A program made the position numbers and the translations under genes. The notes beneath the pieces were generated by a model that was not told where the DNA came from, did no database searches, and worked only from the letters and a program-made list of their open reading frames with translations. This document shows, piece after piece, positions 1 through 64,000 of a stretch of DNA of 64,000 nucleotides. This stretch comes from Phycisphaerae bacterium (GTDB lineage: Bacteria > Planctomycetota > Phycisphaerae > UBA1845 > Fen-1342). The stretch spans positions 5,971 through 69,970 of the forward strand of contig JAJVHV010000030.1 in the NCBI GenBank assembly GCA_022072445.1, read 5' to 3'. Position 1 is the stretch's first letter, and each line of letters starts with the position of its first letter.

Positions 1-175
1 CGACGTTTGGCGCGCCTGGCTGGCAGACAGCGCCGCCAGCCGGCCGTCAAAGCCGGGCGGCGAGTGAATGCCGCCGTCGCGCCGCGACGATAAAGTACGC
101 GGTGGACGCGCTATTCAGGCCGGCGCTGCCGTGGCGAGCGGTCGCCCAGGCGCCCGCCATCCAGACGGCGGCACG

Positions 176-2992
176 ATGCTCCCGATCAAGCTCCAGAATC
201 GTCAGAGTCAGAGCAAGCTGCTGGCGTTCATGACGGGCGCGTCGGCGACGGTGATCGTCGCGTGTCTGTACGCGGCGGGCTCGCTCGACTGGCTGGAGCT
301 GCGGTCGCTCGACCTGCGTTTTCGCCACACCAACTCGCTGCGGCCCGACCCGCGGATCGTCATCGTTGGCGTGTCCGACCGCGCGCTGGAGCTGATCGGC
401 CGCTGGCCCTGGTCGCGCGACCTTCAGGCCCGTCTGATCGACGTGCTCTGCGAAGCCGGCGCCAGCCAGGTGCTGGTCGACATCAACTGGATCGAGCACG
501 AGACGCGGCGCGACGAACTCCCGGCCGATCTCGACGTTGTCGCCGACCCGCGCGTGGCCGGCGCGCCGCCCGATGCCGCCCGCCGCCCCGATCTGGAACT
601 GCGCCAGGCGCTCCGCCGCGCCGGAAACGTCATCGTCGCCACCGTGTTCGGCTCAGGCACGGCGGCGAGTGCGTCGCCCGACGAGCTGGCCATCGTCGCC
701 TACCAGCGCCGTATTCGCGATTGGCTCTCGGCCCACCCGGAGAACCACGACGCGCCGCATCGCTGGTTCGGCCAGCTCTTCGCCGCGCTGACCGACGCGG
801 CCATCGAGGACGACACCAGCGCCAAGGCACGCATCGTCGAGGCGCTGCGGCGCGAGCTGGGGCTCGCCGCCACGCTGGCCCACGGCTTCCCATCCTCGCC
901 ACGACTTGCCGCCGCCGTGCGATCCGGTCGGCGCATCACCCCCGTCCATTTCCGCCTGGCTTCAGCGGCGGCGCACGCCGGTTTCGTCAACTGGGAGCCG
1001 GACGGCGACGGTGTCGTCCGCAGGCAGGTGCTGCTCGCGGAGCAGGACGGCGTCGTACTGCCGCAGCTCGCCCTGGCCGGAGCCATGGCCGCGCTTCAGC
1101 TGACCGCCGACGACCTCTCGGCCACTCCCGGCACACTGACCATCGCCCGGCAGCCGGCCGACGGCGGACCGTGCCACATCCAGATCGAGGAGCGCGCCGC
1201 GCGGCGCGGCGAGATGGTCATTCCCTGGATCGCCGGACAGCGCTGGGAGGACCAGTTCCGCCAGGTCAGCGCCGACGCCGCCTGGCAGGTCTGCGATCGC
1301 CGCCGCATGATCGCCGAGAACGCCCGTGTGATGCGCGACACGCGCGAGCGGACCCTCAGCGAGCTGATACCGAATTCCGACGAGTATGTCGTGCTGCTCG
1401 GCACCTACAAGGATGCTGAGAGCGCCGGGCAACAGACCCGGCTTGGCGACGACCTGGCGGCGACCCGCGCCGCGGAGACGCGTTGCGCCGCGCTGCTGGA
1501 GCAGATCGAGGCCTTCGAGGCCGCCGCCATCGCTCGGACGCGCGCCCGCCTGGCTGAGATCGACCCCATCCCCTACGCGCAGCGCGAGGCCGAAACCGAC
1601 ACGCTCGAGCATCTGCTGCGCGAACTGGAAAAAACCGGGCGCGCCGCCGCCGCAAATCGCGCGCTGGAGCTCGAAACGCGCGGCGTGCTGGAGCGGCTCC
1701 GCTCCGCGATCGACGGCGGAATCTGCCTCTTGGGGTACACCGCCACGGCAACCGCCGACATGGCCCCCACGCCGACGCATCCGCGTGCGCCTGGCGTGAT
1801 GGCGCATGCCAGCATTCTCAACGGCCTGCTCACCGGCCGGACGATCCGCTGGGCACCCGCCTTGGCGAACTTCGCCGCCACCCTCGTCCTCGGTCTGCTC
1901 ACTGCGCTGGTCGCCGGGGCCCGCCCGCTCCGCGACGGCGCCCTCACGGCCGTCACGCTCGCACTGCTCAGCGTTGGAGCCGCGGCGTGGCTCTTCTGGG
2001 CGCACGCCTACTGGCTGGCCGTCGTGCCAGCGCTGGCGGCGGTCGGACTCTCCTTCGTCACGATCTCGCTCTACCGCTACGCCTTCGCCGACCGCGAACG
2101 CCGCCAACTGGCCAACGCGCTCAGCCAGTACACCTCGCGGGCCATGGCCCGGCAGATGGCGCAGAACCCCGAGCTCTGTCGCCGGGCCGAAACACGCGAG
2201 GTCACGGCGATCTTCACCGACCTCCGCGGATTCACACCCCTCTCCGAACGCGTCGGGGCCGCCCGCACCCAGCAACTACTCAACATCTGCCTCGGCGAAC
2301 TCACCGCCGTCATGCTGCGGCACGAGGCCTTGGTGAACAAGTTCATCGGCGACGGCATCTTCGCCTTTTGGAATCCGGTCATCTATCCGCAAGCCGACCA
2401 CGCCCGCCGTGCCTGCGAGACGGCCCTGGACCTGCACACGGCACTCCGCGCCCTGATCGAACGGCAGGCCGCGATCGGCGGCGACGACGCCTTTGCTGAG
2501 CTGGAGCTGCGCGTCGGTGTCGCGACCGGCAGCGCCGTGGTCGGGCCGTGCGGCTCGGAGCAGAAGTACGACTACACGTGCATCGGCGACTCGGTGAACG
2601 TCGCCTCGCGACTCGAATCCGCCAACAAATTTTTCGGAACTCGCTGCCTGGTGAGTTCCGAGACGCGCGCCGCGGCCGGTCCGGGCCTGGTCTACCGCCG
2701 GCTCGGTGTCGTGCAGGTGCGCGGCAAACGTCAGCCGATCGAAGCGCTCGAACTGGTCGGCCGCGACGGGCGATTGCCCGCCGCGGAGCTGGCGTACGCC
2801 GCGGCGTTTAGTGCCGCGGTTGACGCGTTCTGCGCCGGCCGCTGGGCCGATGCCGCCGCGGGCTTCGAGAGCTGCCGGGCGCTGCGTGCCGCGGACGGCC
2901 TGGCGCGCTATTACTCGCTGCGCGCCAAGGCGCTGCTCGCCAGCCCCCCGGCCGATGGTTGGACGCCGATCATCGAGCTGAATGAAAAGTAG
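176..2992 (+). CDS. CHASE2 sensor domain-containing class III adenylate/guanylate cyclase
   Basis: ORF 68..2992; probable start ATG 176 (MLPIKLQ.. then a TM helix). CHASE2-type IVIVGVSDRALELIGRWPWSRD, C-terminal TM cluster, then cyclase core FTDLRGFTPLSE / FIGDGIFAFWN / YTCIGDSVNVASRLE. Confidence 0.85.
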   Translation: MLPIKLQNRQSQSKLLAFMTGASATVIVACLYAAGSLDWLELRSLDLRFRHTNSLRPDPRIVIVGVSDRALELIGRWPWSRDLQARLIDVLCEAGASQVLVDINWIEHETRRDELPADLDVVADPRVAGAPPDAARRPDLELRQALRRAGNVIVATVFGSGTAASASPDELAIVAYQRRIRDWLSAHPENHDAPHRWFGQLFAALTDAAIEDDTSAKARIVEALRRELGLAATLAHGFPSSPRLAAAVRSGRRITPVHFRLASAAAHAGFVNWEPDGDGVVRRQVLLAEQDGVVLPQLALAGAMAALQLTADDLSATPGTLTIARQPADGGPCHIQIEERAARRGEMVIPWIAGQRWEDQFRQVSADAAWQVCDRRRMIAENARVMRDTRERTLSELIPNSDEYVVLLGTYKDAESAGQQTRLGDDLAATRAAETRCAALLEQIEAFEAAAIARTRARLAEIDPIPYAQREAETDTLEHLLRELEKTGRAAAANRALELETRGVLERLRSAIDGGICLLGYTATATADMAPTPTHPRAPGVMAHASILNGLLTGRTIRWAPALANFAATLVLGLLTALVAGARPLRDGALTAVTLALLSVGAAAWLFWAHAYWLAVVPALAAVGLSFVTISLYRYAFADRERRQLANALSQYTSRAMARQMAQNPELCRRAETREVTAIFTDLRGFTPLSERVGAARTQQLLNICLGELTAVMLRHEALVNKFIGDGIFAFWNPVIYPQADHARRACETALDLHTALRALIERQAAIGGDDAFAELELRVGVATGSAVVGPCGSEQKYDYTCIGDSVNVASRLESANKFFGTRCLVSSETRAAAGPGLVYRRLGVVQVRGKRQPIEALELVGRDGRLPAAELAYAAAFSAAVDAFCAGRWADAAAGFESCRALRAADGLARYYSLRAKALLASPPADGWTPIIELNEK

Positions 2993-3067
2993 CGGCGCAT
3001 CGGCGCGCCGCTACGTGCGAGCTCGTCTTGCTCTATCGGACCGCGGTCGATCGCGCGGGCTGCCGGA

Positions 3068-3508
3068 TCAGCAGCCGCCGCCGGTCAAGGCGTCGACGAA
3101 CGGCTCCACGTCGAATCCGTTGACCGAACCGTCGTCATTGGCGTCGCCCGCGCACGGCGCGCAAGGCGTGCCGGAGCCGGTCAGCAGCCCGACAAAAGGC
3201 TCAACGTCAAACCCATTCACCGAGCCGTCGCAGTTCGCGTCGCACGGGACGAACCCGGCGCACGGGTCGCCGGCGACGGCGCCGTTCCAGAAACCGCCGA
3301 CCAGTTCAAACGTCCCGCCCGTCATCGGTGCCGCCGGCGAGTTGGCGTCGGGCTGGCCGATCGTTCCGGAAAGGACGAACGTGCCCCCCGAACTCGTCCC
3401 GCCGCCGCCGTCGATGGTGTACCAATTGATGTCGTAAGTCTGTGAGCTGGCAGTGGATACGGTCGTGATCAGCGCCGCGATCGCGGCAGCGCGCAATTTC
3501 CGCGTCAT
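3068..3508 (-). CDS. secreted protein with two dockerin/EF-hand-like Ca-binding repeats
   Basis: ORF 3068..3562; probable start ATG 3508 (MTRKLRAAAIAALITTVSTASS signal peptide). Gly-rich beta domain ending GGFW, then duplicated DAN(C/D)DGSVNGFDVEPFV motif. Confidence 0.65.
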   Translation of the reverse strand: MTRKLRAAAIAALITTVSTASSQTYDINWYTIDGGGGTSSGGTFVLSGTIGQPDANSPAAPMTGGTFELVGGFWNGAVAGDPCAGFVPCDANCDGSVNGFDVEPFVGLLTGSGTPCAPCAGDANDDGSVNGFDVEPFVDALTGGGC

Positions 3509-3778
3509 GCGAATCTCCAGTGGCACTCCGCTAGTGTAGCGAATCGGCGCGACGAACTGCAACCGTCGCCCTTGGCCCGAGGCCGCTGTGCCATAAACGG
3601 CTCTCTATCTGATAAACGCAAAAACCGGCCAGCATCTGACATCTTTTTGTCGCGTTGCCCACGCGCGCCGATCTCAAACGCCCGGGCCCATCACCACAGG
3701 AGCACCGCGTAGGCCCGGCACAGCGTCCACCTCGGATCATAAGTGCTAGTATATTCAGATGTTATGCCAGTTACCGAA

Positions 3779-6250
3779 TCACGGTGCCGGTCGCTCGCCC
3801 GCCATCTTCACGCCCGCGTCGAGCGGCCGCAAATAGAGCCCATACGCACCGCCCACGTTCGTCACCTTCACCAGCACCCGGTTCCAGCCCGCACGCAGCG
3901 GCGCCCGGAAGATCGCCTGAAGCGGGACGGCGGCATGCGGGCCGGCGTCTTCATGCACCACAGCGTCGTTCACCCAGATGCGGCAGCCGTCGTCGCAGCC
4001 CACGGCCATCCGGATCGTACGCTCGTCGGGCGACTGAATGAAACACTGTGCATACGCCGCCGCGTTCTCGCCGGCCTTCTTCTCCGGATTGATCGCACGC
4101 AGGTCGAGATATCCGCTGCGCCCCGCTTTGAGCGGCTTCCAGCCGACCTTCGTGCCATCCTTGCCGGCATACTCGGCCGCCGGGTCGTCGCCGGTCTCCG
4201 GGCTGGTCGCTCCGGGCGCCGGCGTGAGCGGGAAGTAGCCGGCCACGCGCCAGTCGCGGACGTATTCGCCCGGCAGCAGCGCCTCGATTTCGTCGCGATA
4301 CCTCGACACCAACTTCGCGCCCGCCGCGTCCACAAACGCCAGCACGCGATCGACACTGCCCTGCGGCGCGCTCGCCGCCATCGCGTGCAGAAGCGCCACC
4401 TGAAACGCCGGGTCGCCGGTCGCGGACGCAAGCGTGGCTTCCAGATCGGCGAGCAGCGCGGCATCCTTCAACTGCTCGCAGGCCCGCGCCGCGGCCAGCC
4501 GCACGCTGCGCTGCTCGTCGGCCAGCGCCGCCCGCGCCAGCCCCGCCGCCGACGGGTGCTTCCGCTCCGCCGCCGCGTAAATCAGCATGGCCCGCTCGGC
4601 GGGGCGCCAGTCGTGGAATGAATCGGGCGTTAGCGCGTCGGGTTTCCGCTGCACCAGCGCCAGCGCCTGGTCCGCGACCGAGGTGACCGTGCCATCGCCA
4701 TCCGCGTCGATCCAGACCGGATTAGCGATCGCGATCGGCCGCGCCGGGCGGTCCTGATCGTGCACAATCGGCGCCAGCGATTCGTCACCCTCGACCAGCA
4801 CCGCCAGCCACGCGTCTCGCCCCACTTCCAGCTCGCGCTTGGCCGCGAAGCGCCGAACGTCGCGCGACTGCGGCACCGCGATCGTCTCGATCACGTCGCC
4901 GTTCATGACGATCTTCACGCGGTCGCAGTCGATCCACGAGGCGGCCTGCACCTTGATGCTGAGCGTCACCTTGCCGAACATCGCCGCGATCTGCGCGCCC
5001 ATCGGCTCGCCGTTCGCCCAGTACTCGACGAACGGACCCGTGCTCGCAAAGCTCTGCTGGTGTCGCAGCGCCGTCGCCACGTCGGCCGGCTGGATCGCCG
5101 CCGGATCGTCGGTCGGACTGCGCACGAAGTTGCGCGGCCAGGCCGGCAGCGCCGAGTGCACGTTGTGGCTGTCCGAATTCCCCACCGCCGTGTAGCGCTC
5201 CCCGCGGTTCAGCAGGTTGAACCAGTCGCGCGTCACCGAGTACTTGGCGTCGCCGACCGAAAAGGCCTGCGGCAGGTCGGCGTCTTCATAGCCCCAGCCG
5301 ACGTTTTCATTCATGACTTCGATCGTGTCGAAATCCGCCGAGTAGTTCTCGCTGCGCGGCAACCCGGTCACCGGGTCCAGTCGGGCGCGGCCGAAATAAT
5401 CGATGTTGCCCCAGCGCGGGTGATTGAGCTGAATCACCGGCCGCACGCCAAACTTGTTCGGCTCCTCGCGAATGAGCTTGAAAAGCTGGTTGGCGTTGTA
5501 ACTCATCGGCGGCGGCACGGCCCGCTCCGGATCGAGCGGAAACGCGTTGAAGTGCCCGACCGGCGTCGAGACCTCGTTTCCGACCACGGTCGTCACCTGC
5601 CCCTGCTGCCCCAGCTCGCGCAGCGTCGGCTCGTAGTCGATGTTGTGGTTGTGATCGGTCGCGACGGCGAATTCGAGCCCCTCGCCGATGAACGAGATCA
5701 CGCGCTCCTTCATGTTCGCGTCGCCGTGGCCCGAGTGCGTCAGCGTGTGCAGGTGAAAATCGCCGCTGATCCAGCCGGCCGTGTCCACCTCGTGCCACAG
5801 TTCGGCGTTGAATTCGGCCGTCTCGCCCGCGCGAATCTCGATGGGCTGCTCGACGATCGACCACTCCATGCCGCGCGAGGCATAGGCCTTGTACGTGCCG
5901 ACGGGCACGGTTACTAGCGCTTCGCCCGTCAGCGAATAAATGATGTTGTTGCGGATCGCCAGTTCATTCGGCGCCACCTGGGTGTTGGGGAACAGCTTCG
6001 CGCTGGGCCCCTTCTCGCCCAGCAGCGTCAGCCGCGAGGCGAGCGGCTTGCCTTTGGGGTCGGTGATCTTGAACTTCAGAATGCCGCTTGGCGCATCCGC
6101 AGCCGCCGTCGCCAGCGGCGTCTGCGCCCGCGCCGAAGGACTGGCGAACAGGATAGCGGCCGCGACGGGAACGGCGGCCAGCACAGCGTGAAACGCCGCG
6201 GGCAGCAGGGCGGTCAGCGCGGCGTGCCGTGCAGACGTTCGAGCGAGCAT
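3779..6250 (-). CDS. secreted PHP-family (CehA/McbA-like) metallophosphoesterase with HEAT-like repeats and C-terminal beta-sandwich domain
   Basis: ORF 3779..6538; probable start ATG 6250 (MLARTSARHAALTALL.. signal peptide). PHP-type His clusters ISGDFHLHTLTHSGHGD, VATDHNHN, GNSDSHN. Helical repeat region, then a C-terminal GWNRVLVKVTNVGGAYGLYLRP domain. Confidence 0.7.
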   Translation of the reverse strand: MLARTSARHAALTALLPAAFHAVLAAVPVAAAILFASPSARAQTPLATAAADAPSGILKFKITDPKGKPLASRLTLLGEKGPSAKLFPNTQVAPNELAIRNNIIYSLTGEALVTVPVGTYKAYASRGMEWSIVEQPIEIRAGETAEFNAELWHEVDTAGWISGDFHLHTLTHSGHGDANMKERVISFIGEGLEFAVATDHNHNIDYEPTLRELGQQGQVTTVVGNEVSTPVGHFNAFPLDPERAVPPPMSYNANQLFKLIREEPNKFGVRPVIQLNHPRWGNIDYFGRARLDPVTGLPRSENYSADFDTIEVMNENVGWGYEDADLPQAFSVGDAKYSVTRDWFNLLNRGERYTAVGNSDSHNVHSALPAWPRNFVRSPTDDPAAIQPADVATALRHQQSFASTGPFVEYWANGEPMGAQIAAMFGKVTLSIKVQAASWIDCDRVKIVMNGDVIETIAVPQSRDVRRFAAKRELEVGRDAWLAVLVEGDESLAPIVHDQDRPARPIAIANPVWIDADGDGTVTSVADQALALVQRKPDALTPDSFHDWRPAERAMLIYAAAERKHPSAAGLARAALADEQRSVRLAAARACEQLKDAALLADLEATLASATGDPAFQVALLHAMAASAPQGSVDRVLAFVDAAGAKLVSRYRDEIEALLPGEYVRDWRVAGYFPLTPAPGATSPETGDDPAAEYAGKDGTKVGWKPLKAGRSGYLDLRAINPEKKAGENAAAYAQCFIQSPDERTIRMAVGCDDGCRIWVNDAVVHEDAGPHAAVPLQAIFRAPLRAGWNRVLVKVTNVGGAYGLYLRPLDAGVKMAGERPAP

Positions 6251-6602
6251 GACGGTACTCCTTTCCGCGAAAACGCCGCGGCGGCGGACGGGCGGCGGGC
6301 AGCGGGGGACCCAACCAAAGTCAGTCGAGGCCCGACCTCGATAGAATCCTCTCCTCAGTTCCGGCGGCAGAGCCACGGAATCGCCCCGGCCCGGTTCGCA
6401 GCGATCATATCGCGCGCCGCCGCAGGTCGGACAGGCTTTGGCAGCCAAACTTGCGCAATCTTGATCGAATGTGGATCGTCCCGTTCCGCCCCAAAACGAG
6501 CGGCGGCGGGACGTATCCCGCCGCCGCGTGGCTTTCACTCAGTTCCAGGCCGTCCGAGCCGGCCCGGCGATCGCCAGTCCCGGCCGAACGGCGTTGGCGT
6601 CG

Positions 6603-9359
6603 CTAGTGTGCGACCGCTCCAATCCCATCGACGATGAGCTGGAGCGGATCGCCGATCGGCAACACGAACAGGTCGGCGTTGACCAGCTCGTTGCGCAGCG
6701 GCAGCGGGCCGGGGCCGTCGAAGTCGATCGGCGCCTCGACGTTGTGGATGCTGCCGAACACCAGGTTCAGCAGCGCCAGCGACATGAACGGGTTGACGCG
6801 CGTCGCGCCGTTCAGCGCGTTGGCACCGTTGAAGAACTCCGGCGGTGCGAAGGCGGCCAGCAGGTTGACCGTCACGTTGGGCCGGCCGAAACGGAACGCG
6901 TTCAGGCGCGGCTTGAGGTTGCGGGCCACCAGCGCGACGCCGTTCAGCAGCTTCGGCGTGCTCGCCTGCCAGTCGATGTCCTGTGGTGCCGGGAAGCCGT
7001 TGTTGTCGGCGCGGCGGTAGTAGCGTTCGACGAACGTGGAGCGCCAATCGGCCGGGTTGTGCAGGAATTCGCGGAAGTCGAAGACCGGCTCGCCGGCATC
7101 CTGGACGTTGTTGTTATTGAAATCATCGTAGTACGGCGCGCCGTCCGCATCGTAGCCCGGGTTGGCGACGTGCGTGCCGAAGAAGTGCGTCGAGGTCTCG
7201 GGCGCCAGCGTGATGCCCAGAATGGCGGTCGGCGAGATCAGGACGTTGGTCGTCTCGTCGCCTGGCGTAAGCTGCAGCGGGGCGCCGTTGGGGCTGATGA
7301 GCTGGAAGAATCCGGTGCTGTTCGAATCGGGCAGGAACATCACAAAGTACGTGCCCTCGGGGTTGTACGTCGCCACACCCTCGACAAAGTCAACCTGCAC
7401 CGGTTCGCCGTCCGGGCCGAACTGATCCATCAGCACAAAGGCGCTGAAGTTCGGCGGGTTGGTCTCCGGATCGGCCGGCTGGCTGGGATCGAAGTCGGGG
7501 TTCTGAATCCGCAACGCGGGTGCGCCCGGATAGCCCGTGAACGTCTGGGAGAACGCGTCGCCAAACGCCTCGCCATTGACCGTCTCGAACACGGATCCGT
7601 CCATGACGTCGACGATCTGGCGAATACCCTTGCGATTGTGCAGCGGCCGGCCATTGCGACGATCGATGAACTCGACGGCCTGCCCACCCGGCGTCGGGTT
7701 GGCAAATCCGAGGAAGTAGCCGCCGGTGCCGTTACTAATGAAGCGGGCGCTGCTGACGCTGCCGTTGCTGTCCTGAATGATGTCGACGGTGACCGGCGCG
7801 GCGTTGGGGTTCTGGAAGCCGTCCTCGGTGGCCAGGGCGAAAACCTGCGCGGGACCGGAGCGGCTGAACGGCAAATGCGCACGCTGCGCGCGGATGAAGC
7901 GCGCGAACTCGTCCAGGCTGGGAACGCGATCCAGCAGGATACCGGCGTAGATCTCGTCGAACGACGGCTCGGCAGTCGGCGCGAGGAAGTCAATCATCAG
8001 CTTGCGCACGTCGGCCTTGTGCTGCTCGAAGTTGCCGTCGAAGTTAAACATGCCCAGCATCTGAATCTGCTCGTGCAGCAGACCCAGGTTGACCTCGACC
8101 GGGTTGCCGTCGATGCCCAGGAACACCTCGCTGGGCGGTTCGCCCGGGCCATTCGGCCGGACGAACATATAGCGCGCCCCCATGCCGTACTCGAGGTTCA
8201 CGACGATCGCGTGCAGCCCCGACAGGTCGATCGTCTTGCCGTCGAGGAAGAGCTGCGCGAGCTGCGTCAGGATGTGCTCGGAGAAAATCGGCCCGCGGCC
8301 CGGACCGCCGCTCAGATCCTCTTCCGGGAAATTGCGGTCAAACTCGCTGATCGTGGAGTAGTAGAGATCTGGACCCGTAACCGGCACACCCTGTGCCGCG
8401 TCGTCGCCGTGCTCAAAGTGAAAATCCTGGAACGCGACCTTCTGCACCGCCGGCAGCGAACCCAGGAACGAGAGGTCGATGCCGCCCGCGTCGTCGGCGA
8501 TCACGAACCCGCCGCGCAGCATGATCTGCGCCGCGGCCACGACCACGTCGTCAACCGTGTCGGCCTGCGAAAGCTGCACGTTCGCCGCCGCCATGTCCAT
8601 CGCGCGTCGGGCGGCGTCGGGAATAACCGTGTCGAAGAGCGAAGCGAGCACGTCGTCGGCCAGACCCAGCAGCTCGTCGATCGTGATCTCCTCATCTACG
8701 CCCGAATCGCTGAAGAGATTCTCGAACGCGTCGCGGATGCGCGCGACCAGGCCAGAAAGGCTCAGCTCGAATTCGCGCGGGTCGAGGCCGACCGAGACGA
8801 GCATCGCGCGAATCTTGGCGTGAATCAGCGTGCTCAGCGGGTCGACCACGACGCCCGTCAGCGCACCGTCGGTCGAGTTCTCAGTCGCTGGAATGTTGAC
8901 GATCGTCTTCAGGTCGGCGTCCCCGTCGCCGTCAAAGTCCACGTTCAGCACGATGTCCACACCGACCGGCAGTCCGGAAACGCTGAACGACCCGTCGGTT
9001 GCGATACTGAAGCTGGGATACGGCTCGCCGTTGGCGTCGAGCAGCGCGTCGCCATTGAGATCGGTGAACCACCCGGTGGCGTTCGTTGCGATCGCGCGGG
9101 AACGGAGCTTTCGCGCGGACGGGGAATCGCCGGCGTCGCTGGTGGTGGAAACGGAGTCCACGTTACCGCTCACGGAGCCGCCAAAACTCAGCGCCGTTGA
9201 CGAAACGTCGCCCGCCGCCCCGTCGGTCGAGCCACCCGTGCCGTCCGTCGTGCCGCCCGTGCCGTCGTCATCGCCGTCGTTGTTCCCCTGCTGCGGGCAG
9301 CCGGCAAGCAGCAGGCAGACCGCGAGGGGGGTGATTGCGTGAAGCCACCATCTGGTCAT
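6603..9359 (-). CDS. large lipoprotein of unknown function
   Basis: ORF 6603..9626; probable start ATG 9359 (MTRWWLHAITPLAVCLLLAGC lipobox), then an Asp/Gly/Thr-rich linker. No catalytic motif recognised. Confidence 0.65.
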   Translation of the reverse strand: MTRWWLHAITPLAVCLLLAGCPQQGNNDGDDDGTGGTTDGTGGSTDGAAGDVSSTALSFGGSVSGNVDSVSTTSDAGDSPSARKLRSRAIATNATGWFTDLNGDALLDANGEPYPSFSIATDGSFSVSGLPVGVDIVLNVDFDGDGDADLKTIVNIPATENSTDGALTGVVVDPLSTLIHAKIRAMLVSVGLDPREFELSLSGLVARIRDAFENLFSDSGVDEEITIDELLGLADDVLASLFDTVIPDAARRAMDMAAANVQLSQADTVDDVVVAAAQIMLRGGFVIADDAGGIDLSFLGSLPAVQKVAFQDFHFEHGDDAAQGVPVTGPDLYYSTISEFDRNFPEEDLSGGPGRGPIFSEHILTQLAQLFLDGKTIDLSGLHAIVVNLEYGMGARYMFVRPNGPGEPPSEVFLGIDGNPVEVNLGLLHEQIQMLGMFNFDGNFEQHKADVRKLMIDFLAPTAEPSFDEIYAGILLDRVPSLDEFARFIRAQRAHLPFSRSGPAQVFALATEDGFQNPNAAPVTVDIIQDSNGSVSSARFISNGTGGYFLGFANPTPGGQAVEFIDRRNGRPLHNRKGIRQIVDVMDGSVFETVNGEAFGDAFSQTFTGYPGAPALRIQNPDFDPSQPADPETNPPNFSAFVLMDQFGPDGEPVQVDFVEGVATYNPEGTYFVMFLPDSNSTGFFQLISPNGAPLQLTPGDETTNVLISPTAILGITLAPETSTHFFGTHVANPGYDADGAPYYDDFNNNNVQDAGEPVFDFREFLHNPADWRSTFVERYYRRADNNGFPAPQDIDWQASTPKLLNGVALVARNLKPRLNAFRFGRPNVTVNLLAAFAPPEFFNGANALNGATRVNPFMSLALLNLVFGSIHNVEAPIDFDGPGPLPLRNELVNADLFVLPIGDPLQLIVDGIGAVAH

Positions 9360-9653
9360 TGTTCCACGTCTCCTGAAGTGCCCGAAAGGTGCCGCGCAAC
9401 CTTTGCGCTGCACTGGCGGGGAACTTGACCCCGCGTCGAACACTTTGTCGTGACGCGCCCGCGAGAACTTGAAAACCGCTCGGAAATGGCGCGATTCTGC
9501 GCCCGGAACGGTTGAGCAGACCGACGCCGATCGGCATAATCGAGCGCTAGCGGGCGCCCGCGGGCCGGTGCGGGCCCGCGGCGGCGGCTGGAGTTCCGGC
9601 AAGGGCGCGCAGCGGCGCGCCGACACACGTCACCCTCTGCTCGAGAGTCTGTC

Positions 9654-10451
9654 ATGGCCAAGAAAAAGGCGGCACGGAAAGTGAAGAAGGCGAAGAAAGC
9701 CAAGAAGGGACTCAAGAAAGTCGCGATCGCCAAGGCGAAAAAATCCGCCCGAAAGCGCGCAGCGCGGCCGAAGGCGACCCGAAGCTCCAGGCCCGCCACC
9801 GCCCGCAAGAGCGCCGGCCGCACCGTCAAGAAAGCCGCCGCGACGCGCGCCCCGGCGGCCGGCCGAGCCGCCAGCACGCGCGTCGTGAAGTCCGCCAGCG
9901 CGGCCGAAACACGCGTCGCCGCCCGTGCGCCCGTTCCCCCGAAGATCGCGCCGCTGACACCCGCGGTCGGCGAGCCCGCGCCCGACTTCGCGCTGCAGGA
10001 CGAGCGCGGCAACACGCGCACGCTCAGTGCCTATCGCGGCCGCACGCTGGTGCTCTATTTCTATCCCAAGGACGACACGCCCGGCTGCACGCTTGAAGCC
10101 TGCGCGTTTCGCGATGCGTCCTCCGAGTTCGACGCTCTGGCCGCCGCCATCGTCGGCGTCTCGCCCGACACGTCGGAGAGTCATGCGGCTTTCGCGCAGA
10201 AGTTCAGCCTGCCGTTCACGCTGCTGGCCGATCCCGACCATCGCGTCTGCGAGAAATACGGCGTGTGGCGCGAGAAGAATCTCTACGGCGAGACGCGGAT
10301 GGGCGTGGTGCGGACGACGTTCGTCATCGACGAGAACGGCCGCGTCGCGCAGGTCTTCGAGGGCGTCCGGCCCGACGGGCACGACCGTGAAGTGCTGACC
10401 TGGCTGCGCTCGCGCCAGCCCGCGCCCAGCATCGCCCCGAGCGGGTATTGA
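9654..10451 (+). CDS. bcp: Bcp-type peroxiredoxin with ~100-aa Lys/Ala-rich N-terminal extension
   Basis: Core GEPAPDFALQDERG..LVLYFYPKDDTPGCTLEAC..GVSPDT..LLADPDH. The N-terminus MAKKKAARKVKKAKKAKKGLKK.. is in the same frame with no stop. Confidence 0.85.
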   Translation: MAKKKAARKVKKAKKAKKGLKKVAIAKAKKSARKRAARPKATRSSRPATARKSAGRTVKKAAATRAPAAGRAASTRVVKSASAAETRVAARAPVPPKIAPLTPAVGEPAPDFALQDERGNTRTLSAYRGRTLVLYFYPKDDTPGCTLEACAFRDASSEFDALAAAIVGVSPDTSESHAAFAQKFSLPFTLLADPDHRVCEKYGVWREKNLYGETRMGVVRTTFVIDENGRVAQVFEGVRPDGHDREVLTWLRSRQPAPSIAPSGY

Positions 10452-11380
10452 TGGGCGAGCACTTCGCCGACGCGCTGCTCGCCCGGATTCGGGAGCTGCG
10501 CGCCCCGGCCGCGGTCGGGCTCGATCCGCTCGCCGCGCGTCTGCCGCCCGAGCTGCGCGTCGACCCCGACGATGACGTCGCCGCCGCCGCCGCGTTCGAA
10601 GCCTTCGGCCGCGGCGTGATCGACACCGTCGCGCCGCTGGTCCCGGCGATCAAGATCAACTCCGCGTTCTTCGAAGCGCAGCACGAGCACGGCGTCGCGG
10701 CCTATTTCCGGCTGATCGCCCACGCCCGGCAGCGCGGCCTGCTGGTCATCGGCGACGTGAAGCGCGGCGACATCGGCTCAACCGCCGCACTCTACGCCCG
10801 CGGCCACCTCAGCGGCCGCGCGGCGCCCGACGCCGTCACGCTCGCCGGCTATCTGGGTGAAAACGCGGTCCGGCCGTTTGTCGACGTTTGCCGTGCCGAG
10901 CAGCGCGGCGTGTTCGTGCTCGTCCGACCGTCCGATCCGGGCGCTGACGAAGTTCACGAATTCGCAGGTGCTGCCGGTGCGACGCCCGGCTCGGCACGCC
11001 CGTTCTATCGTCACATGGCATCGCTGGTGGCGCGCTGGGGCAGCGACAGCGATCTGATCGGTCGGAGTGGGTACTCGTGCGTCGGCGCCGTGGTCGCGGC
11101 GAAGGACGCCGCCAGCACGCGCGCCCTGCGCGACGCCATGCCTGGCACGCTATTCCTGGTTCCCGGTTACGGCGCGCAGGGCGCTACCGCCGAAGCGTGC
11201 CGAAACTGCCTGAACGCCGACGGCCTGGGCGCGATCGTCAACGCGTCGCGCTCCGTCATCTTCGCCTACCTGGACGCCGGCGTCGCGGAGCGCGGCGGGG
11301 GCGACTGGCGCCGCTGCGTGCGGCTGGCGTGCGAAGATTTCGTCGCCGATCTACGCCGCGCGGGCCTGGCGCCCGCGTAG
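10451..11380 (+). CDS. pyrF: orotidine-5'-phosphate decarboxylase (type 2)
   Basis: ORF 10448..11380 (TTG, then ATG 10451 overlapping the bcp stop as TGATG). AVGLDP, AIKINSAFFE and GDVKRGDIGSTA motifs. Confidence 0.85.
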   Translation: MGEHFADALLARIRELRAPAAVGLDPLAARLPPELRVDPDDDVAAAAAFEAFGRGVIDTVAPLVPAIKINSAFFEAQHEHGVAAYFRLIAHARQRGLLVIGDVKRGDIGSTAALYARGHLSGRAAPDAVTLAGYLGENAVRPFVDVCRAEQRGVFVLVRPSDPGADEVHEFAGAAGATPGSARPFYRHMASLVARWGSDSDLIGRSGYSCVGAVVAAKDAASTRALRDAMPGTLFLVPGYGAQGATAEACRNCLNADGLGAIVNASRSVIFAYLDAGVAERGGGDWRRCVRLACEDFVADLRRAGLAPA

Positions 11381-11462
11381 CACAGCCGCCCCGGCCGCGC
11401 TCCCACCTGCACGCTTGGGTGCTTGGGCGAGCCGCGGCACATCCACTCCAGGTAGCCGACCG

Positions 11463-12083
11463 TCAGAGCGCCGGAATCAGCTTCTTGCTCAGCAGATACT
11501 CGATGACCTGCGTGGCGGCGTCGGCGACGCTCATGGTGGTGTTGACGATGGTCAGCTCGGGCTTGAGCGGCGCTTCGTAAGGCGCCGAAATGCCGGTGAA
11601 CTCCTTGATCTCCCCGGCGCGGGCCTTCTTGTAAAGCCCCTTCGGATCGCGCGTCTCGCAGATTTCCACCGGTACGTCGACGTGCACCTCGACGAACGGC
11701 AGCTTACCTTCCTCGTGAATCTTCCGCACCAGGTCGCGATCCGCGCGATACGGGCTGATAAAGCTCGTCAGCGTGATCACGCCCGTGTCCGCAAAAAGCT
11801 TGGCCACCTCGCCGATGCGACGAATGTTCTCGGTGCGGTCTTCGGGCGAAAAGCCGAGGTTCTTGTTCAGGCCGTGGCGGATGTTGTCGCCGTCCAGCAC
11901 GTACGAGAGGTGGCCGCGTTCGACCAGTGCGTGTTCGACCGTGTAGGCGATCGTGCTCTTCCCGCTGCCCGACAGCCCGGTAAACCAGATCGTGGTTCCG
12001 CGCTGCTTGAGCATGCCGTAGCGCTGCTCGCGGTCGACGTGTCCGTGGTGCCAGGTGACGTTGGTGGCGGCGATCTTGGTCAT
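11463..12083 (-). CDS. cysC: adenylyl-sulfate (APS) kinase
   Basis: ORF 11463..12620, but the conserved protein begins at ATG 12083 ([13 protein letters not shown]). P-loop [31 protein letters not shown]. Confidence 0.9.
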
Positions 12084-12320
12084 GTGTGGGCTTCCGTTTC
12101 GGAATATCGGGTTTCGGGTCGAACGCGGTAGGATAGGCTGGCGACGAGTCGCCGACAACCATCGGCGGCGGGCGCCACGGCCCGCGCGTGCGCTGTCGCC
12201 GCACCCATCGGCACGTTCACCTGGGGCCGATAATCGGCGCGCCCGAATTCGGGTGATTGACCCGACACTTTGCCCGTCCGACAATGACACCGAAAGTCCG
12301 GGCGGAAACGGAGAGCACGC

Positions 12321-12536
12321 ATGAAGATGTTCCGGTCTCGTAAGTGGATCACGCTGTTGACGCTCGGGGCCGCGCTGCCGGCGATCGCCGCAAGCTGCAC
12401 CGAGGCCCAGTCGCTCGTGGGCGGCACGTCGTTCGACGCGCTGCGCGACAGCTTCAGCACCAGCGGACAGCAGGTCAGTCCGTCCGGGGTTCAACGGATA
12501 TCGGGCCTGCGCCTGATCGCGCCCAGCCGGCCGTAG
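12321..12536 (+). CDS. small putative lipoprotein
   Basis: [26 protein letters not shown] signal/lipobox. GGAG-like sequence upstream of the ATG, and a hairpin terminator downstream. Confidence 0.45.
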
Positions 12537-12571
12537 GCGGCGGTCCGCAGCAGCTCGAGCGCTGAGAGAAG

Positions 12572-12606
12572 AAGCCGCGCCCATGGACGGGCGCGGCTTT
12601 CTTTCG
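12572..12606. terminator. GC-rich hairpin with flanking T/C-rich tracts (possible bidirectional terminator)
   Basis: agccgcgcc (12573-12581) pairs with ggcgcggct (12590-12598), followed by tttctttcgt. It lies between the small lipoprotein gene (+) and the last hsp20 gene (-). Confidence 0.5.
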
Positions 12607-12774
12607 TCATCGCGGCACATCGTATCGGGTGGAATGCCCTTGATTGGGAAGCGGCATGCTCTCGCCGTCAGACGTGAACATGCGGTGTTCTGGGTGACAT
12701 GCTTACGCCCGGCGGCGAAAGCAAGCCACCCATGCCACTCAAGCCTAGTCCACCCACGCCGAATCCAACCGAGC

Positions 12775-13263
12775 CTACTCCGTCCGCACCTTGACGGTCT
12801 TCGGCTTGGCCCCGGCGCTCTTGCCGACGCGAATTGTCAGCACGCCGTCCTTGAATGACGCGTCGACGTCGTCGGCGTCCACGCCGCTCGGCAGGCGGAT
12901 ACTGCGCTGAAATCCGCCGAACTGCCGCTCGACGTAGTGGTAATTCTTCTGCTTCTCTTCGCGATCCGAGCGCTTTTCGCCGCGGACCGTCAGCACGTCG
13001 CCGCTGATCTCGACGTCGACGGCGTCTGGATTGACGCCCGGCAGCTCCATCGTGACCGTGACGGCGTCGGCCGTATCGGCCAGGTCGGTGCGCGGCATGG
13101 CGATCAAGTCCTCGTCGGCCTGCTCCCACGGCCAGGCGAACGGATCGCGCATGAAGCGCTCCAGGACGGACTCCATCTGGTCGCGCAGCAGCGACAGCGG
13201 CTGGTCAATCGGCGCCAGCGCGCTTCCTACCTCTCGCTTTCGTCTCCACGGAACGAGTTTCAT
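12775..13263 (-). CDS. Hsp20/alpha-crystallin family small heat-shock protein
   Basis: Alpha-crystallin domain: [39 protein letters not shown] ... [29 protein letters not shown]. Confidence 0.9.
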
Positions 13264-13348
13264 GTCGAACCTCCTTCCTCGTCAGTTCAGAACTGCGCTC
13301 CGGACAGCTCAGCCGGAGCATACGTCTGGTTCCTTGCGTGGTTGCATG

Positions 13349-13747
13349 TCACGTCGGCTTGACGGCAATCTTCCGCGGCCGAAGCGCGCGGACCTTCGGC
13401 AAATGAAGCGTCAGCACGCCGTCCTTCAGTTCGGCCTCGATCTTCTCGGCGTCAATTCCTTCGCCGATCGTGAAGGCACGATGAAAGTCCCCGACGCCGT
13501 ACTCGCGCCGCAGGTAGCGCGTTCCTGCTTCCTGCCGCGGCTTGACGGTGCCGCGGATCGTCAGTTCGCCGCGCTCGTAGCGCACGTCGACGCCCTCGCT
13601 GGATACGCCGGGCATGTCGGCCAGCAGCAGCAGCTCTTCGGGCGTCTCGACGATGTCAACGAAGGGCACGTAGGTCCGGCCAGCCTGCACGCGCTCGGGC
13701 TTGACGTCCTGGGCGCAGCACGCGTTGTTATTGTCATGTGTCGTCAT
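13349..13747 (-). CDS. Hsp20/alpha-crystallin family small heat-shock protein
   Basis: VDIVETPEELLLLADMPGVSSEGVDVRYERGELTIRG ... FHRAFTIGEGIDAEKIEAELKDGVLTLHLPK. Confidence 0.9.
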   Translation of the reverse strand: MTTHDNNNACCAQDVKPERVQAGRTYVPFVDIVETPEELLLLADMPGVSSEGVDVRYERGELTIRGTVKPRQEAGTRYLRREYGVGDFHRAFTIGEGIDAEKIEAELKDGVLTLHLPKVRALRPRKIAVKPT

Positions 13748-13795
13748 GGTAAATCTCTCCCGCGGGCGCGGCTTCGCCGCCGCCCGTTGTCCTGG

Positions 13796-14233
13796 TTAGT
13801 TGGTTCGCACCGTGATCTTCCGCGGCAGGGCCTCGGGCGACTTGGTCAGCCGCACGGTCAACACGCCGTCGCGCAGCGTCGCGTCGACGTGCTCCGGATC
13901 GACGCGGCAGGGCAGCGTCACGACGCGCGAGAACTCGCCGACGCCGCGCTCCCGTCGCTGATACGTCCGCTCGGCGCCGTCGTGCCGCTCGCGTGAGCCC
14001 TTGATGACGAGTTCGTCGCCGGCGGTGGTAATCTCCACGTCCTCGCGCCGCACGCCGGGGACTTCGGCCTCGATCATCACGCTCTGCTGATCTTCCCAGA
14101 CGTTGATGGCCGGGAACGTCGCCGCACCGCCGAGCTCCGTCGCGACCCGGAATCCGAGATCGTCGAAGAGCCGGCCCATCTGCCGCTGAAGATCGTCCAG
14201 CGGATTCCACAGCAGTGAATTCCTACGCAGCAT
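13796..14233 (-). CDS. Hsp20/alpha-crystallin family small heat-shock protein
   Basis: INVWEDQQSVMIEAEVPGVRREDVEITTAGDELVIKG ... FSRVVTLPCRVDPEHVDATLRDGVLTVRL. GGAAAGGAG Shine-Dalgarno upstream of the ATG. Confidence 0.9.
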   Translation of the reverse strand: MLRRNSLLWNPLDDLQRQMGRLFDDLGFRVATELGGAATFPAINVWEDQQSVMIEAEVPGVRREDVEITTAGDELVIKGSRERHDGAERTYQRRERGVGEFSRVVTLPCRVDPEHVDATLRDGVLTVRLTKSPEALPRKITVRTN

Positions 14234-14302
14234 CGGATGTTCTCCTTTCCGGTCATGCGTGCACGTCGCTGCGCGGGCTTATCATCCGCCGTGCCAGGTC
14301 GG

Positions 14303-14350
14303 TGTATTCACATAACTACTTATGTTGTAATAGGTTATGAGATTCTGAGC
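14303..14350. promoter_or_regulatory. AT-rich divergent control region with perfect palindrome ACATAA-N4-TTATGT
   Basis: This is the only AT-rich stretch between hsp20 (-) and lepA (+). The palindrome lies at 14310-14325. It does not match CIRCE or HAIR consensus sequences. Confidence 0.3.
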
Positions 14351-14515
14351 GGCGAAGGGCTTCGTCGCGGGGCTTGTCAATCTGGCAGCCTGGCAGGCAG
14401 TCGCACGGTCCGCGCCAGCAACCGCGCCGGCCACTACAATGCAGCGTTTCACCGCGCCGCGCAAGCGTGGCACGACGCGGCAGAATCGACCCGCGGCGAG
14501 AGCAACAGCGCAGAC

Positions 14516-16312
14516 ATGGACCCGGCCCGCATCCGCAACTTCTCGATCGTCGCGCACATCGACCACGGCAAGAGCACGCTCGCCGACCGCCTCCTGCAGC
14601 GCAGCGGCGCCGTGGCCGACCGCGACATGAAGGAGCAGATGCTCGATTCGATGGACCTGGAGCGCGAGCGCGGCATCACGATCAAAGCCAGCGCCGTCAC
14701 CATCTCGGTCACCGTCGACGGCCAGGAGCACATGCTCAATCTGATCGACACGCCCGGACACGTCGACTTTCATTACGAAGTGTCGCGGGCGCTGGCGGCG
14801 TGTGAAGGGGCGCTGCTCGTCGTCGACGCCACGCAGGGCGTCCAGGCCCAGACGGTGGCGAACGCCTACGCCGCCATCGCCGGCAACCTCGAGATCATCC
14901 CGGTGGTCAACAAGGTCGATCTGCCCGGCGCGCATCCGGAGGACACCGCCATCGAGATTGAGCACGTGCTGGGGATCGATTCCGGCCACGTGCAATTCGT
15001 GTCTGCCAAGACCGGCCTGGGGGTTGATGAGATGATTCGCGCGATCGTGCGGCACCTTCCGCCGCCGCGCGGCGACGCCGCGGCACCGCTTCAGGCGCTC
15101 GTATTCGACTCGATCTACGACGACTATCGCGGCGTGATCTGCTACATCCGGCTGTTCAACGGAACGATTCGCAAGGGGCAGAAGGTGCTGCTGATGGGCC
15201 GTGGGCGGCACTACGTGGTCACCGAGCTCGGCAAGCTCCGCCCGAAGATGTCGCCGATCGAGACGCTCGCCGCCGGCGAGGTCGGTTACGTCGTCGCGAA
15301 CATCAAGATGCTGCAGGACGTGACGGTGGGCGACACGATGACCGACGCGCTGACGCCGGCCGCCGAGCCGCTGCCGGGTTATCAGCCGCCCAAGCAGATG
15401 GTTTTCTGCGATTTTTATCCGGCGGGCGGGGAGGACTATTCGGAGTTGCGCGACGCACTGCAGCGGCTGAGCCTGAACGACGCGTCGTTCACGTTCGTCC
15501 CGGAGCACAGCGAGGCGCTCGGCTTTGGCTTCCGCTGCGGATTCCTGGGCCTGCTGCACATGGACATCGTGCAGGAGCGGCTGGAGCGGGAGGCGGGGAT
15601 CGACGTGGTGCAGACGGCGCCGTCGGTGACGTACGAAGTGCTGCTGAACGACGGCGCGCAGTTGCAGATCGACGCCGCCGGCGACCTGCCTTCGGCCGAC
15701 AAGTACCAGGAGCTGCGTGAGCCGATCGTCGAGGTGCAGTTGATTATTCCGGCCGACGCGGTGGGGGCGATCATGAAGCTGACCGAGCAGCGCCGCGGGG
15801 CCTACCGCAAGACCGAGTATCTTTCGACTTCGCGCGTGCTCATGACGTACCACATGCCCTTCAACGAGATTCTCTACGATTTCTATGACAAGCTCAAGAG
15901 CGTGACCCGCGGCTATGGGACGATGGACTACCACTTCATCGGCTACCAGGCCAGCGACCTGGTGAAGCTCGACATTCTGGTCAACAGCGTCGCCGTCGAC
16001 GCCCTTTCGGTCATTCTGCACCGCTCGAACGCCGAGCGCCGCGGGCGGCGCATCATCGCCCGCCTGCGTGAGGAGATCGACAAGCACCTGTTTGAAATTC
16101 CGCTTCAGGCCGCGATCGGCTCGCGCGTTATCGCCCGCGAGACCATCAAGGCCATGCGCAAGAACGTGACGGCGAAGTGCTATGGCGGCGACGTGACCCG
16201 CAAGCGCAAGCTGCTGGAGAAGCAGAAAGAGGGCAAGAAACGGATGAAGACGGTGGGGCGGGTGGATATTCCGCAGAAGGCGTTCATGACGGTGCTGGAG
16301 CCGGAGGAGTAG
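14516..16312 (+). CDS. lepA: elongation factor 4 (LepA)
   Basis: ORF 14237..16312; conserved start ATG 14516 (MDPARIRNFSIVAHIDHGKSTLADRLL). G-domain motifs DTPGH and NKVD. C-terminal LepA-specific [25 protein letters not shown]. Confidence 0.95.
   Translation: MDPARIRNFSIVAHIDHGKSTLADRLLQRSGAVADRDMKEQMLDSMDLERERGITIKASAVTISVTVDGQEHMLNLIDTPGHVDFHYEVSRALAACEGALLVVDATQGVQAQTVANAYAAIAGNLEIIPVVNKVDLPGAHPEDTAIEIEHVLGIDSGHVQFVSAKTGLGVDEMIRAIVRHLPPPRGDAAAPLQALVFDSIYDDYRGVICYIRLFNGTIRKGQKVLLMGRGRHYVVTELGKLRPKMSPIETLAAGEVGYVVANIKMLQDVTVGDTMTDALTPAAEPLPGYQPPKQMVFCDFYPAGGEDYSELRDALQRLSLNDASFTFVPEHSEALGFGFRCGFLGLLHMDIVQERLEREAGIDVVQTAPSVTYEVLLNDGAQLQIDAAGDLPSADKYQELREPIVEVQLIIPADAVGAIMKLTEQRRGAYRKTEYLSTSRVLMTYHMPFNEILYDFYDKLKSVTRGYGTMDYHFIGYQASDLVKLDILVNSVAVDALSVILHRSNAERRGRRIIARLREEIDKHLFEIPLQAAIGSRVIARETIKAMRKNVTAKCYGGDVTRKRKLLEKQKEGKKRMKTVGRVDIPQKAFMTVLEPEE
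16061..16312 (+). repeat. direct repeat copy A (lepA 3' end, part of the intact gene)
   Basis: 252 nt, matching 17507..17758 at 249/252 positions. The differences are at 16198, 16201 and 16211. Confidence 0.95.
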
Positions 16313-16350
16313 GCGGGCGTACTGTGCGATGTATCGGTGCAGGGAGGTGC

Positions 16351-16779
16351 GTGAATGAACCCGTCGGACTTCCTTATGATGCTGGCGGTGCTCCTTGGGC
16401 GGTTCTCGCGGTTCAGGTGCAGAAGTGGCTCGAGCTGCTTCGTGCGAGCAAACGTCGCCGTCACGAGCTCTTTCGGACTCTCATGACCACTCGAGCCAGT
16501 CGAATCTCACCGGCTCACGTCGAAGCCCTGAACATGATCGATCTAGACTTCGCCGCGGCTAACGACCGTGACAAAGCCGTTCGGATGCCTGGCGGGTCTA
16601 CCACGATCATTCGAACACGCCTGACGATGACAACGAATCGGTGGCCGGGCGATGAGCTGTTCGTCGAGCGCGGCAGCCGGCCCGCAGAGCACTGGCGATC
16701 CGAGGCAACGTAGGGCAGGGTGAACTGGAGCCAGGAGCGACGCTTCCTGAGCGCGGTAGAATAGTCTTGGAGAGTATCG
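16351..16779 (+). pseudogene. degraded ORF with apparent frameshifts (DUF6680-like by recollection)
   Basis: GTG 16351 follows GGGAGG. WAVLAVQVQKWLELLRASKRRRHELFRTLMTTRASRISPAHVEALNMIDLDF reads well. The protein-like sequence then continues in another frame (DAWRVYHDHSNTPDDDNESV from ~16575), returns (GDELFVE) and shifts again (GELEPGATLPERG). Confidence 0.35.
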
Positions 16780-17046
16780 ATGACCCTGCACATCCCGCTG
16801 ACGGCGGAATCGGAAGCCCGACTGCGCGAATACGCCGCCGCGGTCGGGAAGGACGTTACTAGCCTGGTTGCGGAGGCCATTGAGGAGAAGCTGTCCCTGC
16901 TCGACGGCGCGCGGGAAGCGCAACGGCGTCCGCGCACGACCGAAGAGTGGCTGGCGGAGTTCGACGCTTGGGTGGACAGCCACAAACCGGCCGGAAACGT
17001 CGCGGACGACAGCCGTGAGGGCATCTATGAGGGGCGCGGCGAGTGA
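16780..17046 (+). CDS. ribbon-helix-helix-type antitoxin (VapB-like)
   Basis: MTLHIPLTAESEARLREYAAAVGKDVTSLVAEAIEEKL RHH-like N-terminus. The stop overlaps the PIN gene start (GTGA at 17043-17046). Confidence 0.7.
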   Translation: MTLHIPLTAESEARLREYAAAVGKDVTSLVAEAIEEKLSLLDGAREAQRRPRTTEEWLAEFDAWVDSHKPAGNVADDSREGIYEGRGE

Positions 17047-17501
17047 GAACGCTGCTGGACACCAACGTGCTCGCGCGCATCATCCAGAAATCTCATCCGC
17101 AGCACGAGGCCGCGCGGCGTTCGGTGCGCATCCTGCGAGCGCGTGACGGCGAATTGTGCATCGTCCCGCAAGTGCTCTACGAACTGTGGGTCGTCTGCAC
17201 GAAACCGGCAGGCTCCAATGGGATCGGCCTCAGCATCGCGTCCACACGGGCCGAAATGGCGTCGATCCTGCGATTCACCACGCTGTTTCGCGACGAGCGG
17301 GCGATCTTTGAGCACTGGGACCGCCTGGTCGCCACGCACGACGTGAAGGGCAAGTCCGCTCACGACGCACGGCTGGTGGCCGCCATGTTGCGGCACAAGT
17401 TGACGCACATCCTCACCTTCAACACAGGTGATTTTCGCCGCTACCCAGAGATCGAAGTTCTAACGCCCGCAACGATTGTTAGCGACGCGAGCCGCGGATG
17501 A
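17043..17501 (+). CDS. vapC: PIN-domain ribonuclease toxin (VapC family)
   Basis: GTG start. Acidic PIN residues occur in [23 protein letters not shown] and FNTGDF. Confidence 0.85.
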
Positions 17502-17506
17502 AGGGA

Positions 17507-17758
17507 CGCCTGCGTGAGGAGATCGACAAGCACCTGTTTGAAATTCCGCTTCAGGCCGCGATCGGCTCGCGCGTTATCGCCCGCGAGACCATCAAGGCCA
17601 TGCGCAAGAACGTGACGGCGAAGTGCTATGGCGGCGACGTGACGCGGAAGCGCAAGTTGCTGGAGAAGCAGAAAGAGGGCAAGAAACGGATGAAGACGGT
17701 GGGGCGGGTGGATATTCCGCAGAAGGCGTTCATGACGGTGCTGGAGCCGGAGGAGTAG
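17507..17758 (+). pseudogene. lepA 3' fragment (direct repeat copy B)
   Basis: Encodes the last 83 codons of LepA ([16 protein letters not shown]...VLEPEE*) with no 5' part. ORF 17498..17758 gains a fortuitous ATG overlapping the PIN stop. Confidence 0.9.
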
Positions 17759-17815
17759 CTCCCGGCGATTGTTCTGCCCGGAATCACTATCCTCGACCGT
17801 CCCTCCGCCGATAGA

Positions 17816-18046
17816 ATGGAAATGATGCCAGCCGAGCTTACGATCATCTACGAGCGCGGTGCCGAGGGTCGGTGGGTCGCAACCATCCCCGAAGTACCCG
17901 GCGCGTTCTCTCAGGGCAAGACCAAGGCCGAGGCCCGCGAGAACGTGTTGGACGCACTCAGCGAGTTGATGCTCGCGCGCCGAGATCGGGCGCTGCGAGA
18001 ACGCACCAGTTCCGGTGACGTCGAGACGGTGCCGCTGGCCGGTTAG
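17816..18046 (+). CDS. HicB-like (UPF0150) antitoxin-family protein, no HicA partner seen
   Basis: LTIIYERGAEGRWVATIPEVPGAFSQGKTKAEARENVLDALSELM matches the HicB N-terminal fold pattern. No DNA-binding C-terminal domain is present. Confidence 0.6.
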   Translation: MEMMPAELTIIYERGAEGRWVATIPEVPGAFSQGKTKAEARENVLDALSELMLARRDRALRERTSSGDVETVPLAG

Positions 18047-18204
18047 CGCTCCGCGGGTGGGTCGATCCTTCCCGCAGCAATTCGCAGCCTTGTTTGCGCA
18101 AATGTCGGACGAGCCTGGCGCGCTTCATACGTCCCTACATGGTCTCGCGGCTGCGGCGCGGCCTCTCGGCACCAGGACGCCTCCGCGCTGCTGCGCGCGG
18201 CAAC

Positions 18205-18741
18205 TCACACGTCACGTGTCGCAAGGTATGCGGCTCGCACCCGCTCCTCCACCGCCGGCCACCACAGCCGCTCCTCCGCCCCGAAAAACCGCCGCAATTC
18301 AGCATCGACCCGCCGCCCGCTCGTCCGATCAAGAATCGGCGGACACTCCGGCAGCGGCAACGGCTCGTCCGGATCGAGTTCGAGCGTCTCCAGATACTCT
18401 GGCCACTGAACCTCGAGCGCGCCCCACGCAAACAACCGCCGCGCCCCGCGATCGAGCCGCAGCTCGATTCCCTCGTCGCCAATCCACACGCCAATCGACT
18501 CTGGCCACGCCGCCAGGAGCAGCCAGCGCACGCCGCGCAGCGCCAGCACTCCCGCGGCCAGAGCGGGTACCTGCAGCAGCCAGGCAATCGCGAGGTTGGA
18601 GTAGCGATCCGCGGCGGTTCCCACGTCGAACCGCAGGCCGCGCACGATGAGGTAGACCGGCAGTAGCGCCGCCGCCGCGAGAGCGAGGTACACCACGCCG
18701 CGGGTCGCGAAGGTCGCCCGGCTGATGGGCAGGTGCAGCAT
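18205..18741 (-). CDS. membrane protein of unknown function
   Basis: ORF 18205..18765 (TTG); alternative ATG 18741. Three hydrophobic helices, then a soluble acidic domain. Immediately downstream of the SDR gene. Confidence 0.45.
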   Translation of the reverse strand: MLHLPISRATFATRGVVYLALAAAALLPVYLIVRGLRFDVGTAADRYSNLAIAWLLQVPALAAGVLALRGVRWLLLAAWPESIGVWIGDEGIELRLDRGARRLFAWGALEVQWPEYLETLELDPDEPLPLPECPPILDRTSGRRVDAELRRFFGAEERLWWPAVEERVRAAYLATRDV

Positions 18742-18751
18742 GGCTGCGGGC

Positions 18752-19855
18752 TCAGATCGCCACAAGCTGCCCGGCCGCAGAATCGCGGCGTGCGGGCTCC
18801 GGGTTCCCCATCAGGTCCAGCAGGCTCGGAAGATACTCGGTCATCCGCGCGATCCCCGCAGGCGCCTGTCCCGTCTCCGCCAGCAGTCGCTGGTTGTCGT
18901 ACACCACGTTCATGTTCAGAAAGGGCAGGTAGGGCCGCATGCGGTGAAACGTCATGCGCTGACTCGGAGTGCGGACGTGCTCGCGATGGGTGCTGCCGGT
19001 CCAGGCTTCCGGTGCGATCAACCGCAGTGCCTCCGTGCGGCCGAAATAGCGGTCGACGACACGCCCGATTTCGCCGCACGACGCCGAGCGCGCCTCGCCG
19101 GCCGACACGTGGTAGGTGTCGAACGCGGTCGCGCGGCGCGTCGCCAGGTCGGCGATCGCGTCGGCGACGAACCCGACCGGCACGATGTCGAGCCGCGAGC
19201 GCGGATCGACGGGCAGCGCCGGCATCTGGTTCAGCAGCGGAATGAACCACAGAATGGTCCGCGCGAAAGCACGGTCGTGGAGTCCCTTGCTCAGAATGAT
19301 CGATGGTTTCAGCACGAGAAACGGCAACCCGCTGGCGCGAACCGTTTCCTCCGCCTCTGCTTTGGTTCGTGTGTACGCGTTCCAGTGTCCACCGGCCGTG
19401 GCCGCCTCGTCCTCTCCCAGGCAGCGATTTCGCACGGCCCCCACGCTGTACGCCGTGCCGACGTACGCGATCCGCACCAGCCGCCGGCAGTTGCGCGCGA
19501 AGTCGACGACGTGCTGCACGCCGGACAGGTTTGTCGTCCGACACTTTTGCTCGTGCGTGAACGACAGTTCGGCCGCCGCGTGGATGATGAGGTCGAGCTC
19601 GGCGCGCAGCTCGCCGGAGTCGGCGGCCGAGAGACCGAGCCCGGGCTGCGTGACGTCGCCCGCGACGGCGGTCGCGGACCGCGCGCTGTGCAGGCCGGAG
19701 CGCGCCAGCCGCTGCGCGATTCGCGCCGCTGGATCGCGCCCGTTGCGGGGCCGCACGAGCGTCCAGACGCGGTGCCCGCGCGCCAGCAGCCTTGGCAGCA
19801 GTTCGCCCCCCAGCAGCCCGGTTGCACCGGTCAGGAGGATGTTGGACTGGTTCAT
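18752..19855 (-). CDS. SDR-family NAD(P)-dependent reductase (NAD_binding_4 / thioester-reductase-like)
   Basis: NILLTGATGLLGGELL Rossmann motif, YVGTAY, and YxxxK as NAYTRTK. Confidence 0.8.
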   Translation of the reverse strand: MNQSNILLTGATGLLGGELLPRLLARGHRVWTLVRPRNGRDPAARIAQRLARSGLHSARSATAVAGDVTQPGLGLSAADSGELRAELDLIIHAAAELSFTHEQKCRTTNLSGVQHVVDFARNCRRLVRIAYVGTAYSVGAVRNRCLGEDEAATAGGHWNAYTRTKAEAEETVRASGLPFLVLKPSIILSKGLHDRAFARTILWFIPLLNQMPALPVDPRSRLDIVPVGFVADAIADLATRRATAFDTYHVSAGEARSASCGEIGRVVDRYFGRTEALRLIAPEAWTGSTHREHVRTPSQRMTFHRMRPYLPFLNMNVVYDNQRLLAETGQAPAGIARMTEYLPSLLDLMGNPEPARRDSAAGQLVAI

Positions 19856-20049
19856 CGGGTGCGATCCTCGAACGGGATCTCACATCGCACGCACACCGAT
19901 GATCGCCCGTGTCTGATTGAATGCTGGTTGGAGCATGGCCGTAACGAACACGGCCGCGCCAACACCCCGACCGTAATGCAGCCGAGCGCGAAACGCAACG
20001 TCCCGGCCGCGGCCGGCGCCGATTGCCCGCCTCGCGCCCCGAGGATAGC

Positions 20050-21333
20050 ATGCACAACTGTCGCCCCTCGGGTCTGGTCCGTGTCGCGGAGAGCCGCTTG
20101 CTCGCGCAGTCTGCCTCGTGGTCGGCGTGGCTCTGGCCCGCCATCACGCTTCTCATCGGTCTCGTCTGGCTCCGCCGGCACGCCGACCTGAACACCGCCC
20201 AGCGCGAGAAAGTCCTCACCCCCGACGACGCCGGCTCGTCCGACGCCGCGACGCTGTTCGCCTCGTCAGGCGGCGCGAGCGCGGCGTCCGTGGCGTGGCC
20301 GCGCGTCTCGATGCTGGTGGCGGCCAAAGACGAGGAGGCCAACATCGGCCGCTGCATCGCCGGCCTTCGCGCTCAGGATTACCCGAATCTCGAACTGATC
20401 TTCGTCAACGATCGCAGCACCGACCGCACACCGCAACTGATCGACGCTGCCGCCGCCGCCGACCCGCGGATCGTCGCGTGCCACGTCAAGGAGCTGCGCG
20501 CCGGCTGGTTCGGCAAGAACAACGCGATGCGCGAGGGCGCCGCCCGCGCCGGCGGCGAGTATCTGTGCTTCTCCGACGCGGATTGTGCCTTCGACGCGCC
20601 CCAGCTCGTCCGAGCTGCCGTGCGTCACGCCGTGACCGAGCGCATCGACTTCCTCTCCGTCCTGCCGCGCCTGGAGGCCGTCAGCTTCTGGGAACGCGTC
20701 ATCCAGCCGGTCGCCGGCGGCGTTCTGCTCATCTGGTACCCGCCCCGGCGCGTCAACGACCCGAACTCGCCGACGGCCTACGCCAACGGTGCTTTCATGC
20801 TCCTGCGCCGCTCGACGTATGACGCGCTCGGCGGCCACGAGCACGTGCGCACGCAAGTCAACGAGGACATGCACCTGGCACGGCGCGCCAAGAGCGCCGG
20901 TTTTACGCTCCGCTCGATCCGCAGTCAGGGGCTCTATCGCGTCCGCATGTATGCCGGCTTCGCGCAAATCTGGCGCGGCTGGAGCCGCATTTTCTACGGC
21001 TGCTTCGGCACATTCCCGCGCCTGCTGGCGACGCTGGTCTTCCTCGCCCTCTTCAGCCTCTCGCCCTACGTCACGCTGGCGGCGTCCGCGGCGACGCAGA
21101 GCGCCGCCGGCGTCGCTGCCAGTCTGCTCACCATCGGCGCGCAGCAGAGCGTACTCTGGCGCTTCTGGCGGTTATCCGGAATCCCCGCCCCCTGGGCTCT
21201 CACGTACCCGCTCGGCGCCGCCGTCTGTGCCGGGATGGTGATCGCGGCAATGGCCAAGCTGGGCGGCCTGACGACGACCACCTGGCGCGGCACGACCTAC
21301 CGCGGGCAGACGCTTCACAACACGTCCGCGTAG
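20050..21333 (+). CDS. family 2 glycosyltransferase (membrane-anchored)
   Basis: ORF 20023..21333; ATG 20050 is preceded by GAGGA. VSMLVAAKDEEANIGRCI, FVNDRSTDRT, CFSDADC (DxD), NGAFMLLRR, NEDMHLA. C-terminal TM helices. Confidence 0.8.
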   Translation: MHNCRPSGLVRVAESRLLAQSASWSAWLWPAITLLIGLVWLRRHADLNTAQREKVLTPDDAGSSDAATLFASSGGASAASVAWPRVSMLVAAKDEEANIGRCIAGLRAQDYPNLELIFVNDRSTDRTPQLIDAAAAADPRIVACHVKELRAGWFGKNNAMREGAARAGGEYLCFSDADCAFDAPQLVRAAVRHAVTERIDFLSVLPRLEAVSFWERVIQPVAGGVLLIWYPPRRVNDPNSPTAYANGAFMLLRRSTYDALGGHEHVRTQVNEDMHLARRAKSAGFTLRSIRSQGLYRVRMYAGFAQIWRGWSRIFYGCFGTFPRLLATLVFLALFSLSPYVTLAASAATQSAAGVAASLLTIGAQQSVLWRFWRLSGIPAPWALTYPLGAAVCAGMVIAAMAKLGGLTTTTWRGTTYRGQTLHNTSA

Positions 21334-21366
21334 GGCGCCGCGCCGCCGCGCCAGATCGCGCGATGC

Positions 21367-22365
21367 TCACCCGGCAGGTTCGCCGCACGAGCAGACCGGG
21401 GGCTCAGTCTGAATGAGCAGGCCAGTCGGCAGCGGCTCACCGCCAACGTCGGTTTCGAACAGCTCTGCCGCGAGGATGCGGTAGTTGCGCCCGTAGCGCT
21501 CGCACTCCGCGTCCGCCCACTCCAGCCCGAAGCCCAGCAATTGCCCGCTCGCCAGGTCGTCGGGCCAGCCCAGGCCGGCCGCCGAAAGCGGCAGGTCGAG
21601 CACGAGGAATATCTGCTCGCCATCAGACGGAACATCGACGACCAGATAGCGCTCGTCGCCAAAGGACTCGAGCGGCATCCCGGCCCGCAACCGGACGGCG
21701 GCCAGGCGGAAGACCTCGCATTCCCGCTGTCGGCCGGCGGACGCGGAAAACTCGGCGAGCACGAAGACGCGCAGTACGACCGGATTGCCGGGCCGATAGA
21801 CGTGCGGAATCGCGGCGCGCCAGCCAACCGGATACTCCAGCGTCGGGCTTGAAACGAGCAGCGCGTCGGCCGCGACCTGCCCTTCCTCCGCCGACGCACC
21901 CCGCGCGCCGCCGCGATTGTTCGGATCGCGCGGCGTTCCGTCGGCGCCGAGCGTGACGAAGTCGTCGATGAATACGTCAAAAAGCGGCGCAGCGCTCAGC
22001 CCTGGCGGACCTGGCTCGCCCGGCGGCCCCTGCTCACCGGGTGCCCCCGGTTCGCCCGGTGCTCCCGGCGGCCCAGCGGCACCGTCCTCGCCTTGCGGTC
22101 CCGATGGGCCGGCTGGCCCATCGGCGCCTGGAATGGCGCGCCCCGCCGCCTCCTCCAGTGCCTGATTCAGCTCGTCGTCGAACGCCTGGCGCTGGGCGTC
22201 GAGTGCCGCCAGTGCGATCAGCGCCGCGCCCGACGAGAACAGCAGATCGCGCCCATAATCCTGAAGAAAGAAAGCCGAACCGGGGCTGCATCCGACGCTG
22301 ACGCCGAACATCGCCGCCAGCGCGCAGAATCGGCGCCCGCGGCGGAATCGCCGCTTGTTTCGCAT
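21367..22365 (-). CDS. collagen-like triple-helix repeat lipoprotein with uncharacterised C-terminal domain
   Basis: ORF 21367..22461; probable start ATG 22365 ([26 protein letters not shown] lipobox). 14 uninterrupted G-X-Y triplets ([43 protein letters not shown], nt 22000-22128). Confidence 0.7.
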
Positions 22366-22503
22366 TCCATGCTCCGCAAGCCCGACAGGGTGACGGCAAA
22401 CCGGCGCCGATCGACGCCGGCGCCGCGAGATCTGAGCCCTCGCTGGAACTATAGGCGCCACCCAGGTGGGATCAAGCCGCGGCTGCCCTCGTGTGTTGAT
22501 TTT

Positions 22504-23457
22504 CTAGGACAGGTCAGTCGGCTTGCGGGCGGCGATCCAGAAATTGTCGCTGAGTGGATTCGCTTTCACCGAAATGACCTCGAATCCGACATTGACGATC
22601 AGGCGGCCAAGCGTCGCCGGTGAGAAGTATTGCACGTGCTCGGGCCAGCGATAACCCGACCAGCGTGCTCCGAGAACGCGGCGCAGCAGGCAGTCGTAAT
22701 TCGGCGTTTTGTGAACCGTCACGCCGCCCGGCCGCAGCAGCTCGAACAGCCGGCGCAACACCGGCGCGGGGCGCGGCTCGTGTTCCAGATAGCTGACGGT
22801 GACAGCCAGGTCGAACGAGCCGCGTTCAAGGTCGAAATCCGCCAGCCGGCCGCACAAGACGCGCTCCGCACCCATCCGCCGCGCGGCACGCGACGCCATC
22901 TTCGGCGACGGCTCGACGCCGATCGCGTCGTACCCCCAGCGCAGCGCCAGGGCCGGCAGGCGCCCGTCTCCGCAGCCGACGTCGATCATCCGCGCGCGGC
23001 GCGTGCCGCTTGGCACTTCGGTTCCGCTCGGCGCTGCGCGCGTGCCGCTGGGCGCTGCGCGCGTGGCGTGAAGCTCACTCGGCGTCGCGCCCAGGCTCCC
23101 GTCGACGGCGATGGTCGGCGGGGCGCTGCGGCGAATCCAGCGCAGGGCGCGCGCTTCGCGGCTGGGCTTCATGAAGAGCACGGACATCGTCCAAGCCCGC
23201 GCGAAGGGGTTGCGCATCCAGCGCTCCATCCGCTCGCGCTTGAACGACTCGCTCCACTCGAACTCGGTGTCGATCGCCTCGTCGGTCGGATACTCGGGCA
23301 TGTACGGCAGCCCGCAGCCGGCGCAGCCGACCAGCCGCCAGCGGTCGTGCCGCAGCAGTTCGGCGCCGCCGACAGCGTCGCACACAGGGCAGGGGCGCGA
23401 TTCGGTCCGTTCGGCGGAGTGCGCGTCGCCGGCCCTGATCGTGCGAGGCTCAGTCAT
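22504..23457 (-). CDS. class I SAM-dependent methyltransferase with N-terminal Zn ribbon
   Basis: ORF 22504..23475. ATG 23457 forms an ATGA overlap with the upstream stop. CPVCDA..CAGCG ribbon; motif I IDVGCGDGRL; LRPGGVTV. Confidence 0.8.
   Translation of the reverse strand: MTEPRTIRAGDAHSAERTESRPCPVCDAVGGAELLRHDRWRLVGCAGCGLPYMPEYPTDEAIDTEFEWSESFKRERMERWMRNPFARAWTMSVLFMKPSREARALRWIRRSAPPTIAVDGSLGATPSELHATRAAPSGTRAAPSGTEVPSGTRRARMIDVGCGDGRLPALALRWGYDAIGVEPSPKMASRAARRMGAERVLCGRLADFDLERGSFDLAVTVSYLEHEPRPAPVLRRLFELLRPGGVTVHKTPNYDCLLRRVLGARWSGYRWPEHVQYFSPATLGRLIVNVGFEVISVKANPLSDNFWIAARKPTDLS
23003..23065. repeat. 21-nt tandem repeat inside the methyltransferase gene
   Basis: ccgct(c/g)ggcgctgcgcgcgtg x2 plus a degenerate third unit. 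It encodes TRAAPSG-TRAAPSG-TEVPSG in a linker. Confidence 0.6.
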
Positions 23458-24101
23458 TCCGGCACCTCGCGCCACGTTCGCACCTCTGCGGCGACTGCTC
23501 CGAAGCCGACCGGGAACGCGTTCTCAAGCTCGCCTATAGTCCTCGCGACTCGCTCGCAATGCTCAACCGCGCATTTCGTTGCAAGCTCGAGCGAAGGACG
23601 ATCCGTACCGTAGACCGAGTTCTTGAGTTCACGCATCCGCGATCGCGCCGTCGTGCGTGCCCGTAAGTCCCGTATCCAGGCGACTTCCGTCGCGTGTGGA
23701 TCAATGCCGCAACGGTACCATGCTTCGATGGCAGGCATCGCCACACCGATGGCTACGCTGAACGGCGCGCGTCCGACGACATGCTTCAGCATGTCGCGCG
23801 TCTGGTGAACTTCCCGGCGTACTACGCAAAGTCGGCATCGGTCCGTCGCGCAATTTGCCGCAGGACCGCCTTCGTGTGGCGGCGACCCATTCGAATCAAC
23901 GACTACCACCAAACCTCGCACGTCGCTTTGATAGTACAGGGCGCGCATGACTCCTGGCAGCATCTGATACACGTTGGGCCAGCCACGCGCCCGAAAAGGT
24001 GGGTGCTCTGGCGGTTTTGTCGTCAATCCGAGGATCGCGTTTGCCAGAACGCGCAGTGCGGCTTCGTCGGCCGGGGATTCACTCAGAATTGCCACCTTCA
24101 T
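23454..24101 (-). CDS. small DUF4276/Toprim-like protein (partner of the upstream ATPase)
   Basis: ORF 23454..24140. ATG 24101 forms an ATGA overlap with the ATPase stop. MKVAILSESPADEAAL (acidic strand-helix), LVVVVDSNG, AMPAIEAWY. Confidence 0.6.
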   Translation of the reverse strand: MKVAILSESPADEAALRVLANAILGLTTKPPEHPPFRARGWPNVYQMLPGVMRALYYQSDVRGLVVVVDSNGSPPHEGGPAANCATDRCRLCVVRREVHQTRDMLKHVVGRAPFSVAIGVAMPAIEAWYRCGIDPHATEVAWIRDLRARTTARSRMRELKNSVYGTDRPSLELATKCAVEHCERVARTIGELENAFPVGFGAVAAEVRTWREVPE

Positions 24102-25090
24102 GGCCTGCTCGGAACGCCGCCGAGCACACCCGTGTACCACGCGTCGCCGAGCGGCGCCTGCTGCAATATCTCGTCAATGTCCGGCCGGTCAATGAGCCGG
24201 GTGAACCTCGCTTCAAGGTCATGCTTGTCGGCGATGACCACGCACTCGGGATACTCGCGGAAGAGATCAAGAAAGTAAGGCGAGTGCGTCGTGGCAAGCA
24301 CCTGGACAGCCGGCCGGGCCGCCCCAACGGATTCCGGATGGCACAGCCGGAAGATCGCGTCGCGGACGTCCCGAAGCAGACGCGGGTGCAATCCGCGATC
24401 GGGCTCTTCAAGGCAGACCAGCGGAGGCGGCTCGGGCAGGTGGCTGAGCAGCAGCAGCGCCAGCGCGATCAACGTGCCGTGAGACAGGTCCTCGGCGGCG
24501 ATCTGATGCTTGCCGCTCACAGTCCGAAGTGCAACCGATTTCGCGTTCTGCTTGGGAACCAACTGCACATAATCGTACTCCGGAAGCCAGCGCCGGACTT
24601 CGGCGACGAACGACTCGAAGTTTTCGGGATGCAGGTCCTTGAGATTGTCGATCACCGAAGCGAGCTTTTCGCCACGCTCACCAAGTTCCGGCGATGGCTC
24701 TACGCCAGACGGCTGCTTGAGGACTTGGGCCTCAAATGTGAATGCGCGGATTCGAGAGAAGAACTCCTGGACGTTCGGACTCAGTTGACCGCGACTGGCC
24801 TGAGGATCGACCCATGCTCCCTTCTCCGAACCGGTTTCCCAAACACGCCTGACGACGTTGGAGTCAGAGAGTCGGCACGAAATCTCAATGCCGCGCTTCG
24901 GCGCGCCAACGGAAGCGGATCCGCTCAGTGCCCTACTGACTTTGCCCGCGAGCGCGAGGATGCCATCGACGGCAGTCGACTTCCCGGCACCGTTGGGACC
25001 CACCAGTAACGTGAACGGCCCTAACGGCAGCGTCGTGTCGCGCAGAACGCGAAAGTTCTTGAAATCAATGGATTCGATTGAGAGTGCCAT
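24098..25090 (-). CDS. ABC/SMC-like AAA ATPase (AAA_21-type)
   Basis: IESIDFKNFRVL N-terminus. Walker A GPNGAGKS, signature-like LSHGT, Walker B LVCLEEPDRGLHP, H-loop ATTHSP. Confidence 0.85.
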   Translation of the reverse strand: MALSIESIDFKNFRVLRDTTLPLGPFTLLVGPNGAGKSTAVDGILALAGKVSRALSGSASVGAPKRGIEISCRLSDSNVVRRVWETGSEKGAWVDPQASRGQLSPNVQEFFSRIRAFTFEAQVLKQPSGVEPSPELGERGEKLASVIDNLKDLHPENFESFVAEVRRWLPEYDYVQLVPKQNAKSVALRTVSGKHQIAAEDLSHGTLIALALLLLSHLPEPPPLVCLEEPDRGLHPRLLRDVRDAIFRLCHPESVGAARPAVQVLATTHSPYFLDLFREYPECVVIADKHDLEARFTRLIDRPDIDEILQQAPLGDAWYTGVLGGVPSRP

Positions 25091-25181
25091 GTCCCTCGTA
25101 TCCTAGCACGCGCGCACTAGCCCACGCAAACACACGCCGCGCGCCCGCGCCACCTGGGCGGCCACTCCGACGATTCGGCTC

Positions 25182-26693
25182 TCAGGCGCTCCGCAGCCGC
25201 AGCACCGCGCACACAACGCGCGCCCCGAACCACACAACGATCAGCCCTCCCGCCATCGCACGCGCCGTGACGAGCAAATCGCCAAACGTGAACCGGCCAA
25301 CGATCGCCGTCTGATCGGCCCAGTACCAAAACGCCGCTCCCAGCCCCTCGCCCAGCGCGACGACCAGCACGAAGCCCGCCACCGCCGGCGGGATCGCCGC
25401 GGCGGACGCAAGCACACACAGGGCCGTGTAGCGGCGGATGTCGCGGCGCGGCCGCAGACCGACGAGCAGCGCCGCAACGCTGATGAGCAGCATCCCGGCG
25501 GCACGGATGCCGGCGAAGATCGCGAGCGGGACACATGCCACCAGCAGCCAGTTCCCGCCATTTCCGCCGCCGCGGGCTTCAAGTGCGTCAAGAGTCAAGG
25601 CGAGCGCGGCCAGCGGCGCAGGTATCGCCGCCAGCAGCGATAGCACGAGCGAAACGCCGAGTCGCACGTCGGCGGCGCGGACCACCAGTGCGGTGTCGGC
25701 GAGCATCTGCGGGCGCCGCATGACCCGCCACATGACGCGCAGCCAGTGCCAACGCGAGACCGGTGACCCGCCGATCGCCTCCCGCTCGGCCAGCGCGGCA
25801 AGCGTCGCGGCGATCGGCTGGCCACACTCGGGACACTGACCAGCGAGCGGCAAACCGACCAGCAGGTAGTCGCACCGGACACATCGCGGCGGGACGGCGA
25901 GCGGCTCGCCGCTGTCGGACGGCGCGGCGATGAGCCCGTCGGAAGCGAGTGCGAGAGGCGCTGTCGCGCTCGCCGCCGTTGGCCGTGGCGCGCCTCCGCG
26001 CCCGAGGCGCAGGACGATCGCGAACCACCACGCCATGACCAGCGCCGCCAGCGAAACCAGCAGCATTTCGAACTCATCGCCGTTCAGCTTGGGTCGCGCT
26101 GTGATCCAGGCGAACCCGACCACAAGCCATAGGACCGCGCCAAACGGCAGAATGGCGTTGCTCCACAGCCCAAGCTTGACGCACCGCGCCACCAGGCCGC
26201 CGGTTGTCTCGCGCACCGCGACCCACGGCACGGCGCACAGGCCGAGCACGACCGCAACCGCCGCGACGGCCAGAACCAGGCCCGGAAACGCAAGCACGTC
26301 GCCGAGCGGCGCGGAGCGCAGGTAGAGTGTCGAGACGACGCCCGCCACGATGCGCCGCGGCGGATCGAGCGGCCCGTCCAGCGCGGGCGGAAGCTCGGGC
26401 GGGCCCAGTGTGCCGTCGGTCCGAACGATCTTGATCTGCCACGGGCCGGGGTTCGGAGTGTAGAAAAGACTGTCTGCCAGTGCAACGACCAGAGTCGCCA
26501 GAGCTGACATCAGGACGTGCATGGCCAGCGTGCGGCGCCACGACACGCCGGCCAGCCTGGCGCCTGCACGAAGCGGTGTGAAGACGACTCTCCCCGCCAA
26601 AACGATGGGGTTGCTTCGACCGGCCGCGGCCTGCGCGGCGCCTTTCATCGGCGGAGCTGCGCGCAGCGGTTGGAAGACTGCGCCGTTGGTCAT
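25182..26693 (-). CDS. polytopic membrane protein with embedded Zn ribbon
   Basis: About ten hydrophobic helices. Central CVRCDYLLVGLPLAGQCPECG ribbon. The start forms an ATGA overlap with the upstream gene. Confidence 0.6.
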   Translation of the reverse strand: MTNGAVFQPLRAAPPMKGAAQAAAGRSNPIVLAGRVVFTPLRAGARLAGVSWRRTLAMHVLMSALATLVVALADSLFYTPNPGPWQIKIVRTDGTLGPPELPPALDGPLDPPRRIVAGVVSTLYLRSAPLGDVLAFPGLVLAVAAVAVVLGLCAVPWVAVRETTGGLVARCVKLGLWSNAILPFGAVLWLVVGFAWITARPKLNGDEFEMLLVSLAALVMAWWFAIVLRLGRGGAPRPTAASATAPLALASDGLIAAPSDSGEPLAVPPRCVRCDYLLVGLPLAGQCPECGQPIAATLAALAEREAIGGSPVSRWHWLRVMWRVMRRPQMLADTALVVRAADVRLGVSLVLSLLAAIPAPLAALALTLDALEARGGGNGGNWLLVACVPLAIFAGIRAAGMLLISVAALLVGLRPRRDIRRYTALCVLASAAAIPPAVAGFVLVVALGEGLGAAFWYWADQTAIVGRFTFGDLLVTARAMAGGLIVVWFGARVVCAVLRLRSA

Positions 26694-28204
26694 GGCTGAT
26701 CGTCCATCGCGCTTTCGTCCGGCTCGCTCACCGGAACGAGGCGCGGCTCGTTCGCGGGTGCGGCACGCGGACCTGCGTAATCGATGTCATCCAGCTCGCG
26801 CGACGGGTCGCGCTTGCCGCCGTCGTCGCGCGCGTTGTAGCCACACGAATAGAGTTGAATGCTCCCGTCGTCGCTGTGCACGTAGCGGAACGTCTGACCC
26901 GGAGTGATTGGATCGTCGGGAAGCGCCGCGAGGAATTCCGGGACCAGCTCGCGCAGCTCCGCCGGATAGCGATGATGCACGCGATGAAATCGCTGCAGGG
27001 CGATCAGGACGCTTATCGACCTCCATTGCGCCAGGTTGCCGAGCGGTATCTGGTACGTCCGCGTGCTGAAGGGATGCCCCCGGTCGGGTGACTGCCCCAG
27101 CAGCGGGCCGGCAGCGGCCGAGTACATCTCGACGGTTCTCAGTCCATCCAATCGAGCCACGGCCTGTCGATACGGCAGCTCCACCACCGATTCGGCCCGC
27201 TGGAAGAGCCGGTCGATGCGTGCTTCGATCGTGCGGCGGTCGTCGTAAATCGGCGAGAGCAGATTCCAAAGCCGGCTGCGCGCGGCCGGGGCCACGGACC
27301 CAGTGAAGGAAAGGGTGTACGTGTCGGGCTGGTCCGCCAGGACGAGCCAGCCGTTGCCATCGGCGCCGCGCGTGTAGCACATATTGACCATCAGCAGCAC
27401 GAGCCGGCGCTCGCCACGCAGCGCGCTCTGCCAGCTCGCTACGGCGTCTGGGGGCAATGCGACGAAGGCGCTCATGTCGGCCAGCAGGCCGTCGTCAGGC
27501 GAATTTTCCAGGAGCCACAAGGACGTTTCCGAGAGGGCCAGCGATTCGCATGCCACCCCGACCAGCATGTTGACCATGTAGACATGTTCGATGCCGCGTG
27601 AAATCGCAAGCGCGGCCCGCAAGCACTCCCAGGCCCTTCGCCCGTCGCGGCGCTCCTCGCGGAAGTAACGCGACGCACTACAGAGCAGCTTCACGGCGGC
27701 CCTGACCTCGGAGGAATGGATTGACGTACCGCTGTTGTCAGAGAAAAAAACGTCGATCACGAACGGCCGATCAGCCAAAGCGCACATGTCGGCGAGATGC
27801 GACTGCATCGCCGGATCGTCCAACGTGCGGATCATGCGGCGTAGCCCTGGGCGCTCTGCCGGCGACCAGGGACCTCGGCGCACGTCGTCATAGTCTAATT
27901 GATGAATGGGGCCGGATAGGGGGTCCCATGCAAACCCCGGCGGCGCTGGCTCATCGAACACCGGCGGAGCCGGCAGACGATCAAACAGCCGTCGCCACTC
28001 CGGCGTAGCGTCGTCGGGCCTGCGCGTCAGGTGCGCGGCACCGAGCGATGCGTAGTCGCCCAAACGAACGACACTGCGGCGGTTCCAGCGCTCGACGGCG
28101 AACTGGGAGAACGGTACCAGCAGCGCGATCAGGGCGATGGCAGCGATCAGCAGGACGGCTCTTCGCCCACGCCGCGCCGCCCGCCGGCCCGTCGCGCTGC
28201 TCAT
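26690..28204 (-). CDS. membrane-anchored protein of unknown function
   Basis: N-terminal RRAARRGRRAVLLIAAIALIALLV anchor. C-terminal LYSCGYNARDDGG pseudopilin-like tail motif. Confidence 0.6.
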   Translation of the reverse strand: MSSATGRRAARRGRRAVLLIAAIALIALLVPFSQFAVERWNRRSVVRLGDYASLGAAHLTRRPDDATPEWRRLFDRLPAPPVFDEPAPPGFAWDPLSGPIHQLDYDDVRRGPWSPAERPGLRRMIRTLDDPAMQSHLADMCALADRPFVIDVFFSDNSGTSIHSSEVRAAVKLLCSASRYFREERRDGRRAWECLRAALAISRGIEHVYMVNMLVGVACESLALSETSLWLLENSPDDGLLADMSAFVALPPDAVASWQSALRGERRLVLLMVNMCYTRGADGNGWLVLADQPDTYTLSFTGSVAPAARSRLWNLLSPIYDDRRTIEARIDRLFQRAESVVELPYRQAVARLDGLRTVEMYSAAAGPLLGQSPDRGHPFSTRTYQIPLGNLAQWRSISVLIALQRFHRVHHRYPAELRELVPEFLAALPDDPITPGQTFRYVHSDDGSIQLYSCGYNARDDGGKRDPSRELDDIDYAGPRAAPANEPRLVPVSEPDESAMDDQP

Positions 28205-28213
28205 GTCACCGGC

Positions 28214-30337
28214 TCAGCGCCCCGCGCCGGTCAGCTCATCGGCCAGCGCGCCGGCGTCGTAGATCTTGCGCAGCGCCTCGATGATCGCCCGCGAATCGAC
28301 CGCCACGGCGCGGCCCTGCCGCTCGTCGAACTGAATGTCCCACACAAGCGACTGCAGATTGCCGTCGAAGATCAGCCCGACCACTTCGCCCGCCGTGTTG
28401 ATCACCGGGCTGCCCGAATTGCCCCCGATGATGTCCGCCGTGCAGACGAAGTTGTAGGGCGTATCCAGCTTGAGCTTGCTCTTGCCATCGACCCAGCGCT
28501 GCGGCAGCTCAAATCCCTCCTCGCCGTGCCGCTCCTGCCAGCGCTGGTACAGCCCGGCGAAGTTCGTGAACGGCGGCACATCCCGGCTATCCTCCTGGTA
28601 GCCCTTGACCGGGCCGAACGCCAGCCGCAGCGTTCCGGTCGCGTCGGGATACAGGTCCTCGCCGAAGCGCGCGAACATGGCGGCCGCGACCTTAGCGTAA
28701 TTGGCGCGCTCCACGCCTTCGACCGTGTCCTCGAAGCGCGTCCGCAGGGCGCGGTACTCGGGGTCGAGCGCCGCGGCCAGCTTGATGAGCGGATCGTCGC
28801 TGGCAGCAATGGCCGCCGCTCCGCCCGCGGCGAGTTTCTTGCGGGTCTCGACGTCCTTGAGCGTGCAGCCGCGGACGAGCTGCACGGCCCGCTCGCGCGG
28901 GCTCATGCCCGCCAGCGTCGCCGCGACCGTCGGGTCGTCGCCGCCCAGCGTCTCGGCCATCAGCATCAGGCCGCCGGCCAGACGGTCGATCTCGAGCTCG
29001 TCGTAGATCGGCGCCGGCGAATAGAGCCGCAGATAGACCGACTCGAGCTCCGACTCGCGATACTCGCGCAGGCGGTCGCGGCTGGGCTTGGGCAGCTCGG
29101 CGGCGAGCTGCACGAGCGTGTGCGCGAGGCGAAACAGGTCGCTGCGCAGCGCGCCGCGGATGACCGCGTAGCGCGCGTGGAACTCGCGATATTGCTGAAG
29201 CGCCGTGGCGATGTTGTCCCACGCGTCGCCCCACTGCGCCTGCTGCTGCGGATTGTTCATCACCGCCGCCCGCAGATCCTTCTCGAACGACGCCTTGCGC
29301 TGCATCAGCACCGGGTCGAGCAGCCCGCCGAATCCGCCCGTCATCGCCTTGCGGCCGTTCTGCGTGCCGAACAGGTCGTTCTCGCCGATCCGCGCGTTCT
29401 CGGCGCCGCGCTGCACGAACGTCTTGAGCTGCACCTCGCGCCGCCAGGCGTTCCGCAGATTGAACGGGAAATCCACGTCGCGCAGAAAGCGCAGATGATC
29501 GAGCGTGTTCAGCCGCCGCGTCCGTCCGGGATGGCCCGCGACCAGCACCAGGTCGTTCTCCGCCGCGCCGGCCCTGCTCCACTTCAGATAGTGCTCGCAC
29601 TTCAGCGGCTCGTCGTTCTCGTAGACCCGGAAAAAGCACATGTCCAGGTCGTAACGCGGATACTCGAAGTTGTCGTTGTCGCCGCCGAAGAACGCGATCG
29701 ACTTCTCCGGCGCCATCACCAGCCGCACGTCGGTGTAGCGGCGATAGCTGTAGAGGTGATAGCGCGCCCCCTGGTAGAGCGTGACGATTTCGCAATCCAG
29801 CTTGGTGCGATCCTTGGCCTCCTGTTCGATCTCGCTCATCCGCTTGCGCCGCGCGCTGAACGCGTCGGCCGCGGACATTTCGGGCTTCGCCGCCGCGTTC
29901 ACCTTGTCGGTCACGTCCTCGATCGTCCACAGCAGTCGGACTTCCATGTCCGCGCACTTGAGCTCTTCGGCCGGCGTGCGGGCGTAGAAACCGTCGCGCA
30001 TCAGGTTCCGCTCCGGCGTGCTCAGCTTCTCGAGCTGACCGCTGCCGACGTGGTGATTGGTGAGAATCAGCCCGCGCGGCGACACCAGCGAGCCCGACGC
30101 GCCGATCTTCACCGACGCCTTCTGCACGTGTTCGAGCCAGGCCGCCGTCGGCTCGAATCCATACTTCTCCTTCAGCAGCTTCGTCGGCGGGCGGTTGGGC
30201 AACCACATGCCCTCGTCAGCCAGGGCGCCCACGCCGGATGCGAGCAGCAGGGCGATAGGGACGAGCCGCGCGCCGCGGAGCGAACGCCGGCGTTGACGCA
30301 CGACAGGGGTGATTGTGAGTGTGGATGGGTGATTCAT
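28214..30337 (-). CDS. S46 family dipeptidyl-peptidase (DPP7/DPP11-like serine protease)
   Basis: Signal peptide, then DEGMWLP. LILTNHHVG (His) and GGNSGSPVIN (Ser) chymotrypsin-fold motifs are split by a large helical insert, as in S46. Confidence 0.9.
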   Translation of the reverse strand: MNHPSTLTITPVVRQRRRSLRGARLVPIALLLASGVGALADEGMWLPNRPPTKLLKEKYGFEPTAAWLEHVQKASVKIGASGSLVSPRGLILTNHHVGSGQLEKLSTPERNLMRDGFYARTPAEELKCADMEVRLLWTIEDVTDKVNAAAKPEMSAADAFSARRKRMSEIEQEAKDRTKLDCEIVTLYQGARYHLYSYRRYTDVRLVMAPEKSIAFFGGDNDNFEYPRYDLDMCFFRVYENDEPLKCEHYLKWSRAGAAENDLVLVAGHPGRTRRLNTLDHLRFLRDVDFPFNLRNAWRREVQLKTFVQRGAENARIGENDLFGTQNGRKAMTGGFGGLLDPVLMQRKASFEKDLRAAVMNNPQQQAQWGDAWDNIATALQQYREFHARYAVIRGALRSDLFRLAHTLVQLAAELPKPSRDRLREYRESELESVYLRLYSPAPIYDELEIDRLAGGLMLMAETLGGDDPTVAATLAGMSPRERAVQLVRGCTLKDVETRKKLAAGGAAAIAASDDPLIKLAAALDPEYRALRTRFEDTVEGVERANYAKVAAAMFARFGEDLYPDATGTLRLAFGPVKGYQEDSRDVPPFTNFAGLYQRWQERHGEEGFELPQRWVDGKSKLKLDTPYNFVCTADIIGGNSGSPVINTAGEVVGLIFDGNLQSLVWDIQFDERQGRAVAVDSRAIIEALRKIYDAGALADELTGAGR

Positions 30338-30459
30338 GGGCTCTCTCCGATCTCGGCAACGCGCTTGGTTGCCTCCAATCTACCACGAACGCAACCCGAA
30401 GACATGCTCAGCGGCCCGGTAAACGGCGGTTCGCGGCAGAAAAGCCCAGCCCGGCAACG

Positions 30460-30831
30460 TCAGGCCGGCCCCTCGCGCAGGCGGTCCCAGTCGGGCTCGC
30501 ACCAGGCCACGACGTGCGAGCCCGACGAGGAGACCGTCACCCTGCCGCAGACACGCTGTGCCGGAGTGTCGGCCGATTCGTACTCGTACACCCAGGTCTC
30601 GACCGGATCGCGCGATGCCGGCGAGTCGCTCTCGATTCGCCGCGGTTCGCCCAGCAGCGAGCGCAGCTCCTGCCGCGTCACCGAGCGCGACAGTTTCCGC
30701 CAGCGCGCCAGCAACATCGTGATGCGTGTCAGCGACTGGACGCGCAGCTCCGGCAGCGCTGCACCGCACTGGCGGCAGAATCTTGCAGCCTCCGCATTAC
30801 TCGCGGCGCAGCGCTGACACGTCTGGCTCAT
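30460..30831 (-). CDS. Zn-ribbon domain protein
   Basis: N-terminal CQRCAASNAEAARFCRQCG ribbon followed by a ~90-aa domain. Confidence 0.6.
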   Translation of the reverse strand: MSQTCQRCAASNAEAARFCRQCGAALPELRVQSLTRITMLLARWRKLSRSVTRQELRSLLGEPRRIESDSPASRDPVETWVYEYESADTPAQRVCGRVTVSSSGSHVVAWCEPDWDRLREGPA

Positions 30832-30842
30832 GCTTGCTCACT

Positions 30843-30937
30843 CGCTGGCGCTTCGTGCTCGGATGGGACTCCCGTTCACGCGCTGGCGCTTCGTGCTCCG
30901 ATCGCGCAGGTTCTGCATTCTGCATTCTTCATTCTGC
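30843..30937. repeat. intergenic cluster of short dispersed repeats
   Basis: cgctggcgcttcgtgctc occurs twice (30843-30860, 30881-30898). A heptamer array ttctgcattctgcattcttcattctgc (30911-30937) is identical to the reverse complement of 54252-54278 inside metH. Confidence 0.85.
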
Positions 30938-30946
30938 CTTGCCGTC

Positions 30947-33055
30947 CTACGTCTTCCTGCCGCGGCCGTTATCCGCCGCCAGTGCCGTGTGCACCTCCTG
31001 TCGAATCCGCTCCGCACGCGCGTCGGCCGACGCGCCGCTCCGCGCCGGAGTCGCGCCGCCCGCGGCGGGCGGCCCAACCGACGCGACACCCAGGCGATCG
31101 CTGAGCAGCATGGTCAGCAGGGCTTCCATCACGTTGCTGCCGGCCATGCCAGACTTGCCGTCGCCCGCGCCGCCGCCGATCACCACCTTGGGCACCAGAT
31201 CGACGCCCGAGCGTTCGATCGCCTCGGCGAAACGCTCCATGACCTGCCGCGTGATCTGGAACTGCGGCCCGCCGTACGCCCGCACCTGCTCGTCGATCGC
31301 GATGGCCTGCGCCACGCCGATGCGGGCCGCCTTGTCCGCCTCGGCCTCGCCGACCGCGCGGATGCGCGTCGCTTCGCCGTCGGCCAGCGTGCGGATCTTG
31401 GCGGCTTCGGCTTCGGCGACGGCCCGCATCTGCGCCGCCTGTTGCAGGGCGCGCTGATACTCGGCCTTGCCCTGGTTTTCCTGGATGCGAATCGACACCT
31501 CGCTCTCGGTGAGGGCCTGCTGCTGGCTGGCCTTGGCCTCCGCCTCGCGCAGCTCGCGTTCCTTGACCGCGGCCTTCTCCTGCCGCGCGTAGGTCTCGAC
31601 CTGTTCCTCGGCGATTTGCCGCGTGCGGAGCTGGGTGAGGATGTTCTCGATCTTGTTGTCGCCGGCTGACGACGTCGGCGTGCCGATCAGCACCTCTTCG
31701 AGTTCGAGGTTGTAGTGCGCGAACTTCTCGCGCATCTCCTCGCCCGCGAGCTTCTGGATCAGCGCGCGATCCTGCAGGAGTTGAATGAGCGTTCGCGTCT
31801 GGCCGATGTTCTTGAAATACGCCGAGACCATCGGGTCGAGCGTCTGCTCGACCAGCCGCTTGACGTCGCCGAAGCGCTGAATGACCAGCGGCGCCTTGCG
31901 GTAGTCGATGTGCACCACGACGCTGAGCGGCAGCGACGGCTCAAAGGCGTCCTTGGTGATCAGCGAGACTTCGCGCAGGTTCTCGTCGAACTTGTGCATC
32001 CCGCTCTCGTTGCGGATCCACTTCAGGATGAAATTCGTCGTTGGCACCGGGATGACGTGCCCGGCATACGTGTTGAACGCGTATTTGCCGGGCAGCAACG
32101 CCTCGCTCCAGACGCCGCGCTGCCCCGGTTTTACCAGCTCGCCGTGCTTGTATTCGACGCCGGACAGGTCGGCGCCACGCTCGCCTGTGTACGAGACGAC
32201 CACGCCGACGTTGCCGACGTCGATGACAGTCTTGGGCAGCATCTCCACCGTCGCGAACAGCCGGTTGAGATAATACGTGCCGTCGACGAGCACCTGGAGC
32301 TGCCGGCCCCGGCTTCCGCCGGCGGCCAGGAACACCTCGATGTCCTGGAAGTTGTTGTGAAACGTCGACGGGACGTCCGGGGAATTGCCCACAACGGGGG
32401 CGATGATCTCGCCGGCCGGCAGCGCCGGCCCGTCATGAACGGTGATGACGCCGATCATGTCGTCGCTGCCGCGGATCACGACCGGTTCGAAGCCGTTGCG
32501 ATTCCCGATCTCCGCCTGCATGCTCTGAAAGACCGCCTTGTCGTCGCGCTCCAGCGGCAGGTAGTAGAGCTGATCGTCGGTAACGACCGCGAACTGCGCC
32601 AGGTTGATCGCATACGTGCCTTCGCGCAGCAACTTGCGCTGCGGCCCACGCTGCCCGCCGTCCGCCAGAAAGCCGCGCACGTCCTCGAAATTCTGCGCCT
32701 TGACGTTGCACGCCAGCGTCTGCGTCGGCGGCAGCGGGTGCCCGTCACGGGCATACACGTAGCCGATCTGCCCCTGCGGGATCGTCACCAGCGGCAGCAG
32801 ATGCACGCGATACTGAAACGGCGTCAGAAAATGCAGCCCGCCGCGCAGCACGTCCGGTTGAAAGCCGGCTTCGCCGCGCAGCGCGATCAGCCCCTGACGC
32901 ACCGAGCCGCTGTGGCTCCAGAGCCGCTCGACGATGCCGACCCGGCGGTTCGGAATGTACCGAATACCGCTTAGACCGGTGAGCAAGACCAGGACCACAG
33001 CGAGCACAATCGCGCCCACGACCATGGTCGTAACGTCGATGGCTCCGAGTAACAT
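30947..33055 (-). CDS. SPFH/band-7 (flotillin-like) membrane scaffold protein
   Basis: ORF 30947..33115; probable start ATG 33055 (MLLGAIDVTTMVVGAIVLAVVLVLL anchor). SPFH core, then an Ala/Glu-rich coiled coil AEAEAAKIRTLADGEATRIRAVGEAEADKAARIGVAQA. Confidence 0.85.
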   Translation of the reverse strand: MLLGAIDVTTMVVGAIVLAVVLVLLTGLSGIRYIPNRRVGIVERLWSHSGSVRQGLIALRGEAGFQPDVLRGGLHFLTPFQYRVHLLPLVTIPQGQIGYVYARDGHPLPPTQTLACNVKAQNFEDVRGFLADGGQRGPQRKLLREGTYAINLAQFAVVTDDQLYYLPLERDDKAVFQSMQAEIGNRNGFEPVVIRGSDDMIGVITVHDGPALPAGEIIAPVVGNSPDVPSTFHNNFQDIEVFLAAGGSRGRQLQVLVDGTYYLNRLFATVEMLPKTVIDVGNVGVVVSYTGERGADLSGVEYKHGELVKPGQRGVWSEALLPGKYAFNTYAGHVIPVPTTNFILKWIRNESGMHKFDENLREVSLITKDAFEPSLPLSVVVHIDYRKAPLVIQRFGDVKRLVEQTLDPMVSAYFKNIGQTRTLIQLLQDRALIQKLAGEEMREKFAHYNLELEEVLIGTPTSSAGDNKIENILTQLRTRQIAEEQVETYARQEKAAVKERELREAEAKASQQQALTESEVSIRIQENQGKAEYQRALQQAAQMRAVAEAEAAKIRTLADGEATRIRAVGEAEADKAARIGVAQAIAIDEQVRAYGGPQFQITRQVMERFAEAIERSGVDLVPKVVIGGGAGDGKSGMAGSNVMEALLTMLLSDRLGVASVGPPAAGGATPARSGASADARAERIRQEVHTALAADNGRGRKT

Positions 33056-33716
33056 GACTGGCACTCCTTTTCTCAAGCGTGCGAACGCGGCGACGCCCGG
33101 CCGCGCGATCCGCACCGAGGGTCTCGGCGCAGGGCTGCGCCGTCGACCGGTTCAATGCTGGTTCCATACCGCTTCGGCGCCGGGCGCGGCGCCGATCGGT
33201 AGTCGTTACGCACAATGCTCGTGCGCATGCTAATACTGCCGTCGGTGTAGGTTACGTCGAGGGAGGCGGGCTCATGGTTGCTCCAGCGGTCGCCTGCGAG
33301 GTTAGCTGACGGGCGCGCTGCGCTGATTCAGCGTCCGGCTCCGGCCGGATTAGCCCCTGCGTCGCGGGCCTTGTGCCCGCGCCGCGCTGGGTTCCCCGCT
33401 GCCAGGCCGCCTGGGGCAGCCCGACATTCGGCACAAACAGCATGTATTAGAGTAAGTATAGCACAGGTTTGGCCGACTGGCCGGCCGATAACGCGCGCAC
33501 ACGCGCTCGGTACCGTTTTCATTCGACCAGATCCCGGCAAGTATCCAGCAGATCGCGGGAATCCAACCTAACTCCGAAGACTCGCCAGGCTCGATCGGTA
33601 GAGCCATCTCACGAAAGTATCCTCTCGCGAAGCGCCGGAAGTGAAGGCCGAATCGCAGCCAGTGCCAGTAGTCGGCCACCGTGAGCATCGACTGACGCTG
33701 CCAGAATTCGCCGAAG

Positions 33717-34085
33717 CTAGCCACGGCGCGACCCTGCACCGCGCATACTCCCTCCGCACTCCGGGCACGGCCGATCACCCAGATGGCTGCAATCGTATCC
33801 GCACGACGCGCATGTGTCGGGAAAGCGTTCCAGGGTCATTTGTCGGGCGCGCTTCAAGCGACGGTCAATCCCGCGCGAAGCCAAAACCACGGCGCCAGCT
33901 GTGCACACAAGACCGGCGAGGTCACCCGGAAGAACGAACCGCATCGGCACCGCAACGATCGCCCCGAGCACTGTGCTGCCAACCAGGATTGCAATCGTGC
34001 GCGTCGAGAAGAGCAGTTGACGCGTGACGCGCCGGAAATACACCTCGACTTCGGGATTCGAGGGTTCGAACATCGTCCACCGCAT
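33717..34085 (-). CDS. small membrane protein with C-terminal Zn ribbon
   Basis: Two TM helices, then CASCGYDCSHLGDRPCPECG. Confidence 0.5.
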   Translation of the reverse strand: MRWTMFEPSNPEVEVYFRRVTRQLLFSTRTIAILVGSTVLGAIVAVPMRFVLPGDLAGLVCTAGAVVLASRGIDRRLKRARQMTLERFPDTCASCGYDCSHLGDRPCPECGGSMRGAGSRRG

Positions 34086-34124
34086 CGATGGCGCGCCGAA
34101 GTCGCCGTCCCGTCCGACCGTCCC

Positions 34125-35126
34125 TCAACCCAGACCCGCGTTCAGCAGATCGAGCAGTCGCAGCAGCCCGACCGGCCGGCCGGCGTCATCCGCAACGACC
34201 AGGCTCGTGATCCGGCTCTCCATCATCATTCGCAGACAATCCACCGCCGGATGCGATGCCGACACACTTGAGTGCGTCACCGCCGGCTCGGACGACGTGC
34301 GCCGGCTGCCGCGGTGCGCCTCGCGGGCGGTGATCTTGTGCGGGTCGGAGACGCGTTCGAAGACGCGCCGCAGGTCGCCATCGGTGAACACGCCCAGCAG
34401 CCGCCCGTCGCGCTCCGTGATCAGCGCCAGGCCGAGTTGTTTGGTCGTCATCGAGACGACGAGCTGATCGAACGTGGCGTCGGCGTCGACCAGCGGCAGC
34501 GCCGCGCCTGCGTGCATCACGTCGCCGGCCCGCAGTAGCAGGCGCCGGCCCAGCGTCCCCTCGGGATGAAACTGTGCGAAGTCCTCCTTGCGAAAGCCGC
34601 GCGACGCCAGCAACGCCATCGCCAGCGCGTCGCCGAACGCCAGCATCAGCATGCAGCTTGTCGTCGGCGCCAGGTTCAGCGGGCCCGCCTCCGGCACGTC
34701 CGGCAGGCGCACGAGATGATTCGAGAGCTCCGCCAGCCGCGACTCGCGGGCCTGCGTCACGCCGATCACCGGCCCGCCCAGCCGCCGGAAGTGCGTCACC
34801 AGCCGCAGGATTTCGTCGGTGTTGCCGCTACGCGTGAAGGCCATCAGGCCGTTGCGCGGCGTGACGATGCCCAGGTCGCCGTGCAGCGCGTCGACCGGGT
34901 GCATGAACACCGCCGGCGTGCCCGTGCTCGTCAGCGTGGCGGCAATCTTCCGCGCGATGTTGCCCGACTTGCCCAACCCGCTCACCACAAGCTGGTCGCA
35001 GTCGGTCAGGATGGTCTGCACCACCGCCTCGAAGACTGTCCCCAACTCGTCGGCCAGCCGCCGCAGCGCGTCCGCCTCGTCGCCGATCACCTGTCGCGCG
35101 ATGCGGAGCGCCTCGCTTATGCTCAT
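34125..35126 (-). CDS. kdsD: arabinose-5-phosphate isomerase (KpsF/GutQ family; SIS + CBS pair)
   Basis: SIS motif VVSGLGKSGNIARKIAATLTSTGTPA; C-terminal tandem CBS region. The start forms an ATGA overlap with the TPR gene stop. Confidence 0.88.
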   Translation of the reverse strand: MSISEALRIARQVIGDEADALRRLADELGTVFEAVVQTILTDCDQLVVSGLGKSGNIARKIAATLTSTGTPAVFMHPVDALHGDLGIVTPRNGLMAFTRSGNTDEILRLVTHFRRLGGPVIGVTQARESRLAELSNHLVRLPDVPEAGPLNLAPTTSCMLMLAFGDALAMALLASRGFRKEDFAQFHPEGTLGRRLLLRAGDVMHAGAALPLVDADATFDQLVVSMTTKQLGLALITERDGRLLGVFTDGDLRRVFERVSDPHKITAREAHRGSRRTSSEPAVTHSSVSASHPAVDCLRMMMESRITSLVVADDAGRPVGLLRLLDLLNAGLG

Positions 35127-38100
35127 TTTCCATCCGCCGTCGGGGCCACCGCAGGTTGTCCGCCGCGCTCCTGCGCCGCCAGCTTGGCACGTACCTCGGC
35201 GATGAGCCGCGCGTTCTCGGGGGCGGCGGCCCGCTCCTTGTCGCTCTCGGCCAGCTCGACGCAGCGCGCCCAGGCCCGCCTTGCGCTCTCGGCGTCGCCG
35301 AGCCGGAACTCCGCATCGCCCAGATGGTCGTAGACGGTTGCGTCGTCTCCGTCAAAGATGGTCACCGAGCGCTTGAGGTACTTCTTCGCCAGGCTGAAAT
35401 CGCCGCGCTTGTAATAGACCCAGCCCAGGCTGTCGAGAAACGCGCGGTTCAGCGGATTCTCGGAGACGGCCAGCCGGATCATCCCCGCGGCGCGCTCCAG
35501 CTCGCGCCCCATCTCGACGTACGTGTAGCCCAGGTCGTTGTTGGCGCCCGCGTCGTGCGGCCGCAGCTTCAGCAGCCGCTCCATCACCGCGATGTAGTCG
35601 TCGCGCCGCTCGGCACCTTGCAGCACCTGACTCTTCATCTCCAGCAGCGGGATGATCTGTTCGACGGCGCCACCCGCCTCGGCGTTGCTCAGCCAGCGGT
35701 CGCACCACTCCAGCGCCCGCTCGACCTGCTTCGACTCGACCAGCACACTCACCAGCGTACGCCGCGCCCGCTCCAGTTCGCCGGGAACAAACGGCAGGAT
35801 GCGCTCCTCCAGCAGCGCCGTCAGCGTCTTGATCGCGTCCTCGTGCTGGCCGGCCTCGGATTCGGCGATCGCCCGCCAACCACGGATGAAGATGTCGCCC
35901 GCCGGATCGGACGGCTGAAAACCGTTGATGACGTTCAGCGCGTCGCGTGGGCGCCCGGCCGCCAGCAGCGTCCGCAGCAGCGCCTCGGTCAGCAGCGTGA
36001 CGCTGTTGGACGACGTCGCCGTCGAAATCCACTCGCGCAGCCGCTGCTCGACCCGGTCATACGCTTTGGCCCGCAGACACGCGTCGGCGTAGTGCAGCCA
36101 GCGTTGCTCGTCGGCCGGCGCCTCGTTGAGCCACTCCGTCACCAGCGCCACCGCCTGGTCGTTCCGCCCGGCCTGCGTCAGCAGGTTCCACTTCTGCGCC
36201 AGCAGGTCGTTCTTGTCGCGTGCCTCGGCCAGCCAGCCGTCCAGCCGCGCCAGCGCGCCGTCATAGTCGCGAAACAGCGAGTGCGCCAGGATCAGCTTCG
36301 CCCGCGCCAGGTTCCGCTCCGCGTCGCTCAGCCCCAGCGACAGCAGATGCTCGTACACGCTCCGGGCCCGCTCCGGCTGAAAGTCATTCACGTAGCAGTC
36401 GCCCAGCGTGAACAACAGCGCGCGGCGGTTGGAATACCGCCCGGCCAGCGACTCGAGCTGCGCCAGCGCAACGTCGAAATCCAGCCGCCGTGCCGCGATC
36501 GCCGCCGACAGTAGCCGCGCTTCGTAGTTGTCCGGATCGAAGCCCAGCGCCCGCTGCGCCAGCCGCGCCGCCTCGTCGAAGCGCCGCCGGACGTACAACG
36601 CCTCGCCGCAACGGACCGCCGTCACCCGGTCGTCGGGATACGCTTCGGTCTGTCGCAGAAGCTCGGCGATGTAGTCGTCGGGCGTCCCGCCGGCCCGCGC
36701 AAAGCGGATCGACGTTTGCAGGCGGCGTCGGACGTCCTCCGGCAGGCCCGGCTCGACGCGCTCGAACACACTGATGGCGATCTCGCTCTTGCCGCTGTTC
36801 AGGTAGCTGTCGATCAACAGCTCCACCATCTCCGGATCGTCCGGCGCCAGCGACTGCGCCTGCTGAAAATACCGCTGCGCCGCAACGATGTTGTTCAGCC
36901 GGCGGTAGTGCCGGCCAAACTCAAGCGCGTACTGCGCCTCGCGCGGGTTGAGCCGCAGCGCTTCGCGAAACGCCGCCTCAGCGCCGTCCAGATCATCAAG
37001 CCCCGAAAGCGCCCGCGCCAGGAGATAGTGCGCCGCCGCCAACTTCGGCGACACCTGAAGCGCCTGGTCGGCCTGCTCGCGCGCCTCGTTCCAACGATAG
37101 TGCGCCAGCAACATCTCACCCCACGCCAGGCGAGCCGCCGTAAACTCCGGCCGGGCCTTCAGCGACGTCTCAAACAGCCGGATCGCCAGCGCGTCTTGTT
37201 CAGCCGCTGCCGCCAGCGAACCCAGCGCGTACGCCAGCGCGAAGTCATCCGGCGGTATCGCGGCCATTCTCCCCATCAGCGCCAGAAAGGCGTCGGTTCG
37301 GTCAAGGGGCTTCATCCATTCGGCCAGACGCGCCTGAGGCGGATCGAGCGGCTCCGGCGTCGTCCGGACCACGTCACTCAGCGCGCGCACCGCCGCCTCC
37401 AGGTCGCCGCTGTCCTTCAGCGCCACGGCGAGGGCCCAGGCAGCGTCGACGTCGTCGGGCTTGGCGGCAACCAGCTTGCGCCAGACCGAAGCCGCGATCG
37501 CGTGCTCGCCGACGGTTCCCAGCCCCGTCGCCAGCCGTCGGGCAAGCTGAAGCGACTCAGGCGTCGAAAGCTCGCCGGTCAACTCCTCGCTCCACGCGGC
37601 GAGTTTTCCCGCGGCCCGCGCCGCCCGCACCGCCAGCGACAGGTACGTCGCCAGGTTGTCGCCGCTGAGCTTGCTCCGGCACAGCTCGAACGCTTCGTCG
37701 GCGCGCCCGGCGTTGAGCAGCGTCGTAGCGCACAGCAGGCCGATGTAGCTGTCGTCGGGCTGATGCTGAGCCGCCCAGCGCGCCGCGCGCAGCGCGTCGT
37801 CGGTACGCCCCAGTCCCAGCAGAATGCGCAGCGTCTCTTCAATCATCCCGCGCGGGTGCTGCTGAAGAATCTGCTCGACGAGCGGCTCGTTGCGGTGCTC
37901 CGGATGCGAGTCCCACGCCGCCAGGTCGAATCGCGCGTAGCACTCGCTCGCCGCCGCCAGATACCCCTGTTCCTCCAGGCAGCGCCCCAGCTCGAACCAG
38001 CTCGCCGTCACACGCGCGTTGTTCGGCTCGTGCTCGGCGGCCCGTGTCGCGCTGCGGAAGTGCGCCGCCGCCCGCGGCAGATTGCCCGCCGCCCGCAGCA

Positions 38101-38548
38101 GGCGCCCCAGCAGGTGATGCACGTCGGCCGACTGCGGGCGCAGCAGGGCGGCGAACTCCGCCGCGGCGCGGGCTTCGCCCGTCCGCCCGCTCTCAAAGCG
38201 CGCCGTGGCCAGCAGGTAGTGCAGCTCGAAGCAGTCGTCCGGGGCCGATCGAATGGCCGCGTCCAGACGCGCGATCGCCGCGTCGTACTGGTGATCGTCG
38301 ATCAGATCGCGCGCCGCTTCGTACTCGTCCCGCAGCGCGCCCTGATCGGGAAGCTCAATCCCCGGCCGCGCCGGCCCGGTCGACGCCGGCTCGATCGTCG
38401 AGAGCGGCGCCGCGGCCCGCCCGTCCGTCGCCGGTTGCGTCCCCGTCGGCTGGGACTGACAAGCGGTGGCCCGCGTGGCCGACGCAGCGAACGCAGCGAC
38501 CAGCACGGCGGAGATCATCCGCACGACTTGCGACACGGTGTGGTTCAT
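35123..38548 (-). CDS. large secreted TPR-repeat protein
   Basis: ORF 35123..38758; probable start ATG 38548 (MNHTVSQVVRMISAVLVAAFAASA signal). TPR-like A/Y/L periodicity throughout. Confidence 0.8.
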   Translation of the reverse strand: MNHTVSQVVRMISAVLVAAFAASATRATACQSQPTGTQPATDGRAAAPLSTIEPASTGPARPGIELPDQGALRDEYEAARDLIDDHQYDAAIARLDAAIRSAPDDCFELHYLLATARFESGRTGEARAAAEFAALLRPQSADVHHLLGRLLRAAGNLPRAAAHFRSATRAAEHEPNNARVTASWFELGRCLEEQGYLAAASECYARFDLAAWDSHPEHRNEPLVEQILQQHPRGMIEETLRILLGLGRTDDALRAARWAAQHQPDDSYIGLLCATTLLNAGRADEAFELCRSKLSGDNLATYLSLAVRAARAAGKLAAWSEELTGELSTPESLQLARRLATGLGTVGEHAIAASVWRKLVAAKPDDVDAAWALAVALKDSGDLEAAVRALSDVVRTTPEPLDPPQARLAEWMKPLDRTDAFLALMGRMAAIPPDDFALAYALGSLAAAAEQDALAIRLFETSLKARPEFTAARLAWGEMLLAHYRWNEAREQADQALQVSPKLAAAHYLLARALSGLDDLDGAEAAFREALRLNPREAQYALEFGRHYRRLNNIVAAQRYFQQAQSLAPDDPEMVELLIDSYLNSGKSEIAISVFERVEPGLPEDVRRRLQTSIRFARAGGTPDDYIAELLRQTEAYPDDRVTAVRCGEALYVRRRFDEAARLAQRALGFDPDNYEARLLSAAIAARRLDFDVALAQLESLAGRYSNRRALLFTLGDCYVNDFQPERARSVYEHLLSLGLSDAERNLARAKLILAHSLFRDYDGALARLDGWLAEARDKNDLLAQKWNLLTQAGRNDQAVALVTEWLNEAPADEQRWLHYADACLRAKAYDRVEQRLREWISTATSSNSVTLLTEALLRTLLAAGRPRDALNVINGFQPSDPAGDIFIRGWRAIAESEAGQHEDAIKTLTALLEERILPFVPGELERARRTLVSVLVESKQVERALEWCDRWLSNAEAGGAVEQIIPLLEMKSQVLQGAERRDDYIAVMERLLKLRPHDAGANNDLGYTYVEMGRELERAAGMIRLAVSENPLNRAFLDSLGWVYYKRGDFSLAKKYLKRSVTIFDGDDATVYDHLGDAEFRLGDAESARRAWARCVELAESDKERAAAPENARLIAEVRAKLAAQERGGQPAVAPTADGK

Positions 38549-38552
38549 AGGC

Positions 38553-39470
38553 TCAGGCCGTCTTGGCTCTCTTGCCGCGGTTGGGGCGCGGCTTCGCCGC
38601 CACCCGCTCCGCGACGCCGCCGGTCGGCTTGGGAACGCGCACCCGGCGCGGCTCGCCTTGCGCCTTCGCGGGCGTACGCGACCCCTTGCGCGCCGCGGCC
38701 CGAGCGCCCGCGTCAGGCGTCTCCAGCTCCTCGGGCAGGTCAGCTTCGGGCGGTTCATCCGTGTCGGTCGAGCCGTCCGGCCGCATCGGACGCAGCATGT
38801 TGCGCGATGAGCGGTTCGGCGGCACGCTGCGGATGCGCTCCACGTCGTGCTTTCGAACCGCCGTCCCCACGTCGATCCAGGCTTGCTTGCGGATCAGCAG
38901 GTACACCTCCAGCGCTTCCTTGTCCGGAATCTGCCGCTCCAGGAAGGCCTGCGCCTCGTCCAGCGTGCACTTCTCGTCGACGATCCGCTGCTGACGCGCC
39001 CAGGCCCACATGGCCTCATCCAGCGGAAACGCGTGATGCCGCAGACCCAGCAGCCGCAGCCGGGCCCGCGTGTAGGGCTCCAGCCCGTCGATCCGCGCCA
39101 GAAATTCACGCACTTCCTTCTTCGACGCGCTGTTCATCCAGTCCAGCGCCACGTCGTGCCGGATCGCGAAAATCCGGTTCAACGCCCGCGACATGTCCTC
39201 GCACTTCGTCCACGCGTCCGGATACTCCCCCACATACTCGGCCAGCTCGCGCGGCGACGTTACGCGCAGCTCGTTGTAATCCACGACCATGCTGCGAATC
39301 CGCTCGATCACGTCGTGTGCCCGTGCCTCGGGCATGTCACGCGTGAAAATCCCCAGAATCAGCTGCGCGAGCGGATCGCCCGGCGAGGGCGCCGGCAGGT
39401 CGCCGTGCCGCGCTCGCAGAGCCCGTATGACCTTCTTCAGTCGCCGCGCGCAATCGCTCGCACCCCGCAT
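38553..39470 (-). CDS. HhH-GPD (endonuclease III-like) fold protein with basic C-terminal tail
   Basis: DPLAQLILGIF..; REFLARIDGLEPYTRARLRLLGL..PLDEAM aligns by eye to the EndoIII HhH and Asp region. Lys/Arg/Pro-rich tail. Confidence 0.5.
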   Translation of the reverse strand: MRGASDCARRLKKVIRALRARHGDLPAPSPGDPLAQLILGIFTRDMPEARAHDVIERIRSMVVDYNELRVTSPRELAEYVGEYPDAWTKCEDMSRALNRIFAIRHDVALDWMNSASKKEVREFLARIDGLEPYTRARLRLLGLRHHAFPLDEAMWAWARQQRIVDEKCTLDEAQAFLERQIPDKEALEVYLLIRKQAWIDVGTAVRKHDVERIRSVPPNRSSRNMLRPMRPDGSTDTDEPPEADLPEELETPDAGARAAARKGSRTPAKAQGEPRRVRVPKPTGGVAERVAAKPRPNRGKRAKTA

Positions 39471-39473
39471 GGG

Positions 39474-39887
39474 CTATTCGGCCTCCTCTGCCTGTTCGGT
39501 CCGGCTGCCGTCCGCCTGGGCGCGCGCCGCCTCACGCGCCCGCAGCTCGGCCATTTCATGATCGATCAACTGCGTCAGCGCGAACCCGCGCTTCAGCGAC
39601 TCGTCCAGGTGAAACCGCAGCCGCGGACAAACCCGCATCGTCAGTTGCGGCGCCAGGATGGACTGAATCCGCCCCGCGGCGTGCCGCAGCGCCGCCACGC
39701 ACAGCTCCGCCCCCGGCCCCGCCGACATCACGCTCACGTGCACGTCCGCCACCGAGAAGTCCGGCGCCACATCCACCCGCGTGACCGACGTCAGCGACGG
39801 CACACGCGGGTCGTGCAGGCCATCCTGGATTTGCTCGGCCACGATGCGGCGGATGAGACTGGCTACGCGTTCAGTTCGTCGGGACAT
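39474..39887 (-). CDS. rbfA: ribosome-binding factor A
   Basis: RTERVASLIRRIVAEQIQDGLHDPRV..LTSVTRVDVAPDFSVADVHVS..RFHLDES. Confidence 0.9.
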   Translation of the reverse strand: MSRRTERVASLIRRIVAEQIQDGLHDPRVPSLTSVTRVDVAPDFSVADVHVSVMSAGPGAELCVAALRHAAGRIQSILAPQLTMRVCPRLRFHLDESLKRGFALTQLIDHEMAELRAREAARAQADGSRTEQAEEAE

Positions 39888-39899
39888 CAGCTCGCTGAC

Positions 39900-40181
39900 T
39901 CACCAGATTTCGATTTCATGTTCCACGAGCGACGCCTCGGGATGCGTGCGCAGCTCGTCCACGATGCGGGCCAGCGCGCTCTCGACGAAGCGCGCCTCGT
40001 TTGAAACCATCGCGACGCCCAGCGTCGCCGCCTGCCGGTGGTCCAGATCGTCCACTTCACTGATCGAGACGTTGTGCCGGTTGCCGACGCGGTCCTTGAT
40101 GCTCTTGACGACGCGCCGTTTGTCCTTCAGCGAAAGCGCCCCGAATATCGCCAGTCTTACGCGCAGCACACCTACGATCAT
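39900..40181 (-). CDS. DUF503 (YlxP-like) protein
   Basis: ORF 39900..40520, but the conserved 93-aa protein starts at ATG 40181 (MIVGVLRVRLAIFGALSLKDKRRVVKSIKDR). Typical position between infB and rbfA. Confidence 0.8.
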   Translation of the reverse strand: MIVGVLRVRLAIFGALSLKDKRRVVKSIKDRVGNRHNVSISEVDDLDHRQAATLGVAMVSNEARFVESALARIVDELRTHPEASLVEHEIEIW

Positions 40182-40228
40182 GATCGGTCCGCCGCGGCCG
40201 GCCCGCCGCGCAGCCGCCGGCCGCTTGA

Positions 40229-42961
40229 CTACAGCGTCCGCGCCACTTCCGCGACTTCGTAAATCTCGAACACGTCGCCGATCTTCAGGTCGTCGAACCC
40301 GGCCAGCCGGATGCCGCATTCCATCCCGGCGTTGACCTCCTTCACGTCGTTCTTGAAACGCCGCAGCGACGCGATGTCTACGTTCTCGCGAACCACGCGG
40401 CTGTCGCGGACGATGCGAATCTTGTTCGTCCGAGCCACCTGACCGTCCACAACGCGGCAGCCCGCGATCGAGCCGGCCTTCGGCAGATTGAAGATCTCCA
40501 GCACCTCCACCTTGCCGCACGGCGTGATGCGGATTTCAGGCTCCAGCAGCCCCTCGAGCGCTTTCTTGATGTCGTCGATCACGTTGTAAATCACGCGATA
40601 CGAGCGGATCTCCACGCCCACCTCGTCCGCCAGACGCTGGGCTCCGTCCTCGGCCACGACACAGAACCCGATGATCAGCGCCGACGAAACCTGCGACAGC
40701 CGCACGTCCGCTTCGGTCACGGCCCCGACGCCCGCATGCAGGATGTTCAGCCGCACTTCGTCGGACGGAATCTCCCCCAACGAGCCGCGCAGTGCATCCA
40801 GCGATCCCTGAACGTCCGCCTTGATCAGAATGTTCAGCACCGGCACTTCGTCCGCCGTCGCACCGCGGAACAGCTCCTCCAGCGACATCCGCTTCGTCCC
40901 CGCCGACAGCGCCTTGTCACGCCGCTGCGACCGGACTTCCTCCGCAATCGACTTCGCCGACGCCGCACTGCTCACCTGGTACAGCATGTCCCCCGCCGCC
41001 GGAAGCTCGTCCAGTCCCGACACTTCCACCGGCGTGCCCGGACCGGCCTCCGGCAGGCGACGGCCCGCGCTGTCGTGCAGGGACCGCACGCGGCCGTATC
41101 CCGGTCCGCACACGATCGTTTGCCCTGGACGCAGGATGCCCTCGCGCACCAGCACCGTCGCCGTCACGCCCTTGCCCTCGCGCATCTGGGCTTCGATCAC
41201 CTGGCCGACGGTCGGTATCGTCGGATCGGCCTTGAGATCAAGCAGCTCGCTCAGCGTGCTCAGATGCGCGATCAGGTCGTCGATCCCGACGCCCGTCGTC
41301 GCGCTGGTCTTGATGACGTCGACTTCGCCGCCCCATTCCGAAACCGTCAGCCCTTGCTCGGCCAGTTGCCCGTACACGCGGTTGAGGTCGACGCCCGGCA
41401 GATCGATCTTGTTCAGCGCCACGATGATCGGCACCTTCGCGGCCTTCGCGTGATTGATCGCTTCAATCGTCTGCGGCATGACACCGTCGTTCGCCGCGAC
41501 CACCAGCACCACCACATCCGTCAGGTTCGCACCCCGCGCACGCATCTCCGTGAACGCCTGGTGGCCCGGCGTGTCCAGAAACGAAACGTGCCAGTCGCCG
41601 CGGTCGATCCGGTAGGCCCCGATGTGCTGCGTAATGCCGCCCGCCTCGCCCGCCGCAACGTTCGTCTTGCGGATCGCGTCCAGCAGCGACGTCTTGCCAT
41701 GGTCCACGTGCCCCAGCATCGTGACCACCGGCGGGCGCGGCTGAAGCTTGTTGCGCGCGAGAGCGGCGAACTGCTCCTCCAACGCCTCCAGCGCCGTCCG
41801 CCGCTTCAGCATCTTCACCGCGAGCCCGAACTCCATCGCCAGCAGCTCGGCCGTCTCAAAATCGATCATCTGGTTAATCGTCATCAGCCCGCCGGTGTGC
41901 TCCTGCAGCTTCGGCAGCAGCTTGACGTACGGAATGCCAATCGCCGCGCAAAAGTCGCGCAGCGTCAGCGGCGCGGTGATCTCGACCTCGGCGCGCCGCG
42001 CCGCCGGTGGCGGCGGGGGGGCCCCCTTACGCGTCGGCCGCTCGTCCAGCCGCCGATCCTTCAGCGTGTGCCCCGTCGCACTCGCCAGTCGCTCCTTGCG
42101 CTCCAGCAGGTCCTGATCTCGCCACTCACGCAGCCGCTCTGTCGCAAGTTCGACCCCGTCGTCCCGGCGCACCGGCGACCGCGCACGACGCGCTTCCTCC
42201 TCCGCGGTCGTGCCGCGACCTTCGCGCGGCTTCCGTCGCGGCGTCGTCGTTGACGTTCGGTCCGGCATCGGCGGCGGAACGCCCATCGGTCGCGGCCGCG
42301 GCGTCGGGAGCCGATCCGGAGCTTCCATCCGGATGAGCTGCGGACCCTTCAACTCCGCCGGACGCGGAACCAATTGCGGACCCGCCGGCGCAACCGGCTT
42401 CGACGGTGGTGGCGGCGGCGCTGCGACCCGACGCGGCGCAGGCGTCGCCGGCGCAACCGTCGGCGTTACCACGGGAGGTGCCGGCGGCGCTTCCGGCGCC
42501 GGAGGTGTCGGCGGAGCCACCGCCGCCGGTCGCATTGGCTCAGGAACCACTTCCAGCTCAGGCACCACCGTCACCGCAGGCGGCTCAGTGATCGTCGGGG
42601 CTGGCGCAGGTGGCAGCTCCAGCGCTGGCACTTCAACCGTTTCCGGCTCAGCGGCCAATTCAACCGGAGTCGCCGATTCCTCCTCGAAGGCCTCCGCCAC
42701 CGCCGCCCCGCCCTCGTCTCCCTTGCGGCGGCGACGCTGCTTGCGCACCTTCGACAAATCGACCGGCAAGGCCACTTCCACGGATGTCACGTCGGCGCCA
42801 ACGCTGAACCACTCGCGAATCGACTCCGCCAGGCCCGCCGAAACCACCGACATGTGGTTCTTCAGTGTGTCAATTCCCTCGGCGTCGCACTTGGCAATAA
42901 TGTCCTTGCTCGCGACCCCCAACTCCTGCGCCAGCGTATGTACCCGAAGCTTTTCCGACAC
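40229..42961 (-). CDS. infB: translation initiation factor IF-2
   Basis: ORF 40229..43060; probable GTG start 42961 ([15 protein letters not shown]). Pro/Ala-rich linker. G-domain [25 protein letters not shown]. Confidence 0.95.
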
Positions 42962-43264
42962 TCGACTCTCCGTGGCCGACACGACACCGATCGGATCCGC
43001 ATCCGAAATCGGGTGGCACTGCTCCGCGCGGAGTCCGCCACGACTCGCCGCGCGTCCCAATAATCGACGAACCGCCGGCAGGGCGCACCCTCTCCGGACG
43101 GTCCGCTACATTCGCAATAGAATACTCGCCCGCAACTCGTTTTGCCAGCACGCAAACCACCCCAGCCCCACAGATTGTTTCGCTCAGTCATGTCCGTGAA
43201 CGATCCCGAATCCGCCATTCGGCGTCCGCGCCTCACCCTCAACCAAGCCGTCGTCTTCGGTCGA

Positions 43265-43294
43265 TTGACAGTAACGGCACTCGACCAATATCAT
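43265..43294 (+). promoter_or_regulatory. sigma70-like promoter candidate upstream of the GT4 gene
   Basis: TTGACA (43265-43270), 18-nt spacer, TATCAT (43289-43294); ~135 nt upstream of ATG 43431. Confidence 0.3.
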
Positions 43295-43430
43295 CACGAC
43301 CCTCATTCGACCGGCTATCCCAGTGGTCCGTGCGGGCCGCATGAACCGAGTGGGATGAACGGCCTGAGTGATGATTCTCCCCCGCAACGCGCGGTTTGCG
43401 TCACGCTCGCCGCAGGAGCTTGCGCAGTCC

Positions 43431-44810
43431 ATGAAAGTCTTCATGCTCGGTTGGGAGTTCCCGCCCTACATCAGCGGCGGCCTCGGAACCGCGTGCTTCG
43501 GCCTGACGCGCGCCCTCGACGCTGCCGGCGTCTCCGTGCTCTTCGTCCTGCCGCGCGCCGTCGATAATCCCCGCGCCGAGCACGTCAAGCTCCTCACGGC
43601 GGCGTCCATCCCCCGCGGCACCCTGTTGCGTGAAGAAGTCTCCGAGTTCCGCCTCAAGGAATTCGGTCATGCCGAGTTCGTCACCGTCGACGCCTCCATC
43701 GCGCCTTACGACCGCCCGGCCGAACCGCCGAAAACATCGCGCACCGCCACCCCCACCGAAAAGGAAGTTCTCTACGCCGGCCGCAAGGTCTCGCTCGAAG
43801 ATCTGCTCGCCACGCCCTCCGCCAGCGGGCCCGCGCCCACCGCCGTCGTCCCGATGAACGACGGACCCGGCGCCAACTACGCCGGCGATCTCTTTCGCGA
43901 AATCGAGCGCTACGCGCAGCTCGCCGCGCTGATTGCCCGCGACACCGAATTCGACGTCATCCACGCGCATGACTGGATGACCTTTCCCGCCGCGATCACG
44001 GTCCGCGGCCTGTCCGGCAAACCCCTGGTCGTGCACGTGCATTCGACCGAGTTCGACCGCTCGGGCGAACACGTCAATCAGCGCATCTACGATTTCGAGC
44101 GCGCCGGCATGCACATCGCCGATCGGGTCATCGCCGTCAGCCACCTGACCCGCAACATCGTCGTCAACCGCTACAGCGTCGATCCGAAAAAGGTCTCCGT
44201 GGTCTACAACGGCATCGACGACGACGGCGGCATGAAGGACGTCCGCCTGCCCGCCATTGCCCGCGACGAGAAAATCGTCCTGTTCCTCGGCCGCGTCACC
44301 ATGCAGAAGGGTCCCGAGTACTTCCTCGCCGCCGCCAAGCGCGTTCTCGAACACGTCCAGAACGTGCGCTTCATCATGGCCGGCAGCGGCGACATGATCC
44401 GCCGCACCATCGAGATGGCCGCCCAGATGGGCATCGGACACAAGGTGCTCTTCACCGGCTTCCTGCGCGGCGACGACGTCAAACGCATCTACCGCATGGC
44501 CGACCTCTACGTCATGCCCAGCGTCTCCGAGCCCTTCGGCATCGCCCCGCTCGAAGCACTCTCCAATGACGTGCCCGTGCTCATCAGCAAGCAGAGCGGC
44601 GTCGCCGAGGTGCTCACGCATGCGCTGAAGGTCGATTTCTGGGACATCGACGAGATGGCCAACAAGATCATCGCCGTCCTGCGCCACCCGCCGCTTCAGA
44701 ACACGTTGCGCGACCACGGCCGCATCGAGGTCGGCCGCCTGACCTGGAGCGAAGCCGCCGAACGCTGCGAGGAAGTGTACCGCCAGATGGTCGCATCACC
44801 GCGCCGATGA
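43431..44810 (+). CDS. GT4-family glycosyltransferase (glycogen/alpha-glucan synthase-like)
   Basis: ORF 43368..44810; start ATG 43431 (MKVFMLGWEFPPYISGGLGTACFGL). C-terminal PSVSEPFGIAPLEAL GT-B motif. Confidence 0.85.
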   Translation: MKVFMLGWEFPPYISGGLGTACFGLTRALDAAGVSVLFVLPRAVDNPRAEHVKLLTAASIPRGTLLREEVSEFRLKEFGHAEFVTVDASIAPYDRPAEPPKTSRTATPTEKEVLYAGRKVSLEDLLATPSASGPAPTAVVPMNDGPGANYAGDLFREIERYAQLAALIARDTEFDVIHAHDWMTFPAAITVRGLSGKPLVVHVHSTEFDRSGEHVNQRIYDFERAGMHIADRVIAVSHLTRNIVVNRYSVDPKKVSVVYNGIDDDGGMKDVRLPAIARDEKIVLFLGRVTMQKGPEYFLAAAKRVLEHVQNVRFIMAGSGDMIRRTIEMAAQMGIGHKVLFTGFLRGDDVKRIYRMADLYVMPSVSEPFGIAPLEALSNDVPVLISKQSGVAEVLTHALKVDFWDIDEMANKIIAVLRHPPLQNTLRDHGRIEVGRLTWSEAAERCEEVYRQMVASPRR

Positions 44811-44991
44811 GCGTGGAGCGGGCATCTTGCCCGCTTTCGCTGTCGCATTACCTCCAGTCACAGGTAGGGCAGGTCGCTGTTGGGCGACCTGCCGCTGTGC
44901 TCTGAACAGCAGGGACTGCACGCGAGCCGTCATCCGCGCGCATCGTGATGCGGCCTATTCACCATCGCGCCCTTGGGCTATCCTCTCCGCC

Positions 44992-46197
44992 ATGGCGTCC
45001 GTCTGCTTCTACTTCCAGGTCCACCAGCCCTTCCGGCTCCGCCGCTACAGCGTTTTTGACACCTCGCCGCACTACTTCGACGACCACAAAAACCGCGAAA
45101 TCGCCCTCAAGGTCGCGCAAAAGTGCTACCTGCCCATGAACGCCGTCATCGAGGAGCTCGTCGCTCGCCACAACGGCCGTTTCCGGGTCGCCTACAGCAT
45201 CACCGGCGTCGCCCTTCAGCAGTTCGAGTGGTACGTGCCCGAGGTGCTCGAGTCATTCAAACGCCTCTCCGCCACCGGCTGCGTCGAGTTCATCTCCGAA
45301 ACCTACTATCACTCGCTCAGCTTCCTCTACTCGCGACGCGAATTCCTCGAACAGGTCCAGCTCCACCGCGAGAAGATCCAGTCCCTCTTCGGCCAGACCC
45401 CGCAGGTCTTCCGCAACACCGAGCTGATCTACAACAACGAAGTCGGCAAGGCCGCCGCCCGCATCGGCTACCGCGCCGTGATCTGCGAAGGCGTCGACAA
45501 CCTCCTCGGTTATCGCTCGCCCACCTTCCTCTACGGCGTGCCCGACGCCGACGGCGCGGCCCTCCTGCTCAAGCACTATCGCCTCTCCGACGACATCGCC
45601 TTCCGTTTCGGAAACCGCGGGTGGCCCGAGTGGCCGCTCTCCAGCGAGAAGTTCGCCGGCTGGGTCAATCAGATCAACGGAAACGGCTACGTCTGCAACC
45701 TCTTCATGGATTACGAAACCTTCGGCGAACATCAGTGGGCCGACACCGGCATCTTCGACTTCGTGCGGCACCTCCCCGACTCCATCTTTCGTACAGGCGA
45801 GAACGACTTCAAAACCCCCTCGGAGTGCATCACGGCCTACCCTGTCAGCGGCGAATACGACGTGCCGCACATGATCTCCTGGGCCGACACCGAGCGCGAC
45901 CTCTCCGCCTGGCTCGGCAACGCCATGCAGGCCAACGCCCTGCACGAGCTCTACCGCCTCGAAGATTCGGTCAAGGCCACCGGCGAACCCGGCATCATCG
46001 AAGACTGGCGCAAGCTTCAGACGTCCGATCACTTCTACTACATGTGCACGAAATATTTCGCCGACGGGGACGTGCACAAGTATTTCAATCCGTATGACTC
46101 GCCCTACGATTCCTATATCAACTACATGAACGTGCTCGACAACCTTCGCGCCCGCATCCGCGCCGTCGCCAAATCCGCCGCCGCCTCAGCGCCCTGA
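44992..46197 (+). CDS. glycoside hydrolase family 57 (alpha-amylase/branching-type)
   Basis: ORF 44827..46197; start ATG 44992 (MASVCFYFQVHQPFRLRRY). ISETYYHS and FMDYETFGEHQW motifs. Confidence 0.85.
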   Translation: MASVCFYFQVHQPFRLRRYSVFDTSPHYFDDHKNREIALKVAQKCYLPMNAVIEELVARHNGRFRVAYSITGVALQQFEWYVPEVLESFKRLSATGCVEFISETYYHSLSFLYSRREFLEQVQLHREKIQSLFGQTPQVFRNTELIYNNEVGKAAARIGYRAVICEGVDNLLGYRSPTFLYGVPDADGAALLLKHYRLSDDIAFRFGNRGWPEWPLSSEKFAGWVNQINGNGYVCNLFMDYETFGEHQWADTGIFDFVRHLPDSIFRTGENDFKTPSECITAYPVSGEYDVPHMISWADTERDLSAWLGNAMQANALHELYRLEDSVKATGEPGIIEDWRKLQTSDHFYYMCTKYFADGDVHKYFNPYDSPYDSYINYMNVLDNLRARIRAVAKSAAASAP

Positions 46198-46432
46198 GGC
46201 ATCCCGCGCGCCAGACCCACCCGCGTCGCGCGCCCCCCGATCATCCAAACCCGAGCGGAAGCGACGGGCTTTGTCCGCCAGCGTCCGTACCTTCGCGCAG
46301 GGGCGCCCCCAGCCGAGCCCCGCGCGTCAGCAAGGGGTTCGACCTGAGCGTGCCTCCGGACTCGGCACATCGTGCACGTCGCGAGGCGCAAGAATCGACA
46401 TGCGGCCCGCAGCTCGGCCACGGGGCGCGACG

Positions 46433-47668
46433 ATGGGTCTTCTTCAGATGAGCCTGACCGGCACGCCCACAACCGCACCATCACGCCCGCCGGACCACGC
46501 GGCCTGCCCCGACACGGATTCCCGCATGCTCACGCCTGACGGCGAGAGCACGCCACGCCGCGAAGCCATCGAACTGCCGCCGGCATCGCTGGCCGAGGCG
46601 CTCATTCGTTGCTCGCTCGACATGATCATCTCGGTTGACCTTCAGCGGCGAATTTTCGAGTTCAACCCCGCCGCCGAGCGCCAGTTCGGCTACGCCAGGC
46701 ACGAGGTGCTTGGCCGGCCGGTCGACATGCTCTACGCCGAGCCGGCGGAGGGCGCCGCGCTGTCGGCGCAGACTTTGCGCTGCGGATTCTGCGGCGAGCT
46801 CTGGAACCGCCGCAAGGACGGCACGCGTTTCTGCTGCTACGTATCGGCGTCGCCGCTGCATGACGCCAGTGGGGCGGTAGTGGGTCTGATGGGGATTTCG
46901 CGCGACATCACCGAGCAGCGTCGCTCGCGCGAGGCGCTTCAGCAGGCGCACGCCGATCTGGAGAAGCTGAACGGTGAGCTGGATGAGCTGAATCGTGCGC
47001 TGGAGGGCAAGGTGCGGCAGCGGACGGCGGAGCTGCGGGCCGCGTACGACGATACGCTCGACGCGCTGGTGCTGGCGCTCGACGCCCGCGAGCACGCGAC
47101 GGCGGGACACTCGCGGCGGGTCGCGGTCTACTGCGTCGAGTTGGCGCTGCGTTGCGGTTTGTCGGATGGCGCATTGGAGAACATCTATCGCGGCGCGCTC
47201 CTGCACGACATCGGCAAGATCGGCGTGCCCGACGCGGTGCTGCTGAAGCCCGGCCGGCTGGACGATGCCGAGCGCCGCGTCATCGAACAGCACGTCGTGA
47301 TCGGGGCGCGGCTGCTGGAACGCGTCGGGTATCTTCAGTCGGCGACGACGATCCCGCGCTTTCATCACGAGCGCTACGACGGGGGCGGCTATGTCGCCGG
47401 TCTGGCCGGAGAGGCCATTCCACCGGAGGCCCGCGCTTTCGCAATTATCGACGTGTACGACGCCTTGCGCTCCCAGCGGCCCTACAAGCCCGCGCTCGGC
47501 CACGACGACGCACGGAAGGTGATCCGCGGCGGCGCGGGGCGGGAGTTCGATCCGCGGATGTGCGCGGCATTCGCCGACGTTTCCGAGCAGCGCTGGGCGG
47601 CGCTGGCCGGGGTCGCCGGCCGAACGGATCGGTTTGACGAGGTTCTGGCGGCGTGCCGTGCATCGTAA
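46433..47668 (+). CDS. PAS sensor / HD-GYP phosphodiesterase-type response protein
   Basis: ORF 46271..47668; the start is uncertain (ATG 46400 or 46433). PAS (DMIISVDLQRRIFEFNPAAERQFGY), coiled coil, then HD-GYP core HSRRVA..LLHDIGKIGVPD..HHERYDGGGY. Confidence 0.8.
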   Translation: MGLLQMSLTGTPTTAPSRPPDHAACPDTDSRMLTPDGESTPRREAIELPPASLAEALIRCSLDMIISVDLQRRIFEFNPAAERQFGYARHEVLGRPVDMLYAEPAEGAALSAQTLRCGFCGELWNRRKDGTRFCCYVSASPLHDASGAVVGLMGISRDITEQRRSREALQQAHADLEKLNGELDELNRALEGKVRQRTAELRAAYDDTLDALVLALDAREHATAGHSRRVAVYCVELALRCGLSDGALENIYRGALLHDIGKIGVPDAVLLKPGRLDDAERRVIEQHVVIGARLLERVGYLQSATTIPRFHHERYDGGGYVAGLAGEAIPPEARAFAIIDVYDALRSQRPYKPALGHDDARKVIRGGAGREFDPRMCAAFADVSEQRWAALAGVAGRTDRFDEVLAACRAS

Positions 47669-47764
47669 TCGCGCGGCCTGAGCGTCACCGCGTCGGCATG
47701 GGACCCATGTGGCATGCTCACGCCTGGCGGCGAGAGCATGCCATCGCGTCATCGGGCGCCAGCC

Positions 47765-49144
47765 CTATGGCTCCCGCCCGGCCGCCGCCGGCCACAGGTC
47801 GATCCCCGCGCCGACGTAGCCGGCCCGCGATCCGGCCCGCTCCAGCCGCTCGGCGATGGCGCGGTACTGGAATGCCGGAACGCCGCTGTGCGTCGCTCCG
47901 TCGCCGTCGGCAAACGCTGGCAGCCCGTTCGGCGGCCAGTTGCCGGCCGCGGCACGCCGCAGGCGCCAGTCGCGTGCCGCGCGATCGACGAATCCAGGGT
48001 CGCTGCCGAGCTGCGCTCCGTGATACGTCGTCGCCGGATCGAGCCCGGTCGCTGAGGCGTCGTAGCCCTTGCTGAGCCAGTTGTGGTCGCCGGTAATGAC
48101 GCTGGCGTCGGGGATGTTCGCCAGCTCGTAGAGCCGCGGGCCGTTCTGCCGATCGTTGAAGATCACGTTGTTCACCAGCTCGGCCCGCGAACCCGCCGCG
48201 CTGAGGAAAACAACCGCTCCGTAGTGCGGCGTGACGATGGTGTTGTGCAGCAGGTGGAGCGTTCCGTCGTGGCCGCCGCCGCCGTCCTGGCCGAAGTGGA
48301 TCACGTTCGAGTTGCCGCTGAGCGGGTCGCGCTTGACGATGAAGTTGCCCAGCAGGACGGCGTGCGCGTGCGGCCGGGCGGTGTCCCAGGCGTCGACCAG
48401 GTCAAACTCGCGGTTGGCCGAGTCGCGCACGAAGTTGTAAGCGAACAGGTTGAAGTGCGCCCGGCTCTTGACGTTGTGGCCGGTGAGCGCGTCGCGCACC
48501 TCGCAGAAGCGCAGCGTCACGCTCGTGCCGCCGAGGTAGAGGTTGTGGTTATAGCCCGGCTCGTCCGGCTCGCCGTTGGTGTGGATGATGCAGAACTCGA
48601 TGAGCTGGCCGGACGCGGACGTCGGGTTACCGGCCGCGCCGTTCGACATGATTCCCATCTGGTTGTGATGAATCTCGCAGCGGCGGACCGTCGCGCGGCT
48701 GGCCTGGTTGATGCGCACCCCGGCGGCGTTGTGCGACGCGTTCTTCGCGTTGCGCAGCTCGAAGCCCTCGATCAGCACGTCATCGGCGGCGGCATTGACC
48801 TGGAAGATGGCGCGCGGCGTGCTGCCGACGCCGCTGTAGTCGAAGCCGTCGCCGTCGAGCACGATGCGGGTACTGTCGCCACCCTGCCCGATGAAGCGCA
48901 GACCGGCTTTGGCGACATAGACCGCCGGCCGGCGATAGACGCCGTCGCCCGCAGCGGCATAAACCTCGATCGTGTCGCCAGGATTGGCGGCGGCGTTGGC
49001 GGCTTCGATGGTGGCGAACTGCCGGCCTTCCCCGACGGTGAGCGTAGCGCCCCGCGCCGGGAGCGGCGCCGCGCCCGACAGAAGCCCGGCACGGGCCAGG
49101 AGGAGCCCGGCGTAGGCCAGCGTGATGTGCCGGCGGGTGCTCAT
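47765..49144 (-). CDS. secreted right-handed parallel beta-helix repeat protein
   Basis: ORF 47765..49297; probable start ATG 49144 (MSTRRHITLAYAGLLLARAG signal). Repeated IEGFELRNA / VRRCEIHHN / LRFCEVRD beta-helix rungs. Confidence 0.75.
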   Translation of the reverse strand: MSTRRHITLAYAGLLLARAGLLSGAAPLPARGATLTVGEGRQFATIEAANAAANPGDTIEVYAAAGDGVYRRPAVYVAKAGLRFIGQGGDSTRIVLDGDGFDYSGVGSTPRAIFQVNAAADDVLIEGFELRNAKNASHNAAGVRINQASRATVRRCEIHHNQMGIMSNGAAGNPTSASGQLIEFCIIHTNGEPDEPGYNHNLYLGGTSVTLRFCEVRDALTGHNVKSRAHFNLFAYNFVRDSANREFDLVDAWDTARPHAHAVLLGNFIVKRDPLSGNSNVIHFGQDGGGGHDGTLHLLHNTIVTPHYGAVVFLSAAGSRAELVNNVIFNDRQNGPRLYELANIPDASVITGDHNWLSKGYDASATGLDPATTYHGAQLGSDPGFVDRAARDWRLRRAAAGNWPPNGLPAFADGDGATHSGVPAFQYRAIAERLERAGSRAGYVGAGIDLWPAAAGREP

Positions 49145-49459
49145 GCACAAGAGCATGTGCCGCCGGGGCGCGGCGTGCAAGTGTGGTCGCGGTTGGCGTG
49201 GCTTCGCCGCAGGCGTAGGCATGCACCGCGCAGGTCCCCCGGGCCGTTGGCACACGTGAGAGGCGGGTGCCTTGCCGACGGTTTTCCGCGTCGGCAAGGT
49301 GTCAGCGCGAAGCGCATAGGCTGGGCTGAGCCCTCAAATCCTAGCGATTTGCTATGATCGCGGCATGTTTTCCCCCATGATCCGGCGCGCGGATCAAGAA
49401 GCTGGGCTTCAAACGTCCATCCGAACCCACTACTACCTGCCTGACCGAGGAATACACGC

Positions 49460-50038
49460 TTGAACCGGATCAGAGCACAGGAGCCGCGCATCAGCCGGGG
49501 AACGCCGCGTGCGCATCGCAACGCAGAAACATCGCGCTGGTTGGACCTCCTTGGCCGCCTCGAAGAGCGCCTGATGGAGTGCCACGAGGACGACACCCCT
49601 GACTCGATCAGAAGGCGACTCGTCGAGGCGCGCGCGGTGATCGCCGCGTGGAAACAGATCAAATCTGACACGAGCGCGCCGGTCGACGGCGAGTGCGCAA
49701 ACGAGCGCTGGGCACGCCTGGTTCTACAGACACTCGACATGGCGCGAATTGTGTATGCGTGCAGACGGTCTCGGTGCAAGCGTTCACGCGCGCAACTTGA
49801 AGCGGGCTGTTGGGAGGAGGTTTTCCGAGCACTCACGACTGAGGAAGTTCTTTCGTTGCGTACACTTGCTCGACGGCTCAATAGCCGTCCGAGCACGATC
49901 GCTCAAACACGGCCGTGGAATGCGTATCAGGTGTATTGCGAGCGAACTGGTCGGAGAATTCTGCGCGCGCGACCGATTTTTGTAACATTGGATGAAAAAA
50001 GACATTACGGCACACCACACAATGAACCGGAGGACTAA
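49460..50038 (+). CDS. hypothetical protein (orphan, lower-GC islet)
   Basis: TTG start. The helical sequence is plausible (RWLDLLGRLEERLMECHEDDTPDSIRRRLVEARAVIAAWKQIK). No motif recognised. Confidence 0.35.
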   Translation: MNRIRAQEPRISRGTPRAHRNAETSRWLDLLGRLEERLMECHEDDTPDSIRRRLVEARAVIAAWKQIKSDTSAPVDGECANERWARLVLQTLDMARIVYACRRSRCKRSRAQLEAGCWEEVFRALTTEEVLSLRTLARRLNSRPSTIAQTRPWNAYQVYCERTGRRILRARPIFVTLDEKRHYGTPHNEPED

Positions 50039-50190
50039 ACCCCGGTCGTGGCGCAGTATAGTAGTGGCGGGCGGTAACTCACTGCTGCTGCGTCCTCTTG
50101 CCCTGTCGTACTCCACGATCAAGATCCCATTCAACGTAACCCGAGTCGGTGCATTCCTGCCGCTTGGGTCCTTTCTCCTTGGAGGAACCG

Positions 50191-50568
50191 ATGTTCGCGA
50201 ACACTGAAGAGGGTATGCTCGGGTCTTGCATGTCTTACTCAAAGGCGATGGCGATGCTAGCACAGAAATGGGGCGTGCCGAATCCAGGTCCGTCCCGGGG
50301 CAAGTCCCGGCTTGAAGACCTACTGAAGCTCGTGCAAACCATCGTGCGAGAAGAGGCGCGCCGAGCCGCGGATGAGGCAGTGTTTCGAGCGTTTCGTGTG
50401 GCAGCGAGGTGCCTGCCGAGCGATCCACGTGACGGACTATTCGTGCCGGCGCAACGCATTCGGATCAATACCGCCGATGTCGGGTTGCTAGAGATTCGGT
50501 CCTTTCGCGGGCACCGCGATGATGCACTACCGGAGGACGACGCGTGCCACCTATTAGTCCCCGGCTAG
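50191..50568 (+). CDS. hypothetical protein (orphan)
   Basis: ORF 50149..50568; ATG 50191 is preceded by GGAGG (50181-50185). No motif recognised. Confidence 0.4.
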   Translation: MFANTEEGMLGSCMSYSKAMAMLAQKWGVPNPGPSRGKSRLEDLLKLVQTIVREEARRAADEAVFRAFRVAARCLPSDPRDGLFVPAQRIRINTADVGLLEIRSFRGHRDDALPEDDACHLLVPG

Positions 50569-50897
50569 GCGGCATCGGTAAGTACATTCGCGACGCATCG
50601 TTGCCCGTTCACGATCCGCGCAGCGGATTTGAATCCGAGCACGCGGCGCGGCTGCTGATCCAGGCCGGGGCTCGGTGGATCGAGTTCGCCGATCTTGAGG
50701 TTTCCCGAACGGACGCACTCGACTGGATCGCGCGCGTCGTCAGCTCGATCCGCTCGAAGCCAAACGGCAGCGAGGAACTGACGCGCGCGCTCGAACGGGC
50801 ATCCGCGGAAACGGACAGGATGATTCGCGCGGCGAACTCAGGTCCGCTCGGCCGCGTTCTGGACGCACTCTCTCGGCCCTGGCGCAAGCCGACGTGA
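50544..50897 (+). CDS. hypothetical protein (orphan)
   Basis: GTG start overlapping the previous ORF by 25 nt. No motif recognised. Confidence 0.3.
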   Translation: MPPISPRLGGIGKYIRDASLPVHDPRSGFESEHAARLLIQAGARWIEFADLEVSRTDALDWIARVVSSIRSKPNGSEELTRALERASAETDRMIRAANSGPLGRVLDALSRPWRKPT

Positions 50898-51178
50898 GAC
50901 TCAGCCGTCAGGGCGGCGCCGCGACATCCGAACCCGGAGTCGATCTCGATACATCTTCGGTGATGGGTGCCGGCACTGGATCGCCGTGCTGCACAGGTCG
51001 AAGTCACGGTGGGAAGGCGTTGGCGGTCGTTGACGCGCTCCGTGCGCATGCCGACGCAACGGCCGTCGGCATGGCACCCGTGCATTCATGGGTTTGTGGA
51101 TTGGTGTATTCAAACACGCAGCGCCCTCGCTCGCTCGGCACCTTTGGTGAAGCACCATTGCGCCCCGCGCTCGCAACG

Positions 51179-54100
51179 CTACCTCACACTGAAATACCGC
51201 GCCGCGGGATGATGCGCGATCACCGCGCTGGTGCTCTGCTCCGGATCAAGCTGGTATTCGTCGCTGAGCGAAACGCCGATGCGCTGCGGCTCGAGCAACT
51301 GCATGAGCTTGGCCTGGTCTTCCAGGTTCGGGCAGGCCGGGTAGCCGAAGCTGAAGCGGCTGCCCTGGTAGCCCTGCTGAAACAGCTTCTGCCGCTCGCG
51401 GGCGTCGTCGCCGGCGATCCCAAGCTCCATCCGCACCTGCTTGTGCACGTATTCGGCCAGCGCCTCGGCGGTCTCGACGCCCAGGCCGTGCAGGAAGAGG
51501 TATTGCTGATACTCGTTGCGGGCGAACCACTCGCGGGCCACCTCGCTGACGCGCTGGCCGGCGGTCACCAGCGAAAGGGCGATCACGTCGGTCTCCCCGC
51601 TCTCGACCGGTCGCCAGAAGTCGGACAGACACCAGTGCGGCGGCTTCTGCTGCCGCGGGAAGGTGAAGCGGGCCACTTCACAGCCACGTTGCGACGGAGA
51701 CAAGGGCGAGCGAGAAGGTAGCCCGAATGAGCCACGGAGGGAGGGAGCGGCTCGATCGCTGGACAGGCCCGGAGAAGCGAGCGCAATCGGAGTCGATCCC
51801 GGCGCAGACGCCATCGACTCCAGTCCTTCCTTCCCCTTCGTGCCTCCGTGGCTTCCTGGCTTCGTGGCGCCTTCTCCTTTCGTGGCTTCGTGGCTTCGTG
51901 GCTTCGTGGCTGTGTCCCAGATGATCAGATCGTCGCCGTCGGAGTTGCAGGGCCAGTAGCCGTAGATGGCCTGCGGCCGGAGGATCGCCTCGCGCTCGCA
52001 ACGCGCGACCAGCTCGCGGTAGATCGGCCGCACGTCGCGGTCGATGTAGCGGCGGAAGTCATCGCCGGCGCGGCCGCGCTTGCGGAAGCCCCACTGCACC
52101 TGGAAGAGCATGATCTCGTTCATGTAGCCCAGAGCGGCCTTGAGCGGGATGTGCTCGAGCACGCGCGCACCCCAGAAGGGCGGCGCGGGAATGGCGTTGT
52201 CGATCGGGATTTCGGAGCGGCGGCGCGGCGGCGCGGCGGCGCGGGCGCGGTCAATCGCGCTGGCCGCGACGAGCGGGCCCTCGGCGACGGCGTCGTCATC
52301 CTCGGCGGTCTCGCCGATGGCGGCGAGGCCGAAGCGCTGCTCGGCGTCGAGGTCGAGGCGGCGCGGGGGTTGGGCGGCGGAGATCGACGCTGCTTCCAGG
52401 TCCGGGCGGTCCTTGCGTCCGAAGGAAACCCCTCCCTTACGGTCGGGGCTCGGCTGGGTGGCGGCGCTCGGCTGGGTGATTTCTCGTTCTTCCAACGCTT
52501 CGTCGCGTTGTCGCTTTTCCCCTTGGTCGTTTCGTCGCTCTGTCGCTTCGTCGCGTCGCCCCGTCGTCGCTTCGTCGCTTCGTCGCTTCGTCGCTGTGAT
52601 CTCCCCCATCAGCCGCAGACCCTCGAACGCGTCCTTCGCGTATGAGAGGCTTCCGGCGTAGAGCGGGCGCAGGTCGTTCTCGACGTAGCCGCGCGTCAGC
52701 GCGGCGCCGCCGAGGATGACCGGCACGCGGATGCCCTGCTCCTCGAGCACGAGCAGATCGTCGCGCATCACCAGCGTCGACTTCACCAGCAGGCCCGACA
52801 GCCCGATCGCGTCGGCGGCGTGCTCGCGCCAGGCGGCGATGACGTTGTTGATCGGCTGCTTGATGCCCAGGTTGAACACGCGGTAGCCGTTGTTGGTCAG
52901 AATGATGTCGACCAGGTTCTTGCCGATGTCGTGCACGTCGCCGCGGACGGTCGCCAGCACGATCCTGCCGCGCGACGTGTCGGCGGAGCGGTCCATGTGC
53001 GGCTCAAGCAGGGCGACGGCGGCTTTCATCGTCTCGGCGGACTTGAGCACGAAGGGGAGCTGCATCTGGCCCGAGCCGAAGAGGTCGCCGACGGTCTTCA
53101 TGCCGTCGAGCAGCAGGTTGTTGATGATGTCGAGCGGCGCGTAGGTCTGGAGCGCGACGGCGAGGTCGGCGTCGAGGCCGATTCTCTCGCCGTCGATGAT
53201 GCGGCGTTTGAGGCGCTCCTCGATGGGCAGGTCGGCGATCTTGACTTTCGTGCCGACTTGTTCGGTATCGGAGAAGAGGCCGATAAACCGAACCAGCGGG
53301 TCCTCATGTGGCACAGCCGCCCCCGGCTGTGAATGTGGCACAGCCGCCCCCGGCAGTGGCTGTGGCTGTGCCACATCGTAGATCAAATTCAGCGCCGCCT
53401 CCCAGCGCTCGTCGCTGATCTGATTGCGCGGCAGGATCTTGCTCGAATGCACGATCGCCGCGGTCAGGCCGCGCTGCCGGGCCTCGTGCAGGAACACAGA
53501 ATTGAGGACCGCGCGGGCGGCGGGGACAAGGCCGAAGCTGACGTTGCTGACGCCCAGGATCGACTGGCAGCGCGGGAAGCGCGTCATCACCGCTTCGATG
53601 CCGTCGAGCGTCTCGAGCGCCAGCCGCCGATCGGCCTCGTTGCCGGTCGTGATCGGGAATGTCAGGCAATCGAAGAAGATGTCCTCTTCGGCGACGCCGT
53701 ACTTGCGCGTGAGCAGGTCGTGAATGCGCGTGGCGATTTCGAGCTTGCGCTGCGCGGTCTTGGCCATGCTCTCGATCGGGTCTTCGTCGATCGTGAGCGC
53801 GACGACGGCGGCGCCGTATTGCCGCAGCAGCCGCGCGACGCGGGCCATCTTGACTTCGCCGTCCTCGAGGTTGACGGAGTTGACGATGCACTTGCCGCCG
53901 ATGAGCTTCAGGCCGGCTTCGATCACCTCGGGCTCGGTGCTGTCGAGCATGATGGGGACGTTGACGTCGACGGCGTAGCGGTCGGCGACGCGCGTCATGT
54001 CGGCGACGCCGTCGCGCCCGACGTAGTCGACGCACAGGTCGAGGACGTGCGCGCCTTCCTTCACCTGCTCGACGCCCACCTGCACCAGGCCCTCGATGTC

Positions 54101-55363
54101 GCCTTCCGCGAGCAGGCGTTTGAACTGCCGGCTGCCGTTGGTGTTGCTGCGCTCGCCGACGATCAGAAAGCTGTTGTCCTGGCGGTAGGGCATGGCCTGG
54201 TAAAGGCTGCTGCACGCCGCCTCACGAGATCGGCTCGGCGATGGGCCTAATGCAGAATGAAGAATGCAGAATGCAGAAGCGTCCTCCGTCGTCGAGCCGG
54301 GCTCAGGTTTCGTCGCCGGTGCGGGCGGATGCTCGGCGGACCCAGAAAGGCCGATTGCAGAGGCATCCGGCGACGAAGAACCGGTTTCTGCATTCCGCGT
54401 TCTGCATTCTGCATTGCTTTCTGCATTGCCGTGGAATCCGATCGCCTCCACCACCGCGCGCAGATGCGCCGGCGTCGTGCCGCAGCAGCCGCCGACGATC
54501 CGCACGCCGTCAACGTCGACGAACTCCTTCAGCCAGCGGGCCAGCTCGGCCGGCGCGAGCGGGAAGTGCGTACGCCCGCTGACGAGCTGCGGCAGGCCGG
54601 CGTTCGGCATCACGCTGATCGGACGCGTGCTGTTCCGCGCCAGATACCGCACGTGCTCGCTCATCTCCTGCGGCCCGGTGGCGCAGTTCAACCCGATTAC
54701 GTCGACTTCCGGATACGCCTCGATCGCCACCAGCGCGGCGGCGACGTCGGTGCCCACCAGCATCGTGCCGGTGGTCTCCATGGTTACCTGCACCATGAGC
54801 GGCAAGCGCTTGCCGGTTTTCTCGAACGCCGACAGCACGGCCCAGATCACGGCCTTGGCGTGCAGGATGTCCTGACACGTCTCGATCAGCATCGCGTCGC
54901 AGCCGCCGTCGATCAGCCCGCGGGCCTGCTCGCCGTAGCTCTCGAGCAGCCCGTCGTACGAAATCTGCCGCAGCGTCGGCAGCTTCGTCCCCGGACCGAG
55001 CGAGCCGACGACGAAGCGCGGCCGCGGCAGCGTCGAAAACGCCTCGCACGCCCGCCGCGCGATCTTCGCCGCCGCGACGTTGATCTCGTAGCAGCGGTCA
55101 GCCAGGCCGAACTCGGCCAGCACGTGCCGCATGCCGCCGAAGGTGTTGGTTTCGACCGCGTCGCAGCCGACGTCGAGAAAGCTGCGGTGAATTTGCTCGA
55201 CGGCGTCGGGGCGGGTGAGGTTCAGGACTTCGCAGCAGTTTTCGAGGCCGTTGTAGTCGCTCAGCGGCAGATCGAGCGCGTGGATGCTGGTGCCCATGGC
55301 GCCGTCGAGAAACACCACGCGCCGCCCGACGAGTTCCAGAAACGCCGATTCCGATCCGCGCAA
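51179..55363 (-). CDS. metH: cobalamin-dependent methionine synthase with four repeat-derived in-frame insertions
   Basis: All modules are present: Hcy-binding (VVFLDGAMGT..GGCCGTTP), pterin-binding (FLIVGERSNTNGS), B12-binding (GDVHDIGKNLV), AdoMet activation (PACPNLEDQ). 1394 codons from a TTG start. Confidence 0.95.
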   Translation of the reverse strand: MRGSESAFLELVGRRVVFLDGAMGTSIHALDLPLSDYNGLENCCEVLNLTRPDAVEQIHRSFLDVGCDAVETNTFGGMRHVLAEFGLADRCYEINVAAAKIARRACEAFSTLPRPRFVVGSLGPGTKLPTLRQISYDGLLESYGEQARGLIDGGCDAMLIETCQDILHAKAVIWAVLSAFEKTGKRLPLMVQVTMETTGTMLVGTDVAAALVAIEAYPEVDVIGLNCATGPQEMSEHVRYLARNSTRPISVMPNAGLPQLVSGRTHFPLAPAELARWLKEFVDVDGVRIVGGCCGTTPAHLRAVVEAIGFHGNAESNAECRTRNAETGSSSPDASAIGLSGSAEHPPAPATKPEPGSTTEDASAFCILHSALGPSPSRSREAACSSLYQAMPYRQDNSFLIVGERSNTNGSRQFKRLLAEGDIEGLVQVGVEQVKEGAHVLDLCVDYVGRDGVADMTRVADRYAVDVNVPIMLDSTEPEVIEAGLKLIGGKCIVNSVNLEDGEVKMARVARLLRQYGAAVVALTIDEDPIESMAKTAQRKLEIATRIHDLLTRKYGVAEEDIFFDCLTFPITTGNEADRRLALETLDGIEAVMTRFPRCQSILGVSNVSFGLVPAARAVLNSVFLHEARQRGLTAAIVHSSKILPRNQISDERWEAALNLIYDVAQPQPLPGAAVPHSQPGAAVPHEDPLVRFIGLFSDTEQVGTKVKIADLPIEERLKRRIIDGERIGLDADLAVALQTYAPLDIINNLLLDGMKTVGDLFGSGQMQLPFVLKSAETMKAAVALLEPHMDRSADTSRGRIVLATVRGDVHDIGKNLVDIILTNNGYRVFNLGIKQPINNVIAAWREHAADAIGLSGLLVKSTLVMRDDLLVLEEQGIRVPVILGGAALTRGYVENDLRPLYAGSLSYAKDAFEGLRLMGEITATKRRSDEATTGRRDEATERRNDQGEKRQRDEALEEREITQPSAATQPSPDRKGGVSFGRKDRPDLEAASISAAQPPRRLDLDAEQRFGLAAIGETAEDDDAVAEGPLVAASAIDRARAAAPPRRRSEIPIDNAIPAPPFWGARVLEHIPLKAALGYMNEIMLFQVQWGFRKRGRAGDDFRRYIDRDVRPIYRELVARCEREAILRPQAIYGYWPCNSDGDDLIIWDTATKPRSHEATKGEGATKPGSHGGTKGKEGLESMASAPGSTPIALASPGLSSDRAAPSLRGSFGLPSRSPLSPSQRGCEVARFTFPRQQKPPHWCLSDFWRPVESGETDVIALSLVTAGQRVSEVAREWFARNEYQQYLFLHGLGVETAEALAEYVHKQVRMELGIAGDDARERQKLFQQGYQGSRFSFGYPACPNLEDQAKLMQLLEPQRIGVSLSDEYQLDPEQSTSAVIAHHPAARYFSVR
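51836..51914. repeat. octamer array (tggcttcg)n ending tggctgtg, inside metH
   Basis: The perfect array lies at 51883-51914, with degenerate copies from 51836. It encodes TATKPRSHEATKGEGATKPGSHGGTKG. Confidence 0.85.
52448..52598. repeat. gctcggctgggtg x2 plus octamer array (tcgcttcg)n ending tcgctgtg, inside metH
   Basis: The 13-mers lie at 52448-52460 and 52466-52478; the octamer array lies at 52567-52598. It encodes ATKRRSDEATTGRRDEATERR.. Confidence 0.85.
53306..53376. repeat. 27-nt tandem repeat with hairpin-forming core, inside metH
   Basis: atgtggcacagccgcccccggc(tgtga/agtgg) x2, followed by the inverted ctgtggctgtgccacat. The cacagccg/cggctgtg arms are self-complementary. It encodes PGAAVPH x2. 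Confidence 0.85.
54249..54430. repeat. ~180-bp composite palindromic element inside metH
   Basis: Outer arms are (gcagaat)n at 54251-54280 and (attctgc)n at 54386-54430. Inner arms are ggtttcgtcgccgg at 54306-54319 and ccggcgacgaagaacc at 54367-54382. Confidence 0.85.
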
Positions 55364-55408
55364 CGCGACTTCCTCTGTCTGCTGGCCGGTGAGATTCTAT
55401 GCGAACGC

Positions 55409-55512
55409 CGCCCCTGCTGCCCCCTTTGACCCTTCAACCCTTCGACCCCCTGGCCCCTCGCCCCGTGAGCCCCTCGGCCCCCTCGGCCCCCTCGACCTCT
55501 CGGCCCCTTCGA
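55409..55512. repeat. C-rich short tandem/dispersed repeats in the metH / aldolase divergent intergenic region
   Basis: Iterations of cccctcggcc / ccttcgacc between the metH start (55363) and the aldolase start (55538). Confidence 0.7.
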
Positions 55513-55537
55513 TTTGCTTTCCCCGCGAATCTTCATC

Positions 55538-56275
55538 ATGCTGTATCCGGAGCCGAGCACCTTGGCATTGAACGAACAGACCCTGCGCGAACAGATCTGC
55601 GATGTCGGCCGGCGAATTTACGCCCGCGGATTCGCCGCCGGCAACGACGGAAACATCTCGCACCGCCTCGGGCCGGATCGCGTCCTCTGTACGCCGACGC
55701 TGGTCAGCAAGGGCGCCATGAGGCCCGACGACCTCTGCATCGTCGACATGGAAGGTCGTCAGCTCGCCGGCACACTCAAGCGCACCAGCGAAATCATGCT
55801 CCATCTCGAAGTCCTCCGCGCCGACGCCTCCGTCCAGTCCGTCGTCCATTGCCATCCGCCGCACGCCACCGCCTTCGGCGTCGCGCACGAGCCGATCCCC
55901 TCGTGCATCCTGCCGGAGGTCGAGATTTTTCTGGGCGTTGTGCCGCAGGCCGAATATCAGACCCCCGGCGGCCGCGACTTCGCGGCGACCGTGCGGCCGT
56001 TTCTCGGACGGGCCAACACGGTGGTGCTCAGCAATCACGGCACGGTCAGTTGGGGTCCCACGCTCGAACAAGCTTATTGGAACACCGAAATCCTCGACGC
56101 CTACTGCCGCATCCTGATCCTGGCGCGGCTGCTGGGCCGGGTGGAACGCATTCCGGACGAAAAGGTCCTCGAGCTCCTGAAGCTGCGCGAGAAATTCGGC
56201 GCACCGGCAGACCCGCGCCTGGTCGAGGGTGCACCGATGCGGGTCAACGAGACGTTCGGGCGTCCGCCCGAATAG
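55538..56275 (+). CDS. class II aldolase/adducin-family protein (fuculose-phosphate aldolase or MTRu-1-P dehydratase-like)
   Basis: ORF 55514 (TTG)..56275; ATG 55538. GNDGNISHR, SEIMLHLEV, VVHCHPPHATAF, LSNHGTVSWG. Confidence 0.85.
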   Translation: MLYPEPSTLALNEQTLREQICDVGRRIYARGFAAGNDGNISHRLGPDRVLCTPTLVSKGAMRPDDLCIVDMEGRQLAGTLKRTSEIMLHLEVLRADASVQSVVHCHPPHATAFGVAHEPIPSCILPEVEIFLGVVPQAEYQTPGGRDFAATVRPFLGRANTVVLSNHGTVSWGPTLEQAYWNTEILDAYCRILILARLLGRVERIPDEKVLELLKLREKFGAPADPRLVEGAPMRVNETFGRPPE

Positions 56276-56671
56276 GGGCGGCGCCTACCAGAACCCCGCA
56301 CGCGAGTGCGGCGCGGCCGAACCCAACTCGCATGGTGGGTTCGGTGTACTGCCTCGGAAATATTGCGTCCTATTGGCCGGTGCGAAACGCCGTCCGCACT
56401 GGCCGGAGGCCGATGCGGACCGGCCGGAGGCCAATGCTCCCCTTCGGAATACCGCACGGCATTTCTGAGGCACTACACCAGGCCAAGGGTGCGGACCTCG
56501 AATCATCGGCGGCGAAATCGGAATACCGATACGGGCACGCGGTTTCTGCGCGCTCCGGAAGGGCTGCGGTCGCCGCCGGCGCGCAAGTCGTTGTGCCGGC
56601 TGAACGAAGCGTTCCGCATACGGCGGGTTTTTGTAATGTCGCCAGTGCAGCGGTGAGGTACACTTCCAGCA

Positions 56672-57079
56672 ATGGAAACGTCCCCCGGCATCCTGGGTCG
56701 ATTGTCCGAAAAAGTGCTCGGTTGGATCGCGCTGGGCCTGCTCGTCGCGCTGGGAATCGCCATCTGGCAGACCCCCGCCGACACCAAGCAGGCCATCTGG
56801 AGTGGCGTCTGGCGCGCCACGGCGTGGCTTGCGATCGTCGCGACGTTGCCCTGGGCCAGCCGCCTCTTCATGGGTCGCGTGCTGGAGCAATCGTCGAACT
56901 GGGCCGGGGTGGCGCTGGTCGCCGCTTACTGCCTGGCGGACGTGATCGCGGCGGTGTGCCTGATGACGGTCTGGCCGGCGAGCGGTTGGGCCTGGTTCCT
57001 GAGCGCCGTCGCGCTGGCCATCGCAGGGACGTATAATTATCTGGTTTGCGAGTATGTCGCGGAACAATCGGGCCTATGA
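56672..57079 (+). CDS. small integral membrane protein
   Basis: Four hydrophobic helices (WIALGLLVALGIAIW, WLAIVATLPW, GVALVAAYCLADVIAAVCLM, AWFLSAVALAIAG). Confidence 0.6.
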   Translation: METSPGILGRLSEKVLGWIALGLLVALGIAIWQTPADTKQAIWSGVWRATAWLAIVATLPWASRLFMGRVLEQSSNWAGVALVAAYCLADVIAAVCLMTVWPASGWAWFLSAVALAIAGTYNYLVCEYVAEQSGL

Positions 57080-57122
57080 AGCCGATCTGTGAACAATGCG
57101 GGCGGCTTTGCGGGGTCGAGCG

Positions 57123-58196
57123 ATGAGCACGAAATATCAGACCGGGCTGCGCGTCAGCGAATACGTACTGGAAGAATGCGTCGGCAGCGGCGCGTTCGCC
57201 GAGGTTTGGCGCGCCCGGCATCACATTTGGGAGTCCGAACAGGTCGCGGTGAAACTGCCGCTCCAGCCCGAATTCGCGCGCTATCTGCGGCGCGAGGGCG
57301 CGGTGGTCCACGGCGTGCGGCACGCCAACGTCGTGCGCGTCCTGGGGATCGACCCGTACGGCGAGATTCCGTATCTGGTCATGGAGCTGGTGCGCGGTCC
57401 GTCGCTCAAAAGCGTGATCGTCGAGCATCGCACCGGCGTGCCGGTCGACCTGGCGCTGCGCGTTTTCCGCGGCATCCTGACCGGGTTGGCGGCCGCGCAC
57501 GAAGCGAATGTGATTCACCGCGACATCAAGCCGGGCAACATCCTGCTCGATCTCAATGGCAAGCCGCTGTCGGAGCTGCGCAGCGAGCAGGTGAAGCTGG
57601 GCGACTTCGGCTTCGGGCTGGCCGACGTCGACGCCATGCAGTCGATCGCGCAGTCGGCGTCGATCAGCCGCTCCGACGCTCTGGTCGGAACGATCGCGTA
57701 CATGGCCCCGGAGCTGCGCGACGGGCACGCGGCAGCCGACGAGAAGTCCGACCTGTACGCCGTCGGGGTGGTGCTCTTTGAGCTGCTGACCGGCGAGCGG
57801 CCGGCCGGCGCCGAGCTGCCCAGCAGTGTCCGGCCGGCGATCAGCCCGGCGCTCGACGAGCTATTCAAGAAACTCTATGCGCGGCACGACCGCCGCTACG
57901 CCTCGGCCAACGCCGTGCTGCACGACCTGGACGCGCGGGTGCCCGCCCCCGACGGGGCGCCCGGCGCGCCGCACCTGCCGCCCTTGCCCGAGTCGGGCCG
58001 CCCGCGTTCGTCGCGGGCGAACTGGACGTGCGGCTCGTGCCATCGGCCGGCCGATCCGGCCGACCAGTTCTGCATCCACTGCGGGGCCCAACTGGTCGAG
58101 CGCGTGCGGCGTTGTCCGGGCTGCGATGGGTTTCCCGGCGTGGACGATCGATTCTGCATTTTTTGCGGCGCGTCGCTGCCGCCCGTGACCACGTGA
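57123..58196 (+). CDS. Ser/Thr protein kinase with C-terminal double Zn ribbon
   Basis: ORF 57096..58196. GSGAFAEVWRA..VAVKLP, HRDIKPGNILLD, DFG, GTIAYMAPE. C-terminus CGSC..CIHCG and CPGC..CIFCG. Confidence 0.9.
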   Translation: MSTKYQTGLRVSEYVLEECVGSGAFAEVWRARHHIWESEQVAVKLPLQPEFARYLRREGAVVHGVRHANVVRVLGIDPYGEIPYLVMELVRGPSLKSVIVEHRTGVPVDLALRVFRGILTGLAAAHEANVIHRDIKPGNILLDLNGKPLSELRSEQVKLGDFGFGLADVDAMQSIAQSASISRSDALVGTIAYMAPELRDGHAAADEKSDLYAVGVVLFELLTGERPAGAELPSSVRPAISPALDELFKKLYARHDRRYASANAVLHDLDARVPAPDGAPGAPHLPPLPESGRPRSSRANWTCGSCHRPADPADQFCIHCGAQLVERVRRCPGCDGFPGVDDRFCIFCGASLPPVTT

Positions 58197-58207
58197 GGTG
58201 ACGCGCG

Positions 58208-58504
58208 ATGCACGGCCAAGGCGTCATTGTCCTCTGGGTTTTCGGCCTGCTGTTCGTCGGCGTCATCGGCATCGCCATGCTGGTGCTTGTCGCCGTTCTG
58301 CGCGCCGGCGGCAGGATTTTCCGGCACGTCGGTTTGGCCATGGGCGAGACCGGCGGCCGCGGGTCGGCCCCCTCGGGTGCCGCGGGCCGGCCGCGCTTCT
58401 GCACGCGGCGCGGCTGCCTGCATCCCAACCGCGGCGCGGCCCGCTTCTGCGCCCGCTGTGGTCAGGCGCTCGGCGGCGGGTACGATACGGAACTGTATGG
58501 ATGA
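58208..58504 (+). CDS. small TM protein with cytoplasmic Zn ribbon
   Basis: VIVLWVFGLLFVGVIGIAMLVLVAVL helix, then CTRRGCLHPNRGAARFCARCG. The 3' end overlaps the next gene by 8 nt. Confidence 0.6.
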   Translation: MHGQGVIVLWVFGLLFVGVIGIAMLVLVAVLRAGGRIFRHVGLAMGETGGRGSAPSGAAGRPRFCTRRGCLHPNRGAARFCARCGQALGGGYDTELYG

Positions 58505-59969
58505 GATCGCGCGACAGCGGCAGTTTGAGGAGCAGTTCCTCCAGCAGATCCGCGCCAAGGCCGCCGGCCTGACGCGCGGCACCCTGCCCGCCGACCGCGT
58601 CGTCGTCGAAAAGGTGCCCGACGGCATCGACGGCGTGCGGGCCACGCTGAGCCGCCTGGAGGTCTTCGATCACGAGCTGCTGCACCGCATGCCGGGCACG
58701 CAGGCCTGCCAGCTCAAGTTCACACGCTCGATGCTCGGCGGCCTGATGGAGCGGACCGTCTCGCGGCTGCGGGCCGTCGTGCTCGCGCCGGTCGCCGCGC
58801 TGGCCACCGGTCAGGCGCCCGGACCGGTGACCCGCGAGGACGTGCTCAACGCGCTGGCTCGCTACGACCTGATGCCGCGCGGCATGAGACCCACCGGCGT
58901 GGTCTTCGCCGCGCCCACCGGCTTCAGCGACAGCGCCCGCTCGCTGGTGAACGGGCCCGGTTCGCCTACGGTGATTCTGATGGGCGGCCGGGCCGACGGC
59001 GGCTGGGACGTGAGCATGTCCGATGCGGTCGCGAAGAGTCCCTGGGGCAAGCTCTTCGAGCTCGAAACGCAGGACGAGCTGGTCAAGCGCCTCGCGCATC
59101 ATCTCGACGAGTCCGCCGACCTCGTCGATTCTCGCGGACTGTCGATCGAGGAGCTGAGCGAGAAACTCGGCGTGGACCGCGACAAGACCGAGACCCTGGT
59201 GCGCAAACTGGCCCGCACCGACCCGCGCATCATGACCGTCGCCCACGACGGCCGAACGCACGTGTGCCGTACACCCTTCGCCGAGGAGGGCTCTTCCATG
59301 AGTCTCTGGAGCCGAGTTCGCAGACTGCTGCGGCTGAAGCCGACCGTCGCCGAGCAGGTGCGCGAGATGACCGCGCAGCGCGTCAAGCTGGAGCAGCAGC
59401 GCTTCGAGATCGACCGCGCGGTCAACAAGCTCCAGGACGAAGAGGTGCGCATCGTCAAGAGCGGGGCCGCCGCCACCACCGACGTCGAAAAACGCCAGCT
59501 TGCCAGCAAGCTCGTGCGCCTGCGGCGCGACCTGGGCCGGCAAAAGGCCCAGGCCGACGTGCTCACCAAACAGATCGACATCATCGGCACGCACCTGCAC
59601 CATCTGACGCTGGCCGAGCGCGGGCGCCGCATGGAACTGCCCAAGGCCGAGGAGCTGACGCGCGAGGCGGCCCAGGCCGAACAGGTCATGGCCGATCTCT
59701 CGGCCAACGCCGAACTGGCCGTGGGCATCGAAGTTGGCGGCGGGGCGCAGGCCGTGTCGGATGAGGAAGCGGCGATCCTCGAAGAATTCGCGGCGGCGGC
59801 GGGGACGACGCCGGTGAAGGAAACGCCCGCGGCGGCGCCGGCGGCGGGCGAATCGGGACGGGTGGCGGATGCCGGCCGGTCAGGCCCGGTCCGCGCACCC
59901 AGCGCAGCGCCGCCGGTGCCTGGTGCGGCGGCGTCGAAGCGTGAGTCGGCGAAGCCGGAGATGGGGTAG
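58497..59969 (+). CDS. fusion protein: unknown N-terminal domain + wHTH-like segment + C-terminal ESCRT-III/Snf7-like coiled coil
   Basis: ORF 58227..59969; start ATG 58497 (MDEIARQRQFEE). C-terminal half SLWSRVRRLLRLKPTVAEQVREMTAQRVKLEQQRFEIDRAVNKLQDEE..LVRLRRDLGRQKAQADVL is paralogous to 60721..61326. Confidence 0.65.
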   Translation: MDEIARQRQFEEQFLQQIRAKAAGLTRGTLPADRVVVEKVPDGIDGVRATLSRLEVFDHELLHRMPGTQACQLKFTRSMLGGLMERTVSRLRAVVLAPVAALATGQAPGPVTREDVLNALARYDLMPRGMRPTGVVFAAPTGFSDSARSLVNGPGSPTVILMGGRADGGWDVSMSDAVAKSPWGKLFELETQDELVKRLAHHLDESADLVDSRGLSIEELSEKLGVDRDKTETLVRKLARTDPRIMTVAHDGRTHVCRTPFAEEGSSMSLWSRVRRLLRLKPTVAEQVREMTAQRVKLEQQRFEIDRAVNKLQDEEVRIVKSGAAATTDVEKRQLASKLVRLRRDLGRQKAQADVLTKQIDIIGTHLHHLTLAERGRRMELPKAEELTREAAQAEQVMADLSANAELAVGIEVGGGAQAVSDEEAAILEEFAAAAGTTPVKETPAAAPAAGESGRVADAGRSGPVRAPSAAPPVPGAAASKRESAKPEMG

Positions 59970-59985
59970 AGGGTTTGCAGAGGCG

Positions 59986-60351
59986 ATGGACATGGCAAGT
60001 GCGCTGCCCACAGAGCTGCTGTTGCGTAAGCCCGTCGGCGAAGAAACTCTGCGTGAGCTTGTTCGCCGCATCGCCCAGCTTCGTAGCGACGCTTGCATCA
60101 TTCTGTTTGGGTCGCGGGCGCGCGGGGACGCACGGCCGGGGAGCGATCTTGATCTGATGGTTATCACGCAGGCGGATCGGAGTCCGCTGGCGATCGCGGG
60201 CGATCTCTACGCGGCACTGGCGGACCGTGATTTCGGGTTAGATATCGTCGTCATGCCGCGCGACCGCGTGCGGCGGGCACGAGACGGGTTCGATCCTTTT
60301 CTGAACGAGGTGCTCGCACAAGGCAGAGTCCTGCATGGCCGACTGCATTGA
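59986..60351 (+). CDS. minimal nucleotidyltransferase (MNT/MntA-type antitoxin), pair 1
   Basis: ORF 59869..60351; start ATG 59986. ILFGSRARGDARPGSDLDLMV (GSxxxGxxxxxSDxDL). Confidence 0.85.
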   Translation: MDMASALPTELLLRKPVGEETLRELVRRIAQLRSDACIILFGSRARGDARPGSDLDLMVITQADRSPLAIAGDLYAALADRDFGLDIVVMPRDRVRRARDGFDPFLNEVLAQGRVLHGRLH

Positions 60352-60724
60352 CTTTGAAGACTGGCTGGCCAAAGCGGAGGGAGATCGAGAAGGCGCCATG
60401 CTGCTGATGCGCGAATTCAGCAAATCTATCGCCGGCCTGATTGCCTTTTTGTGTCAGCAGTCGGTGGAGAAGTACCTCAAGGCGCTCCTGGTGCGTCAAC
60501 GAGTCTCTTTTCCTCGTACGCATGACCTGGCGGCGCTTGCGGCAGGCAGCTATCCGGACATCGCTCGAATTCAGCCATCGCTCGCGCGACTTCAGCCGTA
60601 TGCGGTTAATGTGCGATACCCTGGATTTGATCCGGAGCGCCCCGAATGCGAAGAGGCGATCGGCCATCTGGAACGAGTCCGGTCACATTGCCGCGAGCTG
60701 CTCGAATTGGGTGAGTGCGAATGA
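60335..60724 (+). CDS. HEPN-domain protein (HepT-type toxin), pair 1
   Basis: Overlaps the MNT gene by 17 nt. QQSVEKYLKALL..FPRTHDLAAL..AVNVRYP HEPN pattern. Confidence 0.85.
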   Translation: MADCIDFEDWLAKAEGDREGAMLLMREFSKSIAGLIAFLCQQSVEKYLKALLVRQRVSFPRTHDLAALAAGSYPDIARIQPSLARLQPYAVNVRYPGFDPERPECEEAIGHLERVRSHCRELLELGECE

Positions 60725-61326
60725 ACTTCTTCACCTGGCTGACGACCAAACGCAAGACGCTCGCGACGATGAGCGCCGCCGAGCTGCGCGCCCAGGAGAT
60801 GATGCTCGAGAACGAGCGCGACCGCATGCTGAAGCGCATGGAGAAGCTGGCCGGCGAGAAGCACCAGGTGATCGAGCGCGGCGCGAAGGAACGCACGCCC
60901 GAGCTGCGTAAGACCTACGCGCAGCAGTTCGACCTGCTGCACACCGAGCAGATGATGCTCAGCCGGCACCTGAACATCCGCAGCAAGGAGCTGCTGACCG
61001 TCTCGCGGCTGCGCATGCTGCGCGAGACGGCCCAGCGGGCCGGCACCGGCATGGGTGCGTTCGGCACGATTCGCGAAAAGGATCTGGCGGTGATCGAGGC
61101 CCTGATCGAGAACGACAAGGTCACCACCGACATGTACCAGGAGCGGCTCGACGCGATCCTGCAGATCGGCGCGGCGGCGGACGAGGAGGCGACCGGCCTT
61201 TCGGCGGCGGCGGGCGAGCTGCTCAAGGTCTGGAACGACATGGACGCCGGGCTGATCTCCAACACGGCCGAAGCGTTCGACGAGGCGGAGAAGCGGGTGC
61301 GTGAGAGAAACAGAGCAGCGGAGTAG
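60721..61326 (+). CDS. ESCRT-III/Snf7-like coiled-coil protein (paralogue 2)
   Basis: ORF 60715..61326. ATG 60721 forms an ATGA overlap with the HEPN stop. The ~200-aa helical protein has a basic N-terminus, long heptad hairpin pattern and acidic C-terminal part. The family call is by eye only. Confidence 0.55.
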   Translation: MNFFTWLTTKRKTLATMSAAELRAQEMMLENERDRMLKRMEKLAGEKHQVIERGAKERTPELRKTYAQQFDLLHTEQMMLSRHLNIRSKELLTVSRLRMLRETAQRAGTGMGAFGTIREKDLAVIEALIENDKVTTDMYQERLDAILQIGAAADEEATGLSAAAGELLKVWNDMDAGLISNTAEAFDEAEKRVRERNRAAE

Positions 61327-61332
61327 CCTCAT

Positions 61333-61701
61333 ATGCAACGACGCCCGAACCAGCGCGAAAACCGCGAGGCGCTCCGCGGCCCGATTGACAATCGCGTCAT
61401 TGGACAAATCGTAGACCGCTTGTCCAAGCGGTTGCCGGACTGCTGCATTGTGCTTTTCGGCTCCCGGGCCTACGGAACGCCGACCAGCCAGAGTGACGTT
61501 GATCTGCTGGTGGTGGCCCCGTCGCAACGTGACCCGTACGTGCTCTGCGGCGAACTACATCGCGAACTCAGTCCACGGGATTTCTCCGTTGATCTACTGG
61601 TCATGACGCCCGAGACTTTTCGTCAGCGCCGCTCACGGTTTGATCCGTTTTTTGCAGAACTCACCTCAAAGGGCCGCGTCCTGCATGGTCATCTCCCCTG
61701 A
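61333..61701 (+). CDS. minimal nucleotidyltransferase (MNT), pair 2
   Basis: VLFGSRAYGTPTSQSDVDLLVV. Paralogous to pair 1 through the C-terminal KGRVLHG. Confidence 0.85.
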   Translation: MQRRPNQRENREALRGPIDNRVIGQIVDRLSKRLPDCCIVLFGSRAYGTPTSQSDVDLLVVAPSQRDPYVLCGELHRELSPRDFSVDLLVMTPETFRQRRSRFDPFFAELTSKGRVLHGHLP

Positions 61702-62071
61702 TGCGGCGGAATGGGTCGATCGCGCCGAAGGGGACGTGCGCGCGCTTCGGAAGCTCGACCCAGTCGAGGATCGTGTCGTCGTGGCGTTTCTCGCTCAGCA
61801 GGCCGCGGAGAAGTACCTGAAGGCCACTCTGGTCAACAGCCGGATATGCTTTCCAAAACCACACGACTTGGTCGCGCTCGTCTCCCTGTGTCGGCAGATC
61901 AGTGATGAATTCGAGTCGTTGGTGGGCGCTGCCGCCGTGTTGCAGCCCTTTGCGGTGGACGTGCGATATCCCGGACCCGCCCCCGGAGAGGCCGCCGTGC
62001 GGGCGGCGATTGAGAATATGGACGTGATCCGAACCTTTTGCCGCGAGAGGCTTGCGCTGCAAGCGCCCTGA
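61685..62071 (+). CDS. HEPN-domain protein, pair 2
   Basis: ORF 61640..62071; start ATG 61685 gives a 17-nt overlap with the MNT gene. QQAAEKYLKATL..FPKPHDLVAL..AVDVRYP. Confidence 0.85.
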   Translation: MVISPDAAEWVDRAEGDVRALRKLDPVEDRVVVAFLAQQAAEKYLKATLVNSRICFPKPHDLVALVSLCRQISDEFESLVGAAAVLQPFAVDVRYPGPAPGEAAVRAAIENMDVIRTFCRERLALQAP

Positions 62072-62095
62072 ACGGCGATCACGCGGAGATGTACG

Positions 62096-62713
62096 ATGGC
62101 CCTATTCAAGTCAAAAGAAGAGCGCCGCATCGAGCAGGACATCAAGATCCGCCAGGGCATCCGCCGGATCGAGAAGTCCATCAGCGAGCAGAGCAAGTTC
62201 ACCGACGAGTTCGTGAAGAACGCCCGGCATGCGAAACAGATCGGCGACAACGGGCAGTATGTCTTCATCCGCAACTCGCTCAAGAAGACCGCCACCATCA
62301 AGAAGCTGCTCGAACGGCAGCTTCTGAGCGTCAAAAACGCGCTGCTGATCAAACGCCAGGCCGAGGCCTCGGCCGATTTCGCCAACGCCATGAGCCTGAT
62401 GGCCCGCGAAGTGGGCAAGCTCTACGGCGACACCGATCTCGTGAAGACGCAGACCGACTGGGAGAAGGCGCTGCTGCAGAGCCAGACGATGGAGGAGCGC
62501 ATGCAGATGTTCCTCGATTCGATCGAAAGCGGCGCCGCGGCCGACATCGCCGCCTCGCCGACGGCCGCCGAAGCGATCAGCGACGACGAGATCGACCGCA
62601 TGATCGCGGTTGAGGAGCAGGTGGAGAAGGCGAAGGAGACGCAGCAGATGTCGGCGCTGCGGGCGGAGCTGGCGGAGCTGAAGGGGGAGAGTAAGGATAA
62701 GGAGACGAAGTGA
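62096..62713 (+). CDS. ESCRT-III/Snf7-like coiled-coil protein (paralogue 3)
   Basis: GGAG 8 nt upstream of the ATG. MALFKSKEERRIEQDIKIRQGIRRIEKSI.., FANAMSLMAREVGKL, acidic ISDDEIDRMIAVEE, terminal amphipathic helix LRAELAELK. By eye it aligns along its length with CHMP2/Vps2-type proteins. Confidence 0.6.
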   Translation: MALFKSKEERRIEQDIKIRQGIRRIEKSISEQSKFTDEFVKNARHAKQIGDNGQYVFIRNSLKKTATIKKLLERQLLSVKNALLIKRQAEASADFANAMSLMAREVGKLYGDTDLVKTQTDWEKALLQSQTMEERMQMFLDSIESGAAADIAASPTAAEAISDDEIDRMIAVEEQVEKAKETQQMSALRAELAELKGESKDKETK

Positions 62714-62850
62714 GGGCGGGCGTCTCCATGACTCAGGGACAGCTTGAATCGTGGGATGTCGTCCGCGGGCAGGTCCCGATTCTGGAACCAGATGAAGAAA
62801 GAGGACAAGTACAACGCGATTCATGAGCCGGATGACGACACGCCAGACGA

Positions 62851-63549
62851 GTGAGAGCATTGCCGATTAAGCCGCAGAAGTGGTTAGAGATGCTTGCTGA
62901 GGACTTGGTGCGCGACATCACGTCCAACCACTCGTTGCGCAGGTACACGACAAACGCGGATCTGCTTGGGGCGTGGGCTGAAGCGTGCGTACGAAACCTG
63001 ATTGCTCGCATGGTTCATCCGCTGCGAGTCTCACGCGGTGCGATCGTTTACGAAGGCATTTGCCCGGACGAAGTCCCAGAGCTGGATGCCATCGTGTGGA
63101 CCGCCGCACCCGTGCCGGCGGTCTTCGATCTTGGCGACTTTGCAATAGTACCGCGCGGCTCGGCCGTTGCTTTTCTTGAAGTCAAGCGAAGCGCGTACAC
63201 CGGCGTAAGCGACCGGATGCGCAAGACGCTCAACGGTACTGAGTGTCTCATCACACATTGCGAGCAAGAAAAGGGAACGCGCTTGGACGGAGAGGCTCTG
63301 GGTGTCGTCTGCATGAAGAGAGAGGACCAGAAACTCGACCGCACACTCCAAAGGCTCATGGACGACCAGAAGGCTGTTCTGCTCCTTGAGGAGAAGAATG
63401 GGTCCTGGAGGGCCATGGCGAGGGACGTACTTCGGCTTGTGAACTTTCTCGCGGCGGTGCGGGTCCGTGCGTTCGTCCTTGCATCCCAGCTCGGCGTAAA
63501 CACCGAGATTCTGGCTCCGGTACTAGGTAGCGACGGGACAGCGTCATGA
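62851..63549 (+). CDS. PD-(D/E)xK nuclease-fold-like protein of unknown function
   Basis: GTG start (alternative ATG 62890). VPELDAIVW ... AVAFLEVKRS gives a D...E-x-K arrangement. The stop forms an ATGA overlap with the MNT pair 3 start. Confidence 0.5.
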   Translation: MRALPIKPQKWLEMLAEDLVRDITSNHSLRRYTTNADLLGAWAEACVRNLIARMVHPLRVSRGAIVYEGICPDEVPELDAIVWTAAPVPAVFDLGDFAIVPRGSAVAFLEVKRSAYTGVSDRMRKTLNGTECLITHCEQEKGTRLDGEALGVVCMKREDQKLDRTLQRLMDDQKAVLLLEEKNGSWRAMARDVLRLVNFLAAVRVRAFVLASQLGVNTEILAPVLGSDGTAS

Positions 63550-63887
63550 TCGGTATCTGCACGCCCGTTCGAGTCACCGACGAACGGATCGCCGAAGTCG
63601 TGCGCCGCCTGGTCGAGGCGTTGCATCCGCAGCGCATCTACCTCTTCGGCTCGCATGCCTACGGAACGCCTCACGCGGACAGCGACGTCGACCTCCTTGT
63701 GCTGGTTGATGACGCCGAGCTGACGCAGGACGATCATGACCAGCGCGGCTATCGCTCTCTGCGCGGGATGTTTCTACCCATCGAGCTGCACATTCGAGGT
63801 CGGCAGGCGTTCGAACGGCGCGCGGTCGCTCCTCACAGTTTCGAGAACGAGATCCTGCGAAAGGGCAAGCTGCTCTATGCCGCGTGA
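63546..63887 (+). CDS. minimal nucleotidyltransferase (MNT), pair 3
   Basis: YLFGSHAYGTPHADSDVDLLVLV. Confidence 0.85.
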   Translation: MIGICTPVRVTDERIAEVVRRLVEALHPQRIYLFGSHAYGTPHADSDVDLLVLVDDAELTQDDHDQRGYRSLRGMFLPIELHIRGRQAFERRAVAPHSFENEILRKGKLLYAA

Positions 63888-64000
63888 TCCCGCTCTCATA
63901 CGCGAGTGGCTGCAGAAGGCCCGAAACGACCTCGAGACCGCGCGGCGCGCGATGGCCGAGAAGCCCATTCTCGATACCGGGTGCTTTCATTGCCAGCAGG
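63877..64000 (+). CDS. HEPN-domain protein, pair 3 (5' part, truncated by the window end)
   Basis: ATG 63877 lies inside the MNT 3' end. MPRDPALIREWLQKARNDLETARRAM matches the N-termini of HEPN 1 and 2 (..DWLAKAEGD.., ..EWVDRAEGD..). Confidence 0.7.
   Translation, partial: MPRDPALIREWLQKARNDLETARRAMAEKPILDTGCFHCQQ

What the first reader, a model, noticed from the sequence alone, without database searches (positions are those of the whole stretch)
58497..59969. 490-aa fusion of an unknown domain, a wHTH-like segment and an ESCRT-III-like C-terminal half
Residues ~270-430 (SLWSRVRRLLRLKPTVAEQVREMTAQRVKLEQQRFEIDRAVNKLQDEEVRIVKSGAAATTDVEKRQLASKLVRLRRDL..) align by eye, position for position, with the stand-alone protein at 60721-61326. 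The N-terminal ~265 aa has no motif I can name. One segment (GVVFAAPTGFSDSARSLV) recalls Mrr-type restriction-fold C-terminal strands, and another (SIEELSEKLGVDRDKTETLVRKLARTDPRI) looks like a winged helix. Winged-helix modules preceding ESCRT-III subunits are reminiscent of ESCRT-II/Vps20-type logic, but that link is speculative.
Basis: inference. Interest (0 to 1): 0.6.

Follow-up and report, generated by a model that had tools for sequence, protein, structure and literature searches.

The report
Bacterial ESCRT-III-like protein with Vps4-like partner
This 490-residue protein of FtsZ-less Phycisphaerae bacteria joins an adaptor-like front half to a probable ESCRT-III-type membrane-remodelling back half, and sits in a conserved operon with two more such proteins, a kinase and a Vps4/CdvC-like ATPase, a pairing that recent reviews say bacteria lack.

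Summary
The ORF is real. It runs 58497-59969 on the + strand, encodes 490 aa, and is conserved at full length across Phycisphaerae.

AlphaFold2 gives three modules:
- A confident alpha/beta domain (aa 1-190) with only sub-threshold Mrr-like hints.
- A five-helix module (a0-a5, aa 268-436) in ESCRT-III order.
A disordered tail follows and ends in a conserved R-x-x-x-P-E-x-G peptide.

ESCRT-III homology is probable, not proven:
- Pfam Snf7 is below threshold.
- The family profile's best natural hit among all PDB sequences is archaeal CdvB (E=0.0027, in register).

The main new result is the context. Across 63 loci the order is membrane protein, Ser/Thr kinase, Zn-ribbon membrane protein, target, 201-aa protein, 205-aa protein, CdvC/Vps4-like AAA ATPase. 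In this genome the ATPase starts 305 nt past the window end.

I found no description of this operon in the literature library. My reading is that the target nucleates or adapts a bacterial ESCRT-III/Vps4-like membrane-remodelling machine. It could be the division machine, but that is untested.

The parts
56672..57079 (+). 135-aa multi-pass membrane protein, the first gene of the conserved cluster
   Evidence: Hydrophobic segments were found by hydropathy on its L007 orthologue. It is present upstream of the target in 54 of 55 loci with enough flank. No Pfam family.
57096..58196 (+). Ser/Thr protein kinase with a C-terminal double zinc ribbon
   Evidence: Pfam Pkinase E=7e-37 and DZR E=6e-6. 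It lies upstream of the target in 56 of 56 loci.
58208..58504 (+). 98-aa protein with an N-terminal membrane segment and a 4-Cys zinc ribbon. Its stop overlaps the target's start by 8 nt.
   Evidence: NCBIfam 4Cys_prefix_kin scores 24.3 bits against a cut-off of 24. A hydrophobic N-terminus is seen on the L007 orthologue. The same 8-nt overlap occurs in L001, L003, L006 and L007.
58497..59066 (+). Target aa 1-190: a confident alpha/beta domain whose fold is unassigned. It may be a degenerate PD-(D/E)xK/Mrr-like fold.
59070..59276 (+). Target aa ~192-260: winged-helix domain
59298..59339 (+). Target aa 268-281: invariant Met followed by a short basic-hydrophobic helix (a0-like), MSLWSRVRRLLRLK
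   Evidence: AF2 predicts a helix at aa 270-277. M268 is ATG in 61 of 61 loci. True stand-alone homologues start at this position. The hydrophobic moment is not above shuffles (p=0.25).
59346..59804 (+). Target aa 284-436: ESCRT-III-like core, with an a1/a2-3 hairpin, a conserved ELPKAEELT linker, then a4 and a5
59805..59966 (+). Target aa 437-490: disordered Pro/Ala-rich tail ending in the conserved peptide (A/S)(K/R)PE(M/L/I)G
   Evidence: pLDDT is below 50. P487 and E488 are invariant in the close family. Distant homologues end in ...R-x-x-x-P-E-A-G.
59986..60724 (+). NTase (MNT-type) and HEPN gene pair: a variable insertion, not part of the core system
   Evidence: Precomputed Pfam NTP_transf_2 and HEPN on the identical contig L071. 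This pair is absent at this position in L001, L003 and L007.
60721..61326 (+). 201-aa protein (E201), a paralogue of the target's C-terminal half
   Evidence: hhalign of the C-half family against the E201 family gives E=1.9e-5 over 93 columns. Identity across Phycisphaerae is 66-79%. It lies downstream of the target in 57 of 60 loci. It has no direct hit to Snf7, CdvB or PspA.
61333..62071 (+). Second NTase and HEPN pair (variable insertion)
   Evidence: 52% and 62% identity to the Pfam-annotated L005 pair. Pfam annotation on L071.
62096..62713 (+). 205-aa protein (E205): N-terminal MxLFKSK, ESCRT-III-like, with a near-terminal helix MSALRAELxxLK
   Evidence: Identity across Phycisphaerae is 72-88%. 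hhalign against a Snf7+CdvB profile gives P=5.1e-4 over 94 in-register columns, with a reversed control of 0.42. The C-terminal motif is present in 117 of 120 homologues, but the strict MIM1 consensus in none. It stays next to the AAA ATPase even in the distant genome L067.
62851..63549 (+). 232-aa ORF of unknown function: a variable insertion unique to this genome among the loci examined
   Evidence: No Pfam, NCBIfam or PADLOC hit. No homologue in any of the other loci searched.
63546..63887 (+). Third NTase. Its HEPN partner and then the CdvC/Vps4-like AAA ATPase (380 aa, window-equivalent 64305-65447) lie just beyond the window end.
   Evidence: L071 is identical to the window over 7,552 bp with 0 mismatches. 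It continues with HEPN, an AAA gene (PF00004, AAA_lid_3, Vps4_C weak), a 92-aa membrane protein and the ~590-aa protein.

Best explanation
The 490-aa protein is the adaptor or nucleator subunit of a bacterial ESCRT-III/Vps4-like membrane-remodelling machine that is conserved in Phycisphaerae.

Shown:
- It is a conserved fusion of a structured alpha/beta domain, a winged helix and a five-helix module with ESCRT-III helix order, ending in a conserved C-terminal peptide.
- It is always encoded with a Ser/Thr kinase and a small Zn-ribbon membrane protein upstream.
- It is nearly always followed by two ~200-aa helical proteins, one of which is a detectable paralogue of its C-half.
- A single-domain AAA+ ATPase usually follows. 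That ATPase aligns end to end with the archaeal CdvC model and carries a Vps4-type C-terminal helix.

Inferred:
- The a0 helix and the basic hairpin bind the cytoplasmic membrane.
- The alpha/beta + wH head docks on a membrane partner, most simply the translationally coupled Zn-ribbon protein or the 135-aa membrane protein, or possibly on DNA. This would fix where polymerisation starts, much as CdvA/CdvB-wH or ESCRT-II/Vps20 do.
- The C-half then co-polymerises with the 201-aa and 205-aa proteins.
- The ATPase remodels or disassembles the polymer by engaging C-terminal peptides: the E205 MSALRAELxxLK helix and the target's Pro-rich tail with the RPExG end.
- The kinase times the process.

The cellular job is membrane constriction, scission or repair. 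Cytokinesis in these FtsZ-less binary-fission bacteria is one possibility.
For: Fusion and conservation:
- 186 homologues were found. The top 120 are all full length at 51-66% identity.
- Distant full-length homologues of 23-29% identity keep the architecture and the terminal PExG.

Fold:
- The full-length AF2 model has mean pLDDT 83.6, with the N-terminal 260 residues above 90.
- The C-half model shows a0-a5.

ESCRT-III link:
- CdvB is the best natural hit of the C-half profile among 177,635 PDB sequences, E=0.0027, with profile positions 5-85 aligned to chain residues 2-86.
- hhalign gives Snf7 P=0.0013 and CdvB P=6.5e-4, against reversed controls of 0.15-0.16.
- E205 against Snf7+CdvB gives P=5.1e-4. 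The C-half against E201 gives E=1.9e-5.
- JGI annotates P0313 as CdvB.

ATPase:
- NCBIfam CdvC aligns residues 13-369 to model positions 17-365 of 370 at 229-241 bits. This is the top score for two of three orthologues and within 1.4 bits of CDC48 for the third.
- Pfam Vps4_C scores 23.5 bits against a cut-off of 21.3.
- Identity to VPS4 is 38% over 274 columns, including the C-terminal helix.

Operon:
- STK 56/56, TM135 54/55, E201 57/60, E205 49/54, AAA within 10 kb 31/42.
- In this genome the AAA gene sits 305 nt past the window end.
- The modules persist in a genome where the target is only 27% identical.

Other:
- It is not a known defence system.
- Recent papers state that Vps4-like ATPases or ESCRT components other than PspA/Vipp1 are absent from bacteria (PMC7619361, PMC10936438).
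- How FtsZ-less Phycisphaerae divide is described as unknown (PMC6952346, PMC5147048).
Against: - No curated ESCRT-III model reaches threshold. Snf7 scores 12.7 bits against 27.3. Consensus sequences of all three families miss Snf7 and PspA. DUF489 recurs as often as or more often than Snf7 among the weak hits.
- E201 has no direct link to any ESCRT-III sequence. E205 has no detectable link to the target's C-half.
- The ATPase is about as close to Cdc48-D2 as to CdvC. It lacks the Vps4 beta-domain. Its N-terminal domain shows no sequence match to MIT.
- The strict MIM1 consensus is absent from E205.
- The AAA gene is not within 10 kb in 11 of 42 loci.
- There is no experimental data of any kind.
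Confidence: 0.6

Rival explanations
1. It is a Psp-like envelope-stress or membrane-repair system rather than a division or scission machine. On this reading the ESCRT-III-like proteins coat and stabilise damaged inner membrane as PspA, Vipp1 and LiaH do. The membrane proteins sense stress, and the kinase and ATPase regulate assembly.
For: PspA/Vipp1 are the established bacterial members of the ESCRT-III superfamily, and repair is their conserved role (PMC7619361). In the distant genome L067 a PspC-domain gene sits directly beside the E205-AAA pair. True stand-alone homologues of the C-half lie near Band_7/SPFH genes. That partnership is known for PspA and for archaeal ESCRT systems (PMC10936438).
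Against: No family shows any similarity to PspA_IM30 (hhalign P=0.09-0.35). The weak sequence links go to CdvB/Snf7 instead. The hairpin helices of about 42 and 46-50 residues are shorter than I recall for PspA (from memory). A Vps4/CdvC-type ATPase is the hallmark of the Snf7-type branch, not of Psp systems. The very high conservation (E205 72-88%, AAA 68-79%) and fixed synteny suggest a core housekeeping role.
Confidence: 0.2
2. The C-terminal half and the two ~200-aa proteins are generic coiled-coil or hairpin proteins unrelated to ESCRT-III. The cluster would then be a kinase-regulated AAA+ unfoldase or extraction system of unknown purpose, for example protein quality control at the membrane.
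Against: - The signals, though weak, are all in register from the N-terminus and beat reversed controls by two orders of magnitude.
- CdvB is the single best natural hit in a database-wide search.
- The helix order is a0-a5, the size is ~200 aa, and there are three paralogue-like genes in a row.
- The CdvC model aligns over the full length, including the N-domain and the Vps4-type C-terminal helix.
Confidence: 0.13
3. It is a DNA-linked function. The Mrr-like domain plus winged helix would bind DNA, so the protein tethers the nucleoid or a specific locus to the membrane (segregation or nucleoid occlusion), or acts as a defence-type sensor. The coiled-coil part would serve only for oligomerisation.
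For: Restriction-fold plus wHTH is a common DNA-binding pair. Conserved arginines lie on the recognition helix and wing: R236, R240, R244 and R258. FtsK lies about 5 kb upstream in several genomes. NTase/HEPN pairs are interspersed, and kinase and AAA models of PADLOC match the neighbours.
Against: - The PD-(D/E)xK assignment is sub-threshold and no catalytic residues are conserved.
- In ESCRT-II and in CdvB, wH domains are protein-binding modules (from established knowledge).
- PADLOC hits are generic kinase and AAA matches only, with none for the target, E201, E205 or the 590-aa protein.
- NTase/HEPN pairs are variable insertions absent from compact operons such as L007.
- The cluster is syntenic and vertically conserved, unlike defence islands.
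Confidence: 0.07

Closest known systems
Archaeal Cdv system (CdvA, CdvB/ESCRT-III with winged helix, CdvC/Vps4) of Sulfolobales and Thaumarchaeota
   Same: - Several ESCRT-III-like paralogues are encoded next to a single-domain AAA+ ATPase of ~370-380 aa that aligns end to end with the NCBIfam CdvC model.
- One ESCRT-III-like subunit is fused to a winged helix.
- CdvB is the best sequence hit of the C-half profile.
- The host lineage lacks FtsZ (PMC6952346).
   Different: - The winged helix lies N-terminal to the ESCRT-III module, not C-terminal, and is preceded by an extra 190-aa alpha/beta domain.
- No Pfam family, and so no PRC-barrel domain, was detected in the neighbouring genes scanned. 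A dedicated search for a CdvA homologue was not made.
- A Ser/Thr kinase, a Zn-ribbon membrane protein and a ~590-aa protein are part of the cluster.
- The ATPase scores far below the CdvC equivalog cut-off (229-241 bits against 650), and its N-domain is not recognisable as MIT.
- The host is a bacterium.
Eukaryotic/Asgard ESCRT-II, Vps20, ESCRT-III and Vps4 pathway
   Same: The logic is a winged-helix module upstream of an ESCRT-III polymer that is recycled by a Vps4-type ATPase. There are multiple ESCRT-III paralogues. E205 has an MGLF-type N-terminus and a near-terminal amphipathic helix placed where MIM1 sits in Vps2/CHMP2.
   Different: Here wH and ESCRT-III are one polypeptide with a single wH, not the tandem wH pairs of Vps22, Vps25 and Vps36. 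The strict MIM1 consensus is not met (0 of 120). There are no ESCRT-I, ubiquitin-binding or Vps4 beta-domain elements.
Bacterial PspA/Vipp1/LiaH (ESCRT-III superfamily) systems
   Same: Both are bacterial, built on a helical hairpin with an N-terminal a0, and encoded with small membrane proteins and an AAA+ protein. A PspC-domain gene is adjacent in one distant genome.
   Different: There is no detectable similarity to PspA_IM30. The hairpin is shorter. The ATPase is a classic-clade Vps4/CdvC/Cdc48-type enzyme rather than the sigma54 activator PspF.
Sporadic bacterial Snf7-clade or Vps4-like AAA+ neighbourhoods reported by Ravi et al. 2024 (PMC11237479)
   Same: That paper reports transfers of VPS4-like ATPases to some bacteria and occasional bacterial Snf7/PspA genes next to AAA+ ATPases. 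It interprets these as ATP-dependent membrane remodelling.
   Different: In the transferred cases snf7 is said to be replaced by a TPR-6TM gene. Planctomycetes are not mentioned in the main text (0 occurrences). The alpha/beta-wH-ESCRT-III fusion, the kinase and Zn-ribbon module and the lineage-wide conservation in Phycisphaerae are not described there.

Membership tests
ESCRT-III superfamily (Pfam Snf7 PF03357 / PspA_IM30 PF04012) | Sequence match above the curated Pfam gathering score | tested here: not met
   The target scores 12.7 bits for Snf7 (E=0.1) against a cut-off of 27.3. Snf7 is hit by 3 of 40 and 4 of 42 family members, best E=0.0045. Consensus sequences of all three families miss Snf7 and PspA.
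ESCRT-III superfamily | Remote homology to a bona fide member detectable by profile methods, in register | tested here: inconclusive
   The C-half profile against all PDB sequences puts CdvB 9s9j as the best natural hit, E=0.0027 (domain E=0.0044), with profile positions 5-85 aligned to chain residues 2-86. hhalign gives P=0.0013 (Snf7), 6.5e-4 (CdvB) and 5.1e-4 (E205 against Snf7+CdvB), with reversed controls of 0.15-0.44. These signals are consistent but marginal.
ESCRT-III superfamily | Helix order a0, then a1/a2-3 hairpin, then a4 and a5, in a module of about 170-220 residues | tested here: met
   The AF2 model of the C-half has helices 3-10, 17-58, 62-111, 117-142 and 155-169, with pLDDT above 90 for residues 11-130. 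The same helices appear in the full-length model. This is a prediction, not a solved structure.
ESCRT-III superfamily | Structural similarity to solved ESCRT-III proteins exceeding that to unrelated helical hairpins | tested here: not met
ESCRT-III superfamily | Self-assembly into membrane-bound filaments through the hairpin and a domain-swapped a5 | not testable with these tools
   This needs purified protein with liposomes and EM, or multimer structure prediction.
ESCRT-III/Vps4 system | Genomic linkage of ESCRT-III genes with a Vps4-type AAA ATPase | tested here: met
   The AAA gene lies within 10 kb downstream in 31 of 42 loci. In this genome it is at window-equivalent 64305-65447. E205 and the AAA gene remain adjacent in distant genome L067.
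Vps4/CdvC ATPases | Single classic-clade AAA domain followed by the Vps4-type C-terminal helix | tested here: met
   Pfam AAA E=2.6e-39, AAA_lid_3, and Vps4_C at 23.5 bits against a cut-off of 21.3. Identity to VPS4A/Vps4 is 38% over 274 columns through the C-terminal helix. Archaeal Vps4/CdvC and katanin align to the end of the chain.
Vps4/CdvC ATPases | N-terminal MIT domain | tested here: inconclusive
   A conserved ~70-residue N-domain exists. It is included in the end-to-end CdvC model alignment. On its own it hits only TPR families weakly, with no MIT or CdvC hit, and hhalign to two MIT sequences gives P=0.47.
Vps4/CdvC ATPases | NCBIfam CdvC equivalog score, and closer to CdvC than to other classic-clade ATPases | tested here: not met
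   It scores 229-241 bits against a cut-off of 650. CDC48 scores 222-234 bits on the AAA domain alone. Cdc48/VAT D2 and archaeal Vps4 score about equally on the C-terminal part.
Vps4 (eukaryotic type) | Beta-domain inserted in the small AAA subdomain | tested here: not met
   hhalign leaves the VPS4 beta-domain region as a gap.
MIM1-bearing ESCRT-III (Vps2/CHMP2, Did2/CHMP1) | C-terminal (D/E)xxLxxRLxxL(K/R) helix | tested here: not met
   The strict consensus is present in 0 of 120 E205 homologues. The related [LM]xxL[RK]xxLxxL[KR] pattern (MSALRAELxxLK) is present in 117 of 120, lying 8-10 residues from the C-terminus where measured.
Winged helix-turn-helix fold | Three-helix bundle plus beta-hairpin wing | tested here: met
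ESCRT-II (Vps22/Vps25/Vps36) | Tandem pair of winged helices per subunit | tested here: not met
   Only one wH is predicted, at aa 192-260. The preceding domain is alpha/beta.
Mrr_cat / PD-(D/E)xK restriction-endonuclease fold | Pfam match above threshold and a conserved D...(D/E)xK catalytic signature | tested here: not met
   Mrr_cat is hit by 3 of 42 members. The best is E=0.023 at 15.2 bits against a cut-off of 21, and covers only profile positions 79-107. The invariant residues of the long beta-hairpin are F75 and R92, with no conserved acidic-x-Lys. The fold itself remains possible but unassigned.
Known anti-phage defence systems (PADLOC) | Match of the system-specific proteins to a PADLOC model | tested here: not met
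   There are no hits for the target, E201, E205, the Zn-ribbon protein, the 135-aa protein or the 590-aa protein. Only generic kinase (PD-T4-6) and AAA (IetA) similarities appear.

The most novel reading that the evidence does not exclude
Phycisphaerae lack FtsZ yet divide by binary fission. The most novel reading is that they constrict and cut the cell with this ESCRT-III/Vps4-like operon. The 490-aa protein would be the site-selecting nucleator, combining CdvA/ESCRT-II-like and ESCRT-III-like roles in one chain. It might also be made in two forms from one gene through the invariant internal Met268. That would be a bacterial counterpart of the archaeal Cdv division machine.
Probability: 0.2. 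Interest if true: 0.95.

Novelty: new variant of a known kind. Interest (0 to 1): 0.8.

Why it matters
Current reviews state that bacteria have ESCRT-III relatives only of the PspA/Vipp1 type and no Vps4-like partner (PMC7619361, PMC10936438). How FtsZ-less planctomycetes divide is called a major open question (PMC5147048, PMC6952346).

A lineage-wide, highly conserved operon in Phycisphaerae couples three probable ESCRT-III-like proteins to a CdvC/Vps4-like ATPase, a kinase and membrane anchors. Two things would follow:
- The ESCRT-III + Vps4 principle would extend to bacteria. This bears on whether that pairing predates the archaeal lineage or was transferred.
- The division question would get a concrete, testable candidate machine. 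At least one cultured strain, RAS1, carries the kinase-to-E205 part of the cluster; its AAA gene is not within the 8 kb examined downstream.

The fused alpha/beta + wH head would also be a new way of coupling site selection to ESCRT-III nucleation.

Tried and rejected
- Pairwise BLASTP of the target against the 201-aa and 205-aa proteins was not significant.
- Pfam and NCBIfam on single sequences, on 40 and 42 family members and on consensus sequences gave nothing above threshold. DUF489 (HflD) recurs slightly more often than Snf7, but all these are sub-threshold helical matches.
- The full-length family profile against PDB sequences hit only a designed coiled coil.
- Foldseek against PDB returned only wH hits at E about 1e-2.
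- hhalign of the E205 family against the target C-half and against E201 gave nothing. hhalign of E201 against Snf7, CdvB and PspA gave nothing.
- The MIT test of the ATPase N-domain by Pfam, NCBIfam, PDB and hhalign was negative or inconclusive.
- The amphipathicity of a0 by hydrophobic moment was not above shuffles (p=0.25).
- The Shine-Dalgarno hypothesis for an internal start at M268 was not supported. GGAGG is present in only 8 of 61 loci, and a 4-nt or longer match in 32 of 61.
- Several '~200-aa stand-alone homologues' turned out to be fragments from contigs under 1.3 kb that cluster with full-length proteins. Only L069 and L070 are verified true stand-alones.
- A defence-system reading was rejected.
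- A genome-contig scan with the divergent alignment A7 failed for lack of a conserved stretch. It was repeated with A1, which reaches only close relatives, so the phyletic breadth outside Phycisphaerae is not established.
Full report
**1. The observation**

The window has about 67% G+C. It comes from a Phycisphaerae (Planctomycetota) metagenome-assembled genome. The ORF from ATG 58497 to the stop at 59969 encodes 490 aa. It is identical to a deposited 'hypothetical protein' (P0001).

The mechanical ORF list starts at an upstream TTG (58227). All homologues, however, begin MDE..RQFE. The upstream gene (58208-58504) ends 8 nt inside the ORF, and the same overlap is seen in other genomes.

In the AlphaFold2 model they correspond to a strand-helix (aa 133-150), a winged helix (aa ~192-260) and the start of a long helical module (aa 268 onward).

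The claim that residues ~270-430 align 'position for position' with the protein at 60721-61326 is only weakly true:
- BLASTP gives E=0.11 and 23% identity over 79 residues.
- At family level, hhalign gives E=1.9e-5, probability 78%, over 93 columns from the N-terminal Met through a1 into a2.
- Reversed-sequence controls give 0.12-0.16.

**2. What the protein is**

It is not an orphan. There are 186 homologues, and the best 120 are all full length (470-515 aa) at 51-66% identity. None has a name or a Pfam domain. An exhaustive profile search found 287 representatives (E up to 0.001). These include about 40 full-length proteins of only 23-29% identity that keep the same architecture.

The AF2 model has mean pLDDT 83.6 and shows the following:
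- aa 1-190 form an alpha/beta domain with pLDDT above 90.
- aa 192-260 form a winged helix.
- aa 262-267 form a short, poorly predicted linker.
- aa 270-277 form a short helix.
- Long helices span aa 284-325, 329-374 and 384-436.
- The Pro/Ala-rich tail is disordered.

A second model of the C-half alone used a more diverse alignment. It resolves a0 (3-10), a1 (17-58), a2/3 (62-111), a4 (117-142) and a5 (155-169), with pLDDT above 90 over residues 11-130. This is the canonical ESCRT-III helix order.

Other conserved features:
- M268, directly before a0, is invariant.
- G142-F143 and G168-G169-W170 survive even in the most distant homologues.
- The otherwise unalignable tail ends in ...ARPE(L/I/M)G in close relatives and ...R-x-x-x-P-E-A-G in distant ones. 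This is the signature of a short linear binding motif.

**3. Testing the three domain assignments**

*N-terminal domain: unassigned.*
- Foldseek lists only Rpb5 at rank 34.
- Pfam Mrr_cat appears in 3 of 42 diverse members. The one alignment inspected (P0258, E=0.023, below threshold) covers only the last strand-helix-strand.
- No acidic/Lys catalytic signature is conserved.

If this is a restriction-endonuclease fold, it is a degenerate, non-catalytic one.

*C-terminal half: probably a divergent ESCRT-III module, but not a demonstrated family member.*

Against:
- Snf7 scores 12.7 bits against a cut-off of 27.3.
- Weak Snf7 hits recur (3/40 and 4/42) but no more often than DUF489.
- Consensus sequences hit nothing.

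For:
- The family profile searched against all 177,635 PDB sequences finds archaeal CdvB (9s9j) as the best natural protein. E=0.0027, as one contiguous in-register alignment from residue 2.
- hhalign gives P=0.0013 to a small Snf7 alignment and P=6.5e-4 to CdvB. Reversed controls give 0.15-0.16.
- JGI's pipeline independently named a distant full-length homologue 'division protein CdvB (Snf7/Vps24/ESCRT-III family)'.

PspA shows no signal.

**4. The surroundings change the picture**

In every related genome the target sits in the same gene order:
1. 135-aa multi-pass membrane protein
2. Ser/Thr kinase with a double zinc ribbon
3. ~95-aa membrane protein with a 4-Cys zinc ribbon
4. the target
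5. a 201-aa protein
6. a 202-205-aa protein
7. a 371-385-aa AAA+ ATPase
8. a small membrane protein (in some loci it carries a TM2 domain), where present
9. a ~590-aa protein
10. DeoC

Counts over 63 non-redundant loci:

| Gene | Present / loci with enough flank |
|---|---|
| Kinase | 56/56 |
| 135-aa membrane protein | 54/55 |
| 201-aa protein (E201) | 57/60 |
| 205-aa protein (E205) | 49/54 |
| ATPase within 10 kb | 31/42 |
| ~590-aa protein | 23/36 |

The window ends before the ATPase. Contig L071 is identical to the window over 7,552 bp and shows the ATPase at window-equivalent 64305-65447, followed by the ~590-aa gene.

The NTase/HEPN pairs that separate the genes in the window are variable insertions. 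They are absent from compact versions such as L007.

In genome L067 the target is only 27% identical, and the cluster is split into two modules:
- kinase, Zn-ribbon protein, target and E201
- Zn-ribbon protein, PspC, E205, one unrelated gene, and the ATPase

E205 there is 67% identical and the ATPase 61% identical.

**5. The partners**

*The ATPase.*
- It matches Pfam AAA, AAA_lid_3 and Vps4_C (23.5 bits against a cut-off of 21.3).
- It aligns end to end with the NCBIfam CdvC model (residues 13-369 against model positions 17-365 of 370) at 229-241 bits. This is the best score for two of three orthologues and within 1.4 bits of CDC48 for the third. It is far below the equivalog cut-off of 650.
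- It is 38% identical to human and yeast Vps4 over 274 columns, through the C-terminal helix, and it lacks the beta-domain.
- Cdc48-D2 is about equally similar.
- Its conserved ~70-residue N-domain has only weak TPR-like matches and cannot be shown to be MIT by sequence.

*E201* is 66-79% conserved. It is linked to the target's C-half (E=1.9e-5) but not directly to any ESCRT-III sequence.

*E205* is 72-88% conserved.
- It starts MGLFKSK.
- It aligns in register with a Snf7+CdvB profile: P=5.1e-4 over 94 columns, with a reversed control of 0.42.
- It carries MSALRAELxxLK near its C-terminus in 117 of 120 homologues. This sits where MIM1 lies in Vps2/CHMP2, but the strict MIM1 consensus is not met.

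None of the system-specific proteins matches a PADLOC defence model.

**6. Separate halves**

Many ~200-aa 'stand-alone' matches begin exactly at the M268 position. Several are fragments from contigs under 1.3 kb that cluster with full-length proteins.

Two are verified free-standing genes with no N-domain coding upstream (L069 and L070). Both lie near Band_7/SPFH genes.

I did not find the N-terminal half as a separate neighbouring gene.

The invariant internal ATG raises the possibility of a second, short product. A Shine-Dalgarno-like GGAGG precedes it in only 8 of 61 loci, so this remains an open idea.

**7. How it most likely works (confidence 0.6)**

The target is the adaptor or nucleator of an ESCRT-III/Vps4-like membrane-remodelling machine.

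Shown: the architecture, the conservation, the operon, the paralogy with E201, and the CdvC-like architecture of the ATPase.

Inferred:
- a0 and the hairpin bind the membrane.
- The alpha/beta + wH head docks on the co-translated Zn-ribbon protein or another membrane partner and fixes the site.
- The target co-polymerises with E201 and E205.
- The ATPase engages the C-terminal peptides and remodels the polymer.
- The kinase controls timing.

The cellular role could be cytokinesis in these FtsZ-less, binary-fission bacteria, membrane repair, or vesicle formation. I put cytokinesis at about 0.2 overall.

Rivals:
- A Psp-like repair system (0.2).
- Generic coiled coils with an unrelated AAA+ unfoldase (0.13).
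- A DNA-tethering role for the Mrr-like + wH head (0.07).

**8. Comparison with what is known, and novelty**

The closest systems are the archaeal Cdv machinery and the ESCRT-II/Vps20/ESCRT-III/Vps4 pathway. In Cdv, CdvB carries a C-terminal wH and the ATPase is CdvC. PspA/Vipp1 are the known bacterial superfamily members.

The literature states the following:
- Reviews say a Vps4-like ATPase 'appears absent in bacteria' (PMC7619361).
- ESCRT components are identifiable in archaea 'but not in bacteria' (PMC10936438).
- One comparative study notes sporadic transfers of VPS4-like ATPases to bacteria, with snf7 displaced, and occasional bacterial Snf7/PspA-AAA+ neighbourhoods. It does not mention planctomycetes in its main text (PMC11237479).

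Searches combining planctomycetes or Phycisphaerae with ESCRT terms found no description of this operon. The library does not cover subscription journals.

I therefore rate it a new variant of a known kind. The principle is ESCRT-III plus Vps4. It appears here in a bacterial lineage and with a new fused head and a new regulatory module.

**9. Verdict**

The remaining weakness is that every ESCRT-III membership test is marginal or sub-threshold, and there is no experiment. Interest 0.8.

Noticed in passing
window 59986-60724, 61333-62071, 63546-63887 (and L005, L006, L071): Three NTase (MNT-type)/HEPN gene pairs sit in successive intergenic gaps of the conserved operon. Other genomes carry such pairs in different gaps of the same operon, or none, so these gaps look like an insertion hot spot for toxin-antitoxin-like modules.
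   Followed up: partly
window 59298-59300 (Met268 of the target); 61 related loci: The internal ATG directly before the a0 helix is invariant in 61 of 61 loci, and true stand-alone homologues start there. A purine-rich stretch (E-E-G codons) lies 8-15 nt upstream, but GGAGG is present in only 8 of 61. Internal initiation giving a 223-aa ESCRT-III-like product is possible but unproven.
   Followed up: partly
window 59949-59966 (target C-terminus) and homologues: The extreme C-terminal peptide (A/S)(K/R)PE(M/L/I)G follows an unalignable Pro/Ala-rich tail. Distant homologues end in R-x-x-x-P-E-A-G. It is probably a short linear binding motif whose partner is unknown.
   Followed up: partly
L067 1056-4920 (CP030884.1, a distant genome): A PspC-domain gene and a Zn-ribbon protein lie directly beside the E205 and AAA ATPase pair, which are here separated from the kinase-target-E201 module. 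This hints at a link to Psp-type membrane sensing.
   Followed up: no
L069 6699-6982 and L070 6751-8619: Both verified free-standing homologues of the C-terminal half have a Band_7/SPFH gene a few kb downstream. In L070 it is fused to double zinc ribbons. SPFH-ESCRT-III and SPFH-PspA associations are reported in the literature (PMC10936438).
   Followed up: no
homologues P0149, P0201 (E201 family) and P0313 (distant target homologue): JGI automated names differ from 'hypothetical'. Two E201 homologues are called 'septum formation topological specificity factor MinE'. One distant full-length target homologue is called 'division protein CdvB (Snf7/Vps24/ESCRT-III family)'. The basis of these names was not traceable.
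   Followed up: no
window 51179-55363 (- strand): A methionine synthase-like ORF of 1,394 aa, judged by eye from its sequence (not scanned against Pfam), carries low-complexity inserts. Examples are repeated PGAAVPH units and ATKPRSHEATKG-like repeats within otherwise conserved sequence.
   Followed up: no
window 62851-63549: A 232-aa ORF between E205 and the third NTase has no Pfam, NCBIfam or PADLOC hit and no homologue in any of the other related loci searched. It is called as 219 aa on the identical contig L071.
   Followed up: partly
L003 378-2879, L007 2587-5034: FtsK, followed by an MlaE/ABC pair and QueF, lies about 3-8 kb upstream of the cluster in several genomes. This may be mere synteny, but it places the operon near a chromosome-segregation and division gene.
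   Followed up: no
L007 14383-16161 (the ~590-aa protein; window-equivalent beyond 65.8 kb): A conserved ~590-aa soluble protein (37-55% identity) follows the ATPase. It has no Pfam or PADLOC match, and by eye its C-terminal half looks repeat-like or beta-rich. It may be a further component of the system.
   Followed up: no

What the first reader, a model, noticed from the sequence alone, without database searches (positions are those of the whole stretch)
59986..62713. A three-gene unit MNT - HEPN - Snf7-like occurs twice in tandem
Unit 1 (59986-61326) and unit 2 (61333-62713) have the same order, orientation and sizes: MNT ~121 aa, HEPN ~128 aa overlapping it by 17 nt, then a ~200-aa Snf7-like protein. 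Only 6 nt separate the units. In unit 1 the HEPN stop and the Snf7-like start share ATGA. The paralogues are clearly diverged, so this is an old duplication or a repeated recruitment, not a recent copy. There are two possible readings. Selfish HEPN-MNT modules may have repeatedly colonised the spacers of an ESCRT-III-like operon. Alternatively, the coiled-coil protein may be a genuine third component of a HEPN-MNT system, for example coupling RNase activation to membrane remodelling or abortive infection. I am not aware that the second arrangement has been described.
Basis: partly seen in the sequence, partly recalled or inferred. Interest (0 to 1): 0.75.

Follow-up and report, generated by a model that had tools for sequence, protein, structure and literature searches.

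The report
Toxin-antitoxin pairs nested in ESCRT-like operon
The apparent "duplicated three-gene unit" is really three unrelated copies of an ordinary MNT-HEPN toxin-antitoxin pair wedged into the gene junctions of a conserved Phycisphaerae operon, and that operon is the more interesting part, because it encodes an ESCRT-III (Snf7/CHMP)-like protein and a Vps4/Cdc48-like ATPase in bacteria that divide without FtsZ.

Summary
MNT and HEPN are confirmed twice by Pfam. The pairs are 42% and 39% identical.

The "unit" is not a duplicated three-gene system:
- The two ~200-aa proteins show no relationship, even in profile-profile comparison.
- In 80 related species they are neighbours in one conserved operon: membrane protein, Ser/Thr kinase, Zn-ribbon protein, p490, coil1, coil2, AAA+ ATPase.
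- 59 of those 80 species have no MNT-HEPN there.
- The closest relative (87-88% nt identity) lacks the unit-1 pair.

The window carries three class II HEPN/MNT cassettes of separate ancestry, one before coil1, one before coil2 and one before the ATPase. The third is partly outside the window.

Only coil2 is demonstrably Snf7/CHMP-like. Coil1 is a helical-hairpin protein paralogous to the C-terminal domain of p490.

The "third component" reading is not.

One point remains unexplained. All 26 MNT genes in 1.29 Mb of surveyed DNA lie in these junctions and are co-oriented with the operon. Their lineages are specific to this operon.

The host operon is a candidate membrane-remodelling or division machine in FtsZ-less bacteria, and is worth following up.

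The parts
56672..57079 (+). First gene of the conserved host operon: 135-aa predicted membrane protein, no family match
   Evidence: Found upstream of the kinase in relatives L001, L003, L166 and L174. No Pfam or NCBIfam hit. GC3 0.83.
57096..58196 (+). Ser/Thr protein kinase with a C-terminal double zinc ribbon (host operon)
   Evidence: Pfam Pkinase 7e-37, DZR 6e-6. Syntenic in about 70 of the 80 species loci.
58208..58504 (+). 98-aa protein with a hydrophobic N-terminus and a 4-Cys zinc-ribbon motif (host operon)
   Evidence: NCBIfam 4Cys_prefix_kin domain 2.8e-5. Conserved position in relatives.
58497..59969 (+). p490: unknown N-terminal domain, weak HTH/wHTH signals, and a C-terminal helical-hairpin domain paralogous to coil1 (host operon)
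   Evidence: hhalign of coil1 family against the p490 C-domain: probability 86%, E 5e-6, in register from residue 1. Weak HTH hits, and one member hits Snf7 at 0.008. Start codon inferred from relatives (490-aa products).
59982..60720 (+). Junction-A cassette block: 739 nt absent from the closest relative, where a 118-nt non-aligning stretch (within a 129-nt p490-coil1 spacer) stands instead
   Evidence: blastn of window against L166 (87-88% identity): homology stops at 59981 and resumes exactly at the coil1 ATG, 60721.
59986..60351 (+). MNT1: minimal nucleotidyltransferase, presumed antitoxin, GSX10DXD motif intact
   Evidence: Pfam NTP_transf_2 1.3e-10. G-S...D-x-D invariant in 20 relatives. 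GC3 0.67.
60335..60724 (+). HEPN1: PF05168-type HEPN protein (class II HEPN/MNT, presumed toxin)
   Evidence: Pfam HEPN 2.8e-19. Invariant residues, in HEPN2 numbering: E42/K43/K46, H60, R94-Y95. GC3 0.62.
60721..61326 (+). coil1: 201-aa helical-hairpin protein of the host operon, with an N-terminal hydrophobic helix. Not shown to be Snf7-like.
   Evidence: 453 homologues at 68-96% identity in Phycisphaerae/Planctomycetota. AlphaFold pLDDT 76, hairpin H19-56/H60-107. No specific fold or family match. GC3 0.94.
61333..61701 (+). MNT2: minimal nucleotidyltransferase of the junction-B cassette
   Evidence: Pfam NTP_transf_2 6e-10. Orthologous cassette in L166; the concatenated MNT+HEPN pair is 89% identical.
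61685..62071 (+). HEPN2: PF05168-type HEPN protein of the junction-B cassette
   Evidence: Pfam HEPN 2.3e-18. The closest non-orthologous pair sits at junction A in another genome (L167, 63% for the concatenated pair, nearest in 999 of 1000 bootstraps).
62096..62713 (+). coil2: 205-aa Snf7/CHMP-type ESCRT-III-like protein of the host operon
   Evidence: 1848 homologues. Broad profile against PDB: CHMP2A 8.7e-5, CHMP3, Snf7, CHMP1B, CdvB2. Foldseek top hits CdvB/CdvB2/CHMP2A-3. Distant relatives hit Pfam Snf7. GC3 0.90.
62851..63549 (+). Unknown 219-232-aa gene inserted between coil2 and the third cassette (the gene caller starts it at 62890)
   Evidence: No homologue in the other surveyed loci. 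Only weak PD-(D/E)xK-like PADLOC hits, E 0.013. GC3 0.68.
63546..63887 (+). MNT3: minimal nucleotidyltransferase of the junction-D cassette
   Evidence: Pfam NTP_transf_2 3e-10. Groups with the cassettes found after coil2 in 15-16 other species.
63877..64000 (+). HEPN3, cut by the window end. It is 141 aa on the same organism's contig L174, and the AAA+ ATPase gene follows 2 nt later.
   Evidence: L174 has the same gene order as the window and encodes an identical coil2. HEPN at 7429-7854 (Pfam 9e-26); AAA ATPase at 7857-8999.

Best explanation
The stretch belongs to a conserved Phycisphaerae operon: membrane protein, Ser/Thr kinase, Zn-ribbon protein, p490, coil1, coil2 (Snf7/CHMP-type ESCRT-III-like), then a single-domain AAA+ ATPase of the Vps4/Cdc48 kind.

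Three class II HEPN/MNT toxin-antitoxin cassettes of separate ancestry sit in its junctions, one each before coil1, coil2 and the ATPase.

Each cassette is a self-contained two-gene module. By analogy with characterised HepT/MntA systems, I infer that the MNT (intact GSX10DXD motif) nucleotidylates the invariant tyrosine of its HEPN partner and so keeps it harmless.

The gaps are 16, -4, 6, 24, -4 and 2 nt, which leaves no room for separate promoters or terminators. I therefore infer that the cassettes are transcribed with the operon. They would persist because losing them is penalised and because co-oriented insertion in these spacers is tolerated.

The coiled-coil proteins do not need the cassettes and are not components of them.

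Shown: gene identities, the conserved cassette-free operon, patchy and variable cassette positions, separate cassette lineages.
Inferred: co-transcription, toxicity and neutralisation chemistry, and the reason for persistence.
For: 1. Operon without cassettes. RAS1 and other genomes have kinase-ZnR-p490-coil1-coil2 with gaps of 5-30 nt. Among 80 species loci, 59 have no MNT. Junction A is empty in 61 of 69, junction B holds an MNT in only 3 of 74, and the coil2|ATPase junction is directly adjacent in 17 of 55.
2. coil1 and coil2 are distinct, strongly conserved families (68-96% and 76-100% identity among the hits listed) with no mutual similarity.
3. The sister genome L166 (87-88% nt identity) has only the junction-B pair. 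The window's 59982-60720 takes the place of 118 nt of its p490-coil1 spacer.
4. Cassette ancestry, from concatenated MNT+HEPN identity: window A against B is 38%, and D against A or B is 29-30%. A's nearest relative is L006 at junction B (887 of 1000 bootstraps). B's nearest non-orthologue is L167 at junction A (999 of 1000).
5. Cassette genes have GC3 of 0.62-0.75 against 0.83-0.94 for operon genes. GC3 is lower than the neighbouring coil2 in 50 of 50 comparisons across genomes.
6. MNT G-S...D-x-D and HEPN H60/R94/Y95 are invariant. Class II (PF05168) pairs with GSX10DXD and a conserved Tyr are described in PMC7641770.
7. Relatives of the pairs at 30-45% identity sit in unrelated contexts without coil genes.
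8. The same junctions also hold unrelated small genes: PF05635 in 24 of 74, plus zinc-ribbon and TM2 genes.
Against: Placement is much more specific than a generic selfish element predicts.
- All 26 MNT genes in 1.29 Mb of surveyed DNA lie in the operon zone (26% of the DNA) and on the operon strand. None is found elsewhere even at E<=10.
- Every HEPN2 relative at >=60% identity whose context could be seen is in this operon.
- The post-coil2 cassette clade spans both deep branches of the host tree, which suggests long retention.
- No insertion mechanism is visible: no flanking repeats or att-like sites.

Other limits:
- Toxicity of PF05168-type HEPN proteins, and their chemistry, is not established. 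They lack RX4H (PMC7641770, PMC3710099).
- The trees are neighbour-joining without full bootstrap.
- My MNT and HEPN profiles were built from these cassettes and could miss other subfamilies in the flanks.
Confidence: 0.72

Rival explanations
1. Accessory coupling. An operon-specific lineage of class II HEPN-MNT pairs has been recruited as a guard or regulator of the ESCRT-III-like/AAA machinery. For example, it might sense disturbed expression or assembly of the machinery during phage attack or envelope stress and respond with HEPN-mediated growth arrest. This is a weakened form of the reader's second reading.
For: 26 of 26 MNT genes lie in the three junctions and are co-oriented, with none in the +-10 kb flanks. 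The close HEPN2 relatives whose context could be seen are all in this operon. Spacing is tight or overlapping. 21 of 80 species carry at least one pair, and the post-coil2 clade occurs in both deep host clades. Catalytic residues are under purifying selection.
Against: 59 of 80 species lack any pair. Sister genomes differ (L017/L015, L021/L025, window/L166). The junction used is not fixed, and one lineage occupies different junctions in different genomes. Coil proteins are equally conserved with or without pairs. Unrelated small genes use the same junctions. Lower GC3 marks the pairs as compositionally foreign.
Confidence: 0.18
2. Tandem duplication of an ancestral three-gene unit (MNT-HEPN-coiled-coil) followed by divergence.
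For: Same gene order, orientation and sizes in both units. The MNT and HEPN pairs are homologous.
Against: coil1 and coil2 have no detectable homology. They are adjacent without pairs in most relatives. The two pairs are each other's most distant relatives within the intra-operon clade, at 38%. L166 has only one pair. DNA repeats between the units are limited to motif-coding stretches of 50-64 nt at 72-74% identity.
Confidence: 0.03
3. The whole operon is itself a mobile defence or conflict system, and the pairs are part of a defence island around it.
For: Distant relatives of coil2 are fused to FtsK/SpoIIIE, NERD, AAA and STAND NTPase domains typical of conflict systems. The kinase matches PADLOC kinase models. 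Other toxin-antitoxin genes (ParE/antitoxin, DUF2442) lie downstream in RAS1.
Against: The operon is syntenic and highly conserved in every surveyed species locus, with native-like GC3 of 0.83-0.94. That is the pattern of a core function, not of patchy defence islands. The PADLOC kinase hits reflect generic kinase similarity.
Confidence: 0.07

Closest known systems
Class II HEPN/MNT toxin-antitoxin pairs (PF05168 HEPN + PF01909 MNT), relatives of the type VII HepT/MntA system
   Same: The MNT gene is upstream and overlaps the HEPN gene. MNT carries GSX10DXD. HEPN carries a conserved C-terminal tyrosine. Proteins are small (about 120 and 130 aa). This matches the description of class II pairs in PMC7641770 and of the HEPN-T family in PMC3710099.
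   Different: The pairs are embedded in the junctions of a conserved operon, with 2-24 nt gaps or overlaps and no room for their own promoter. Their lineages appear specific to that operon. The RX4HXY RNase motif of characterised HepT (DUF86) is absent, so the toxin chemistry is unknown.
Archaeal Cdv / eukaryotic ESCRT-III-Vps4 systems (CdvB, CHMP2-3, Snf7 plus the CdvC/Vps4 ATPase)
   Same: The coil2 family profile hits CHMP2A, CHMP3, Snf7, CHMP1B and CdvB2. Foldseek's top hits are CdvB/CdvB2. The predicted structure is an alpha1-alpha2 hairpin plus shorter helices. The next conserved gene downstream (adjacent in relatives, after the third cassette here) is a single-domain AAA+ ATPase collinear with CdvC, with a Vps4_C helix above the Pfam cut-off.
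   Different: The host is bacterial. No MIT domain, CdvA or ESCRT-II was detected. The ATPase scores equally well as Cdc48-D2-like, and is below the curated cut-offs for both. Coil1 and p490 have no demonstrated ESCRT-III membership. The operon also holds a Ser/Thr kinase and zinc-ribbon proteins.
Bacterial PspA/Vipp1 (IM30) ESCRT-III superfamily members
   Same: Bacterial helical-hairpin proteins of about 200-220 aa with an N-terminal amphipathic helix. They belong to the ESCRT-III superfamily (PMC8281802).
   Different: No PspA_IM30 Pfam hit for coil1 or coil2. In the PDB the coil2 profile matches CHMP/Snf7/CdvB rather than PspA/Vipp1. There are no pspBC/pspF partners.
23S rRNA intervening-sequence / four-helix-bundle proteins (PF05635)
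   Same: These are small genes that occupy the coil1|coil2 junction in 24 of 74 related species, exactly where the window has MNT2-HEPN2.
   Different: They are not present in the window. No detectable relation to HEPN (hhalign probability 4%). Single gene, function unknown.

Membership tests
HEPN/MNT toxin-antitoxin (class II, PF05168 + PF01909) | MNT protein of the NTP_transf_2 family with the GSX10DXD motif | tested here: met
   Pfam 1e-10 to 6e-10 for MNT1-3. G43, S44, D55 and D57 are invariant in 20 sequences. The motif can be read directly in the sequence.
HEPN/MNT toxin-antitoxin (class II, PF05168 + PF01909) | Adjacent downstream HEPN-domain protein (PF05168), with MNT in the 5' position | tested here: met
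   Pfam HEPN 3e-19, 2e-18 and 9e-26. The MNT stop overlaps the HEPN start by 17 nt in units 1 and 2 and by 11 nt in the third pair.
HEPN/MNT toxin-antitoxin (class II, PF05168 + PF01909) | Conserved tyrosine in the C-terminal part of HEPN (acceptor of nucleotidylation) | tested here: met
   R94-Y95 is invariant in 23 sequences. That this Tyr is modified is inference from PMC7641770 and PMC3710099.
HepT/MntA type VII toxin-antitoxin (class I, DUF86) | RX4HXY RNase motif in the toxin | tested here: not met
   No RX4H adjacent to the conserved Tyr. The invariant His (H60) is 34 residues upstream of R94-Y95. The family is PF05168, not PF01934.
HEPN/MNT toxin-antitoxin (any class) | HEPN is toxic and is neutralised by its cognate MNT | not testable with these tools
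   Needs expression and rescue assays.
ESCRT-III superfamily, Snf7/CHMP/CdvB type (coil2) | Sequence-profile homology to Snf7/CHMP families | tested here: met
   Broad family profile A5 against PDB: CHMP2A 8.7e-5, CHMP3 8.7e-4, Snf7 2.2e-3. All of the top eight hits are ESCRT-III. Seven of 61 distant relatives hit Pfam Snf7, best 5.5e-5. The window protein alone gives no hit.
ESCRT-III superfamily, Snf7/CHMP/CdvB type (coil2) | Alpha1-alpha2 hairpin followed by shorter helices (ESCRT-III core fold) | tested here: inconclusive
   AlphaFold model with pLDDT 74 has H7-49/H52-110 plus two further helices. Foldseek's top hits are CdvB/CdvB2/CHMP2A-3 with probability about 1, but E is only 0.03-0.3 and TM 0.33-0.49.
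ESCRT-III superfamily, Snf7/CHMP/CdvB type (coil2) | Polymerisation on membranes and remodelling by a Vps4-type ATPase (MIM-MIT contact) | not testable with these tools
   Only gene adjacency to an AAA+ ATPase is shown. No MIT domain was detected.
ESCRT-III superfamily (coil1) | Sequence or fold homology to ESCRT-III/PspA | tested here: inconclusive
Vps4/CdvC AAA+ ATPase (gene just beyond the window end) | Single classical AAA domain with a Vps4_C C-terminal helix; N-terminal MIT domain | tested here: inconclusive
   AAA 1.5e-39, AAA_lid_3, and Vps4_C at 29.1 bits against a cut-off of 21.3. NCBIfam CdvC 240 bits (cut-off 650) against CDC48 242 bits. Isolated C-terminal region: p97 best, katanin 1e-11, CdvC 4e-9. 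No MIT hit.

The most novel reading that the evidence does not exclude
The host operon is a bacterial ESCRT-III/Vps4-type membrane-remodelling machine: a Snf7/CHMP-like protein, two related hairpin proteins, an AAA+ ATPase and a Ser/Thr kinase. It may drive FtsZ-independent binary fission in Phycisphaerae. The operon-specific HEPN-MNT cassettes would then be more than passengers: they would monitor the expression or integrity of this machinery and arrest growth when it is disturbed.
Probability: 0.1. Interest if true: 0.9.

Novelty: new variant of a known kind. Interest (0 to 1): 0.62.

Why it matters
The pairs themselves are ordinary class II HEPN/MNT modules. Two things are not ordinary.

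1. Toxin-antitoxin cassettes living as promoter-less passengers inside the junctions of one conserved operon. Their lineages seem confined to that operon and hop between its junctions. This is an unusual life-style for such modules. It gives a clean natural system for studying how addiction modules invade and persist in core operons.

2. The operon they mark encodes a Snf7/CHMP-type ESCRT-III-like protein next to a Vps4/Cdc48-like ATPase in Phycisphaerae. These bacteria divide by binary fission without FtsZ, and what drives their division is an open question (PMC6952346, PMC12673574). [quoted passage not shown] If the operon remodels membranes, it is a directly testable candidate for that missing machinery.

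Tried and rejected
1. Direct family assignment of coil1 and coil2 with Pfam, NCBIfam, PADLOC and PDB sequence searches of the single proteins and of close-homologue profiles: no hits. Only a profile widened with distant representatives worked, and only for coil2.
2. Coil1/coil2 paralogy, tested by BLASTP and by three hhalign runs with increasingly broad profiles: rejected.
It shows that distant relatives live elsewhere but says nothing about the close lineage.
5. Relation between the PF05635 junction genes and HEPN: hhalign probability 4%, rejected.
6. Deciding gain against loss of the junction-A pair by comparing the L166 spacer with other spacers: scores were within the shuffle range, so uninformative.
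7. Search for flanking direct or inverted repeats or att-like sites around the cassettes: none beyond motif-coding similarity.
8. Sigma-70 promoter and terminator scan: no promoter-like sites, terminator-like sites not above chance, and the consensus may not apply to this phylum.
9. Assigning the ATPase firmly to Vps4 rather than Cdc48: unresolved.

Full report
**1. Observation**

The window is high-GC DNA (about 67%) from a Phycisphaerae metagenome-assembled genome. The coil2 protein is 100% identical to NCBI's CHACPFDD_03409.

| Gene | Coordinates | Length |
|---|---|---|
| MNT1 | 59986-60351 | 121 aa |
| HEPN1 | 60335-60724 | 129 aa |
| coil1 | 60721-61326 | 201 aa |
| MNT2 | 61333-61701 | 122 aa |
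| HEPN2 | 61685-62071 | 128 aa |
| coil2 | 62096-62713 | 205 aa |

- Pfam confirms NTP_transf_2 and HEPN (PF05168) in both units.
- The MNTs are 42% identical and the HEPNs 39%, so the pairs are real but old paralogues.
- At the DNA level only motif-coding stretches of 50-64 nt still align, at 72-74% identity.

**2. The third genes are not a repeated gene**

- BLASTP finds nothing between coil1 and coil2.
- Profile-profile comparison of the two families gives probability 0.15%. With broader profiles it gives 1.0% and 1.7%.
- Each is a separate, strongly conserved family. Coil1 has 453 database hits, with 68-96% identity among the 120 listed. Coil2 has 1848 hits, with 76-100% identity among those listed. 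Nearly all named hits are Phycisphaerae or Planctomycetota.

*Coil2 is Snf7-like.*
- The window protein and close-homologue profiles hit nothing.
- A search of 1.84 billion representative proteins with the family profile found 333 clusters.
- Seven of 61 distant full-length relatives hit Pfam Snf7.
- A profile of 49 diverse members hits CHMP2A (8.7e-5), CHMP3 (8.7e-4), Snf7 (2e-3), CHMP1B, CdvB2 and CdvB in the PDB. There are no competing families above them.
- The AlphaFold model (pLDDT 74) has a long hairpin plus two further helices. Its best Foldseek hits are CdvB, CdvB2 and CHMP2A-CHMP3.

*Coil1 is not shown to be Snf7-like.*
- The model has pLDDT 76, with a hairpin and an N-terminal hydrophobic helix.
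- It gives only generic hairpin matches and no profile hits.
- It is instead paralogous to the C-terminal domain of the upstream 490-aa protein (hhalign 86%, E 5e-6, in register from residue 1).

**3. What the surroundings are**

Gene neighbourhoods of homologues show a compact operon: membrane protein, Ser/Thr kinase with double zinc ribbon, about 95-aa zinc-ribbon protein, about 490-aa protein, coil1, coil2. There is no MNT or HEPN inside it. These neighbourhoods come from strain RAS1, a 426-kb contig and others.

I fetched 80 species-level loci anchored on coil2 and mapped all components.

A Pfam scan of the ORFs downstream of coil2 showed a further conserved gene. Thirty of 150 ORFs are AAA ATPases, and 26 of them carry a Vps4_C domain. 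This ATPase follows coil2 in at least 55 of 69 loci with enough flank.

The same organism's contig L174 extends past the window end. It reads coil2, 219-aa unknown gene, MNT3, HEPN3 (141 aa), then 2 nt later a 380-aa AAA+ ATPase.
- The ATPase has AAA, AAA_lid_3 and Vps4_C above Pfam's cut-off.
- It is collinear with the CdvC model (240 bits).
- It scores equally as Cdc48-D2-like (242 bits), and both scores are below the curated cut-offs.
- No MIT domain was found.
- I therefore call it Vps4/Cdc48-like and do not assign it further.

**4. Where the MNT-HEPN pairs sit in relatives**

I built MNT, HEPN and PF05635 profiles from the loci and searched all ORFs.

| Junction | Loci where it can be seen | With MNT(-HEPN) | Other content |
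|---|---|---|---|
| A (p490\|coil1) | 69 | 3 | 5 other inserts, 61 empty |
| B (coil1\|coil2) | 74 | 3 | 24 PF05635 four-helix-bundle gene, 21 other inserts (7 with a zinc-ribbon gene), 26 empty |
| D (coil2\|ATPase) | 55 | 15 | 23 other inserts, 17 adjacent |

- The PF05635 assignment was confirmed at 1e-30.
- 21 of the 80 species have at least one pair; 59 have none.
- The distribution on a neighbour-joining tree of p490+coil1+coil2 is patchy. Sister taxa differ: L017 against L015, L021 against L025, L044/L031 against L033.
- The closest relative of the window, L166 (87-88% nt identity), has the junction-B pair but not the junction-A pair.
- Homology between the two stops at window position 59981 and resumes exactly at the coil1 start codon, 60721. 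So 739 nt of cassette stand in place of 118 nt of the L166 p490-coil1 spacer.
- I could not decide whether this is a gain in the window or a loss in L166.

**5. Ancestry of the cassettes**

The MNT and HEPN trees agree with each other. They split into a clade found after coil2 and an 'intra-operon' clade in which junctions A and B are mixed.

Concatenated MNT+HEPN identities make the point directly:
- Window A against window B is 38%, the lowest value in the intra-operon clade.
- Window A is nearest to L006 at junction B (49%; nearest in 887 of 1000 column bootstraps, never window B).
- Window B is 89% identical to its orthologue in L166. Its next nearest relative is L167 at junction A (63%; 999 of 1000).
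- The window's third pair is 29-30% identical to the other two and 41-48% identical to other post-coil2 pairs.

The three pairs in the window are therefore three lineages, not local copies. One lineage can occupy different junctions in different genomes.

**6. Composition**

- Operon genes have GC3 of 0.83-0.94.
- MNT1, HEPN1, MNT2, HEPN2, the unknown gene and MNT3 have GC3 of 0.62-0.75.
- Across all loci the cassette GC3 is lower than that of the neighbouring coil2 in 50 of 50 comparisons (mean 0.72 against 0.88).
- This fits foreign origin or weaker codon adaptation.

**7. What kind of pair**

- The HEPN is PF05168, the HEPN-T family of Anantharaman et al. (PMC3710099). It belongs to the 'class II' HEPN/MNT pairs of Yao et al. 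(PMC7641770).
- In class II pairs the MNT keeps GSX10DXD and the HEPN keeps a conserved tyrosine, but the RX4H RNase motif of characterised HepT is absent.
- Here G-S...D-x-D is invariant in 20 MNTs.
- E42/K43/K46, H60 and R94-Y95 are invariant in 23 HEPNs, so the pairs are under purifying selection.
- Neutralisation by tyrosine nucleotidylation is inference by analogy.

**8. Verdict on the two readings**

- Relatives mostly lack the pairs.
- Positions vary.
- Cassette trees do not follow junction or host.

Distant relatives of the pairs (30-45% identity) sit in unrelated neighbourhoods with no coil genes. That holds for 80 of 80 metagenome loci and for two further contigs. I therefore favour nested, self-contained toxin-antitoxin cassettes (confidence about 0.7).

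**9. What remains odd**

- All 26 MNT genes in 1.29 Mb of surveyed DNA lie in the operon zone, which is 26% of that DNA, and on the operon strand. None is found in the flanks even at E<=10.
- The events are not independent, and my profiles derive from these cassettes. Even so, with only eight independent events the chance of this placement is about 2e-5.
- Every HEPN2 relative at >=60% identity whose context could be seen is in this operon.
- No repeats or att-like sites flank the cassettes.
- Tolerance of these spacers to small co-oriented genes, together with addiction, explains persistence. It does not fully explain the specificity. An accessory role (rival, about 0.18) is not excluded.

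**10. Comparison with the literature**

[quoted passage not shown] They note sporadic bacterial Snf7 homologues and transferred Vps4-like ATPases, but none in Planctomycetes (PMC8281802, PMC11237479, PMC7619361).
- A 2025 review of Planctomycetota does not mention ESCRT. It states that the phylum divides without FtsZ by unknown means (PMC12673574).
- PMC6952346 asks explicitly what drives binary fission in Phycisphaerae.
- Full-text searches for ESCRT with Phycisphaerae, and for HEPN with ESCRT-III, found nothing relevant.
- Within the library I could search, neither the operon nor its colonisation by HEPN-MNT pairs has been described. Absence from this library is not proof of novelty.

**11. 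Scores**

- The pairs are new members of a known kind. Their nested, operon-specific habit, and the bacterial Snf7-type/AAA operon they mark, make the whole a new variant of known kinds.
- Interest is 0.62: moderate for the cassettes alone, raised by the host operon's bearing on FtsZ-less division.

Noticed in passing
window 56672-62713, continuing beyond the window end (L174:7857-8999): A conserved Phycisphaerae operon: membrane protein, Ser/Thr kinase+DZR, Zn-ribbon protein, p490, coil1, Snf7/CHMP-like coil2, and a Vps4/Cdc48-like AAA+ ATPase (present after coil2 in at least 55 of 69 species loci). It is a candidate ESCRT-III/Vps4-type machine in FtsZ-less bacteria and is not mentioned in the reviews I read.
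   Followed up: partly
L009:4533-4958, L044:9455-9928 and 22 other loci (coil1|coil2 junction): In 24 of 74 related species the junction that holds MNT2-HEPN2 in the window instead holds a 23S_rRNA_IVP / four-helix-bundle gene (PF05635, E 1e-30). No detectable relation to HEPN (hhalign 4%). Its role there is unknown.
   Followed up: partly
window 62851-63549: A 219-232-aa gene between coil2 and MNT3 with low GC3 (0.68). It has no homologue in the other surveyed loci and only weak PD-(D/E)xK/NucC-like PADLOC hits (E 0.013-0.07). Possibly another inserted nuclease-like gene.
   Followed up: partly
distant relatives of coil2 (P0282, P0296, P0347, P0354 and others): Some distant members of the coil2 family are 420-800 aa fusions. 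Pfam finds FtsK_SpoIIIE in 7 of 61, and also NERD, AAA and STAND-type NTPase domains. This suggests Snf7-like domains are also used in other, possibly conflict-related, bacterial systems.
   Followed up: no
L084:3604-4179, L063:9073-9903 and five other loci (coil1|coil2 junction); ORFs after coil2 in several loci: Other recurrent junction inserts: a 185-340-aa protein with a zinc-ribbon motif (7 loci), TM2-domain proteins (8 ORFs), and a ~230-aa protein of unknown family recurring after coil2 (for example L006:4412-5110).
   Followed up: no
L001:10318-10838 (strain RAS1, downstream of coil2): In RAS1 the region after coil2 carries a DUF2442 gene and a ParE/antitoxin pair instead of MNT-HEPN. 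No ATPase was seen within the flank. So the 3' side of the operon also attracts other toxin-antitoxin families.
   Followed up: no
window 60721-60726: The coil1 start is invariably Met-Asn (ATGAAC). Any upstream ORF in the -1 frame therefore ends in the ATGA overlap. The 'shared ATGA' follows from the coil1 sequence rather than being a signature of co-evolution.
   Followed up: yes

What the first reader, a model, noticed from the sequence alone, without database searches (positions are those of the whole stretch)
60331..63887. HEPN start codon is embedded at the same aligned position of all three MNT genes
In pairs 1 and 2 the HEPN ATG is formed by the His-Gly codons of the MNT motif G-R-V-L-H-G (gtc ctg cAT Ggc / cAT Ggt). 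In pair 3 it is formed by the Tyr-Ala codons at the equivalent G-K-L-L-Y-A (tAT Gcc). This holds even though the remaining MNT tails differ (17-nt versus 11-nt overlap). Conservation of the out-of-frame start across diverged paralogues implies selection for translational coupling and fixed toxin:antitoxin stoichiometry.
Basis: seen in the sequence. Interest (0 to 1): 0.4.

Follow-up and report, generated by a model that had tools for sequence, protein, structure and literature searches.

The report
HEPN start codon inside MNT gene
In three neighbouring MNT-HEPN gene pairs, the second gene starts at an ATG built from the same Tyr/His codon near the end of the first gene; this holds for about 90% of this known gene-pair family, so it is real and under selection but ordinary for the family.

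Summary
HEPN ATGs at 60335, 61685 and 63877 lie at second base of the aligned His/His/Tyr codon of the MNT motif G-[KR]-h-L-[HY]. The overlaps are 17, 17 and 11 nt. An independent gene caller picked the same three starts.

This is a family-wide trait, not something special to these paralogues. In 146 diverse MNT-HEPN pairs, 130 carry the ATG at exactly this position. The MNT proteins have a median identity of 36%. The Tyr/His codon is TAT/CAT 140 times and TAC 4 times, against about 47% NAT at other Tyr/His codons of the same genes. The next codon almost always begins with G. A purine-rich Shine-Dalgarno-like stretch lies 6-16 nt upstream and shows synonymous bias towards purines.

The MNT stop wanders, giving overlaps of 8-44 nt. 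The few exceptions are relocated starts or decayed HEPN genes.

Selection on the embedded start is therefore well supported. Translational coupling, a fixed stoichiometry and toxin-antitoxin function remain inferences.

In related Phycisphaerae genomes the same operon lacks these pairs, so they appear to be insertions. That conserved operon encodes a Snf7-type ESCRT-III protein and a Vps4-like ATPase, which may be the more interesting feature of this region.

The parts
59992..60351 (+). MNT1, a minimal nucleotidyltransferase. An alternative ATG lies at 59986.
   Evidence: Pfam PF01909 (1.3e-10) and PF18765. GSx10DxD signature seen in the alignment. Gene call on L162 at 3544-3903.
60335..60724 (+). 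HEPN1, 129 aa, PF05168 class.
   Evidence: Pfam HEPN 2.8e-19. Gene call on L162 at 3887-4276 uses this ATG. It is the only ATG/GTG/TTG in frame upstream of the domain.
60335..60351 (+). 17-nt MNT1/HEPN1 overlap. The ATG is formed by cAT Ggc (His-Gly).
   Evidence: Sequence; HMM column 116/117.
60320..60328 (+). Weak purine-rich Shine-Dalgarno-like stretch (aaggcagag) inside the MNT1 codons Q-G-R.
   Evidence: Anti-SD duplex energy of -4.7 kcal/mol, which ranks at 0.25 among windows of the same gene. The family consensus is GARGGNAAGG at -16 to -7.
61333..61701 (+). MNT2.
   Evidence: Pfam PF01909 6.2e-10; gene call on L162 at 4885-5253.
61685..62071 (+). HEPN2, 128 aa. The mechanical ORF list begins it at TTG 61640, but family alignment and the gene call favour ATG 61685.
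   Evidence: Pfam HEPN 2.3e-18.
61685..61701 (+). 17-nt MNT2/HEPN2 overlap. The ATG is formed by cAT Ggt (His-Gly).
   Evidence: Sequence.
61668..61673 (+). Shine-Dalgarno-like aaaggg inside the MNT2 codons K-G.
   Evidence: Anti-SD duplex energy of -4.4 kcal/mol, which ranks at 0.06 within the gene.
63546..63887 (+). MNT3. Its ATG overlaps the stop of the upstream 219-aa gene (ATGA).
   Evidence: Pfam PF01909 3.2e-10 and PF18765 1e-9; gene call on L162 at 7098-7439.
63877..64000 (+). HEPN3, cut by the window end. The full gene is 141 aa and would end at window-equivalent position 64302.
   Evidence: Pfam HEPN 8.9e-6 on the 41 aa visible. The full gene is on L162 at 7429-7854.
63877..63887 (+). 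11-nt MNT3/HEPN3 overlap. The ATG is formed by tAT Gcc (Tyr-Ala).
   Evidence: Sequence.
63860..63869 (+). Shine-Dalgarno-like aaagggcaag inside the MNT3 codons K-G-K.
   Evidence: Anti-SD duplex energy of -4.4 kcal/mol, which ranks at 0.15 within the gene.

Best explanation
Each of the three loci is an ordinary member of the MNT-HEPN two-gene family. The MNT is a pol-beta-type minimal nucleotidyltransferase and the HEPN is of the PF05168 'HEPN-T' class.

In this family the translation-initiation region of the HEPN gene sits inside the last conserved motif of the MNT gene. The codons for [E/Q/K]-G-[K/R]-h-h supply a purine-rich Shine-Dalgarno-like stretch. The Tyr/His codon (always TAT or CAT) plus the first G of the next codon supply the ATG. 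Purifying selection on that ATG and on the purine stretch fixes its position relative to the MNT core. The MNT reading frame then runs on for a variable 1-13 codons to its stop.

Shown: the position, its family-wide conservation, the synonymous-site constraint, and that this ATG is the real HEPN start.

Inferred: every ribosome finishing MNT passes over the HEPN start and terminates 8-44 nt beyond it. HEPN synthesis is therefore tied to MNT translation, either by local re-initiation or unwinding, or by occlusion. This would keep HEPN, the presumed RNase toxin, from being made without MNT, its presumed neutralising partner, or in excess of it.

The three pairs are insertions of such modules at gene junctions of a conserved Phycisphaerae operon.
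For: - Position and frame in the window.
- Independent gene calls on the same ATGs.
- Genome set, seeded on the N-terminal half of MNT: 67 pairs, 55 with the in-frame ATG at +1 of the column-116 codon. Codons are TAT 52, CAT 10, TAC 3. The next base is G in 66 of 67. Other Tyr/His codons of the same genes are NAT 128 and NAC 143, p = 2e-14.
- Metagenome set, seeded on the HEPN QQxxEK motif: 79 pairs, 75 with the ATG. Codons are TAT 74, CAT 4, TAC 1, p = 1.5e-20.
- Diversity: median MNT identity is 36%. Of 91 scorable clusters at 60% identity or more (93 in all), 82 have the ATG.
- The ATG is the only possible start in 50 pairs. From it a recognisable HEPN begins 3-12 residues later.
- Exceptions are informative. 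All four TAC codons, and the Ala and Val substitutions, occur where the start has moved or where HEPN is frameshifted or truncated. The relocated starts are ATGA at the stop, ATG one codon downstream, GTG at -8 and TTG at -2.
- Orphan MNTs L038 and L081 have TAT T...
- Shine-Dalgarno-like element: consensus GARGGNAAGG. Median anti-SD energy is -6.6 against -2.4 kcal/mol, and 67% of junctions fall in the best tenth of their own gene. Gly is GGR 42 of 70 times against 135 of 370 elsewhere (p = 3e-4). Arg is AGR 9 of 19 times against 90 of 678 (p = 4.5e-4).
- Insertion context: related genomes carry the same operon without the pairs, or with other small genes at the same junctions.
Against: - Coupling itself is not demonstrated.
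- Overlap length is not conserved (8-44 nt, mode 14-20). Experimental termination-reinitiation falls off steeply with distance, and the overlaps typical of it are 1, 4 and 8 nt (PMC10666635).
- The co-embedded Shine-Dalgarno-like element would allow independent initiation.
- No conserved secondary structure occludes the site.
- In the window itself the Shine-Dalgarno-like stretches are weak (-4.4 to -4.7 kcal/mol).
- The purine richness partly follows from the E-G-K amino acids.
- Tyr is retained in most MNTs that lack the ATG, so the residue also has a protein-level role.
- No PF05168-class MNT-HEPN pair was found in the literature I searched with a demonstrated toxin-antitoxin activity.
Confidence: 0.78

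Rival explanations
1. Frozen accident. The junction is inherited from the ancestral pair. It persists only because any functional start codon is conserved and because dual coding makes it hard to move. There is no selection for coupling or stoichiometry, and HEPN is initiated independently at its own Shine-Dalgarno sequence and ATG.
For: - A Shine-Dalgarno-like element lies at normal spacing.
- The stop position is variable.
- There is no masking structure.
- Starts have been relocated at least five times with HEPN still intact (L005, L011, L053, L064, L151).
- A Bacteroidota subgroup uses an ATGA overlap in the other frame.
Against: - Relocations are rare, about 5 in 146.
- Nearly all relocated starts still lie inside or at the very end of the MNT gene, so overlap or abutment is itself retained.
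- The HEPN leader before the first conserved helix varies from 3 to 12 residues, so the HEPN protein does not dictate the position.
Confidence: 0.3
2. Protein-level by-product. The MNT C-terminus needs Tyr/His followed by Glu/Asp/Ala/Gly, and the ATG is a chance consequence of those residues.
For: Tyr is kept in most MNTs that lack the ATG, for example L011, L064, L069, L038 and L081.
Against: - Synonymous choice is 140 NAT to 4 NAC, against about 47% NAT elsewhere in the same genes. This holds even in loci with over 60% G+C (TAT 23, CAT 9, TAC 2).
- Asn (AAT) and Asp (GAT) are never seen, but neither is TAC when the start is in place.
- The Bacteroidota MNTs end before this residue.
Confidence: 0.03
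3. The true HEPN starts are elsewhere, for example TTG 61640 for HEPN2 as in the mechanical ORF list, and the aligned ATGs are internal Met codons.
For: In-frame TTGs exist upstream of the HEPN2 ATG, at -44 and -32.
Against: - Pairs 1 and 3 have no other start candidate.
- In 50 other pairs the ATG is the only possible start.
- Gene calls choose the ATG.
- Family alignment begins at this Met.
Confidence: 0.03
4. The pairs are not toxin-antitoxin modules. They are the two subunits of a heteromeric nucleotidyltransferase, the original HI0073/HI0074 proposal. The overlap then serves co-translational assembly of a complex.
For: - HEPN-T lacks the RX4HXY motif of HepT.
- The closest solved structures are uncharacterised structural-genomics proteins (1ufb, 1wol, 1o3u).
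Against: - Invariant H63 and R94-Y95 fit the HEPN-T catalytic variant and the Tyr nucleotidylation site predicted by Anantharaman et al. (PMC3710099).
- The modules behave as mobile insertions. They are absent from the same operon in RAS1 and L166, and are replaced by other small genes in L018 and L165.
- Many family members are decayed on the HEPN side only.
Confidence: 0.12
5. The +1-frame overlap supports programmed +1 frameshifting to make an MNT-HEPN fusion protein.
For: HEPN is in the +1 frame in about 90% of pairs, and naturally fused MNT-HEPN proteins exist (PMC13000451).
Against: - I identified no slippery or stalling motif.
- A start codon and a Shine-Dalgarno-like element are conserved, and a frameshift would not need either.
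- The Bacteroidota and L011 versions use the other frame.
Confidence: 0.02

Closest known systems
MNT-HEPN modules of the COG1708/COG2250 (PF01909 + PF05168, 'HEPN-T') class, for example Thermus thermophilus TT1696 (1UFB) with its MNT (1WOT), and Thermotoga TM0613 (1O3U)
   Same: - Same Pfam domains.
- Same gene order, with MNT 5' of HEPN.
- Same protein size, under 150 aa.
- Same conserved HEPN residues (QQ..EK, H63, R94-Y95).
- Mobile and patchy distribution, including insertion inside conserved operons, as reported for T. thermophilus HB8 (PMC2701414).
- A profile of this family hits 1ufb at 5.6e-18.
   Different: Nothing essential differs. The window pairs are 27-51% identical to other members. 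HEPN1 and HEPN2 have Leu where 86% of the family has His (position 39). I did not find the fixed embedded start described in the papers I read.
Type VII toxin-antitoxin HepT/MntA (DUF86 PF01934 + PF01909; Shewanella SO_3166/SO_3165, Legionella lpg2920/lpg2921)
   Same: - MNT upstream, with the GSx10DxD motif.
- The genes overlap. The stop and start overlap in Shewanella (PMC4621449). The overlap is 8 bp in Legionella (PMC11586414) and 17 and 11 nt in Geobacillus DUF86 pairs (PMC6929052). The 8-, 11- and 17-nt overlaps (Legionella, Geobacillus) fit the same +1-frame series 3n+5.
- One DUF86-type pair seen here (L147) also embeds its ATG in ...ATA TAT GCT TGA.
   Different: - The HEPN here is PF05168, not DUF86.
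- There is no RX4HXY motif.
- The NCBIfam MntA model scores 35.6 against a cut-off of 60.
- RNase activity and AMPylation are untested for this class.
Translationally coupled overlapping gene pairs (termination-reinitiation; Huber et al., PMC6728339 and PMC10666635)
   Same: The genes are co-directional. The downstream start lies inside the upstream ORF. The products are expected to form a complex.
   Different: Typical coupled pairs overlap by 1, 4 or 8 nt. Here the overlaps are 11-17 nt, and 8-44 nt across the family. What is conserved is the position of the start in the upstream protein motif, not the stop-start distance.
HI0073/HI0074 'two-protein nucleotidyltransferase' of Haemophilus influenzae
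   Same: A small MNT (1NO5 is a weak hit, E = 0.0025) is paired with a four-helix HEPN-fold partner.
   Different: The relationship is distant in sequence, and the HEPN subfamily is different.

Membership tests
MNT-HEPN module, HEPN-T class (PF01909/PF18765 + PF05168; COG1708-COG2250) | The upstream protein is a minimal pol-beta-type nucleotidyltransferase with the GSx10DxD signature. | tested here: met
   Pfam PF01909 at 39.8-41.9 bits against a cut-off of 21 for all three MNTs. G42, S43, D54 and D56 are invariant in the alignment.
MNT-HEPN module, HEPN-T class (PF01909/PF18765 + PF05168; COG1708-COG2250) | The downstream protein has a PF05168 HEPN domain. | tested here: met
   69.8, 66.9 and 26.3 bits against a cut-off of 22; the third value is for a fragment. 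The PDB profile hits are 1ufb, 1wol, 1o3u and the sacsin HEPN.
MNT-HEPN module, HEPN-T class (PF01909/PF18765 + PF05168; COG1708-COG2250) | The two genes form a dyad with MNT 5' of HEPN, are co-directional, and both products are under about 150 aa. | tested here: met
   The products are 119-122 aa and 128-141 aa.
MNT-HEPN module, HEPN-T class (PF01909/PF18765 + PF05168; COG1708-COG2250) | Mobile, patchy distribution between related genomes. | tested here: met
   The same operon lacks the pairs in RAS1 and L166. Other small genes sit at the same junctions in L018 and L165.
MNT-HEPN module, HEPN-T class (PF01909/PF18765 + PF05168; COG1708-COG2250) | HEPN is toxic and is neutralised by the cognate MNT. 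| not testable with these tools
   This needs expression experiments.
Type VII toxin-antitoxin HepT/MntA | The toxin belongs to DUF86 (PF01934) or NTase_sub_bind and has the RX4HXY motif. | tested here: not met
   Only PF05168 is hit. The family invariants are H63 and R94-Y95. No RX4HXY is present in HEPN1-3.
Type VII toxin-antitoxin HepT/MntA | The antitoxin reaches the NCBIfam MntA equivalog cut-off. | tested here: not met
   NF047752 scores 35.6 bits against a cut-off of 60.
Type VII toxin-antitoxin HepT/MntA | MNT AMPylates a conserved Tyr next to the catalytic Arg of the toxin. | tested here: inconclusive
   An invariant Arg-Tyr (R94-Y95) exists. The modification itself cannot be tested here.
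Termination-reinitiation coupled gene pair | The downstream start lies within the upstream ORF or a few nt from its stop (typically -1, -4 or -8). | tested here: inconclusive
   The start is inside the upstream ORF, but the overlaps are 17, 17 and 11 nt, and 8-44 nt across the family. This is longer than the typical efficient range (PMC10666635).
Termination-reinitiation coupled gene pair | Downstream translation depends on upstream translation. | not testable with these tools
   This needs reporter fusions or ribosome profiling.

The most novel reading that the evidence does not exclude
The end of the conserved MNT 'protein motif' may partly be the translated shadow of the downstream gene's ribosome-binding site. 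The TAT/CAT codon, the following G-initial codon and the purine-biased Gly/Arg/Lys codons would be held by selection on HEPN initiation. On this reading the family-defining embedded site works as a ratio-setting device. Ribosomes translating MNT would alternately occlude and hand over to the HEPN start, so the presumed toxin can never be made without its neutraliser or faster than it. This geometry may extend to the characterised DUF86/HepT type VII systems, whose reported overlaps of 8, 11 and 17 nt fit the same series.
Probability: 0.3. Interest if true: 0.45.

Novelty: new member of a known kind. Interest (0 to 1): 0.33.

Why it matters
For genome annotation, the result gives a simple and reliable rule for calling HEPN starts in this very abundant family: the ATG lies in ...[LIV] TAT/CAT G.. 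of the upstream MNT. It also helps to spot decayed pairs.

For toxin-antitoxin biology, it identifies a nucleotide-level constraint that is easy to mutate synonymously. That makes the long-assumed translational coupling of MNT and HEPN directly testable.

It is also a clean example of a conserved protein motif whose codon choice is dictated by an overlapping gene.

It does not reveal a new kind of system.

Tried and rejected
- RNA structure at the junction. I computed base-pairing probabilities for 136 junctions. Mean unpaired probability was 0.35-0.50 around the site against 0.42 overall, so there is neither a conserved hairpin nor a special opening. This gives no support for a structure-unmasking model.
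- Plasmid collection search with MNT1. It returned one distant orphan MNT (Leptolyngbya) and no HEPN. It was useful only as an orphan control (TAT TCC).
- Exact-sequence look-up of HEPN1. It is not on record. The neighbouring gene cc205 was on record and gave the contig and gene calls.
- Extension to DUF86/HepT pairs. I found only two such pairs by motif search in the fetched DNA. A viral-contig scan with one of them found nothing. Generality beyond the PF05168 class is therefore untested, apart from the overlap lengths reported in the literature.
- Paralogy of the coiled-coil neighbours. BLASTP and hhalign between cc201, cc205 and the C-terminus of p490 found nothing.
- PADLOC. It gave only generic nucleotidyltransferase and kinase hits and no defence-system assignment.
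- Solved-structure search for the ATPase after HEPN3. Cdc48/p97 chains rank first because both of their AAA domains match, so the search cannot separate Vps4 from Cdc48.

Full report
**1. Checking the observation**

The region holds three co-directional gene pairs.

- Pair 1: MNT1 runs to the TGA at 60349-60351, and HEPN1 starts at ATG 60335.
- Pair 2: MNT2 runs from 61333 to 61701, and HEPN2 starts at ATG 61685.
- Pair 3: MNT3 runs from 63546 to 63887, and HEPN3 starts at ATG 63877 and runs off the window.

In pairs 1 and 2 they come from cAT Ggc and cAT Ggt, the His-Gly of GRVLHG. In pair 3 the ATG comes from tAT Gcc, the Tyr-Ala of GKLLYA. The overlaps are 17, 17 and 11 nt.

Pfam assigns the upstream proteins to PF01909 and PF18765. 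It assigns the downstream ones to PF05168 HEPN, not to DUF86. MAFFT and an HMM alignment both place H/H/Y in one column, which I call column 116 of a profile built from the three MNTs.

A Logan assembly contig covers the same DNA (L162; window coordinate = L162 coordinate + 56448). Its independent gene calls put all three HEPN starts on these ATGs. It also shows HEPN3 in full, at 141 aa.

**2. Is it more than chance, and is it special to this locus?**

- Sample A: 80 loci from one genome per species. The search pattern lies in the N-terminal half of MNT, so the junction was not selected for.
- Sample B: 80 metagenome loci. The search pattern is the QQxxEKxLK motif of HEPN.

After HMM detection of both genes, sample A gives 67 MNT-HEPN pairs. 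Of these, 55 have an in-frame ATG at +1 of the column-116 codon. Sample B gives 79 pairs, of which 75 do. Together that is 130 of 146.

The MNTs are diverse. Median pairwise identity is 36%. At 60% identity or more they form 93 clusters; of the 91 that could be scored, 82 carry the embedded ATG. The sampled genomes include Archaea, Chloroflexota, Acidobacteriota, Planctomycetota, Nitrospinota and others.

The codon at column 116 is TAT or CAT 140 times and TAC 4 times. Other Tyr and His codons in the same MNT genes are NAT 262 times and NAC 295 times. Fisher p is 2e-14 for sample A and 1.5e-20 for sample B. The bias holds in loci with more than 60% G+C. The next codon starts with G in 142 of 146 pairs.

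The position is therefore held at the nucleotide level, not just through the amino-acid motif.

**3. Is this ATG the real start?**

In 50 pairs it is the only ATG, GTG or TTG between the upstream in-frame stop and the HEPN domain. From it, a recognisable HEPN begins after a leader of 3-12 residues. Because the leader length varies, the HEPN protein does not fix the position.

The exceptions are instructive:

| Locus | Column-116 region | What happened to the start |
|---|---|---|
| L011 | TAC | ATGA stop/start overlap |
| L064 | TAC CAT G | Start one codon downstream |
| L005 | Tyr replaced by Ala | GTG at -8 |
| L053 | Tyr replaced by Val | TTG at -2 |
| L151 | TAT TCC | GTG at +16 |
| L069 | TAC G, so ACG sits at the canonical spot | No start visible |

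Several other loci are HEPN genes that are frameshifted or truncated: L027 pair 2, L049, L062, L066, L115 and L120. Orphan MNTs L038 and L081 have TAT T...

A Bacteroidota subgroup ends its MNT at ...EG[IV]xL with CTATGA. This is a 4-nt overlap only 2 nt from the canonical place, and the downstream protein is again PF05168.

**4. What else is embedded?**

Upstream of the ATG the consensus is G-A-R-G-G-N-A-A-G-G-T-N-C-T-N-T-ATG. This is a purine run whose AAGG ends 6 nt before the ATG.

Predicted pairing to the anti-Shine-Dalgarno sequence has a median of -6.6 kcal/mol, against -2.4 for other windows in the same genes. In 67% of junctions it falls in the best tenth of their own gene.

Synonymous choices lean towards purines. 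Gly is GGR 42 of 70 times against 135 of 370 elsewhere (p = 3e-4). Arg is AGR 9 of 19 times against 90 of 678 (p = 4.5e-4).

In the window itself the stretches are weaker, at -4.4 to -4.7 kcal/mol.

I found no conserved RNA structure that hides or exposes the site.

**5. What varies?**

The MNT tail after column 116 is 1-13 codons in most pairs. This gives overlaps of 8-44 nt with a mode of 14-20, plus a few of 71-95 nt.

So the conserved feature is where the start sits in the MNT motif, not the distance between stop and start. This matters for the coupling claim. In experiments, termination-reinitiation declines sharply with distance, and overlaps of 1, 4 and 8 nt dominate in genomes (PMC10666635). 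The architecture still guarantees that ribosomes finishing MNT run over the HEPN initiation site. Whether the net effect is hand-over, unwinding or occlusion cannot be decided computationally.

**6. What the proteins are**

The HEPN family has invariant Q41, Q42, E45, K46, H63, R94 and Y95 in HEPN1 numbering. This matches the HEPN-T class described by Anantharaman et al. In that class the canonical His of Rx4-6H is often replaced and another His is conserved. A conserved Tyr was proposed there as a nucleotidylation site (PMC3710099).

The closest solved structures are TT1696 (1ufb), 1wol, TM0613 (1o3u) and the sacsin HEPN. For MNT they are 1wot and HI0073.

The defining HepT motif RX4HXY is absent, and the NCBIfam MntA model is below its cut-off. 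The pairs are therefore not members of the characterised type VII HepT/MntA family, although they probably work in a similar way. Toxin-antitoxin function is an inference.

**7. Comparison with the literature**

Individual papers note overlaps in MNT-HEPN pairs:

- stop/start overlap in Shewanella (PMC4621449);
- 8 bp in Legionella (PMC11586414);
- 17 and 11 nt in Geobacillus DUF86-type pairs (PMC6929052).

The 8-, 11- and 17-nt overlaps (Legionella, Geobacillus) fit the series 3n+5 expected from an xAT G embedding. One DUF86-type pair in my data shows it too (L147, ATA TAT GCT TGA).

I found no paper describing the fixed, motif-embedded start. My search covers open-access literature only.

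**8. Genomic context**

The window comes from a Phycisphaerae MAG. The three pairs sit at junctions of a conserved operon, in this order:

1. Ser/Thr kinase
2. small zinc-ribbon protein
3. p490
4. pair 1
5. cc201
6. pair 2
7. cc205
8. p219
9. pair 3
10. AAA ATPase

The junctions are tight. The HEPN1 stop and the cc201 start form ATGA, as do the p219 stop and the MNT3 start. The HEPN3 stop is 2 nt before the ATPase start.

Related genomes carry the operon without the pairs (RAS1 and L166). Others have different small genes at the same junctions: a PF05635 four-helix-bundle gene in L018 and L165, and ParE and DUF2442 genes in RAS1. Pair 3 has a positional counterpart in L077, and MNT2 has one in L018.

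The pairs therefore behave as mobile insertions, as reported for this family in Thermus (PMC2701414). MNT1 and MNT2 are mutual best hits at 41% identity. MNT3 belongs to another subclade.

**9. Verdict**

It goes too far on coupling, stoichiometry and toxin-antitoxin identity.

The trait is a general property of a known family. The locus is a new member of a known kind and is of modest interest. The practical gains are a start-calling rule and a clean, silently mutable handle for testing coupling.

The operon into which the pairs are inserted deserves separate attention (see the items noticed in passing).

Noticed in passing
window 57123-64000, continuing on L162 7857-8999: The genes between and around the three pairs form an operon conserved in Phycisphaerae: Ser/Thr kinase with zinc ribbon, a 98-aa zinc-ribbon protein, p490, cc201, cc205, p219 and an AAA ATPase.

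cc205 (62096-62713) is a Snf7-type ESCRT-III protein:
- 22 of 47 diverse family members hit Pfam Snf7 (best E-value 1e-7).
- The family profile hits CHMP2A, CHMP3 and yeast Snf7 in the PDB (2e-4 to 8e-4).
- An AlphaFold model (pLDDT 85) has ESCRT-III proteins as its top Foldseek matches, although the E-values are weak.

The ATPase after HEPN3 carries a Vps4_C hit, which is above the Pfam cut-off in L077 (27.7 bits against 21.3) and weak in L162.

Phycisphaerae lack FtsZ yet divide by binary fission (PMC6952346). A 2024 survey states that ESCRT homologues are identifiable in archaea but not in bacteria (PMC10936438), although PspA and Vipp1 are recognised as bacterial members of the ESCRT-III superfamily. 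No paper in the library links Phycisphaerae or Planctomycetota with ESCRT-III plus Vps4. This may be more interesting than the finding itself.
   Followed up: partly
window 60721-61326 (cc201) and 58497-59969 (p490): These are two further helical proteins of the same operon. They have no hit in Pfam, NCBIfam or PADLOC, and no similarity to the cc205 profile detectable by BLASTP or hhalign. Both are strongly conserved in a related Planctomycetota MAG (L018; E = 2e-96 and 5e-184). Their function is unknown.
   Followed up: partly
L018 1721-2212; L165 7423-7845; L164 8854-10838: The same operon junctions that hold MNT-HEPN pairs in the window hold other small genes in related genomes. These are a PF05635 23S_rRNA_IVP four-helix-bundle gene in L018 and L165, and DUF2442 and ParE/antitoxin genes in RAS1. 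The junctions look like hotspots for small selfish modules.
   Followed up: partly
window 60449-60451 and 61790-61792 (residue 39 of HEPN1 and its aligned residue 36 in HEPN2): HEPN1 and HEPN2 have Leu (FLCQQ, FLAQQ) where 86% of the family, including HEPN3 (FHCQQ), has His. This may be a subclade change in or near the active site.
   Followed up: no
L069 around 3297-3312: One Actinomycetota pair has TAC GAA, so ACG sits exactly where the ATG should be, and no other start codon is in frame. It could be a pseudogene, an assembly error or a non-AUG start.
   Followed up: no
L024, L034, L039, L046, L071, L079 (Bacteroidota): In this subgroup the MNT ends at ...EG[IV]xL with CTATGA. The PF05168 HEPN starts at that ATGA in the other reading frame, only 2 nt from the canonical position. 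The Tyr residue is absent, so it is not essential for MNT.
   Followed up: partly
L003 2856-6246 (Nitrospinota MAG): Four MNT genes, three of them with HEPN partners, lie directly in tandem with no other genes between them. The first HEPN appears truncated.
   Followed up: no
window 60721-60724 and 63546-63549: ATGA stop/start overlaps join HEPN1 to cc201 and p219 to MNT3. The inserted pairs are therefore stitched into the host operon with junctions of the coupling type on their outer sides as well.
   Followed up: no
L166 8685-10025: In one Phycisphaerae genome the gene directly after the Snf7-like cc205 is a MurD-type Mur ligase, a gene of cell-wall synthesis.
   Followed up: no
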